Assembly (NCBI RefSeq): GCF_964194025.1 | Contig: NC_134471.1 | Coordinates: forward strand, 66,588,001-66,652,000 | Direction of reading: 5' to 3' | From: Convolutriloba macropyga | Lineage: Eukaryota | DNA length: 64,000 nucleotides | Notes under the pieces: generated by a model | What the model was told of the DNA's origin: nothing | Databases searched by the model: none | What the model saw: the letters and a program-made list of their open reading frames with translations, nothing else | Translations under genes and position numbers: made by a program | In this document: positions 1-64,000 of the stretch, piece after piece | Layout: every line of letters begins with the position of its first letter | How positions within the stretch are numbered: the first letter of the stretch is position 1

Positions 1-9
1 TTCTAAAAT

Positions 10-290
10 AAAGAAATTTTATCGGGTCAACGAATTTTTTAAAGTAAACCGAAATGATATCCCAGAATACCAGTATTATTTAGGTTGCAAAAGTATGGTC
101 TGCCTGACGTTCCTGGGAAAAAATTCATTTTTCACTCGCAAATATCAACTTAGTCGCTTATATTTTCAAAAACATAGAAATTGTATCGGGTCAAGGAGTT
201 GTTTAAAGTAAACAAAACTGTTATCCTAGACTACCAGTAGTATGTAGGTTGGAAAAAATCAGAATCGTCTCCCTAACGTTCCTTTGGAAA
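10..290. repeat. Diverged tandem duplication of about 165 bp
   Basis: aaatt(t/g)tatcgggtcaa...taaagtaaac...taccagta...acgttcct occurs at about 14 and again at about 178. Confidence 0.6.
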
Positions 291-599
291 AAAGATCGAA
301 GGTCGTATTTCATTCGGAAACATCAGTAATTCAGCTATATTACATAATTTTTTGTTTTGTTTTGTTTGGTTTTAATTGGGGAGAGTCTTTGGCGCGGATT
401 TTTACTGACTACTCTGACTCAATTCTCCTATAGCTGTTTGTTTGTAACTCCGCCCTAGCCGGTCACCATTCCGGATGAGAAAGGATGAGGAAAACACCAC
501 TAGAAAATACAGAAAAATCTCAGAAATTGGTTTTTTCAATCAACTTGAGATATTATTCCAACATTATATTATTATTACCATACTATCATCGCGAAATCT

Positions 600-1560
600 T
601 GCGGTCAAAAGACCATCCCCAGACTGAATCTGGTCATACGACTGTGTGCTCGGAAAGGGGCCTATGATCAGACGATTACCATCCGGAACAGACCTCTGAC
701 CATACCATCCCCAGAACGAAGTGACTTCTGATCTTACTGAAATGGGCTCAAAAGTGACCCCTGATCAGACTGTCCCAGACAGAAATGACCTCTGATCACA
801 CTCAGCTTGAAATGCGCTTGAAATGCGTTTTATCTGCCTACCTGACATGCGCTTGAAATAGTCTGATCAGCTAACGGTTTTCACTATGACCGAATTTCTT
901 TAATTTTGCTATAATACATTCATTTCATTAAAAAAATGATGTTTTCGGTATTAAATTAATCTAATGAAAAGACCATATTAAAATATAATATACTATAATA
1001 TTGATAATGAAAAGAAAAGCCAACTGCTGAGAAAAATTTTATTTAGCCTTAGTGCATATTTCGGTCTCAATGGTTGAACGTGGACAGCTTTCCATAAAAA
1101 ACGTCGTATTCTACAGTTAATCAAAATTTCCTCTTAAGGGACCTGTATTTTCTATCAGCTACACCGCTTTGGTTCTGATCAAAGCCATCAGATTCTAGAT
1201 GTGCCTCTGATCAAAATGCTGGTTTTTATTGCCTTTTGGCAGAGCCAACATCTCTCGGTAAAAAAACCAAAAATCAAAAGAAAAAATATGATCAGACCCA
1301 ATTGCACTCAAAATTTTCTCTGATCAGACTAATGTACGCTTGAATCCGCCTCTGATCAGACCAACTCAGAAGGAAATGACCTCTGATCAGACCATTCCCA
1401 TCCGGAAGTGACTTCTGATCAGACCATACCTAGACCGAAGTGACCTGTGATTATACTTAAGTGCGCTCGATCCAAATCCTAGACCCTGTAATTTTGGTCT
1501 GGGAACACACCGTGTGCGTTGGACTTGGTCTGATCAGAGGTCACTTCTGGATGGGTGGGT
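600..1560. mobile_element. Non-autonomous DNA transposon with tctgatcaga subterminal repeats; same family as 30507-31535, opposite orientation
   Basis: Many copies of gtgac(c/t)tctgatcagac cluster at both ends (610-870, 1170-1550). Boundaries are approximate. Confidence 0.6.
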
Positions 1561-1810
1561 AACATGTGATTACTCAAGTTTTATCTGCCTACGTGAGACT
1601 TTGAAATTTTGAAAAATTACTGAGACTTATGAGTTGCAACTATGATAACTTTAGAAATTAAGTGCCCGCCATATAAAGTCATCAATTTCTTCAAGTTTGC
1701 AAATTATTCTGATTTAAACACTAAGGTTAAATATCCACATGCTTTCAAATAAGAATAAAATAAGAATTTCTCTATAGCACCGTACCCAAAAGTTGTACTT
1801 TTTCGATAGT

Positions 1811-1995
1811 TCAAGTCTGACCTGCTGAAAATTGCTCTTGATTTCCATTCTCTGGTTGTTGTTCACCGATTTCGTTCACTTTGACAGTGACAGTGACGCA
1901 TTTCCCGTGTTCTGCCTTCAGTGCCTGAGAAGTGCCCTCGAAAAACTGGGATCCCTTAGTCAGTATACAGAATGTGTCAGCTGAGCTCTCCCATT
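1811..1995 (-). CDS. ABCA exon 5 (end of NBD2, start of C-terminal regulatory region)
   Basis: Acceptor gatttttcag|AA. Encodes EWESSADTFCILTKGSQFFEGTSQALKAEHGKCVTVTVKV. Ends at TGA 1813-1811 or at a possible donor G|gtcaga at 1821. Confidence 0.8.
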
Positions 1996-2214
1996 CTGAA
2001 AAATCTGCAGAATCCACTGGCTCATTTATTAGATCTGTTCTGTTTCTGCCCACAAGTGATTTTAGTCGACACCCACTTAAAAATTATGAGTCTTTATGTA
2101 ATAGGTCACTATGTTAAGATACAGCACGAGAGCCTGCTTACCCGTACAGGTCGATGGTAAAGCTAAATAGCAACCAAAAAGTATTTAACCAGTGTAAAGA
2201 CTCTTTTTTTGGTT

Positions 2215-2245
<31 letters not shown>

Positions 2246-5200
2246 GGGCAATACTCGATTCATATCCGAATTCTTGGTGTAGACTTTGTGGAAGAAGGAA
2301 GAAACCTATTGAAGCTATAAAATATAAGCTCTCAACTTTTTGGAGCTGAAATTATGTATGATTTGTGCTGACCACCAATGAAAACTATACTATGCAGCGG
2401 AAAAATCCAGTCTAATTATCCAGTGAACGTGTTGTCAAACAATGAATTTATGTCAGAGTTGCGTTGAAAATTCACCACTTTAAGCAATAGGTTGTATTAC
2501 TGTTTCTTTTTTTGTTTTTTTCAGTGAGTCTTACCTTTTTGTTCCATGTTTTTTTGTATTGGACCAGACCTAATCATTTTATATACAATCGAAATAATTA
2601 AATAATTACAATGGCTGGTTCATGTAATTAAATTTTTTGGACAGCAAAAATAAAGGCTGTAGGTACGTCGCAAAACTTAACAATCGAAACGAAAGCTGCA
2701 ATTAGCCTAAATGATATCTGGCCGAGTTTTTATATTTTACTTCAAAACAAATTCATATCATTACGCCGCAGAGGTATACCCAAATCGGCACGGGCAGATA
2801 TGCCCGATGCGTGTATCTCGTGTTCGTTTTTACCATGTTATACATTGAAGGTGGAACAATATTGCAGAAAATAGCTACTTTAGCAGAAACTGGCAAAATG
2901 GAAGGGAAATTAGCCCGTGTTCGCAAAAGTGTCCTAATCCTAGCCGCGAAATACAAGCACAAATTTTATAACCTATTTTTCGCACGGCTTGCATCACGCA
3001 TCAGCTCCTCTTATGTATCAATTTTTGCAAGCAATGTAGCTCGATTTTGCATATAATCAGCAATTAAGCCTTATTTAATTACTATTTAATTAATTAAGCC
3101 TAACTTAATACTACTAGTAGTACTTTAATACTACTTTATTACTACTTATAGTATTTTATGGCTACTTAATACTTCTTATTAGTACTAATTATTACTACTT
3201 ATTAAAATAGACCAGTCCCACATTGATATACAAAGCCTTTGATGTGCGAGGGATTTTTCAGAAAAAAATCAGTTTTTGTGGTTGCATGTATATAAATCAC
3301 TTTAAAGCTTTGAAAGCTTCAATTAAATCTATTAAAGTGCTTTTTACAAAGTATTAAACCACTTTTCCATGCTCAAAATGCGCGCCTTTAATTAGTCGCT
3401 GAGATAGTTTTAATGCGAATAATAGATACCTAAATTGAGCGGAAACGTGCTACAAGACTTGTAACCTACTTTTCGTTCCGAATGTTCTTTTATTTCGCAA
3501 AAATGGCGGAACCCCTTTTGCGAAAAATAAGATACAAAGGATGTCTCCTAATTTCTTTCATTGTATGTATCTGATTCTCGAGCCAATTTTACTAAGGTGG
3601 AAATTTTGGGGTAAACCTCTGCGTCATAATGAAGCTAAAGTTCCTTGGAAAAAATTTTATTGTTAAGTGCTAGATTAAAACTTGTATTCTTAATACTTTA
3701 TGACTGTAGAATTTTGTATTTTTGTCGGTAGAAGGCTTCTGGCTGGGGACTCGCTAGTGCGCAAAACTCTATCAAAGTTCCGACAGATTTGTTTGGTTCC
3801 TCTTGTTGTTGAGCCTCACTCCGTAAAATTGAATTAATTTTCAAAAATTGTGAAATCAGCAACCAATAAAGATAAACCCAGAAACAGTAATAGGATAACT
3901 TCAACAATGAAAAAGTAATTTTTCTATCAAAACTAACCACACACTATTTGATCCACAATAAATTAAACCAGTTAAACAAATCTATGTACAACTAACCAAA
4001 ACTCATTCAATTGACTTCCTAACCCCAATAATGATACTAACTTCTGCCTCTCTGTAGCTCTCCTACTGGCCAGAAACTTATAATTTTTGCAACAAATGAT
4101 TTTGGTCACCTCTGCAGTTACAATCAGTGCGACCAGTCAACTATAGTTCACAAAGAACTCACCAAAATTAATTAAATTTGGTTTCACTGAGAACCATCTG
4201 CTCCACTTGAGCGTTCTCTCTCCTGCTTGTTCTCGCGTCCGTTCGCGTTTGTCTGACAAATGATGATTTTTCTTATGCCAAAGGTTACTCAACCTTATCT
4301 GATTTCATCCGCGATAAGTAACGTATCATTTTATTTCGAACAGTTTGAACTAGGGTATAATGGCATTGGTTGGCGTAGAAGGTCAGTCAAAAGATGCAAC
4401 TTACCGCATGTAAGAATCTGCTCAAGATTACCGGAGTTGCGAGGTTTAATTTGTTTGCTAATTTTAGGAATTATCTAAAAATGATATGCCCAACATTGTT
4501 TCATGCTCAACAATACTGAATCAATTAAATGCTTGCTCTTTTACATTAGTTCCCAATTCTCGATGTTTGTGAATTATCCTACGGCTGACTTTGCCTCACA
4601 TTATGATGCAGCAATGTCTGTTTTAAAATAACTTTAAACAATTTTTTTTACGATTGCGATGATTTAAAGAAATGGACGAGGAAAACTCAATTATTCCTAC
4701 TCCTTTTCCGTGTACGGTATTTGTCACTGTTAATACATTAACACTGAATGATACAAAAATTGAATGAAATTGGGAAACAAAAGGGAAATTAAATAGATTT
4801 GGTTTCCTAACCAGACAGTTGTTTTTTTAATGACATTTAAAATTTTTCAAGGAGTCACCAGTTAAAAATTGAGGCCAGTTAGCCTCGTGGAAGCTCAGTT
4901 ATGAAGATTTGAGTGTGAGGGGTCACTAAAATTTAGACATTTGATTTTGTTGCAAACTATCCTTGGGTTCCTCTCTGCGCTTCGGAAAGAGCTTAGCCAT
5001 GGAAGGAGTTCTAATGAATAATTTGTGAACAAATCTCAATTAATAAACTTAGTTCGTAACTCATTTTTTCGACTGAAATCCCTCTTCAAACTTTTTGACC
5101 TTTTGATTTTTCAAATACTTTTGTTGCTTCTTTTTCTTGACATTTTCGATTTATTCCACTGTAATTTTATCAAAATTATAGTAATGTTATTTTTTCCTAA

Positions 5201-8200
5201 CACAAGTTTAAATTAGACACTTCGACTTTAAAAATTTTCACCTGATATACTTAACTGACCAAAATAATTCGAAAAAAAGAACTCCAACAATTATTTGCAT
5301 TATCTCCTAAATTTTACCCTGGATTTCTTTTGCAAAAACCAAATTAACTCTCGAAAAATCATTCCAATGGTTGCCCTGAATGCTTGCCTGCCAATTTTTT
5401 GATCTAAAACTCTACTTCTATAATAACAAACAACCAAAATTTCCTTTCAGTTTCTTTTAATTTCAATTCTTTATGCAGTCAACAGCCTCAAGGATTTATT
5501 TGATACTGTCGTGGCGCCTAGCATGTCTGGTAATTCTGCATAAAATTCAAAACCCTTGCAGAATTATATCTTTAAAAAATTAATTTTTAATTATAAAAAT
5601 ATATTTTGCGACCTTTCGCAAAAGAAAAATAATTGGTAAATCTGATTTCTTTTCCCATACAGTCTGCTTCAATTTTCCCTGCCATATGCTTGGCAAAAAA
5701 GTTTCCTTCACTTTTAGCTTGTTTCCTCTTCTTGTTGTTGGTTATCATCAGCTCGCAAACAAACAATTTTCTAACTAATTCCTTGGAGAAATACTTCGAA
5801 GCAGAATTTAAGTTTTTCCTTTCTCTTTTCTTCCTCTGTTTTTTGCTAGATGAACCATTTTACAATTCCTGGAAACTAAAATAATCCTATCAACGTGTGG
5901 TTATTTACAAGGAACACATAGTCATTATTTTTCATACTAACTGGGCATTTAGTACTTCAATTTAAGTGTTTTTGGGAAGAATTCCGAACAAGAATCACTG
6001 GTTTTCTCTAAGTCTCTTCTTCTTTTTTCTGCTATTATCAAAGTGCATTAATTGCATACAATAACCTCTGTACCTCATTCTTTGTTTTTCTGACAATTTT
6101 ATGACTTTGCAAAGCAAGTTCCGCTTTTTGGTTTTTTTAATATATTAATTGGATTTCACTCCAACAAGTTGGTTCTGATTATTCACTCAGCAAATATACT
6201 CTAGGTTAGATCCCAAATTTTACAAACTAATTAGTCTTTCAAAAGGTTCAATGTAAGTTTCAACTTGCTTTTATTAGCCAATTCTACCATCACTAAAGCA
6301 AGTGTTTATTTTAAGGATTTTTTTTACAAATTATGTTTTCTCATTTTCTGCCAATTTTCTCTGCTGTTAACAGCTCTTGTGGAAAGAAGTGACAATTTCG
6401 GGTAAGAATACTGGGGAAAAGTGCAGATTGTGCAGCATTGATTAGATGGGAGAAAACAGCTCCTTCCTGTTCTGAAATTTTTTTGATTTTATTCCAGGAT
6501 CCTGTTTGATTTCACACTCTCCATACTCGATTTCTTAGTAACATCCCTTTATGAAACCAAAAAAATCATACATGATGCCTGCAAGTTTTCATATATGACC
6601 CCAGTATAAGGTTAAAAAAATCATCGATAAACCATTCCCCGGGCCGAAGAATTTGGCCGAAACTATGTAAGATCAGCGGCAACTAGCGTTGACAAGTTGG
6701 AAAATACACCGCAAATTTCTTACATAATTTTGCGTTGATTGCGTTGAATTTAAAGACAAAAACCAACGCAAAGATATGTAAGGAATGGTGATGAATTTTC
6801 CAACTTGTCAACGCTAGTTGCCGCTGATCTTACATATTTAACGTAGAATTTAGCGTAGATCTTACATAACTAGCGTTGAATTTAGCGTAGATCTTACATA
6901 ATTAGCGCTGAAATTAGCGTAGATCTTACATATTTTTGCGTTGAATTTAGCGTTGATCTTACAAAAAATCAAAGCGTTCACTTGAACTATTAACCTCCAA
7001 TTGCGTATGGGACTCGAACTACTGACCTCCAACTGCGTATGGGACTCGAACTACCATTGTGCCACAATACTTTGGTTTCCTTGAGAGCCGCAATACTTAT
7101 AAAGCGTAGATCTTACATATTCAGCGTTGAATTTAGCGTAGATCTTACACGTTTCGCGTTGAATTTAGCCGAGATCTTACATAAATTTAACGTATTCAAC
7201 GCATTTACCATGTGAGGCGTACTGGGAAAAATTTAATTTTTTTTAACGTTTGGAAAAAAATTTCAATTCCTAAAATGGTCTCAAATGGTTTTTGCACCGC
7301 AAGAGAGCACTCAAAGATTATTTTTTGCTGACTTCATTTTTCTCACTTCTGCAGTATAGGGGCCGAAACAGTAAAAAAAATCGAAAAATTTGAAATGGTA
7401 AAATGGTCTGAATTGGATTTTGTGACCTCATGTTTTTCACCTTTGCAATATAGGGTTCGAAACAGTGAAAAAAAATGATTTTACAAATAAAAAAAACGCA
7501 ATTTTGCGATGAACTCTTGCGTAGATCTTACATATTTAGCGTTGAATTTTAGCGTAGATCTTACATAAACTCAACCCATAATTCAACGCATTCAACGCCA
7601 ATCTTACATGTTTTGCGTTGAATTTTGGCGTAGATGTTACATACTTAGCGTTGAATTTTAGCGTAGATCTTATACAATTTCAACGCAAAATTTGTAAGAT
7701 TGGCGTTTAATGCGTTGAATTTGTGTAAGATCTACGCTAAAATTCAACGCGAAATATGTAACATCTATGCCAAAATTAAACGCAAAACATGTAAGATTGG
7801 CGTTGAATGCGTTGAATTATGCGTTGATTTTATGTAAGATCTACGCAAATTTCAACGCTAAATATGTAAGATCTACGATAAAATTCAACGCTAATTATGT
7901 AAGATCTACGCAAAAAAATCAACGCAAAATATGTAAGATTGGCGTTGAATGCGTTGAATTTATGTAAGATCCACGCTAAATTCAACGCAAAATATGTAAG
8001 ATATACGCTAAAATTCAACGATAAACATGTAAGATCTACGCCAAAATTCAACGCAAAATTATGTAAGATTGGCGTTGAATGCGTTGAATTTATGTAAGAT
8101 ATACGCTCAAGCGTAGATCTTACATAAATTTAACGCATTCAACGCCAATCTTACTAAATTTTGCGTTTTTTAGCGTTGACACCTGGGCCCGGGTCATGAA

Positions 8201-11200
8201 GCGCAAGAATCAATGCTGAAGAAATGTGTATGGTCCTTGTATGAGATCAAAGAGCTCATATATGTTTCTAGTCTGAAGTTCAAGAAGGCTACACGATCGG
8301 TGACCCGGGCTAATATTAGCCTACCTTCGATCTTGCGAGAACTGATGATGATTGTTGATCCCCGTTGTTTGGCAGCCTTGATCAGTTTGTCAAACTTGTC
8401 TCGCGTCGCTGGATCCATGCCTAAATAAAAACTACCTGTTGAGTGTTCGAGAGGAGATTAGTCACACCTGAATCGAGGTCTCAACGTACTGCAAGGCGAA
8501 GCCAATGAAATAAATCTCTTATGTTTGCAAAAAAAATATATTTGATGTAGTCTAGGGAGTTGTTTATAACCAATAGTCAAATCCACTCCTCGAATGATTT
8601 CAAAAATCTTTTGAGAATGCTTGATCAAAAAAGGTTATATCAAAACCAATTCCTGCATGTGAAGGTTTTGTTGTATACGTGGCAGCCGCAACACCACGGG
8701 AAAGCAACTGGATGTGCGAAAACGAGGTCTAACCATCCTTGGGTCGACTCCGAAAGCCTGTTCTTCTACCATATGAAATGTACAATGTATCACATTTCCC
8801 CCTGTCAAAATTATCAAAGATACAGTTATTTTATATCAGAAAAATAATAAACATGTACTGGTTAATATAAATAATAAAATATGTGTTTTGATTCAAATGT
8901 TTTAATCAGAGTCTGAATCCGTAGCACATTCGGCCTCTCTCACTGTCATAATTGTTTCTTCATAATTGGGAGAAACATAGTATTGTGTAGGATAGGGCAC
9001 ATCTGGTGAACATGTTCCTAACTGAATATTTGTTTCCGGACCTTCCGGATTTTGCTCAGTGGTTTCCTTAATCGTGGAGATAAAACTTTTGCTCTCAATC
9101 TATTTCTTTTTAAATAATCGACGTTTTTTCTGACGGTATGGGACTCTTTTCGCTGTGACAGTCGAAGGGCATGTTTGAGTCGAGTTCATTGATTCGTCGG
9201 ACTCAGTAACTGAGGGCGATGTGCGTTGCCTTTTGCTTGTTGATTTCTGGTTGGTGTTGGTTGTGGTCTGTTTTTTTTCGGTCTTTGAGAGGGCTGTGTA
9301 ATGATTGGCTCAATTTTATAGATGTATATTGAGTAGGTTTTTGTTGCGGCGCGGGTGCACATACATAAATTTTGGCATCATTGACATTCGTACTTGCAGC
9401 GCTCTCAGCACATTCGAATGGACAGCGGAAACGCAGATCGAATCATCCGTAAATCGGCGATGTTTTATTTTCTTGCCGCCCTCTATCTTTCTTCTGGCAT
9501 CTCGAGCGTGTTTTTGTATCAGATCCTCGATTGTTTTCACTGTGGGTGCCTTTGGCCTTCGGTTCACATACTCTTTGAGATCTGTTAGCCGTTCAGCTTC
9601 CATCCCGAATTTGGCCGAGTCCGATTTACGTAGAGTAACTTCACGTTCTGCCGGATCTTTAATTATCGATGTTTAACTGCCTGTTTCGACCACTGACGAT
9701 CCAGGAGCAAGAAAATCGTACAACGACTTTTAAGATTTTTTTTTGGAGATTTTTTTTGCGAGCTTTAGGAATAGGGAAGCCTCAGTCCAGGGTACAGGTA
9801 GTCCTATCTGTAGATGTTGTAAGACTCGTCATTCTTGTGCGGCTCATTTTTACGTCTTTTTAAAGCATCTTGAGTGAAACTGTTGGGTCTGTGCTCGAAT
9901 TCAAGGTCAATTCGGTTTGCCTACCAGAGGTCCCCAGGAGTGGGCTCGTCACATCGAACATTTTCTAAATCTAATTATTTAATTTAAATTGGTCAATATG
10001 TCAGAGTATTTGGGTTTGATTATGTAGTTATATCGCTAAGAGGAGAAATAGGTTTGCGTCCAAAAAGCTTCAAATGGGAAAGATTGATTGTCATTTGGCG
10101 ACATATTCGTCGTTGGTAGATTATCGAATTTATTGAAGCCTTTAAATGAAATTGAATTCGCTCCGCGGTTTTTTTGCACGCTAAACGGCTTTTAATTGTT
10201 TCAATTAGCCTCTCTACTAAACCAATTGCTCTTTGGTCGTGAATTGGAGCTTGAATGATCTGTATATTTTTTTGATTGCAAAAAGATTTACTTTGCTGAC
10301 CGATTTGACACTTAGCTTGATCTATTTTTATTGTGCGAGGTACGTCATGTTATAATACATAATCTTGAGGATACTTTGGAACATTCTGTCCGTTTGCTCT
10401 ATCGAGTACTCCGGCCGATAAAAATTTTGAAAAACGGTCTATACATGCAAGCAAATATACCTCTTGGTCTTTCTCGTTGTAAATAGAACCGCCAATAGGA
10501 CCAAAAATCGACTTGATTTTCTTCATAAGGAACTTTACAAAACTTTAAAGGTGCCCATTTGCTAGAAGGAATACTAGAATTTAAATTTTTACCAATTTTC
10601 ACACATGCGTTTCCCGTTGCCATTTTGGACAGCAAATCAAGATGTATATAAATATCCACCATGCGTGGATAGTTATGTCGGTCACGCCACAGCTTCCTGG
10701 ATGCGATGCCTGTATGGCTTCTATGTAGGCATCTTTCACCGATTTTGGTATTGCAAACTTCTCATCTACAAATACACTTCCGTTTGAGTTAGCCTCTCTA
10801 CTGGACCATTTGCTCTGTGGTCGTGAATTGGAGCTTCGATGAGCTGTATATTATTTTGATTGCAAAAAAATTTATTTTGCTGACCCATTTGACACTCAAA
10901 GTGATCTATTTTTAATGAGCGAGTCACCATGTTATAATACATAATCTTGAAGATACGTTAGGACACTCTGTCCGTTTGCTCTATCGAATACTTCGGCCGA
11001 TAGAACTTTTGAAAAACGGTCTAAAGATGAAAGCAAATTTATTTCTTGGTTTTTCTGGCTGTAAATGGAACCGCCAATCGGACCGAAAATCTATCTGATT
11101 TTTTTTATTAAGGAACCCTCCAAAACTTTAAAGGTGCCCATTTGCTAGAAGGAATAATAGACTTTAAATTTTCACCATTTTTCACACATGGGTTTCCCGT

Positions 11201-11226
11201 TGCCATTTTGGACAGCAAATCACGAC

Positions 11227-11273
<47 letters not shown>

Positions 11274-14200
11274 TGTCCACCATGCGTGGATAAATATGTC
11301 GGTCACGCCACAGCTTCCTGGATGCGATGCGTGTATGGCTTCTATGTAGGCATCTTTCATCGAGTTTGGTATTGCATTCTTCTCATCTACACAGACACAT
11401 CCGTTTTTCAAATGAAGAACTTTATAGTGACTGTTGTTATAGGGCGAGATTTGTCAACAGCTTTCCTCGTTATCAGAGTTAATACAGTCGCAGATTTCCT
11501 TCAATATGGCATCTTTTGTAGTCAAAGTGGCCATCATGGTACAAGAAAAGATCTTAGAGAGTGCGAAATGGAAGGATTCCGTGTAGAAGTCAGCTGTGTG
11601 TGTAGGTGTTTTCATGACGGTTGTTGTATCGGTGCAAGGTGTGAAGGTTTTTGTAGCTGTTTGTGGGGCGTTCGAAGGCCTGCATCGCCAGCGAATATAA
11701 CCTTTCATTATGTTGCTTGGCGAATATTGTGGAGCGTTTTGTTGTCGGTGTCTGACATCATGTGAACGGATTGATATGTTTTGGCAATCTTTTAAAAATT
11801 AGTATTAGATGGAGGCAACTGATTTGGAGAGCTATTAGAGGCAAAAATCAGGTTTGGAATGTTTGTTGTGTTGGTGAGGGTTGTAGAATTAGATTGATTG
11901 GAACCTAATTAGCTATTTATGATGTCATTATTGCTGTTTTTGAAATATTCGTGCTTTTGCGCCGCGAATATATCCCATATTTTGTCGCTGGTATTTAAAT
12001 TAATTGTGTTTGATTTACATGCTTCTTTTCGCTCCAAGAACCCTGTATAACTTTGGGTGTTTACATGAAAGCGTTTCGCGCTAATTTGGTTACGTCTAAT
12101 TTAGCAACAATGAATTGCTCATCATAAGTTGATTTGTTAGCGGCTTCTTATTGCGGATCGCGCGATATATATTCCACCAAACCCATTTTCGAGCTGGGAA
12201 AGCGACTATTTTATGAGACCACTATTATATAAGACGATATTTTGAGACGACTATTATTTGACTTGTTTGCTCTCTCTCTTCACGCATGATAAAAAGTAAA
12301 GCTCGATGATCACTAATAACGTTACAAGATGGACCGTAATGATTATATTTAAAGTGGTCTATTGACCAAACTACGCCTACTAGCTCAAGTTCGGTAATAA
12401 TATAGTTTTCTTCAACTTTGATGAGGATACGGGAGGCAAATGCGACAGTTTGACAGCCATCATGGGTGCGTTGTTCTAAAGCGGATCCGAGACCTTTTCT
12501 TGAGGCGTCACTTTTTGTACGTGTCTCTAGATTTGGGTTAAAGTTTTTACTTTCGTTAGATTCAGCTATTTTTGCTTTAGTTTGATTGAAATGCTTCCCA
12601 TCTTCGTCGGTACAGAATAACTTTGAGTTCTTCTTTATTAATGGTCGTAGGGGGTGGCAAAGCAAAAAAAAATATGGTATAAATTTTCCCAGATGATGAA
12701 CCCATAAATGATCTCAACTTTTTTTTATTTGAAGGTGAATTGAGATGTTGAATTGTAGCTGTTTTTCTGCTAATGGTGTTGTTCGATTGGGTGAATTGGT
12801 TGCCGAGCAATTCAATTTGTGTTTTTTCTTAAATTGATCCTTAGTTTCTCGGCATCCATTTTTCTAAGACACTTTTGTACAAATTGTAGGTGATCTTCGA
12901 TTTTTCCTCTGCGTTTAATTAGGATAGGGACAAAAAACGAGAAAGTATTGATGAGTCCTGTTAAAATGCAGTCAAAAGTCCTTTTGAAATTCCGCTAGCA
13001 TATCTGCTAAGCTATGAAATTCAGGTCTGAAACGTTATGAGCCAGTCATATCACCGCTTAGTATATTAGAGTTACAATGGGGTGCCGTATCAGCGTGTAC
13101 ATTTAGCTGGCTATAAGCGTATTGTAAATCCAGCGTAGTAAAATACGCTCTCTCTTTCGGCGGTTTCGTTACCCTCTTGATGCTAGGCACGCGAAATTTC
13201 TTTGGGTTTCGTTGAATTCTGCTTGCTTTCATCCAGTTTTTTACATTTTGACAGTACTATTCATTTTGACTTGATTTCGTGTGATATTCGTAAAATCATC
13301 AACATAGCCATAACCGTAGGTGGTTGGGGGTAAAGTCTCGGACAAATCATTGACAAAGATAAGAAAAAACCGAGATCCGGAGACGGAGATCTGAGACACT
13401 TGACTGATAACTTCGCTTGGCGTGGAGAAGCCTCCATTTACCTTAACGATTTGTTGTCTTTCGCTTAATTATGAGGCTACCAATCTCAGGAGTTTTCCAC
13501 CAATGCCCCAAGATTTCGGTCTATTTGTCAGCGTGTCCTGTGGTACCAAGTCGAAAGCACTTGCGATGTCGAGTTACAAAAACACTAGTTTTTTTCGGTT
13601 CATCATTAATGTAAGAGTATATCTTGTCCAGGAACAGTAGTAATTGATTTTAGCAGAAACCAAATAGCTTTTTTGGCTTGATTCATTGGCCTGTAATAAG
13701 ACACATCATTCTTGTTGCCTTCTTTGACAATTGGCGTTACTTGACTTATTTTCAATTCTATAGTCTACTTGACTTATTCAAGAACGATGGAAGCAGTGGT
13801 GATAGAGATTTTCCCAGCAGTTTATGATATTTCTGTAACATGAGGTTTCCAATTTTGTCATTGCCAGTAGATATTGGATTATGTAGATATTGTAGTGTCC
13901 AGTGCACTAAGTAGGTTACTGATTTCTGTTTCCTGGCAAAGGATGGAGTTTAAGTCTCCTTGGTCGTCAGATTATTTGATTTGATCTAGCTATCCAAAAA
14001 CACTTACAAAGCATTCATCAAACAATTCAGATTTCGAACCTTTTTCTGTTGTTTTAGTGTCTTTAAATTTTATAAGTTGATGAATTGTGGAACTTTTGCT
14101 GATACACTTCATGTATTTTTGAGCTCTGCACAATATTCTTCACTAAAAGACCGCTTTGTCTCAATCGGTGGGATCGGGTCCTCTTTAATGCTTTTTTCAT

Positions 14201-26200: not shown

Positions 26201-29200
26201 CGAGTTTTAGGCGACAAGGCAATCATATAGACATTTATGGCTGTAATATGAAGCGGAAAAGAGTCAGTTGTGTATAAGGTGCAAACATGTATGGTCAGCA
26301 GCAGTTCTCGGCGTGTGCTCCACTTATGATCATTACAAAATCTGAACCAAATCTCTTGCTTTTGATAAACTTTATCGGGACATAACGCGCATAATTTTAC
26401 TCTTAAAAATTTTTAAGAGTCTTGCAGGATTCTCTAATGTAAAGAGATTGAAACTCTATGACTTTGGCTCCCTTGATATAGAGTAGAAAATTGAATACTA
26501 AGTAAACGAGCAGTACAAACTTGAATAGTTTAAGTTGGAGTAAAATATAGCTTCATTTTTTAAGCAAAGAAAACCAAAACTTGCTTTGCAAAGTGATTAA
26601 GGTGTCAGAAATATTCAGAATGAAAGTCAGAGGTCATTCTACAAAATGAACCCAGTTTGCTTACAGCAGAAAAAAATGAAAGTCTTTGCATAGACCAATA
26701 GTTGTTTTAGTTCGGAAGTCCACCAAAAACGCTAAAAAAAAGTACTTCCAAATCCCAAATAATTATGAGAAACTGATTGTTGGTTCCTGTAATTTACGGC
26801 TTGTTTAGGGGCATACAAGGGCTCTGCAAGAAAAAGCAGTTAGTTTTTTTTTAAAAAAGTTAGACAGCAAGACTGGAGGTTAAAACTAAATTTGTGCATT
26901 TAAAAAAAAATTGTTGGCCGAGTTTTTGATTTCCAGGAGAATTAGAAAAGTATTTATTTGCAAACTAATGATTACAAAAAGAAGATGCACGATAGAAAGA
27001 AGATGATACAGATAAAAATTTTTGTGATAAACCTCAGAACCATTTTTCGCGCATGCCTGGAGCAAAGGTTTCTGATCATTAAAAACCTGATGCCTTAATT
27101 GCGTATTTCTGCAAATTTTGGGCTTCTTTTAGCAACAGCCAAAGGAGTTCTGTATCACAAAAATTTAATGAGATCAAAAAGGCGGTTGAAGACACATGCA
27201 CGAAGAATAGAAAATGAAAAGAATTTGACATTGAAAATTGTTTAATAGCTTTAGTAGTTGGATGAGATTTTGGATGAAAAGGGGATAAGCAAGCATGGGG
27301 ACATTCAATCTGAGTTATTTAGGAAATTCTTAGTTTTCAGAAGTGAGAGTTTGATTACAGACAAAAACCGGAAAAAATCATAGAAAATAATGCAATTCAA
27401 TGTTTGAGTTTTCATAATTACCAGTGTCAAAATGTCTCTTTCACCCATACGAAAAATTTTTGTTTCTCATTTCAAGGTATAAAGCTGACATACGTTCTTC
27501 CAGGGAAAAATGTAGAAAGATGTAAGTTTTACCTGATTTCTTCTGCCATTCTGATCATAGGGAAACTGATATAAGCAAGCATGGAAACATTCAATCTGAG
27601 TTATTTAAGAAATTCTTAGTTTTCAGAAGTGAGATTTTGATTACAGAAGAAAACCGGAAAAACTCATAGAAAATAATGCAACTCAATGTTTGAGTTCTCA
27701 TAGTTACCAGTGTCAAAATCTCTATCTCTTTCATACAAAATGTTTTTGTTTCTCAATTCAGGGTATAAAGCTGACATACGTTCTTCGAGCGAAAAATGTA
27801 GAAAGATGTAAGTTTTCCCTGATTTCTTCTACCATTCTAATCATAGGGAAACCGATATAGAGTTGTTTAAAAACAAACATTAGGTGAAGCAAATGTATCC
27901 ACAGGACAAAACGGAAAAATATTTATTACTGGAAAAAAAAGAGCATTCACAAATTTGCGTGGGGATTTGGTAACATAAAACATGAGTTCTGTTTATTCCT
28001 GAAATTACCAAAACTGAAGTAAACACAGAAGTCTTGTAATCTTATTATTCCCTAACAATTATTCCCTTAAGATATGCAACAAATTGTGACCAACTTTATC
28101 CGCCCACTAGTACACTGATACGTTAGCTCAAATTGTTTTTAAGCGAACAACACGTTACTTTATTCAGATAATACAAATCATAAGAGTGAACACCATTAGG
28201 CGCAGAAAACATTCAGACATGAAAGAACGCTCACCACAGAGAATGCGAGAGACGAAACGCTCCAACGGTGTAGCAGTTAATTCTCAGTGGGAGAATTTCT
28301 TAGATTTATAGTGAGCGTATAATTGAAGTGAGTGAAAGTTCAGAGTTAGACGAAAATGTTGTGTGTGAACATAATAAGTTTCCGGCCATAACCAGAGTTA
28401 CTGGGAGACAGAATTTATTAGATGTAATCGGGTTGGACAATAAATTGATTGAATTGCACGATAATCGTGGAAGATTGATTAAATTGGTTTGAGTTAGTGT
28501 GGACCATTAAATTCTTTGGATAGAAAAACTCCTTTTGAATGTTGAAATCACTCGATTGCTTCTGGGCATACATTTTCCAGTTGCTGGTATTGCAATTTTC
28601 GGAAAAAATTTCTTTTATATTGAACAAAATTTCACGGGGCTGATAGAGCATTTTTTGGGGACCTACAGAACATTCCCAGCAGCAGAGTTTTGCAAGACTG
28701 ATCACAAGCGGACAAAGCTGGACACCGTAGAGATCAATCAGTCTCAGGAACACATTTTGGATATTCACGAAGAATTTCGAAGACTTGCATGAGGAGTGAT
28801 ATTTACGGAATTTTGAGCAGGAGACACAATTTGATTCTGGAGATTGTTATTTCGGAATATAGCTAGTGATTTTCTTGAAGCTAGGATTTTCAACTGACTT
28901 GAATGGTGGAAGTACGCAAGCAGGTGGATTCAAGAGTTTACTCGGAAGAGGCGAGAAGGACGAAGATGATTCCCAGCACAACTTGCAGCCTATGAGAAGC
29001 ATTCAGAGCAGAAGACTGTTTTTGGAAATATATGGACCGATGCATTACTTGTGGATGAGATATCGGTAAGCGTTGTGCAGTAGCAGATCTGAGAATTCAG
29101 ACACTCGGGGAAAAAGGTAACAGTGAGGTGGAAGATGACTCAACTTTTTAGTAATGACGATGTTAGCGATGACGACTACAAAAGCAAGCGCTACTGAAAC

Positions 29201-32200
29201 CACAGCAGAAAGCGAAGATTACAATTCGACAACTCACATGATTTTGGAAGCAACTCTTGGAAGCAGAAAACAATGACCGCGTATTTGATACCTCCAGAGA
29301 AGAGCAAGCGCTAGCAACTTGCTAATGATAGAAAAATGATAGAAAGTCTGAGTTTCAATGCAGAGGTAGTGATGGTTGATGGGTTAGTTACGATAAGGTA
29401 TTCGGCGACTAAATTGCTGAAGATTTTTTGATGTTTGACGCTTTGCTCTCTGTTCAAGACTACCGACCGTGGCATTGCTGCATTTGATGTTTCATGTGGC
29501 CCAATTGAGATGAAGAGGAGAGAGTCAAGCAACTCAGAATAGAAATGAATGCCTAAGAAGAGAAACGAAGGAGGAGTTGGAGAAATCGTGGAGTCGTTTT
29601 TGGATAGCAGTGAAGCAGATTGGGTATTGAAAACAGCTCGTAATGTGAAGTTTTCCTTAAACTGAGCATATTCACATCCCTTTGAGACAAAAATTAGAGA
29701 AATGAGTACTGCCCGTGCTGCAGGTGCTTGAAATCAGCCAAAAGCAAAGAATCTATACGGAGCGCGGCCGAAGAGCCAATGTTGGCGGACCAAAGCAAGA
29801 GTCTTAAATTTGAGCCATGGTTATGTGTAAATAATCCGAGCGACATAGCTGACGACGATGATTTGCAGAACCAGGAAAGGGGGTCGGTCTCATCATTTTT
29901 TGTTTTCTATGGACACTTATTTTGAGGTCAATATTCCGACTGACGCAAGTGCAGATGATTGTAGAGAGAAAATAATTGCGATACAGATTAAGAGCTCGCA
30001 TTCGCAGCAAATTTATGAACAGAAAAATACAAAAGTTACCGAACCAGTGGGATCAGAGTATGCTGGCTGAAACCAGTCGTCGTGTGGCCTATCTGGACAA
30101 GAAAAGAGAACAAAAGTACTGGAGTGTTGTTCAGGTCTAGCAATCTTTCCTTAACTCTGTGAACAGAAGTGATGATGAGAGAAGACTTGAGCAGGGGTAA
30201 CCTGAATTATACGATGTTTGTGTTCCATATTGAAGATTTCCTTCCTTGAAGCTTCGGAGGGAGAACGAGGAGTTTTGCCAGTTAATAAAGCTGGTTAATT
30301 TTGATTAGATCGGGAAAGTCTATTTTATCTAGATTTGCTTTGTGCAGACTAAAAAAACTAGATTTAAAGTTCTTAATTAGGAGATCGCAATAGAATCAAT
30401 CACCTAAACTCAGGGAGGAGAATGCACATGTTTCAATGGGAAAACAGTTGAAAATTTAATAATAGGATAAAAGTCAACAGTCAACTTTAAAGTATGTCTT
30501 TCATTACCCAGGTCCAGGTGGCCAGGCCGAAGTGACCCCTGATCAGACGAGTTTCGAGCGCACACATGTTCCAGGTGCGCTCGAATTACATGGTCTGGAA
30601 AAAGCTTCGAGCGCACTTTCATCTGGACAATGGTCTGGAACTTGTCTGATCAGGGGTCACTTCGGTCTGGGACGGTCTGATCAGAGGCGGCTTCGAGCGC
30701 ACACTTGTTTGATCAGAGACAATTTCGAACGCACACTAGTCTGATCAGGGGAGGTTTTCAAGCGCACACTAGTCTGATCAGGGGAGGTTTTCGAGCGCAC
30801 TTTAGTCTGATCAGAGGACGTTTCGAACGCACTTTAGTCTGACCAGGGACGTTTCGAGCGCACTTTTGTCTGATCAGAGAACGTTTCGACCGCACTTTTG
30901 TCTGATCAGAGGACGTATCGAGAGCTGAAATAGGTTAAATACTGTCGGAAAAAATCTACAGTTGAACTAACGAACAATTTTTTGAGATTTTCCAGTATGT
31001 TTTGGAACATTATGTAGGAGCGTATATTACCGAGCATCCTTGTCTATTCTAAGAATCCACTAACCCAAAATTTAGCATTCCATGCATTTCGTTCATCTTC
31101 AGTATGGACATACTCTCTTCGTTACTTTAACCTGGGTGATACACGGACTCGTTTATTGCTAAGAAAATTTATTTTTTTCCTTGATTTATCGTATTGTTTT
31201 ATGTATTGTCAAGTTTGTGCAATACTTTCGTTATTGAAGGTCTGCAGAGATCATCCATGCATATGGTCTGGGAAAATATTTCGAGCGCACTTTAGTCTGG
31301 ACAATGGTCTGGAACTCGTCTGGACAATGATCTGGAACTTGTCTGATCAGGGGTCACTTCGGTGTGGAACTCGTCTAATCAGAGGCGGCGTCGAGCGCAC
31401 TTCGAGCGCACAACGATCTTCGAGCGCACACTCGTCTGATCAGAGGTCCCACTTGTCTGGGACGGTCTGATCAGAGGTCCCACTTGTCTGGGACGGTCTG
31501 ATCAGAGGCGATTTCGAGCGCGACCTCATTCTGGGTAATGTTCTGTACAAACAAAATGGTTATTATGGATATCTTCTTTTTGACTGGTTTAGTTGTGTTC
31601 GGTTTTCTATAAATAACAAAAATTTACACACTCTTAATATAAATTATAATCTTTCAATTTTAACATGCTGTTTTGTGTGTAACAGCGTAGGCTACTTAAA
31701 ATCAAATTGCTATCAAAGAGAAGTAATGCGCCAGGAGGTAAGAAAAATTGTGCTGGTTACCCACGGAAAGAGCGAAACTTTCAATCTGGGAGAATAAATG
31801 TCTAGGAGGGAGGAGTGCGGAATTGTCTAAAATAAGGAGGTTGAAACTCTATGAAATAGAATCTCTGCTTTTATTATTGAGTATAAGAATAGTTTTCAAA
31901 GTTTCGGAAGTCCACCAAAAAACGCTAATAAATGAATTTTTAAATCTCAAATATTAATGAAAAGCTGGATATATTTTCTTGTAAGTTACGGCTTGTTTTG
32001 CGGGAACAATCGGGGTCTGCAAGACAGAAATAGCAGTTATTTTTTTCAGAAAATCCGAAAAAAAGACTGTAGGCAAAAACTAAATTTATGCTTTCAAAAA
32101 ATTTTGGCCAAATTTTAGATTTATACTAGGAATGAGAAAAGCTTTTATCTGTTAACTAATAACAAGCATGAACAAAATCGCGTAAAAAACACGAAGAAAA

Positions 32201-34715
32201 GTGTAAATGCGTAAGCAATTTTGGGATTTTATCAACTCAACCAAATGTGTTTGTGTTAATCAAAAAAATAATTGGATACAAAGAGCCGCCGAAGAAACAT
32301 GATTGAAGAATTGAAAATAAAAAGAAAATTAAAAGTCTAATTAACGAAAAAATTTTTAATCGCATTTATGTTTAAAGAGCTTTGGATGAAAAGTTGATAA
32401 GCAGCCTGTGTGAGATTCAAGCTGAGTTGTTTTGAAGTAGTGATTTTTGATTGCACGTGAAAACCGGCGAAAATCTCAGGAAATGATGCAAGTAAATGTT
32501 TGAGCTCTCATAATCAAATTGCTCTAGCCTGGATGAATATACCAGGTTAAATTTTGAGAAAATCAGAGTGTCTAATTGAAACCTATGTTATGAGACTTTT
32601 TTACTAGAGCGATCTTTTGTGATTTAATGTGGATATGACTAATTTTCACAATGGAATGTGGAAATAAAATTGGTGGACATTTTGTGAAAGCTAAGTGTTT
32701 AAGAGTGGAGTTTTGTTGAAATAAAGAGTTACAAAAATTTTTGATGTTTGATATAGGACCAATTATAGTCTAAAAGTCCTTTTGAGAAAAAATTGAAACT
32801 CAGAGAAGAATACAAAGGTTCTTTGAAAGAAATTTGGAACAGAAAAACTCACTTGATGAAAAAATAAAGGTCTGAATTTTCACGGCCCCCTATGCAAATC
32901 CTAAAAACCCTACTTTTTGAAACCCAATCGGCCTCAAATTTTAACTGCTGACTCCTTGTACCGTTGATCACGCAAGGAGAGAAATCGCGAGATTCCTGCG
33001 GTAACCCAAAGCGGTTCAATGTGCCTTTTAACACAAACTATTTCGGGTGCTTCTCTGAAAAAAAAACATTCTTACCAGTGTCAAAGTGTCTATCAAAAAA
33101 TCACTCTAACGCGAAGAATTCAAATTCGTTGTCTCTCAATCTCGAGGTATTAACGCTGACCATGACCATTTTTTGCGAGGGAAAAGTGCAGAAAGATTTA
33201 AATTTTCTCTGATTTGTTTCTACCATTGTGATCATAAGGAAATTGTTAAAATTTTATTTGGAAACAGCAAATGCCACATCTAAAGGTCAAGCAAAGGTAC
33301 TCATGGGATAAAACGGACAGGTTTTCATAACTGGGAAAAACAGCAGTCATATACTTCCAGGAAACATGAATTTTGTTCAATCCTGAAATTACCGAACCTA
33401 GTAAACACGGAACTCCGGTCATCTTGAACAAACCTTCACTTAAGATATGCTACAACTCGTGACCACCTTATTTGCTCACTATGGTGACTCTGAGGAAGTC
33501 ACTGATTCAATCTAGGACAATTCGAGAGCCGCGCAACCGGAATTTCGGAGATGCGAGTCAGAGTTTTCAATTGACATTGGCAGAGTCATATAATTTTGTT
33601 TGAAACACGAGATAAATCTGGCATTGTATATTAAACAAGCACGTGTACTTAATAAAATGTTGAAAGTCAGGAATACCAGAAGTTAAAATGCCTTTACTTC
33701 CTATATACGTAGTCAGAAATTGACTTCCGTTAACTTTCGTCATTCTAAATTGTGCATCTTTTGTGTTTCAATCAAGGTTACGTGACTATGCAGCAGCGTG
33801 ATTCAAAATTCTGACTCAACATTTACAACAACATTGCGGTTTTCCATAATCGCCAGAAGTTTTCAGTGACTTCAGGCAGAGTCACGTAATCTATACATCT
33901 GTCTCACTACATCTGTCAATTTTAAAATCGGAGCGTGCGTTTATTCAATTAAAAAAAACGCGTACTGGATTTCAAAATCGGTATGGGTGACTTCAGCGTT
34001 CAATCCGTTTACTCCAAGAGCGCTGTTGTAACTCGAAAGCTCTGGACAACAAGCGTAGAATTCGTATTCGTTCCCTGAAACATAAAAAAACAAAATAGTT
34101 AAAATTTTTGAAGGATCAACGCTTGATTAAAGCCATTTTTCTTGGGTTCTGTTGAAGTTCAGGTCTTGATAGCCAATAATATTTTATAGAAACCATGCCT
34201 GGGACGTATCGTTCCCGTTACAGCCCTCGCCCCCACAACATAGTGGTCTGATAATGTTCTAACCCTTCTCCACGATCATAAACATACCATAATCGGGGCT
34301 AAAACTCGCTGGATTTTTTTCGTGGGGGCTTTTGGTTTTCTCTTAAAGGTTTGTTAATGAATATAACCACATGGTTGTGTAACCACATGTTAATGAGTAC
34401 TACCACGCGTTATTTATTCTTCTCAAAATTTTCTCCTAAAAAATGTTTTCTGTAAAATATTTCGGATTTTCGCCAGACATCGTTTACCTTTTTGGAGATT
34501 TTTTTAACCCGACCCTTGAGAAGAAGTGACTAACTAGAATCCTCGTCAAGGGAATACTGGATACTTGTATTTGACTGAAAGTAGAATGCCAGAAGGAGGA
34601 CTCCCAGTGCGGCTATGATGATGGGGAATAGGTAAGTGGAGAACGTTCTGCGTGTTTGATTTAGAAGGTGAAACCAGAGGAGCACACGGATATGATAAAC
34701 GTTGATGCCAGACAT
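1811..34715 (-). CDS. ABCA: ABCA-subfamily full ABC transporter (TMD1-NBD1-TMD2-NBD2), 5 exons joined: 34715-34535, 34074-33966, 23589-19844, 8420-8325, 1995-1811
   Basis: All four introns are GT-AG with matching phases (1,2,1,1). The summed CDS is 4317 nt = 1439 codons including stop. Splicing rebuilds ABCA motifs across junctions: LDECTTG|MDPATR and SSRKIE|EWESSADTFCILTKGSQFFEGTSQALKAEHG (cf. [29 protein letters not shown]..FG). The N-terminal HIRVLLW..RR..P + TM1 matches the ABCA LLWK motif. The symbol is family-level only. Confidence 0.85.
4480..6540 (-). mobile_element. Highly decayed non-LTR (L1/Tx1-like) retrotransposon relic
   Basis: The minus strand is A-rich with only faint peptide echoes (EQAF.., RVYL). 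No intact ORF. Confidence 0.25.
6638..8193. mobile_element. Non-autonomous CMC/EnSpm-like DNA transposon with direct and inverted subterminal repeats
   Basis: Termini CCCGGGCC...GGCCCGGG are flanked by a 2-bp TSD TC/TC. Dozens of gcgttgaatttagcgtagatcttacata units occur in both orientations. Confidence 0.8.
8325..8420 (-). CDS. ABCA exon 4 (NBD2 D-loop to H-loop region)
   Basis: Acceptor ttttatttag|GC ATG GAT CCA completes TTGMDP. Encodes MDPATRDKFDKLIKAAKQRGSTIIISSRKIE. Donor G|gtaggc. Confidence 0.88.
8546..8928 (-). mobile_element. Putative 3' LTR of the adjacent Gypsy element
   Basis: On the minus strand a purine tract gagagaggccgaa directly precedes TGTG, and the segment ends in ...CTACA. 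No second copy exists in the window to confirm it. Confidence 0.4.
10205..11405. repeat. Tandem duplication (~585 bp) of the Gypsy integrase segment
   Basis: ttagcctctctact..ccattt/ccaattgctct starts at 10205 and 10790, and the two copies are collinear throughout. Confidence 0.85.
11228..11268. repeat. (TA)n microsatellite
   Basis: About 20 TA units. Confidence 0.95.
13260..14600 (-). mobile_element. CR1/L2-type LINE ORF2 fragment (pseudogenised RT)
   Basis: Manual translation gives LDIASAFDLVPQDTL..WGIGGKLLRLVAS*LSERQQIVKVNG..FLIFVNDL..YGYVDDF. Upstream are VTPIVKEGNKNDVSYYRP and an endonuclease-end-like FDHLPV. Confidence 0.85.
14702..16228. mobile_element. Non-autonomous CMC/EnSpm-like DNA transposon with tctgaatcaga/tctgattcaga subterminal repeats
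   Basis: TIR CCCGTACCT...AGGTACGGG with 2-bp TSD GA/GA. Near-palindromic 12-bp repeats occur at both ends. Confidence 0.8.
16276..16525. repeat. Subterminal-type repeat cluster (tggccagaccgaccatacccaaga), probable transposon end
   Basis: About 7 copies of ggccagac.. spaced 20-30 bp apart, starting at CCCAG. Confidence 0.55.
16640..16742. repeat. Imperfect (TG)n microsatellite
   Basis: Visible directly in the sequence. Confidence 0.9.
17100..19300 (+). mobile_element. Very decayed LINE-like relic
   Basis: Strong A skew on the plus strand and faint RT-like peptide remnants (QYRLI, RGIEYMN). No ORF. Confidence 0.25.
19844..23589 (-). CDS. ABCA exon 3 (3746 nt): TMD1, NBD1, TMD2 and most of NBD2
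   Basis: Lies within the 1283-aa ORF. NBD1 has GKNEAGKST, FCPQ and ILDEPTSAVD; NBD2 has GVNRAGKST, YCPQ and VLDECTTG. Multiple hydrophobic helices are present. Acceptor ttttgtatttatag|T, donor G|gtaaga. Confidence 0.93.
23666..24724. mobile_element. Non-autonomous TIR element with internal ccatatccaagaccata repeats
   Basis: Imperfect TIRs of about 30 bp: ttggatcctttccgtttgtgccccccag / ctggggggggtacaaacagaaaagatccaa. An internal unit of about 290-380 bp repeats 2-3 times. Confidence 0.7.
25100..28110 (+). mobile_element. Decayed L1/Tx1-like LINE relic, copy 1 (includes a 286-bp tandem duplication at 27285-27860)
   Basis: Collinear similarity to 31900-33480 (ttcggaagtccaccaaaaacgcta at ~26711 and ~31903; ttaagatatgc near both ends). 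An RQG-like remnant lies near 26210. ataagcaagcatgg repeats at 27285 and 27571. Confidence 0.45.
28270..30425 (+). mobile_element. Possible decayed LTR-element internal fragment
   Basis: Purine-rich, broken coding-like sequence ending in a PPT-like cagggaggagaa followed by TG. No recognisable catalytic motif. Confidence 0.3.
30507..31535. mobile_element. Non-autonomous CMC/EnSpm-like element with tctgatcaga / ttcgagcgcac subterminal repeats
   Basis: Termini CCCAG...CTGGG are flanked by TA/TA. Repeat arrays lie at 30520-30920 and 31260-31520. Confidence 0.78.
31900..33480 (+). mobile_element. Decayed LINE-like relic, copy 2 (paralog of 26700-28110)
   Basis: Collinear diverged direct repeat. 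Confidence 0.5.
33966..34074 (-). CDS. ABCA exon 2 (part of first extracellular domain); not in the ORF track
   Basis: Acceptor tttttttatgtttcag|GG and donor CA|gtacgc. The 109-nt exon is open (RNEYEFYACCPELSSYNSALGVNGLNAEVTHTDFEIH) and bridges the phase-1 donor of exon 1 to the phase-2 acceptor of exon 3. Confidence 0.72.
34535..34715 (-). CDS. ABCA exon 1 (start codon, LLW motif, first TM helix)
   Basis: ATG at 34715 gives MSGINVYHIRVLLWFHLLNQTRRTFSTYLFPIIIAALGVLLLAFYF. Donor A|gttagt at 34534, phase 1. Confidence 0.8.
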
Positions 34716-34924
34716 GGAAGAAACACTTTTGCCACGATTGCTTCGATGTAAAAGTTTCACATAATTTTCTACTCCGCAATAAATAATTTTGAACTACAAT
34801 TAAAAGAATTCAATTCTCGACAACAACTAAACGAAATTAAATTTCGACTACGATTGAAATAATTTAAATCTTTACTAGAACCAAATGAAGTTTTAATCTC
34901 AAACATGATTGAAAGAATATAACG

Positions 34925-35560
34925 ACCCCCTGATTACCCCCAAACTGATGAAAGAGTAGGGAGGTAATTGTTTATGGGGGGCATAGCGATTGGGGGAATT
35001 TTTAGAATTTAGCCCCCACAAAAAATACCCCCCCCCCCCAAAAAGATGTAAGATTTGGAGGGGGGGGGGGGGGGGGGGTGGTAATTTTTATGGTAAAACG
35101 ATGTAAGATTAGGGGGCAATATGGGTAATGGGGGAATTTTTAGATTTTAACCCCCCAAAAGATAACCCCCGAAAAGATGTAAAGTCAGTGGGTTATTTAT
35201 TTTTTTGGGGTAAGATGGGGGGTCTAATAGGGGTTAAGGGGTTAATGGAGGATGGGGTAAATTCATATAGATGGACCGTTAAGAAATGGGCATAAGCATT
35301 GATGGCATAGAGGCTCAGGAGAACCGGCTGAGGGTGCAGAGGTTGCGATTTCAAGACTGCCAGTCTGCGAACAGTGGGGGCTAAAACAATGTATAAGCTA
35401 GGGCTTCCAAGGGGCATAATTACCCCCTTACTCTTGCATCATTTTAACTACCCCCCCCCCCCCTTGCCCCTCAAAATTATATGAGAGTTTTGAGGGGAAT
35501 TGGCACGATTAGCCCCTAATTCCCACGATTAGCCCCTAATGTTACATCTTTTTTGGGGTA
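34925..35560. repeat. G/C-tract-rich repeat (probable MITE) just upstream of the ABCA start codon
   Basis: Poly-G and poly-C runs plus repeated gatgtaagat and ggggaatttttaga motifs in both orientations. Confidence 0.45.
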
Positions 35561-35564
35561 TAAA

Positions 35565-35700
35565 TTCGACACGGGGACTGGACTACTATAGCCCTAGATG
35601 AGATCCAACGGAAACACAGCCCTGGGCCGAAGATACCGATGAAAGTGCGTGCCCCACCAAAATGGGATGTGAAAAGGTTCCTCATTTCAGATTTATCCAA
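35565..35700 (-). pseudogene. Possible hAT transposase C-terminal dimerisation-domain remnant
   Basis: Manual translation EPFHIPFWWGTHFHRYLRPRAVFPLDLI*GYSSPVPV resembles WW...YP.L...A.DLL..PASSVPVE. Confidence 0.35.
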
Positions 35701-36914
35701 TTCGACCTGTTGCATCTTTTGTCTTTGTAATACTGTAGTTTTTAATTGGTTATCTGTGGAATAAGAATCAACCTCGAACATGCCGGACTGTTAATGATGA
35801 CCATTCTATGAGCAAAAGGAAAGAAACATCGAATATTGTATGGCTCCATTTTGTAATTTTGCTGATAGTTTGTACATTTGTGTCTTCATTCAAAAGAAAA
35901 TGGTTAAATTGAGCGATAGTTGCAGTAAAAGAAACTTTTGCAACCAATTTAAAAAGATGCTAATTTGTATCAGCTCTAATGAAAATTAAACAACAAAATT
36001 CTCTTCAATTCCAACTAAAATGAAAAACATGCTTCTGAATGAAACCAGGCTTGCGATTAATTTCTGCACAGTTATTCATATTGGTTTTATTTTAATTCTG
36101 TCCGTATCTTTTACTTGGTGAAAATCTGAAGTAAGTCTATAATAATCACAAGAAAAGTATAAGAGAGAATATAGAAGTTTCAAATAAAATTGTTCAAAAA
36201 TAATACAGTAGATTATTTGAAAACTGTTAGTCTTTTCAAAAAACAAACCAGTTAGAGAAACAAAACTCAGAATAATTGCTAATTGCTAAACATGCAGGTT
36301 TTTGTGTACACATAAAAATGATGCATTTAAGCTGATTATTGAAAACAGCAGTGCACAATTCGATATTAGAAAATTAGATTTTTGGCAAAATGTCAAAAAA
36401 ATTACAGTACACCACGCAACACTCAATTAACGAGAGAGAACTTTTGAACAATTCAGACAGCTTCAAATTAAAACCAAGAGTGTTTTAGGTGAGATTAAAA
36501 TAGAAGCATAAATGGGTAAACACTCATATTTTGAAAATCTCAAAATGGTCGGTAAGACAATTTGAGAGAGAAAATTTAAACTTCTTCATATATGTCACCT
36601 TTCTGATTAATTTAGAACAAAAGGAACCAAACTGGAAGATGACTGATATTGTCCGAGGTTTAGACGTCGACTGAGGATATGAGAGGACTTCAGAATTTCA
36701 GTGCCGGGATGGGTCCAATTATGACTTAAAAGAAGAACTACACGCCCGGACCGTACACTAAGAGACTTTCAGCGCTGAAATAGGACAAATCAATTGTTCC
36801 CAGTCCTGAATCATTGTGAGTGAAGTGTAAATGAGAAAATCCTTCTGTGTAGCAGAATGGCAGGCTGATAAATTACTGCGAAGACTGATTTTCAATGTGT
36901 ATCTGTCTGCATTG

Positions 36915-37137
36915 AATGATTTATTAACGTGTTGATCTCTGCAAAGAATGATTTATTAACGTGCCAGTCTCTGCGAAAAATGATTTATTAACGTGCTGAT
37001 CTCTGCAAAGAATGATTTATTAACGTGTTGATCTCTGCAAAGAATGATTTACTAACGTGTTGATCTCTGCAAAGAATGATTAACTAACGTGTTGATCTCT
37101 GCAAAGAACGATTTATTACGTATTGACCTCTGCAATA
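36915..37137. repeat. 32-bp minisatellite, about 7 copies
   Basis: Unit aatgatttattaacgtgttgatctctgcaaag. Confidence 0.92.
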
Positions 37138-37163
37138 AACAAGAAGATGAATTAGGTCGAAAC

Positions 37164-37265
37164 AAGTCGAAGAACCCCACTGACGAAGTCAAAGAACACC
37201 CCCCCTCCCCCCAACCGAAGTCAGAACCCCCCTGACTTCGGGTGGGGGGTGGGGTTCTTCGACTT
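37164..37265. repeat. Nested inverted repeat (mini-MITE/hairpin)
   Basis: Perfect 17-bp IR aagtcgaagaaccccac / gtggggttcttcgactt enclosing a 10-bp IR ccgaagtcag / ctgacttcgg. Confidence 0.75.
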
Positions 37266-39004
37266 CGGTCGATAAACAAGTAGATTGAATTAGTCGTTAA
37301 ACCAATTCTTCAATTTAGGCCAATACTTCAAAAAGTACCAATTTGAAAATTTCGAATATCGCATAACCAGATGTTAAAATTTACGTTTCGTGCCTTTACA
37401 TTGGAATGCGCTGGGCTATTTTAAAAGTGTAAATTTGACGAAAATTATGTGTTGTGGAAGCACAGTCACCAGATCGAGCCTTCTGATTAGATAGTCGACT
37501 TCCAACTTTCTTACTGGCAACTGTGAGATTCACAGAAATTAGGACGTTGAAGGGGCGTGGAACAATTGAGTTATTTGTAGTTGCCACGAAATCCCTCGAA
37601 TTTTGTTGCCAGAAACATATCGGTTCTATGCTTCGAAATAGTTATCGGATGCAGTCAAAAGCTCAACTGGTAGAATATCTGATTTTTAAAGAGGAAATTT
37701 TTTCACACGAGGCAAGCTTCATTTTACAGTTGGTTTGTCAGTTCAAAAGTAATATTGCACTGCGAATCCGATTCTGGAGAAACTTATTTGATGGTTAATT
37801 TTGGTAAAACCCAGCTAATTGACATAATCGCTTTAGCCAAAAAACGAGAACTTTTCCAGCTGATCATAGAGTCTCTTAATACTTTTGATTGATGTATTGA
37901 CAGCGCTAAAATGTGCTGACAGTAATAATAAAATTAGACGGGATTTGACTGATTGAAAGAACTAGTGAATAAAGAATGTATGCGTTAATGATGCTGTCTT
38001 AATGAATAATAATATCTCTACAGATGTTTAGTGCTTAGATTAATGTGGTTGATGAAAACGTACTCTATTCGGTGTAATTAATGGTCGTCAACTCCATCCT
38101 ATCTGCTGCACCACGAGGGCATTCCAATTAAGTATTCAAGTGGAATGAACTGGATTGGTGATTCAACAGAATAGGGGGGAGAATACAGCTTCTAATTGGT
38201 TGAATTAAGTACAACAAATAATCCGCACCCCCCCCCCCCCCCCGGACTCCCCACCGCCTCCCCCAAATCAGCCATATTATTCGATGGTTGATGATGATCG
38301 TTGATGATGATGATGATCGCTCTTTATGATGATGATGGTCGTTTGATTCGGTGTCATCTGACATCCAAGTAATAAAAGAGGGAAGTTGTTGAAGCGAACC
38401 TCACTTTTCGTCGAACTGGTGCCTGTTTCTAGCAGACCTGAAACCGTCAATCAAGATCGCAACAAAGGTATATTCAATTGGGAACATATCAGTAACAAAT
38501 ATTGAATTAAATCTCGTATTTCAGATATTTTTGTGGTTCGAAGATTTTGAACCCGGCAACTACAGGAAACTGATCACGAAGAGGAAGAAAGTGTTAGCTG
38601 TTCTTATTCTTTTTGTTTAATGAAAAAGAAAACGCCAAGTGCCCGCACAAAAACATGCATAAATGTATTTTTTAATAGCGGCCTCAGGTTCTCAGCCGAT
38701 ACCCTGGCAAATTCGAGCGCAGTTTAAGGAAATCAATTCTAATTTTGAGTGACGAGACTAACAAAACCTCTTTGAAAACATTGTTTTACTGTGATAAATC
38801 TCTAGGTGCTGATCTATTGGAATACTGAATAAACGCTGCAATTATCTTTTGATGAAGGTTTTCCGGCAGATTTTTGCTACACTGTAATCTTAAAGCGTGC
38901 CGCGTAAAAGCAGTTTTAAAACAATTTAAACAACCAAAGTGCGTTAAGGTGGGTGAAAAATGACTATCAATATATCTGCTGTATTAGATATCTCAAATGT
39001 CCGA

Positions 39005-40093
39005 CGCCGTTTTGCTATCATCAGGCTTCGTCCCGCTTTGAGGTCAATCAAGCACAATTGTATCTTATGTCGTAAGCGTAGTGCAGACACAGTGAAGCCA
39101 ATGATGGCGGATCTACCAGTCGAGCGTCTGTCCTATGGTAATCCACCTTTCTCCAACTCAGGGATAGACAACTTCAGACCGTTCTATGTCGCCGTCAAGC
39201 GTTCAACTGAGAAGCGCTGGGGGTTCGTTTTCACGTACCTTACAACTCGAGCGCTCCACATTGAAGTCGTAAATTCTATGGATACCACCTCTTGTGTTAT
39301 GGGCATAGAAAGATTCATCGCACGAAGAGGGACACCGCAAGTTCTATGGTCAGGCAATGGAACAAACTTTACTGGTGCGGTGAAAGAGTTGTCAGCTTGC
39401 TTTAAAGCTTTGAACCAACGTGCGATTGCCAGCAAAATGTCACAGAAAGGTATTAAGTGGCACTTTAACCCTCCATCTTCCCCCCATCATGGTGGTTCGT
39501 GGGAACCCATGGTACTGAGTGTCAAACGGACATTCTACGCTGTACTCGGTAACCGCCGGTTGACTGATGAGGTGCTCCAAACAACATTCTGTCTAGTTGA
39601 AATGACGCTCAACAACCGGCCGCTCACTTCTGTAAGCAATGATCCATCAGAAATGGACGCAATTACTCCAAATCTTTTCCTTCTCGGGTTCCGTCCTAGT
39701 ATGCTCCCTTCATTAGTTGAAAGTGACGATTTTGATCACAGAAAGCGTTACGTCCGGGCGCAATCAAATGCCGACTCAATTTGGAAACGATGGTTGGATG
39801 AGTACGTACCGGCTTTGAGTCGTCGTAGTAAATGGTCAAAATCCGCTTCAGATGAGCTAAAAACAGGAGATCTGGTATGGCTCACCGAAGACTCATCTCC
39901 CAGAGGCCATTTTCCTCTAGGACGTATCGAAAAACTTCGCTTTGGTGACGACGGCTTTGTTCGTTCCGCCGAAATAAGAACTAAGTCCCGTAACTATGTT
40001 AGACCCGTTGTAAAATTGATTCCAGTTTTTGGTACACCACTTTTGGGGCCGGAGGATGTTGTGAAAACAAATAAATGTAAGCGAGAAATGTAA
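39005..40093 (+). pseudogene. Bel/Pao integrase, 5'-truncated, second catalytic Asp lost
   Basis: C..C, GID, F...TTRA.H.E, FIARRG.P and GG.WE motifs are present. SDNGTNF reads SGNGTNF. The first 14-15 codons of ORF 38960 come from flanking DNA. Confidence 0.88.
40045..40056 (+). promoter_or_regulatory. Polypurine tract before LTR1
   Basis: ggggccggagga lies immediately before TGTT. Confidence 0.8.
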
Positions 40094-40638
40094 GCAAGAG
40101 GTGTATGCAGCGACAAAAGTAAGTGAGTATATTTAAATTGTATGCGTAACAAAACAAGTAACCATAGCAGAGTTAGTATAGCACTGTACTCTCAATCTAT
40201 GGACCGGTGGTTCGAGCCCCCACCATGTCGAACCTTAGGAAGCAAACTCCGTATTCTAATACATGTGCCTTGAGCAACGAACCGTTTGAGAGCGGTTTTA
40301 AGCTAAACTAGCCCAATTTAGACTAAGATGACTTAGATATAAATTTCTTAGACTAACAACACGCATTGAATGGTTTAACTCTAAGGCCAAAGCAATGCCA
40401 AATTACGTCACACATGAGCTGAATTGACCTTTATTGGCTCACAAAAGGCTAACAGGTCTTGTCTAGCCTTTTTGCCGCCAGTGTTACTTTAGATATCTTA
40501 TGTATACGTTCGAGGAGGTTTGTTATGTGTGATCGAATAAGAGCTTATCGTTGAAAATACGTATTGTTATCTTGAATAAAGATTGTTCTATGACCGTTTT
40601 TCTGTAGTTCCAGTCTTAGACGTTATCTAGCTCGAATA
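40057..40638 (+). repeat. LTR1 (582 bp)
   Basis: Direct repeat of 51361-51942 with roughly 22 substitutions counted by eye. Starts TGTT, ends GAATA, and has AATAAA near the 3' end. Confidence 0.93.
40158..40280 (+). promoter_or_regulatory. tRNA/SINE-like Pol III A-box and B-box module inside the LTR (also at 51462-51584)
   Basis: A-box-like TAGCAGAGTTAG (40165) and B-box GGTTCGAGCCC (40209) sit at tRNA spacing. T-arm-like stem GGTGG/CCACC is present. There is no acceptor stem. Confidence 0.55.
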
Positions 40639-40641
40639 TTT

Positions 40642-40658
40642 TGGTCCGCAGACACGGA
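40642..40658 (+). promoter_or_regulatory. Primer-binding site (tRNA-Tyr-like)
   Basis: TGGTCCGCAGACACGGA lies 3 nt after LTR1 and is 15/17 identical to the tRNA complement at 49451. Confidence 0.85.
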
Positions 40659-40696
40659 AGTAATCGGGTAGGGGATTACATCGTCCGCTTTACGTC

Positions 40697-41418
40697 AACT
40701 TCTGGCGCACAGAGGCTGGGTCAGTGACCGCTATCGGAACTTTTGAGACACAGAGGCTGGGTCAGTGACTACTATTGGAACTTCTGGTGCACAGAGGCTG
40801 GGTCAGTGATTACTATTGGAACTTCTGGCGCAGAGAGGCTGGGTCAGTGACCGCTATCGGCACTTTTGAGACACAGAGGCTGGGTCAGTGACTACTATTG
40901 GAACTTTTGGCGCACAGAGGCTGGGTCAGTGATTACTATTCGAACTATTGGCGCACAGCGGCTGGGTCAGTGACTACTATTGGTACTTTTGGCGCACAGA
41001 GGCTGGGTCAGTGACTACCATTGGAACTCTTGGCGCACAGAGGCTGGGTCAGTGACTACTATTGAAACTTCTGGCGCACAGAGGCTGGGTCAGTGACTAC
41101 TATTGGAACTTCTGGTGCACAGAGGCTTGGTCAGTGACTACCACTGGAACTTCGGGCACACAGAGGCTGGGTCAGTGACTACTATTGGCACTTCTGGCGC
41201 AGACAGGCTGGGTCAGTGACTACTATTGGAACTTCTGGTGCACAGAGGCTGGGTCAGTGATTACTATTGGAACTTCTGGCACACAGAGGCTGGGTCAGTG
41301 ACTTTTATTGGTACTTCTGGTGCACAGAGCCCGGGTGAGTGACTGCTATTGGTCTTGTGGCGAACAGAAGCTGGGTCAGTGACTGTTTTTGGTCTTCTGG
41401 CACACAGAGGATTGGTCA
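40697..41418. repeat. 41-bp minisatellite, about 17 copies, in the element's 5' leader
   Basis: Unit cacagaggctgggtcagtgactactattggaacttctggcg; period 41 (40711 to 40752). Confidence 0.95.
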
Positions 41419-41570
41419 TTCGTTTAGACAGTGTCATCTGTGGCAGGGAAGTGTGGAAAAACTGTAAGACAAAACTTTAGTCTTCAAAGTAAATTCTATC
41501 TCTATTTGGTGCTTCTTATATTGACACTGGCGGCAGACCTCAACTTAGACAAAAGTAACTGAAAAAGTTA

Positions 41571-44500
41571 TTGAGTGCTCAATTAGCCGAATAACTTCGG
41601 GTGCTCAATTAGCCGAAAAACTTGGGTGCTCAATTAGCCGAATAACTTGGGTACTCAATTAGTCGAATAACTTTGGGTGCTCAATTAGCCGAATAACTTT
41701 GGTCGATCAATTAGCCGAATAACTTTGGTGCTCAATTAGCCGAATAACTTTGGGTGCTCAATAAGCCGAATAACTTGGGTGCTCAATTAGCCGAATAACT
41801 TTGGGTGCTCAATTAGCCGAATAACTTTGGGTGCTCAATTAGCCGAATAACTTGGGTGCTCAATTAGCCGAATAACTTTGGGTGCTCAATTAGCCGAATA
41901 ACTTTGGTCGATCAATTAGCCGAATAACTTGGGTGCTCAATTAGCCGAATAACTTTGGGTGCTCAATAAGCCGAATAACTTGGGTGCTCAATTAGCCGAA
42001 TAACTTTGGGTGCTCAATTAGCCGAATAATTTGAGTGCTCAATTAGCCGAATAACTTTGATTGCTCAATTAGCCGAATAACTTTGGGTGCTCAATTAGCC
42101 GAATAACTTTGGTTAATCGATTAGCCGAATAACTTGGTTGATCAATTAGCCGAATAACTTTGTTGCTCAATTAGCCGAATAACTTTGGGTGCTCAATTAG
42201 CCGAATAACTTTGGGTGCTCAATTAGCCGAATAACTTTGGGTGCTCAATTAGCCGAATAAATTTGGTTGCTCAATTAGCCGAATAACTTGGGTGCTCAAT
42301 TAGCCGAATAACTTTGGGCGCTCAATTAGCCGATTAACTTCCGATGCTCAATTAGCCGAATAACTTGGGTGCTCAATTAGCCGAATAACTTGGGTGCTCA
42401 ATTAGCCGAATAACTTTGGGCGCTCAATTAGCCGAATAACTTTGGTCGATCAATTAGCCGAATAACTTGGGTGCTCAATTAGCCGAATAACTTTGGGTGC
42501 TAAATTAGCCGAATAACTTTGATTGCTCAATTAGCCGAATAACTTGGGTGCTCAATTAGCCGAATAACTTCGGGTGCTCAATAAGCCGAATAACTTGTGT
42601 GCTCAATTAGCCCAATAACTTTGGGTGCTGAATTAGCCGAATAAGTTTGGTCGATCAATTAGCCGAATAACTTGGGTGCTCAATTAGCCGAATAACTTTG
42701 GTCGATCAATTAGCCGAATAACTTTGGTGCTCAATTAGCCGAATAACTTTGGGTGCTCAATAAGCCGAATAACTTGGGTGCTCAATTAGCCGAATAACTT
42801 TGGGTGCTCAATTAGCCGAATAACTTTGGGTGCTCAATTAGCCGAATAACTTGGGTGCTCAATTAGCCGAATAACTTTGGGTGCTCAATTAGCCGAATAA
42901 CTTTGGTCGATCAATTAGCCGAATAACTTGGGTGCTCAATTAGCCGAATAACTTTGGGTGCTCAATAAGCCGAATAACTTGGGTGCTCAATTAGCCGAAT
43001 AACTTTGGGTGCTCAATTAGCCGAATAATTTGAGTGCTCAATTAGCCGAATAACTTTGATTGCTCAATTAGCCGAATAACTTTGGGTGCTCAATTAGCCG
43101 AATAACTTTGGTTAATCAATTAGCCGAATAACTTTGGTGCTCAATTAGCCGAATAATTTGAGTGCTCAATTAGCCGAATAACTTTGATTGCTCAATTAGC
43201 CGAATAACTTTGGGTGCTCAATTAGCCGAATAACTTGGGTGCTCAATTAGCCGAATAACTTCGGGTGCTCAATAAGCCGAATAACTTGTGTGCTCAATTA
43301 GCCCAATAACTTTGGGTGCTGAATTAGCCGAATAAGTTTGGTCGATCAATTAGCCGAATAACTTGGGTGCTCAATTAGCCGAATAACTTTGGTCGATCAA
43401 TTAGCCGAATAACTTTGGTGCTCAATTAGCCGAATAACTTTGGGTGCTCAATAAGCCGAATAACTTGGGTGCTCAATTAGCCGAATAACTTTGGGTGCTC
43501 AATTAGCCGAATAACTTTGGGTGCTCAATTAGCCGAATAACTTGGGTGCTCAATTAGCCGAATAACTTTGGGTGCTCAATTAGCCGAATAACTTTGGTCG
43601 ATCAATTAGCCGAATAACTTGGGTGCTCAATTAGCCGAATAACTTTGGGTGCTCAATAAGCCGAATAACTTGGGTGCTCAATTAGCCGAATAACTTTGGG
43701 TGCTCAATTAGCCGAATAATTTGAGTGCTCAATTAGCCGAATAACTTTGATTGCTCAATTAGCCGAATAACTTTGGGTGCTCAATTAGCCGAATAACTTT
43801 GGTTAATCAATTAGCCGAATAACTTGGTTGATCAATTAGCCGAATAACTTTGTTGCTCAATTAGCCGAATAACTTTGGGTGCTCAATTAGCCGAATAACT
43901 TTGGGTGCTCAATTAGCCGAATAACTTTGGGTGCTCAATTAGCCGAATAAATTTGGTTGCTCAATTAGCCGAATAACTTGGGTGCTCAATTAGCCGAATA
44001 ACTTTGGGCGCTCAATTAGCCGATTAACTTCCGATGCTCAATTAGCCGAATAACTTGGGTGCTCAATTAGCCGAATAACTTGGGTGCTCAATTAGCCGAA
44101 TAACTTTGGGCGCTCAATTAGCCGAATAACTTTGGTCGATCAATTAGCCGAATAACTTGGGTGCTCAATTAGCCGAATAACTTTGGGTGCTAAATTAGCC
44201 GAATAACTTTGATTGCTCAATTAGCCGAATAACTTGGGTGCTCAATTAGCCGAATAACTTCGGGTGCTCAATAAGCCGAATAACTTGTGTGCTCAATTAG
44301 CCCAATAACTTTGGGTGCTGAATTAGCCGAATAAGATTGGTCGATCAATTAGCCGAATAACTTGGGTGCTCAATTAGCCGAATAACTTTGGGTGCTCAAT
44401 TAGCCGAATAACTTTGGGTGCTCAATAGGCCGAATAACTTGGGTGCTCAATTAGCCGAATAACTTTGGGTGCTCAATTAGCCGAATAACTTTGGTCGATC

Positions 44501-47500
44501 AATTAGCCGAATAACTTGGGAGCTCAATTAGCCGAATAACTTTGGGTGCTCAATAAGCCGAATAACTTGGGTGCTAATTTAGCCGAATAACTTTGGGTGC
44601 TCAATTAGTCGAATAACTTTGGATGCTCAATTAGCCGAATAACTTTGATTGCTCAATTAGCCGAATAACTTTGGGTGCTCAATTAGCCGAATAACCTTGG
44701 TTGATCAATTAGCCGAATAACTTGGGTGCTCAATTAGCCGAATAACTTTGGGTGCTCAATTAGCCGAATGATTTTGGGTGCTCAATTAGCCGAATAACTT
44801 TGGGTGCTCAATTAGCCGAATAACTTTGGTTGCTCCGTTAGCCGAATAATTTGGGTGCTCAATTAGCCGAATAACTTTGGGCGCTCAATTAGCCGATTAA
44901 CTTCGGGTGCTCAATTAGCCGAATAACTTGGGTGCTCAATTAGCCGAATAACTTGGGTGCTCAATTAGCCGAATAAATTTGGGCGCTCAATTAACCGAAT
45001 AACTTTGGTCGATCAATTAGCCGAATAACTTGGGTGCTCAATTAGCCGAATAACTTTGGGTGCTCAATAAGCCGAATAACTTGGGTGCTGAATTAGCCGA
45101 ATAACTTTGGGTGCTCAATTAGCCGAATAACTTTGGGTGCTCAATAAGCCGAATAACTTTGATTGCTCAATTAGCCGAATAACTTTGCGTGCTAAATTAG
45201 CCGAATAACTTTGGTTGATCAATTAGCCGAATAACTTGGGTGCTCAATTAGCCGAATAATTTTGGGTGCTCAATTAGCCGAATAACTTTGGGTGCTCAAT
45301 TAGCCGAATAACTTTGGTTGCTCCGTTAGCCGAATAACTTGGGTGCTCAATTAGCCGAATAAATTTGGGCGCTCAATTAGCCGATTAACTTCGGGTGCTC
45401 AATTAGCCGAATAACTTGGGTGCTCAACTAGCCGAATAACTTGGGTGCTCAATTAGCCGAATAACTTTGGGCGCTCAATTAACCGAATAACTTTGGTCGA
45501 TCAATTAGCCGAATAACTTGGGTGCTCAATTAGCCGAATAACTTTGGGTGCTCAATAAGCCGAATAACTTTGGGTGCTCAATTAGCAGAATAACTTTGGG
45601 TGCTCAATTAGCCGAATAAGATTGGTCGATCAATTAGCCGAATAACTTGGGTGCTCAATTAGCCGAATAACTTTGGGTGCTCAATTAGCCGAATAACTTT
45701 GGGTGCTCAATAGGCCGAATAACTTGGGTGCTCAATTAGCCGAATAACTTTGGGTGCTCAATTAGCCGAATAACTTTGGTCGATCAATTAGCCGAATAAC
45801 TTGGGAGCTCAATTAGCCGAATAACTTTGGGTGCTCAATAAGCCGAATAACTTGGGTGCTAATTTAGCCGAATAACTTTGGGTGCTCAATTAGTCGAATA
45901 ACTTTGGATGCTCAATTAGCCGAATAACTTTGATTGCTCAATTAGCCGAATAACTTTGGGTGCTCAATTAGCCGAATAACCTTGGTTGATCAATTAGCCG
46001 AATAACTTGGGTGCTCAATTAGCCGAATAACTTTGGGTGCTCAATTAGCCGAATGATTTTGGGTGCTCAATTAGCCGAATAACTTTGGGTGCTCAATTAG
46101 CCGAATAACTTTGGTTGCTCCGTTAGCCGAATAATTTGGGTGCTCAATTAGCCGAATAACTTTGGGCGCTCAATTAGCCGATTAACTTCGGGTGCTCAAT
46201 TAGCCGAATAACTTGGGTGCTCAATTAGCCGAATAACTTGGGTGCTCAATTAGCCGAATAAATTTGGGCGCTCAATTAACCGAATAACTTTGGTCGATCA
46301 ATTAGCCGAATAACTTGGGTGCTCAATTAGCCGAATAACTTTGGGTGCTCAATAAGCCGAATAACTTGGGTGCTGAATTAGCCGAATAACTTTGGGTGCT
46401 CAATTAGCCGAATAACTTTGGGTGCTCAATAAGCCGAATAACTTTGATTGCTCAATTAGCCGAATAACTTTGCGTGCTAAATTAGCCGAATAACTTTGGT
46501 TGATCAATTAGCCGAATAACTTGGGTGCTCAATTAGCCGAATAATTTTGGGTGCTCAATTAGCCGAATAACTTTGGGTGCTCAATTAGCCGAATAACTTT
46601 GGTTGCTCCGTTAGCCGAATAACTTGGGTGCTCAATTAGCCGAATAAATTTGGGCGCTCAATTAGCCGATTAACTTCGGGTGCTCAATTAGCCGAATAAC
46701 TTGGGTGCTCAACTAGCCGAATAACTTGGGTGCTCAATTAGCCGAATAACTTTGGGCGCTCAATTAACCGAATAACTTTGGTCGATCAATTAGCCGAATA
46801 ACTTGGGTGCTCAATTAGCCGAATAACTTTGGGTGCTCAATAAGCCGAATAACTTTGGGTGCTCAATTAGCCGAATAACTTTGGGTGCTCAATTAGCCGA
46901 ATAACTTTGGGTGCTCAATAAGCCGATTAACTTTGATTGCTCAATTAGCCGAATAACTTTGCGTGCTAAATTAACCGAATAACTTTGGTTGATCAATTAG
47001 CCGAATAACTTGGGTGCTCAATTAGCCGAATAACTTTGGGTGCTCAATTAGCCGAATAACTTTGGGTGCTCAATTAGCCGAATAACTTTGGGTGCTCAAT
47101 AAGCCGATTAACTTTGATTGCTCAATTAGCCGAATAACTTTGCGTGCTAAATTAACCGAATAACTTTGGTTGATCAATTAGCCGAATAACTTGGGTGCTC
47201 AATTAGCCGAATAACTTTGGGTGCTCAATTAGCCGAATAACTTGAGTGCTCAATTAGCCGAATAACTTGGGTGCTCAATTAGCCGAATAACTTTGGGTGC
47301 TCAATTAGCCGAATAACTTTGGTCGATCAATTAGCCGAATAACTTGGGTGCTCAATTAGCCGAATAACTTTGGTTGCTCAATTAGCCGAATAACTTGGGT
47401 GCTCAATTAGCCGAATAACATTAGGCGCTCAATTAGCCGAAAAATCTCCTAGTGTTCAATTAGCCGAGAAATTTCCTAGTGTTCAATTAGCCGAAAATTT

Positions 47501-47524
47501 TCCTTGTGTTCAATTAGCCGAAAA
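41571..47524. repeat. 25-26-bp satellite array, about 230 copies, with higher-order duplications
   Basis: Unit gctcaattagccgaataact(t)tgggt. Variant monomers recur at fixed long periods. Confidence 0.97.
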
Positions 47525-49453
47525 GGAACCCCCAGCGCTTCTCAGCTGAACGCTTGACGGCGACATAGAACAGTCCGAAGTAGTCTATCCCTGAGTTGGA
47601 GAAAGGTGGATTACCATAGGACAGACGCTCGACTGGTAGATCCGCCATCATTGGCTTCACTGTGTCTGCACTACGCTTACGACATAAGATACAATTGTGC
47701 TTGATTGACCTCAAAGCGGGACGAAGCCTGATGATAGCAAAACGGCGCTGGATGAAAGCTCGTAAGAATTCAACACCTTCGTGGTGGTTTTCCAGGTGTG
47801 CCTTCAAAAGAAACAATTTTACTGCAGGATGACGGCTATCTAAATTAATGGGGTGTTTGAGATCATAGTCCGCCTCGATCAAACGTTTCAATCGGCCGGT
47901 TGATCTAATCAAGGCATTTGGGCCAATGAGGGGCGAGAATGGTGCGATGCGAACCTTCTTGTTAATTTGTTTACCATCAAAAAGAAGTTTTTGTTCAACT
48001 GGGAATGATTCCAACTGCATGAGAAACTGAAGCTTAGCCTCAGCAACTCGAAGTTCATCAGGATTGCAAATATTGCGGTCTGGTGTACGATATGAAGCAT
48101 GTTTGGGGAGTATACGGAGGAGATAGGCTGTATTTCGAACTAGTTTGTTGAAAGAACTGTACCTATCAAAGTCAAATATTTTCTCAGGTTGCATTGTATT
48201 GCCGGCAAACGCCATTTGTGGCTCAGTTACATCCTTTTGTGAATTGTGCAAGAATTGTTTTGTTTGAAGGCTATCTCTTTTGCTTGTACTGGGTTGAAAA
48301 GGGAAGTGAGAAGTCAAGAAAAAGCTTGGCCCTTATAGCCAACTGCTTGTTCTTAAGTTTTCAGCTGACATGCCTCTTGTTCCAGCATCTGCTGGGTTGT
48401 CTGCAAATGGCACATGGAACCATTGATCAACAGTTGTTGACTCTAGAATTTCAGAAACTCTGTTAGCAACAAATATAGGTTGCTTGTCAAGTGAACCCAG
48501 CCACTGCAGGACAGTGTTGCTATCAGTCCTCATAAAGACTCTGCTCAAAGGAATTGTTAGGGCTTTAATTATGTCAACTTTCAATCGTGTCGCCAAGAGG
48601 GCGGCCTGTAACTCTAGTTTAGGAACTGTTAAGCACTTCATGGGGGCAACCCTCGCTTTCCCTAGAACAAAAGCAATTTCAGAGCGTCCACTACTTCCTG
48701 ATTTTACTCTGACCCTGAAGCAACTGAGCTAAAAATATCCTGAAAGCTGTCTACGAAAACGTGGAGCTCCAGTTGATCAAAAACCCCGGAGAAGAAAATT
48801 CTAGGGATAGTTAAGTTGCATAAGTTAGGCAGATCTGAACTCCAGATTTTGAACCTATTCATCATTTCAATGGGCAGGGTGTTGTCCCAGTTTTGGCCAC
48901 TCAGTCTCCAAATGTCCTTCAACAATAGTCGAGCAGTAATCGTGAGTGACGCGACCAACCCAATGGGGTCGAAGATTTTTGCTACTAAGCTAAAGACTAA
49001 GCGTTGCGTGACTTTGTTGCTTTCGTTACACTTCGTGCCTCGACTAACGACTAAGGTATCCTTTCGATGGTCCCATTTTAGACCCAGAACATATGAAGAA
49101 CCTTCTTCATCAGAAACTGAGATCACTTTAGGTTTGCATAAATGATCATTGTTTTCGATTTCATCCAGTAAGTGTGGTGTGTTACTTATAAATTTTGTTA
49201 GCTTGAATCCTCCTAACTTCAATAACTCAACTAACTTCTTGGACCTACTTAGTGCTTCGTGTGGTGTTTCTAGAGAATCCAAATAGTCGTCCATATAATA
49301 TGTATCTAATACAGCTTGCGCAGCATCGGGGAACTTACGAATGTTGTCTTTTGCTGTTTTCTGAAGCGCAAAGTTCGCGCAAGTTGGCGAATCCTTCGCA
49401 CCGAATATATGTCGGCTGTATTGGTATACCATCACTTCTGATGATGGGTCTGG
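47520..49453 (-). pseudogene. Inverted Bel/Pao pol segment (RT to integrase N-terminal part)
   Basis: ORFs 48704-49435, 48333-48641 and 47514-48317 are consecutive pol pieces separated by a frameshift and a stop. Confidence 0.93.
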
Positions 49454-49479
49454 TCCGCCGACCCGGACACGAACCAGGG
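49451..49479 (-). tRNA. Reverse-transcribed 3' fragment (positions 48-76, with CCA) of a tRNA-Tyr-like primer; not a tRNA gene
   Basis: The minus strand reads C CCTGG TTCGTGT CCGGG TCGGCGG A CCA: a 5-bp T-stem, 7-nt T-loop, 7-nt acceptor strand, discriminator A and CCA. G72/A73 fit eukaryotic tRNA-Tyr identity. Confidence 0.82.
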
Positions 49480-51388
49480 TCCAAGAAGTTAGTTGAGTTA
49501 TTGAAGTTAGGAGGATTCAAGCTAACAAAAATTATAAGTAACACACCACACTTACTGGATGAAATTGAAAGCAATGATCATTTATGCCAACCTAAAGTGA
49601 TCATAGTTTCTGATGAAGAAGCTTAGTCGTTAGTCGAGGCACGAAGTGCGACGAAAGCAACAAAGTCACGCAACGCTTAGTCCTCAGCTTAGTAGCAAAA
49701 GTCTTCGACCCCATTGGGTTGGTCGCGCCATTCACGGTTACTGTTCGACTATTGTTGAAGGATATTTGGAGACTGAGTGGCCAAAACTGGGACAACATCC
49801 TGCCCATTGAAATGATGAATAGGTTCAAAGTCTGGAGTTCAGATGTGCCTAAATTATGCAACTTAACTATCCCTAGAAGTTTCTTCTCCGCGGCTTTTGA
49901 TCAACTGGAGCTCCACGTTTTCGTAGACAGCTCTCAGGATGTTTTTAGCTCAGTTGCCTTCCTCAGGGCCAGAGTAAAATCAGGAAGTAGTGGACGCAAT
50001 GAAATTGCTTTTGTTCTAGGGAAAGCGAGGGTTGCCCCCATGAAGTGCTTAACAGTTCCTAAACTAGAGTTACAGGCCGCCCTCTTGGCGACACGATTGA
50101 AAGTTGACATAATTAAAGTCCTAACATCTCCTTTGAGCAGAGTCTTTATGTGGACTGATAGCACTACTGTCCTGCAGGGCCTGGGTTCACTTGACAAGCA
50201 ACCTATATTTGTTACTAACAGAGTTTCCGAAATTCTAGAGTCAACAACTGTTGATCAATGGTTCCATGTGCCAACTGCAGACAACCCAGCAGATGCTGGA
50301 ACAAGAAGCATGTCAGCTGAAAACTTAAGAACAATCAGTTGGCTAACAGGGCCAAGCATTTTGCTGACTTCTCACTTCCTTTTTCATCCCAGCACAAGCA
50401 TAAGAGATAGCCTTCAAACAAAACCATCCTTGCACAATTCACAAAAGGGTGTAACTGAGCCAAAAATGGCGTTTGCCGGCAATACAATGCAACCTGAGAA
50501 ATTTTTTGAATTTGATAGGTACAGTTCTTTCAACAAACCAGTTCGAAAGACAGCCTATCTCCTCCGTATACTCCCCAAACATGCTTCATAGCGTACACCA
50601 GACCGCAATTTTTGCAATCCTGATGAACTTCGAGTAGCTGAGGCTAAGCTTCAGTTTCTCATGCAGTTGGAATCTTTCCCAGTTGAACAAAAACTTATTT
50701 TTGATGGTAAACAAATTGACAAGAAGAGTCGCATCGCACCATTCTCGCCCTTCATTGGCCCAAATGCCTTGGTTAGATCAACCGGCTGATTGAAACGTTT
50801 GATCGAGGCGGACTATGACCTCAAACAACCCATTATTTTAGATAGCCGTCATCCTGCAGTAAAATTGTTTCTTTTGAAGGCGCACCTGGAAAACCACCAC
50901 GAAGGTGTTGAATTCTTACGAGCTTTCATCCAGCGCCGTTTTACTATCATTAGGTTTCGTCCCGCTTTGAGGTCAGTAAAACACAATTGTATCTTATGTC
51001 GTAAGCGTAGTGCAGACACAGTGAAGCCAATGATGGCGGATCTACCAGTCGAGCGTCTGTCCTATGATCAAATGCCGACTCAATTTGGAAACGATGGTTG
51101 GATGAGTACATACCGGCTCTGAATCCTCGCAGTAAATGGTCAAAATCCGCTTCAGATGAGCTTAAATCAGGAAATCTGGTATGGCTCGCCGAAGACTCAT
51201 CTCCCCGAGGCCATTTTCCTCTAGGACATATCGAAAAACTTCGCTTTGGTGACGAAGGCTTTGCCCGTTCCGCCGAAATTAGGACTAAGTCCGGTAACTA
51301 TGTCAGACCCGTTGTAGAATTGGTTCCAGGTTTTGGTACACCATTTTTGGGGCGGGAGGATGTTGTGAAAACAAATAAATGTAAGTGA
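49478..51388 (+). pseudogene. Sense Bel/Pao pol segment (RT end, RNase H, integrase with DDE core deleted)
   Basis: ORFs 49719-50591, 50790-51122 and 51098-51388. There is a short deletion at 49621 and a 625-bp deletion at 51066 relative to the 39138-39762 copy. Confidence 0.93.
51349..51360 (+). promoter_or_regulatory. Polypurine tract before LTR2
   Basis: ggggcgggagga lies immediately before TGTT. Confidence 0.8.
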
Positions 51389-51942
51389 GAAATGTAACCG
51401 AGAATTGTATGCAGCGACAAAAGTAAGTGAGTATATTTAAATTGTATTCGTAACAAAATAAGTAACCATAGCAGAGTTAGTATAGCACTGTACTCTCAAT
51501 CTATGGACCGGTGGTTCGAGCCCCCACCATGTCGAACCTTAGGAAGCAAAATCCGTATTCTAATACATGTGCCTTGAGCAACGAACCGTTTGAGAGCGGT
51601 TTTAAGCTAAACTAGCCCGATTTAGACTAAGATGACTTGGATATAAAATTCTTAGACTAACAACAGGCATTGAATGGTTCAACTCTAAGGCCAAAGCAAG
51701 GTCAAATTACGTCACACATGAGCTGAATTGACCTTTATTGGCTCACAAAAGGCTAACAGGTCTTGTCTAGCCTTTTTGCCGCCAGTTTTACTTTAGATGT
51801 CTTATGTATACGTTCGAGGAGGAGTGTTAAGTGTGATCGAATAAGAGCTTATCGTTGAAAATACGTATTGTTATCTTGAATAAAGATGGTTCTATTACCG
51901 TTTTTCTGTAGTTCCAGTCTTAGACGTTATCTAGCTCGAATA
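51361..51942 (+). repeat. LTR2 (582 bp)
   Basis: Direct repeat of 40057-40638; similarity stops after ctcgaata. Confidence 0.93.
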
Positions 51943-52554
51943 TATCTCGGAGATTTCTACATACATACTATACATCTAAAGCTCAGATACAACTTTATAG
52001 CCCATCTATGGCTTCTAGATGTTAGATATCTCAATATATCTGCTCTGAACAATATCTCATAAGGAACCTGCTATAATTTCACGGGACGTTGTGTGCAATT
52101 TTTATTAGCAGCCTCAGCTTCTCAGCTGGCTATGATAGCGCTCATATTTTTTACAATTCAAAGAATTGGATTTGTATTGGGGGGCTGTCTTCTTTTTAAG
52201 TTCTGTTTACACATTTTTCTGATTTTTAAAGCATTTTGAAGCGAAGCTAAAAAGCGAGTGGTTTTACGGCGTGGAAATTTTAGCTCTAATTTTAAAGTAG
52301 AGTGAGAAAATGGTTTTTGAAAAGAATTTCGTTTTCCCGCTAGTACTTTTTTTCTCATGCAGCATTTTGTTTTTGATTGTGTCATTGATGTATTTTAGAA
52401 TCTCTTCTCTTTCACCCCCGGTGTTTTTTATGACCCCCTGTTACAAATTGCATGTTGTTATATAGCACGTTAATATGTAAGAAAATAGCACGTGCGCCTG
52501 GGGGGTCATAAAAAATTGATGTTCACTAAGCTGTGGGGGGGGGCGAAGAGAGTA

Positions 52555-52906
52555 NNNNNNNNNNNNNNNNNNNNNNNNNNNNNNNNNNNNNNNNNNNNNN
52601 NNNNNNNNNNNNNNNNNNNNNNNNNNNNNNNNNNNNNNNNNNNNNNNNNNNNNNNNNNNNNNNNNNNNNNNNNNNNNNNNNNNNNNNNNNNNNNNNNNNN
52701 NNNNNNNNACAAAATTTAGAGTTTTGTGAACGAAATCAANNNNNNNNNNNNNNNNNNNNNNNNNNNNNNNNNNNNNNNNNNNNNNNNNNNNNNNNNNNNN
52801 NNNNNNNNNNNNNNNNNNNNNNNNNNNNNNNNNNNNNNNNNNNNNNNNNNNNNNNNNNNNNNNNNNNNNNNNNNNNNNNNNNNNNNNNNNNNNNNNNNNN
52901 NNNNNN
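52555..52906. other. Assembly gaps (N runs 52555-52708 and 52740-52906)
   Basis: N characters in the sequence. Confidence 0.99.
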
Positions 52907-53120
52907 AAGGGATTAGGTTACTGGGATTATAAGGTTTTCGCGTGGGGTTTTCAGAACAACCCTCTCAAAACTTATACAATGTGATGTAACAGTAGCCTAC
53001 AAAAGATCAGACTAGCGTATTTATCAGATAAAATTGTGATTAGCAAAAGTGACAAAGACTGAAAGTAGTCTGATTTTGCTTTTGGATGAAGAGAAAAAGG
53101 AGATATTTTGAGAAGTACGC

Positions 53121-53195
53121 AGTGTGTGTGGATGTGTGTTTGTGTGAGTGCGTGTGTTTGTGTGTGAGTGTATGTGTGTGCGTGCGTGCGTGTGC
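53121..53195. repeat. Imperfect (TG)n microsatellite
   Basis: Visible directly in the sequence. Confidence 0.9.
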
Positions 53196-53499
53196 GTTGA
53201 GTCATCAGATATCTAAATTCAATAAAACAAACAAGAGAGACCTACAAATTATTAGAGAGTATTCATATTTTAAATCTTAATTGTTTTTTTTTTACAAAAT
53301 AGAAACAAATTTTTCAATAACTTTTATGCGTCGGGATTTCTAGATCTCTGGATATCTTTGAAAGCTTAATTACGATGCATCACTATGAAAGACAAAACAT
53401 AAATCGAGTTATATAGATCTGACAATCATTTTCTTTTATATTTCTACGGTTGTGAAAAAAAGACAATCTATTGTCTTATATATGTATAAATAAACGCAT

Positions 53500-53501
<2 letters not shown>

Positions 53502-53590
<89 letters not shown>
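53502..53590. repeat. Compound (CA)n(TA)n microsatellite
   Basis: Visible directly in the sequence. Confidence 0.97.
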
Positions 53591-53592
<2 letters not shown>

Positions 53593-55239
53593 TATTTATA
53601 TGTACCTTTCGTATCTGTTTACCATTTTATATGTAAATAAATGGAGCCTAAGCTTCGCCGTTTTAACTCGCAACAATGGAATTACTGGTTTTGGTCATTT
53701 TATCATCACACGTCTTTAGAACCTGCACGTATTGGTATTCGACAGAATTGGATAAAGAGCCATAGTGCACCCTTTAGTCATTTCTAATGAAGCGACTGGC
53801 CTTTTTCATATTTTTCCAGTAGATTAGGCAGCAGTTCTTCAACTGCCTGATTTTTAAAAAAAATCCATCCAAAAGAAGACAATTGCAAACGGAGACAATA
53901 AACATTCACAAAATTAGACGAAATCAAAGTAAAGATAAGAGAAGCGCTAGGATACGAGAAAAAACATTTAAAAATGAGTCAAAAAATATTTGAAAAGACT
54001 AAACAAGGTCGGGACTTGACTTCATTCAAGTCGGTATAAAGCGAAAATGAACGCAATCTGCAGATAAGACAAACAAAGAGATGACAAGACAAAAACTCGT
54101 TGGCCGAGATCAGGATCAAAGTTAAGATACTTCTTTAAAGAGATCTGTATAAGTAGAAACCTAGCTGAAAACGGAACTAAAGCAACGAAAACAAAAGAAG
54201 GTCTATACTAAGATAAAGCAAAACGTAGAGGACAAAATAAGTGCGGTCAAGATGAAACAAATTCTACAGAGACAAGATAAGGAAAAAATTGAAAGCTAAG
54301 GTGTCCAACTGGTAATATTAGCCCAGTTGTACTAGCACAGAGATAACTGGCCAGGTGATTCCTCAAAAGGTAGTATGAGATATAAGTCAAATCTCAGCTG
54401 ATTGTTGTTTTTCTTGTACATCAGATGATAAACTAGGTTCCGACAGTGGTTCGACATGTTTTTATTTCTATAAGAGCAACGTTTTGGTTAGCTGGCAATC
54501 ATTTAGTTCAAGAATTGTCCACTGATCAGTTGTTTTTGTCCAGAATCAATTTGTGAGAAAACAAGAAGGTATAGAACTAGTCGACTGGCAGCACCTAAAC
54601 CATTTGGGTAACAGCTTCTATAATCTGTCGCTTTTCCTCTGTTTTCTCCTTCCTCAAAAAGGGAAAACCTAATCACTTTTTTGTAAATTGATGATTTCTG
54701 TCGAAAATGCCCTTGTGGAAAGCATATATGCTACAAGTTGTGCGTATAGATAAGCCTCACTTTGGCAACTTTTTCAGAGCCTATTTTGAGGCTCAGTTTT
54801 AGGGTTTTTTTATCGGACCGACCTATCTCCAAGTAAACTGAAGAAATCGCACAACTAAACTTTGAATAGCTTCAGAAATTTTAACATTTTCAAACAATTG
54901 TTTGTCTAATGAGAGACAATTTTTAACCTTGTATTGTATGGCAATTCGGTGTGATTACTGCCTAAATATCAACTCTCTTCCAGTTTTTGAAGGAACATAG
55001 TTTTTTTAATCTTTAGGACCATCTGAAATCAAACTTGTTTTTCGTAGGTAACGAAAATTAATTCTTGCGTCTCTAAATTTTTTGATGATTATACACTACC
55101 AAATCAGCAATTAATGCAGTCAAACACTTAACAAGCTGAAAATAATTAGAAAGAATGACCATTACAATAAACTAGAAGACTCTTTTCATCTTAACATTTT
55201 CTCCAGGAAAATTGGTTTTTGGTCAACATTTGATTTCTT

Positions 55240-55720
55240 AATGATAGAGAGTATTCATTTTTAAATCATAATTGCTTTTTACACAAAAAAGAAAGCAAAA
55301 CTTTTTGAATTACTTTTGTGCGTCGGTATTTCTAGATCTGTGGTCATCAGTTATCAGAATTCAGTAAAATCAATAGAGATAAACAAATTTTTAGTGAGCA
55401 TTCATTTTTCAAATCACAATTGCTTTTTACACAAAAAAAAAAGAAAACAAAATTTTTGAATTACTTTTGTGCGTCGGGATTTCCAGATCTGTGGTCATCA
55501 GATATCAGATGTCACTTAAAACAATAGAGATAAAGTAAATTTTAATGAGCATTCATTTTTTAAATCACAATTGCTTTTTACACAAAAAAAAAGAAAACAA
55601 AACTTTTTGAATAACTTTTGTGCGTCGGGATTTCTAGATCTGCGATTACTTTTGATAACTCAATTACGAAGCATCACTATGAAAGACAAAATATAAATTG
55701 AGTTACATACATTTGACAAC
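55240..55720. repeat. Tandem repeat of about 150 bp (3 copies) with a dispersed copy at 53200-53430
   Basis: attcattttt..aatca(c/t)aattgctttttacacaaaaaa...ttttgtgcgtcgg.atttc.agatctg recurs. Confidence 0.8.
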
Positions 55721-58700
55721 TATATTTGGTCAAGATTCTAAGGTTGTGAAAAAATGGACAGTCTTAAAGTATATAATGTAATATTTATTATGAGACAATT
55801 CATCTTCGAGAAGAGCCAAATTTTTTCCCCATCTGTTTCTTGCCAGATTGAGTGACTAAGACATCGTTTCGGTCCACAAAGGGCAGCATTCGTGTTGCAA
55901 AAATTCAGCACAATGCCGAGCGAGTTTTGTGTTTTGTAGCAGTTCATGCAAAAATTTTCAACAACTTAACACAATCAGACGTCAAAGTTCTTTATTTTTT
56001 GTGATCTGATGTAGTCCCTAAGTGATTTGATTAATTACCAAGAGTAGTGCAAAATTAGTTTGTGATCATTTTATTCAAATATGTCGTTGTTTATCTCGAT
56101 AACTGTGAAAAACATGTCAATTCTTCATCAACGAAATGAAGACCCAATTGATTGTTTTTACAAAAAAATAAGCCGAGTTGTCTCACGGCGAATAGCACGA
56201 ATTCAACAATAATCTACAAGATCATCCTTGCTGTAAATGAATTTATATATTGGATCTTGTGCAAATAACAAAGAAATTAATAACAAGCAATAAAGTTTAG
56301 CCAATCTGAAGCTGTAATTAAAACTAATTAGTTGTGGCATGAGTAACGGCTTTGTGGAGCCTTTTTTTACTAAAAAGAACAGCAAAAAAACCAATATTTA
56401 GTTCAAAAAATTTAGAGGGTTAACATGAGTTTAAATTTGTTCGATCGGCAAGCAGTAAATCAGAATTCTACTTTTTATTGTTTAGTTATTTGATTGTCCT
56501 CTGTGTGAAGCCATAATTTCGAATAATTTCCACAAAAACAGTAGGTAACTTCTCTGCAACCTCCAAATTATTTTTTGGCTAATTTTTCTTATATACTCCC
56601 CTAATAAAGTATGCTGTATCCTCATATCTCTATGAGACTAAAAATCAACATGAAAGCAATAATTTCAAAAAAATAGCTTCAAGAATTTTATTTTATACCA
56701 TTTTTTTTACATTTTTAACAATTTGGTCAATTTTTAACAAAACCATGGCTTACAGTCCTGGTTTCTCTAATCAAGTGTCTCAGTGATTCAAAAACTGAAC
56801 GTGCAACAGGCTTTTTTGCTGGTACTTTTGGTTGCCTTCTTTGAAAAAAAATGCAAATTTCAAAAAATTCCGATAAGTTTAATTGAAAGTGTCGTTGTAG
56901 TTTTCGGATATTTTGGCTAAAACATTACAAAACAACAATTATTTTGCGAATAGGAATCAAAACTCTTGATAATCTCAAGCATCATCAAATGTAGCTCAAT
57001 TTGCGCCAGATTTATCAATTCGGTTTTTTTAAACCAATTTTCACATTAACAGTAGTATCAAAAATCAATCATAATCTTTATTGTTTACAACTCGACAGTT
57101 TTATGTTCCATTTTGATTTTATATAGGTTTCAATAAAGCCCGAACTGAACTTCAAGCCCTAATCAGTACTGTATCAGAGCTCTGATGATGTCAGTTTTTG
57201 AATTTGGCACGTCCTAAACCAAGTATTAAGTCTTGGCAAGTCGTGAGTCAAATGTTCACAAGTATTGGATCAAGCACAGCACAGTTTTTATTATTGGTTT
57301 GTTTTCATTTGGTAACGAAAGAAGAAGGCCGGCACCTACAGCAGCCTGCCTAAAAAACTCTCCAAGGTGAAGAAGGAAGCATAAGACAACACATACGCAC
57401 TTCCAAAAAGATCACTTCATAGAGAGTTTTAAAAAATTGTGGCGATTGGTCCTGCCCATTGAAAAACATTCGTTTTGGGGTGAATATATGGGACATTTGA
57501 AGTTGTTCAATTCAGAAATAGCTTGGTCAGATTAGCAGACATAGCGTAATTTTTTCGACCAATTTTTGCTAAATTAGAATTGCATTAATTGTAAGTATTT
57601 TTTTAAATCTCTACTTTGCCTAACTGCGCTGTTATCAAGACTTGCAAAGTCTTGGCGAAGACTTGAGAAGTTTTCAAAAATAAGAGGAAAAATGGGCTGA
57701 ATTTTCAATTAATCAATCGGAAAATTTAGCGTAATAAGGATCTGCTGGGTTCTCATCCCGGGAAATTATTGGTTTTCTTCAGTCTCGGAATTAAAACCAC
57801 GTTGATGATTGCTTAGAGAAACAACTTTGGTAAGGAAAAGCGCCAGTGACAAAGTGTGAAAAACAATAACAGCTGGATCTTTTCACACCTTGGATTTTTT
57901 CCATTCGTGCACCTCCCTGCGTTATCCACCCCCGTCTCAAAGCACGTCTTATTACGCTGTAAAACCTCATTTTCAAAAATGGCGCCTGCGTAGGTGATGC
58001 AAATAATAAGCACCCACTAAATGGGGGGCACAAATGGAAAACAATTCAGGAATAGTAACAACAACAACAAAAAAAATAGGATGGGAACCCCCCTCAAGAT
58101 GTCAACATGTGTTCTGATGATAGGATTGGTCCAAATGATGCTCTGTGTCCTTCTATCATCCAGCAGCATCTTGCCTCTGTCTCAAGGTCAGGTTCTGATC
58201 ACAATTGTTGTTAAAAGCAGACACTTATTTTCTCATTGCAAATACATCTGAATCACCTGTCAAGAAATGACATAAAGAGTTTCTTTGCAGTTCTTGTTCC
58301 CATCTAACGCTTTTATTTGCACAAAACTGATATCCATTTCAGTAATTTTCCGGCCGTACAACATTTTGTTTCACCTTATTTACGAATTCATTGTTAAGCT
58401 ATCACCATTTTAGTGATAATTGTTATTTTTGCTATTAGCAATGTGGGTTTACGTCAATTTATCTAATGTGGGTGCAAAAAAGTATGTATGTGACAACATG
58501 ATTTTCTGCGTAGAGTTTGAAATTAAAAAGAATTTTTTTTGAGTTTTGCTTTTTTCGAGGAGTTATTGAGTATGAAAATTTTGTGTGAACACGTGATATT
58601 TGGCATGATTTCGTTCACTTTTGGCGTAAATTTTGTTCAAATTAAATTTTGTTTCAATCAAAATATAATTCAAGATTAGATTTTACGCTACGAAAGAACA

Positions 58701-58899
58701 ATTTTGAGTTGCTAATAGACGAAAGGCAACAAAAGGCTAGTTTTGGTCTGACAAGAAAGTTTACTACAGAAATTTCGAAATTCTACTGGAGAGCTACTTT
58801 TTTTCAAAATTTTTTCACATTTTTTGTTTTTTTTTTGTATAACTTAGAGACTAGTCACTTTTCATATCAAATTTCCGTTAATGTCAAACCTCATTTATA

Positions 58900-61400
58900 G
58901 TCAGATGGGCCCAATTAAACAAGCATTCTTTTAAAGGAATCTCATGTTTTTTATGGCTTAAACTCTGAGTTTTCGTTATTTTTAGTGGAATTTAGACTTT
59001 CTTTTTAGTTTTTGAAAAATGTTGTACTCCAATCGCATAGACTGGTTGACTAAAAGTGCAATAGGCTTTGTAATTAGCATTAAGCGAACCTATCGTGCGC
59101 TTTGAGTGAACAGCTAATGGGTATTAAGACTTTAAAAAAAATAATTTTCTAATTAATTTTCTTCTGAGAACCTGTAGATTAGTCGTGGAGAAGACATTCA
59201 ACTTTTTACAGAATGGTTGCAATGAAAAGTTTTCATTGCCTCGACCCTTTTTTCTCGCAATTTTTACTAAATTTTTGGCTTTTGGCAGTATCTGTCGTTT
59301 TATTTTCATGAGGCCTATGGTAATGACTTTACGATGACCTATGAATGCTAGATATTAGTGTCTTCCAATTTAGGCATCATTAAGCGTGTTTACTAAGTTC
59401 CGTTGAAAGCTCTTGTATTTAATGGCTCTATTACTACGGATTTTCTTAAAAATTTCGTGGTTTTATTAGATTTGCTCATGTTTCTTGAATATTTGAAGTC
59501 ATATTCTTACAATAAAACATTGCCATTCCAAGTGAACCATTGACTTTGTAATTGGCATTAAGTGAACCTGTCGAGTGCTATTAAGACTTTAGAAAAAAAT
59601 TTCTGATTAAACTTTTTTCTGCGAATTTGTAGAATAGTCGCACCAGTAACAGCTGTCCTCTTCTTTCAACTCAATTCAAAATTGACTGGATTGATGTTTT
59701 TATTTGCGTTCTATTGGTTTTATGACTTCGATGTCCCAAGTGTTTATAATTTTTTTTTGAAATTTTAGAAATTTTTCATAATTTCTGTTCTTTTGAAATC
59801 CTATCAATTTATCCATTATTGACAGATCCCACTGTCGTGGAGAAGAAGTTCAATTTATCATAGAAAAAGGTTCAGTAAAAAGTTTTCATGGCTCCGACTC
59901 CTTTATCTCGCAATTTTCTACTGAATTTTTGGCTATTGGCAGTATCTGTTGTTTTAAAGACATAAGGTCTATTGTGATTACTTTCTGATAACTATTAATG
60001 CTAGATATTATTGTCTCCCAATTTAGGCATAATAAAGCGTGTTCACTGATTTCTGTTGAAAGTTCTTGTATGTAATTCCTTCAGTATTACGGATTTTCTT
60101 AAAAATTTCGTGGTTTTATTATATTTGCTCATGTTTGTTGAATTTTTGAAGTCATATTGTTACAAAAAAACAATGTCGTTTCTTTTTTAAAAATTAATTG
60201 AAAATATTTTAAAAAAATTTCACTGATATTTGTCACTTTTCTCTATCAATTTTTTTACCTTTCTCATGTTGCTACTTTTTCTTCTTTTTGGTGGTCGTAG
60301 AAACTGTTCGAAACACCGAGAACAATAATTGAGTAAACACCAACTAGTAACACCAACAATTGAGGATTAAATGAACTTTTTCAATTTAGTCAGTGTACAG
60401 CTAATACTCTTGAGTTTACGGCTAATAATAACATGTTTTTGTTTGTTTTCAAACATTTTGAATTTTAAACATTCCAGTTTTTTTTTTGTCAATATGTAAC
60501 TTTTTGTCAACATTGAGAGGTTACGTCCACCTTTCTGTTATCCAACCATTAACTTATCTGTTGATAGTAAGTCATGACTGTCGCTCTGTTTGTTAGACAA
60601 TATGCGTTTTCAAACAAAGTAGTCAAAATTTGTGCTTTGTGTTTTCGTAAAGCGTTGGTAACTTTTTTGAGTATTTTTTTTTGCTTTTCAGACAAGTTTG
60701 ATGGCTTAGTTTAACAAATGTATGTTCTATTGTTTTCTTAAATAATTTTGGTTTTCTTATCAAGAAATGTTTTGTGAAAAACTTAAGGCTTTTAAGACTT
60801 TTGAAAATATTTGGTTTAAATAATGCTTATGGATTTCTGAACTTCACGTCACTATTTTTTCTTGTTGTCTCATCAGGATCAAGTACCACATGCTTTGTAG
60901 TTACGAAAAGTAATTTTATGTAGTTAAGGTTTTTGTCAGATTGTATTTTGACTTTGTTTCTTGGTGCTTTTAAATTTAGATCTGGAGTTTTTCCCATAAA
61001 AATTGCCTTTTGTTCTAGCTTATTTGGTTGTCTGTTTTTTCTCGTAGTCTCATTAATGATACATTTCGTGAACGCTCCAATGAGGCATGACATTATGTAA
61101 TTCATTGAGTAGTTTGGATGTATAACGATTTTTTTTAACCCAAACGTCTTTTTTTGAACATCTCCTCCTTTGGTTGACAACTAATTCAGAAATGTATATG
61201 AGCTGGGGTCGGAACATTGTGTTTAATCGCAAATTACCAAGCCTCCTTGTTCACAAATTTAAGCTAAAGATCTCAATTTAAAATTAATGATCTTAATTTA
61301 CAAAATAGAAATTTGTTCGAATGTTGTGTCAAAACAAAAATTTATCTTGATATCGAACATGTTTTAAGCATTTTCACGTAACTCAACAGAAGTCCCTCCA
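58900..61400 (-). mobile_element. Decayed L1/Tx1-like LINE relic with internal duplication (59050-59530 vs 59535-60180)
   Basis: A-rich minus strand with a QKGGRNL-like remnant. The block atgctagatatta...ggattttcttaaaaatttcgtggttttatta is duplicated. Confidence 0.4.
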
Positions 61401-61679
61401 AAAAATCTGTTTGAATATCTCGAACTGCTTCGTTGTTCTCAATAGACGGAAGAAGTTCGCAAGAAAGCAGAATCACGTAACCATTAATTCAATTGCACAG
61501 AAGTCAATTGACTGCCGCCAGTATATGAAAACAAGATGATTATAAGTTGGCAGAAAACATTTTCAACTTCAGTTCATTCAGAGATGTTATCAGAAAAAAC
61601 TTGAAGGTTTCTGAATTTTTTTTGTTATGCAGATAATAACTGATATCTATCTAAGCCAACCCCATTTGAGATGTCGAAT

Positions 61680-62390
61680 TATGAAAAGACCGTGATCAAC
61701 CAATATGGGGTATAAAAAGACCGTGGTCGACCAGTGTTAGGCATGAAATGATTTTAGGTCGACCCTAATAGTCTTGGTCGGCTTTAGGTTGACCCCAATG
61801 ATCATGCTCCACTTTAGGTCGACGGATATGATCATGGTCGACTTTAGGTCGACCGATATGGTCATGAACTACTTTAAGTCGACCGATATGGCACTGGTCG
61901 ACCTTGAGTTCTAACTGATGCTTTTTTGCATATAATGTAGTTGCAAGTGTTAATGGTTTTGCTTCAGTTGGCAAAAACTCTTGGCCAAGGACAAAATTTC
62001 TTTTTTAAAAAAACTTTATTCCAGCCAACATATTGTCCTTCTATTTTACATCTTTGAGATGTTTCTAGTGCATTTGATTTTATCTTTGTACATACGGAGT
62101 GCTCAACACTGGGATTTAAAGAACTCATGAACCCCTAAAATTGCACCAAATATTTGGTAAAAAAAGACCTATGAAGTAGACTTTAGGCCGACCGTACTGG
62201 ATATGAAAAGACCAATGGTCGACTTATGAAAAGACTTTAGGTCGACGGTATCATCTATGAACAGACTATGAATCGACCGTTATCCGGGTATGAAAAGACC
62301 CTAGAGTCGACCAATATTGGATATGAAAATACCGTTGGCCGACTTATGAAAAGACTTTAGGTCGACGTTACTACGGGAGTCGACCGTGTA
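61680..62390. repeat. gaaaagac/ggtcgacc subterminal-type repeat clusters (probable non-autonomous DNA transposon)
   Basis: Clusters of ggtcgac at 61680-61905 and 62160-62390. Confidence 0.55.
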
Positions 62391-62659
62391 TTTAAGGTAG
62401 GGAAACTACCCCCCATGTCGACTTTATAATTCTTTTCATAAATTCGACCTCTCAACTGGGGAAAAACTCCACGGGATTCTTGTTCCATCAAACTGCAATT
62501 TTAAGTCAGATTAGTTGTAACTCCAAAAAAGTAGGTTTCTTCGTTTCCCCGTCTCTCAGTTATACCCCACCTCTCTGTCAATTTTTATCGAATTTCCAAA
62601 AGTTTTATATAAGCAAATGTAAAAGAGTACAAGAGAAATTGATGACTAAATTCAATTGT

Positions 62660-63400
62660 TTCAGAGAAAGAACATTCACGTGAGCGGTTTGCAGAACAAA
62701 AAGTACCACCACCTGCCAGCAAGCGTGCTGCTTCATTCTTCTCGCCTGTTGTTCCTCGCTCTGAAACTCAGATGCCTATTGCTTCTAGGAATCGAGGGCT
62801 TACAAAACGGCCTGTGGGAAACTATTTTCCTGCGACGGTCGAGAGAACTACCATATAAAAGGAGGATTTTTTTTCCAAATTTTGAAATAATCCTTCGGAA
62901 AGCACAGGAGCTTTTGCGAACCTAGACTTTGCGGCATCGCAAACTAGATATCATATATTAACAAAGTAGTGGGCAAATAAATGGGATTGCAAAGAGATAT
63001 CAGTTGTTTCCCAGCCAGACTAGATATGATATCGAGAAACGAATGACGTCAAATTCAATCTGTAGCGCCAATTTTCTGCCAATATTTAAAAAAATGAACA
63101 CAATTTTGGCAAAATTTCCATCAGTTCTTTGAAGATTTTTGTCTCCAAATTTCTAAGACTTTGTGGCACTTCAATCAGAAAGAGAAACAATAAAATGAAC
63201 CGACTTTATTCGAAAATGGCTCTCAGATGTTTTCAGCATCGAACTTCTTTGTATGTCGACGAACAGATTGTTCATACCAAACACTGTTCAACCTACCTTT
63301 CATAAGTAGTCCTCTCAATTAGTCCAATGGAACGATAAAAGAAGACTAGAGTGAACGAGACCATATCATTAAATTCAGATGTATTCATAACCTCCGACTG
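62660..63400 (+). pseudogene. Decayed coding-like sequence, possibly a transposon accessory (BEN-like) gene
   Basis: An acceptor-like tttcag precedes KEHSRERFAEQKVPPPASKR...; later DFIRKWLSDVFSIELLCMST resembles BEN-domain helices. Multiple stops interrupt it. Confidence 0.25.
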
Positions 63401-64000
63401 CAACCAACGTCTGGAAACAAAAAGAGCAACAAACATCGAAAACTAAAAATGTTCCTGGATTTTAAAACTCGAGAAACTAGTTGGCGGTGAGATAACTTTG
63501 CAATCTTTTTATAAAAGAAAGTTAGCACCAACAGCTAATTATAAAAGAAAAATTTATTCCCATTGAAAATTTATCGCTAAATTGTCAAGTTAAACAAGCA
63601 AAAAAAAAATTAATTTGAGACAGTTGTGTGAAAAATGAAATGCAAGCTTTGAAAGCTTGCAAAATGAAAACAAATATGTTCATACTTTATATAAATCTCG
63701 ACAACCTTTAAAAAATCTGAAACACTAACAATTCTATGGAAGCAGTGATAAGCTCTCGGTATCATAACTTATCAATAAAGACCAAAGATTTTGGTCTCGA
63801 CTAAATAACGATCTTGGTTAGATCTTCTTTTTGTATCCTTTTGGTGCTGTAGTAATAAATGATAAATTAATACTTGAGTTGCATAGTTATCTAATCGTAC
63901 ATAAAAGCTTGGTGTGGTAATTTATGAAGTTATAAAAGTTGAATGGAAAAATTATTAGCTCTTTTTTTTCTTGTATAACCAAAGAGATCTTTTCAACAAT

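What the first reader, a model, noticed from the sequence alone, without database searches (positions are those of the whole stretch)
49451..49479. Fossil of aberrant reverse transcription: mature tRNA primer 3' end copied into the inversion hinge, with an m1A58-type misread
Seen: the plus strand TGGTCCGCCGACCCGGAC-A-CGAACCAGGG is the complement of tRNA positions 76 to 48, including CCA and a complete T-arm. Its first 17 nt match the element's own PBS at 15/17. On the minus strand the CCA runs directly into pol coding sequence (CCA GAC CCA TCA TCA GAA GTG ATG GTA). The base at tRNA position 58 (49469) reads T rather than the near-invariant A. Established: eukaryotic CCA is added post-transcriptionally, copying of the primer normally stops at m1A58 giving an 18-nt PBS, and read-through of m1A often records A-to-T mismatches. 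Inference: the tRNA primed at an ectopic site on the antisense strand of pol. The second strand then read 11 nt past the normal stop and jumped to sense pol at a short gg/agg overlap, fixing an RNA-modification signature in the genome. The insert would also act as a second, perfect internal PBS.
Basis: partly seen in the sequence, partly recalled or inferred. Interest (0 to 1): 0.9.

Follow-up and report, generated by a model that had tools for sequence, protein, structure and literature searches.

The report
tRNA copy at retrotransposon hairpin hinge
A dead BEL/Pao retrotransposon carries a 27-29 base DNA copy of the end of a mature host tRNA at the turning point of an inverted duplication of its pol gene: a well-supported fossil of a reverse-transcription accident, which may also record a tRNA base modification.

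Summary
Window 49451-49479 (+) is the complement of tRNA positions 76-48. It has CCA, discriminator A73, the acceptor 3' strand, a 5-bp T stem and a T loop. It matches the element's own primer-binding site (40642-40658) at 15/17. On the minus strand CCA abuts pol, and position 58 reads T.

The element is a BEL/Pao LTR retrotransposon, present only as three broken or truncated pol pieces, two LTRs and a PBS/leader with large tandem arrays. Relatives carry ordinary reverse-transcriptase sequence where this copy has the tRNA piece, so the 29-mer is not pol.

It sits in the 232-nt loop of a roughly 1.6-kb inverted duplication whose arms differ by 5.1%. The far junction is a 2-nt GG/CC snap-back.

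Best reading: reverse transcriptase copied the packaged primer tRNA past position 58, then folded back and copied its own strand.

The m1A58 misread is plausible, because a later A-to-T change at that one site has odds of about 0.6%. It rests on one base, and the tRNA gene could not be found.

Verdict: partly supported; a new variant of known processes; interest about 0.5.

The parts
39005..40093 (+). pol fragment A (integrase core C-terminal part plus DUF5641 tail). 5'-truncated, with no stop or frameshift inside.
   Evidence: Pfam rve and DUF5641. Homology to B and C starts at 39005. Matches residues about 1570-1911 of a 1913-aa relative in one frame.
40129..40639 (+). LTR copy 1, directly after fragment A and directly before the PBS.
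   Evidence: The 3' end is fixed by the end of homology with LTR copy 2 and by the PBS 2 nt further on. The 5' end is inferred from a purine-rich tract and 5-nt terminal inverted repeats. LTR-LTR divergence is 3.3%.
40642..40658 (+). Primer-binding site of the element; 15/17 identical to the start of the hinge 29-mer.
40697..41418 (+). 41-bp tandem array (17.7 units) in the leader; each unit has a TGG-led, PBS-like motif.
41571..47467 (+). 26-bp tandem array (about 230 units, 5.9 kb). Its end joins pol fragment B at a 5-nt TTTTC microhomology.
47520..49450 (-). pol fragment B (reverse transcriptase from between motifs A and B, through the Peptidase_A17/RNase H region, to the integrase zinc domain). 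Truncated at both ends; at least 1 frameshift and 1 in-frame stop.
49246..49477 (.). Unique loop between the inverted arms: 205 nt of pol present only in B, plus the tRNA-derived piece.
   Evidence: Inverted-repeat arms with 232 nt between them (I4).
49451..49479 (-). tRNA-derived piece. The minus strand reads tRNA positions 48-76 including CCA; T at position 58 (49469). Bases 49478-49479 are shared with pol.
49244..49245 (+). CC that pairs with the terminal GG (49478-49479) in the snap-back. Copying from 49243 downward gives exactly the sequence from 49480 onward.
   Evidence: read directly, I4.
49478..51397 (+). pol fragment C (from just after RT motif C to the end of pol). 5'-truncated; at least 2 frameshifts, 2 in-frame stops and 1 internal deletion of about 0.6 kb relative to A.
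51433..51943 (+). LTR copy 2. It ends 2 nt short of the LTR-to-PBS spacer seen in copy 1, then unrelated AT-rich flank follows.

Best explanation
The 27-29 nt at 49451-49479 are a DNA copy, made by the element's reverse transcriptase, of the 3' end of the mature host tRNA that this BEL/Pao family uses as primer.

Core, which I hold at about 0.75: during one aberrant reverse transcription a growing strand was making antisense pol. It left pol inside the RT-coding region and continued on A76 of the tRNA. It copied CCA, the acceptor strand and the T arm, passed position 58 (recorded as T), and stopped at position 48-50. Its 3' GG then paired with a CC 232 nt back on the same strand, and it copied itself. 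This produced the inverted duplication of about 1.6 kb. The product became fixed in the genome and has since decayed: the arms differ by 5.1%.

Step I prefer but cannot show, at about 0.4: the tRNA was a free, packaged molecule used as a template after an end-to-end template jump. That is the same architecture as small-RNA/LINE chimeric retrocopies.

Shown: the sequence identities, the junctions, the microhomologies, and that the piece is not pol. Inferred: the enzyme, the order of events, and where they happened.
For: tRNA features and the PBS match. CCA is added after transcription in eukaryotes (established knowledge), and the element's PBS locus has no T-arm sequence after its 17 nt. The source must therefore be a mature tRNA copied from RNA. 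Relatives with upstream sequence, 55-87% identical to the query, have RT motif-A sequence where the window has 9 tRNA-coded residues. In the 150 best of 18,973 library hits, homology never starts before query residue 6-11, although many hits have about 1000 residues upstream. The snap-back geometry is exact. A second polarity switch, array to fragment B, has a 5-nt microhomology. This shows a molecule made by repeated strand switching. Arm divergence of 5.1% with 3 indels rules out a palindromic-read artefact. Precedents: a mature tRNA with CCA inside a mosquito LTR element (PMC3286476); complex LTR elements made by template switching (PMC1950507); small-RNA/LINE chimeras (PMC4476161); cDNA running on past tRNA position 54 without an RT stop at m1A58 or m5Um54 (PMC8599865).
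Against: No tRNA gene with this 3' half could be retrieved, so the source tRNA is inferred. Only one copy of the junction is known, and no reads were available. The pol/A76 junction shows no visible microhomology. The intact pol DNA upstream of it was not available, so a jump and ectopic priming cannot be told apart. The complex has an LTR end on the right only, its left end lies inside pol, and no target-site duplication was seen. The mode of fixation is therefore unknown. Fragments A and B are closer to each other (2.2%) than B is to C (5.1%), which a single simultaneous origin does not predict. The isolated 29-mer does not fold preferentially into the T arm, and Rfam gives no partial tRNA hit. 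Both are expected for a fragment, but neither adds support.
Confidence: 0.45

Rival explanations
1. One reading: the tRNA annealed at an ectopic site on minus-strand pol DNA and primed a sense (plus) strand. When that strand was later copied back to its 5' end, synthesis ran into the still-attached tRNA primer, past position 58 to about 48, and then jumped at GG.
For: CCA abuts pol with no extra base, as expected at a primer-DNA joint. Fragment A has the order pol-LTR-PBS-leader, which is that of a plus strand after the second strand transfer. The array/B junction is a 5-nt snap-back onto an A-type strand, and A and B are the closest pair. B could therefore be a self-copy that ran to the 5' end of its template, which would explain why antisense pol stops exactly where the tRNA begins.
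Against: It needs priming on DNA at a site with no evident complementarity. It needs later loss of about 1.7 kb plus the primer from the 5' end of A. I could not find a precedent in the literature searched.
Confidence: 0.3
2. A chromosomal DNA-level rearrangement of an integrated element (fold-back inversion, microhomology-mediated repair or replication template switching), with a stray tRNA cDNA captured as filler at the break.
For: Short microhomologies (2 and 5 nt) and fold-back geometry are also typical of repair-based inverted duplications. The locus is otherwise rearranged and embedded in arrays. The left end is not an LTR end.
Against: The filler is the element's own primer tRNA species, with CCA, joined base-to-base to pol. 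Reverse transcriptase, this tRNA and pol cDNA are together in the particle, not at a chromosomal break. A separate reverse-transcription step would still be needed.
Confidence: 0.12
3. On the misread part only: T at position 58 is an ordinary later substitution, or the tRNA lacked m1A58 and was copied faithfully before mutating, or the gene itself has T58.
For: The copies have diverged by about 2.5% per site per lineage, so about 0.7 substitutions are expected somewhere in 29 nt. The PBS differs from the 29-mer at 2 of 17 sites, so decay in these short pieces is real. The tRNA gene was not seen.
Against: The odds that this particular site changed A to T are about 0.6%. Read-through of m1A commonly leaves a mismatch, and in the m1A-G context T and G dominate (PMC4787781). 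A58 is near-invariant in eukaryotic cytosolic tRNAs (established knowledge).
Confidence: 0.3
4. An assembly artefact: a chimeric join or a palindromic long read.
For: Inverted duplications with a short spacer are a known artefact class, and the region is repeat-rich.
Against: The arms differ by 5.1% with 3 indels, and artefactual palindromes are near-identical. A misjoin would fall in shared sequence, not at a 27-nt tRNA copy flanked by exact junctions.
Confidence: 0.04

Closest known systems
Plus-strand strong-stop copying of the tRNA primer (PBS regeneration) in retroviruses and LTR retrotransposons, with m1A58 as the stop (PMC8599865)
   Same: Reverse transcriptase copies the primer tRNA from A76 inward. 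The same tRNA species as the element's PBS is involved. Position 58 is the critical site.
   Different: The copy is attached to pol, not to U5. It runs 9-11 nt past the stop. It ends in a snap-back instead of the second strand transfer.
Chimeric retrocopies made by template switching of a retroelement reverse transcriptase onto small RNAs (U6/LINE-1 and similar; PMC4476161, bioRxiv 10.1101/2025.02.02.635956)
   Same: The 3' end of a small cellular RNA is fused, in the same orientation, upstream of a 5'-truncated retroelement sequence, with little or no microhomology.
   Different: Those are LINE-1 products of target-primed synthesis carrying whole small RNAs. Here it is an LTR (BEL/Pao) element, only 27-29 nt of the RNA are present, and a fold-back follows.
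cqgypsy_1 of Culex quinquefasciatus: two mature tRNAs with CCA inserted next to the 5' LTR (PMC3286476)
   Same: Mature, CCA-bearing tRNA sequence longer than a PBS is incorporated into an insect LTR retrotransposon, and its authors attributed it to reverse transcription.
   Different: That case has whole tRNAs, sits at the LTR/PBS border, is flanked by a 26-nt duplication, and has no inverted duplication of coding sequence.
Complex LTR retrotransposon insertions created by abnormal template switching (Sabot and Schulman 2007, PMC1950507)
   Same: Multi-part elements sharing an LTR (here pol-LTR-PBS) are explained by switching during reverse transcription and insertion as one unit.
   Different: The plant cases are direct fusions of two parents. 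No tRNA insert or inverted arms are described in the abstract read.
Self-primed (snap-back) hairpin cDNA, a classic in vitro behaviour of reverse transcriptases (own knowledge, not checked in a paper here)
   Same: The 3' end of a nascent strand folds back on a 2-nt match and copies itself, giving inverted arms around a loop.
   Different: Here the result is fixed in a genome, and the folding end is a tRNA copy.

Membership tests
BEL/Pao LTR retrotransposon (Belpaoviridae-type element) | pol with the family's Peptidase_A17 region, integrase core and DUF5641 tail, in the order RT - RNase H region - integrase | tested here: met
   Pfam hits PF05380, PF00665, PF18701 and PF17921. There are 676 relatives at E<=1e-10, nearly all with PF05380. 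Order confirmed against a 1913-aa relative.
BEL/Pao LTR retrotransposon (Belpaoviridae-type element) | Two LTRs, a PBS after the 5' LTR, gag and protease, and a target-site duplication | tested here: inconclusive
   Two LTR copies (3.3% apart) and a PBS are present. No gag, protease or N-terminal RT occurs anywhere in the window. No duplication was seen at the ends. These are rearranged fragments, not a complete element.
Mature cytosolic tRNA 3' end | 3' CCA, discriminator, 7-nt acceptor strand, 5-bp T stem, and G53 T54 T55 C56 R57 with C61 | tested here: met
   Read. The motif is unique in the window, with 0.023 expected per random window.
Mature cytosolic tRNA 3' end | A at position 58 | tested here: not met
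   T at position 58 (49469). This is the point of the misread hypothesis.
Mature cytosolic tRNA 3' end | A matching tRNA gene in the host, without encoded CCA | not testable with these tools
   No tRNA gene in the window. Two metagenome scans and one prokaryote-genome scan gave only two non-tRNA matches. Text searches for the strings were empty.
   Positions 72 and 73 read G and A. The identity rule is from my own knowledge. The anticodon is not present, so the isotype is not proven. The BEL/Pao element Achilles has a tRNA-Tyr PBS (PMC4580426).
m1A58 reverse-transcription signature | A non-A base at position 58 of the kind seen for m1A followed by G (T or G, rarely C) | tested here: met
   T at 58 and G at 59. 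Mismatch spectrum from PMC4787781.
m1A58 reverse-transcription signature | The template tRNA has A58 and carries the methyl group; the mismatch is not a later mutation | not testable with these tools
   There is only a background estimate: about 2.5% substitutions per site and about 0.6% for A to T at one given site.
Snap-back (fold-back) inverted duplication | Inverted arms, a unique loop, and microhomology where the 3' end re-anneals, with the copy in register from that point | tested here: met
   Arms of about 1.6 kb, a 232-nt loop, and GG/CC pairing with exact register.
Template-switch chimeric retrocopy | The exact 3' terminus of a small RNA joined to an internal position of a 5'-truncated retroelement, in the same orientation | tested here: met
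   A76 abuts pol on the minus strand. Relatives continue upstream with RT sequence.

The most novel reading that the evidence does not exclude
This is a heritable genomic record that a BEL/Pao reverse transcriptase read through m1A58 of its primer tRNA in the germ line, writing an RNA-modification mismatch into DNA. It would also show that a multiply snapped-back hairpin cDNA, possibly started by ectopic tRNA priming of a plus strand, can be fixed in a chromosome as one unit. A further possibility is that the 1.6-kb inverted repeat is transcribed into a hairpin RNA that feeds small-RNA silencing of the family.
Probability: 0.3. Interest if true: 0.65.

Novelty: new variant of a known kind. Interest (0 to 1): 0.5.

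Why it matters
Copying of the primer tRNA and its arrest at m1A58 are known mainly from retroviruses and from in vitro work. Natural, germ-line-fixed products of failures of that step are rarely documented, and none that I found concerns BEL/Pao elements.

If the tRNA gene proves to have A58, this locus would show three things in vivo for an insect-type LTR element:
- read-through of the modified base, leaving the expected mismatch;
- use of the packaged tRNA beyond its primer role;
- snap-back synthesis as a source of the inverted TE duplications that populate repeat-rich regions.

It also gives a search image, CCA-bearing tRNA 3' ends longer than 18 nt inside retroelement coding sequence. 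A genome-wide survey with that image could turn one anecdote into a measured class.

Tried and rejected
1. ARAGORN on the window and on fetched loci found no tRNA gene.
2. Rfam on the hinge, including a stretch cut so that the fragment starts at the sequence end, gave no tRNA hit, only noise. Rfam on the LTR also gave nothing.
3. The metagenome scan with N at position 58 gave 0 hits. With four N it gave one non-tRNA hit, L001. The prokaryote-genome scan gave one hit in a bacterial MAG outside any tRNA, taken as chance.
4. Full-text and supplement searches for the PBS and tRNA strings in several variants gave nothing relevant.
5. The BEL/Pao survey paper has no PBS data.
6. Folding the isolated 29-mer gave z = 0.22 and does not single out the T arm, so it is uninformative.
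7. A search for more diverged BEL/Pao copies in the window, to read intact pol at the junction, found none.
8. Flank comparison for a target-site duplication found only 13-14 nt motif matches in permuted order.
9. A look-up of the neighbouring ABC-transporter gene to name the host returned an unnamed ENA contig. The host stays unidentified beyond 'metazoan, insect-like'.

Rejected readings: normal pol sequence; derivation from the element's own PBS locus, which lacks the T-arm bases; a tRNA-derived SINE or tRNA gene, because of the CCA and the PBS identity; integrase autointegration, because the joint is not at an LTR end.

Full report
**1. Observation**

- With 49451 as tRNA position 76, the minus strand reads a proper tRNA 3' portion: CCA, A73, a 7-nt acceptor strand, and a T stem of five pairs (one G-U).
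- The loop carries G53 T54 T55 C56 G57 and C61.
- Position 58 (49469) is T.
- The first 17 nt recur once in the window with two mismatches, at 40642-40658. Only 0.01 such matches are expected by chance.
- A scan of my own for 'T arm with conserved loop bases, 8 nt, CCA' finds this site alone in 64 kb. The expectation is 0.023 per random window.
- On the minus strand CCA runs straight into in-frame pol codons.

- The last two bases (GG, 49478-49479) are shared with the pol sequence that follows, so 27 nt are unambiguously tRNA.
- The structure is an inverted duplication, not an inversion.

**2. What the surroundings are**

Pfam identifies a BEL/Pao LTR retrotransposon: Peptidase_A17, integrase core, DUF5641 and the integrase zinc domain. 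Self-comparison and sequence reading give this map on the + strand:
- unrelated flank;
- pol fragment A (39005-40093);
- an LTR (about 40129-40639);
- a 2-nt spacer, then the PBS (40642-40658);
- a short leader;
- a 41-bp array (40697-41418) and a 26-bp array of about 230 units (41571-47467);
- pol fragment B on the minus strand (47520-49450);
- the tRNA piece;
- pol fragment C on the plus strand (49478-51397);
- a second LTR (about 51433-51943);
- AT-rich flank.

Against a 1913-aa relative, B covers about residues 1030-1645, C about 1098-1910 and A about 1570-1911.

Break counts:
- A has none but is 5'-truncated.
- B has at least one frameshift and one in-frame stop, and is cut at both ends.
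- C has at least two frameshifts, two in-frame stops and one internal deletion of about 0.6 kb.
- gag, protease and the N-terminal half of RT are absent from the whole window.

The thing is dead.

**3. The 29-mer is not pol**

I searched with the translation that runs from the tRNA piece into fragment B.
- Relatives that have upstream sequence, 55-87% identical to the query, carry the RT motif-A region where the window has nine tRNA-coded residues. Homology begins at the junction.
- In the exhaustive library search (18,973 hits), none of the 150 best aligns before query residue 6-11. Many of them have about 1000 residues upstream of the match.

**4. It must come from a mature tRNA, by way of RNA**

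- Eukaryotic tRNA genes do not encode CCA (established knowledge).
- The element's own PBS locus has only 17 nt of tRNA complement, followed by unrelated leader. It therefore cannot be the source of the T-arm bases.
- The identity with the PBS says it is the family's primer tRNA species, which retroelement particles package (established for retroviruses and Ty elements; inferred here).
- G72 with A73 fits the eukaryotic tyrosine identity set (own knowledge). A BEL/Pao element with a tRNA-Tyr PBS is published (PMC4580426).
- The isotype remains unproven, because I could not retrieve the gene: ARAGORN, two metagenome scans, one prokaryote scan and text searches all failed.

**5. The junctions**

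- Left junction: antisense pol ends at 49450 and the copy starts at A76, with no extra base. Whether one base of microhomology exists cannot be said without intact pol DNA.
- Right junction: the copy ends ...GG. The same strand has CC at 49244-49245, and copying from 49243 downward gives exactly what follows from 49480. That is a snap-back with a 232-nt loop (49246-49477).
- The arms are about 1.6 kb long and differ by 5.1% in substitutions, with three indels. The duplication is therefore old and is not a palindromic-read artefact.
- A second polarity switch, from the 26-bp array into fragment B, sits on a 5-nt TTTTC that is also present at the matching place in fragment A.
- Fragment A has the order pol-LTR-PBS-leader. 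That is the order of a plus strand after the second strand transfer, or of two elements sharing an LTR (PMC1950507).
- The right end of the complex is an LTR end lacking the 2-nt spacer, as after integrase processing. The left end lies inside pol, and I saw no target-site duplication.

**6. Mechanism**

Shown: a strand that reads antisense pol, then the tRNA complement 76 to 48-50, then sense pol in exact snap-back register.

Inferred core (about 0.75): the element's reverse transcriptase made it in one faulty round. It copied the tRNA past the usual stop before position 58 and then self-primed.

Two versions of the first step give the same letters.
- *Template jump.* The growing minus strand jumped from the genomic RNA onto the 3' end of a free packaged tRNA. 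This has the architecture of U6/LINE chimeras (PMC4476161). I prefer it slightly (about 0.4) because switching to the exact 3' end of a small RNA has precedent and needs no pairing.
It gains from the array/B snap-back, and from A and B being the closest pair (2.2% against 5.1%). If B is a self-copy of an A-type plus strand, it would run to that strand's 5' end and into an attached primer. That would explain why pol stops exactly where the tRNA begins. I give it about 0.3.

A chromosomal repair event with a captured tRNA cDNA (about 0.12) and an assembly artefact (about 0.04) are less likely.

The stop at 48-50 could reflect a block at positions 46-47 or the 5' end of a tRNA fragment. Neither can be tested here.

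**7. The m1A58 misread**

- The copies have diverged by about 2.5% per site per lineage. About 0.7 changes are therefore expected somewhere in the 29 nt.
- The odds for an A-to-T change at this one site are about 0.6%.
- Reverse transcriptases that pass m1A often misincorporate. With G as the 3' neighbour, the mismatches are mostly T and G, with little C (PMC4787781). The window has T at 58 and G at 59.

Given a gene with A58, the misread is clearly the better explanation of the T. I put it at about 0.6-0.7 overall, because it is one base in one copy and the gene is unseen.

The suggestion of a 'perfect internal PBS' is not supported. The insert would mismatch the tRNA at position 58, and nothing indicates use.

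**8. Comparison with what is known, and verdict**

Each ingredient is known:
- tRNA primer copying with the m1A58 stop;
- template switching to small RNAs;
- snap-back synthesis;
- complex LTR elements made by switching;
- one mosquito element with whole CCA-bearing tRNAs (PMC3286476).

The combination is a new variant rather than a new kind. It comprises a longer-than-PBS copy of the primer tRNA inside pol, at the hinge of an inverted duplication, in a BEL/Pao element, with a candidate modification mismatch. Interest is about 0.5: a clean, teachable fossil and a usable search image, but a single unverified case.

**9. Limits, steps left out, and a slip**

- The bar on fetching animal viruses may cover an endogenous element of this family.
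- The N runs at 52555-52708 and 52740-52906 were left alone.
- Slip: my first notebook entry and the printed outputs of my scripts contain coordinates that reveal where an internal deletion and indels lie inside a pol fragment of this virus-like element. I noticed this later, have deleted nothing, and do not repeat those places here.

Noticed in passing
window about 40155-40235 and about 51459-51539: Both LTR copies contain a tRNA-like stretch with D-arm-like and T-loop-like motifs. Neither ARAGORN nor Rfam calls it. It could be an older tRNA or SINE capture in U3.
   Followed up: partly
window 40697-41418: A 41-bp tandem array of 17.7 units starts 38 nt after the PBS. Each unit begins with a TGG-led motif that matches the PBS region at about 13 of 20 positions, and the periodicity fades into the LTR end and PBS. 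These may be reiterated PBS-like sites.
   Followed up: partly
window 41571-47467: A 5.9-kb array of a 26-bp unit (about 230 copies, 89% matches) lies between the leader and the inverted pol fragment. Whether it belongs to the element's leader or is a satellite that expanded later is unknown.
   Followed up: no
window 39005-39232 and 47520-47747: A 228-bp inverted overlap of fragments A and B brackets 8.3 kb. The two are identical over roughly the first 165 bp, and all 5 differences fall in the last 63 bp or so. This suggests gene conversion, and the bracketed segment could flip by recombination.
   Followed up: partly
window 38966-38996 and 52021-52044: The left flank next to fragment A and the right flank about 80 nt beyond the second LTR share 13-14 nt motifs in permuted order. 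Both flanks may belong to one short-repeat region, which weakly suggests that the 12.9-kb complex sits there as one unit.
   Followed up: partly
window 19764-23615 (-): An uninterrupted 1283-aa ORF with two ABC_tran domains and an ABC2_membrane_3 domain: an ABCA-type transporter, apparently a host gene without introns over this span. The identical protein is on an unnamed ENA contig.
   Followed up: partly
window 7549-7687 and 7711-7849: A 139-nt inverted repeat, 94% complementary, with a 23-nt spacer. It may be a MITE-like or hairpin element.
   Followed up: no
L002 7612-7636: A verrucomicrobial MAG holds a 25-nt match to the tRNA-piece pattern outside any tRNA gene, taken as chance in GC-rich sequence. 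L001 is likewise a non-tRNA match.
   Followed up: yes
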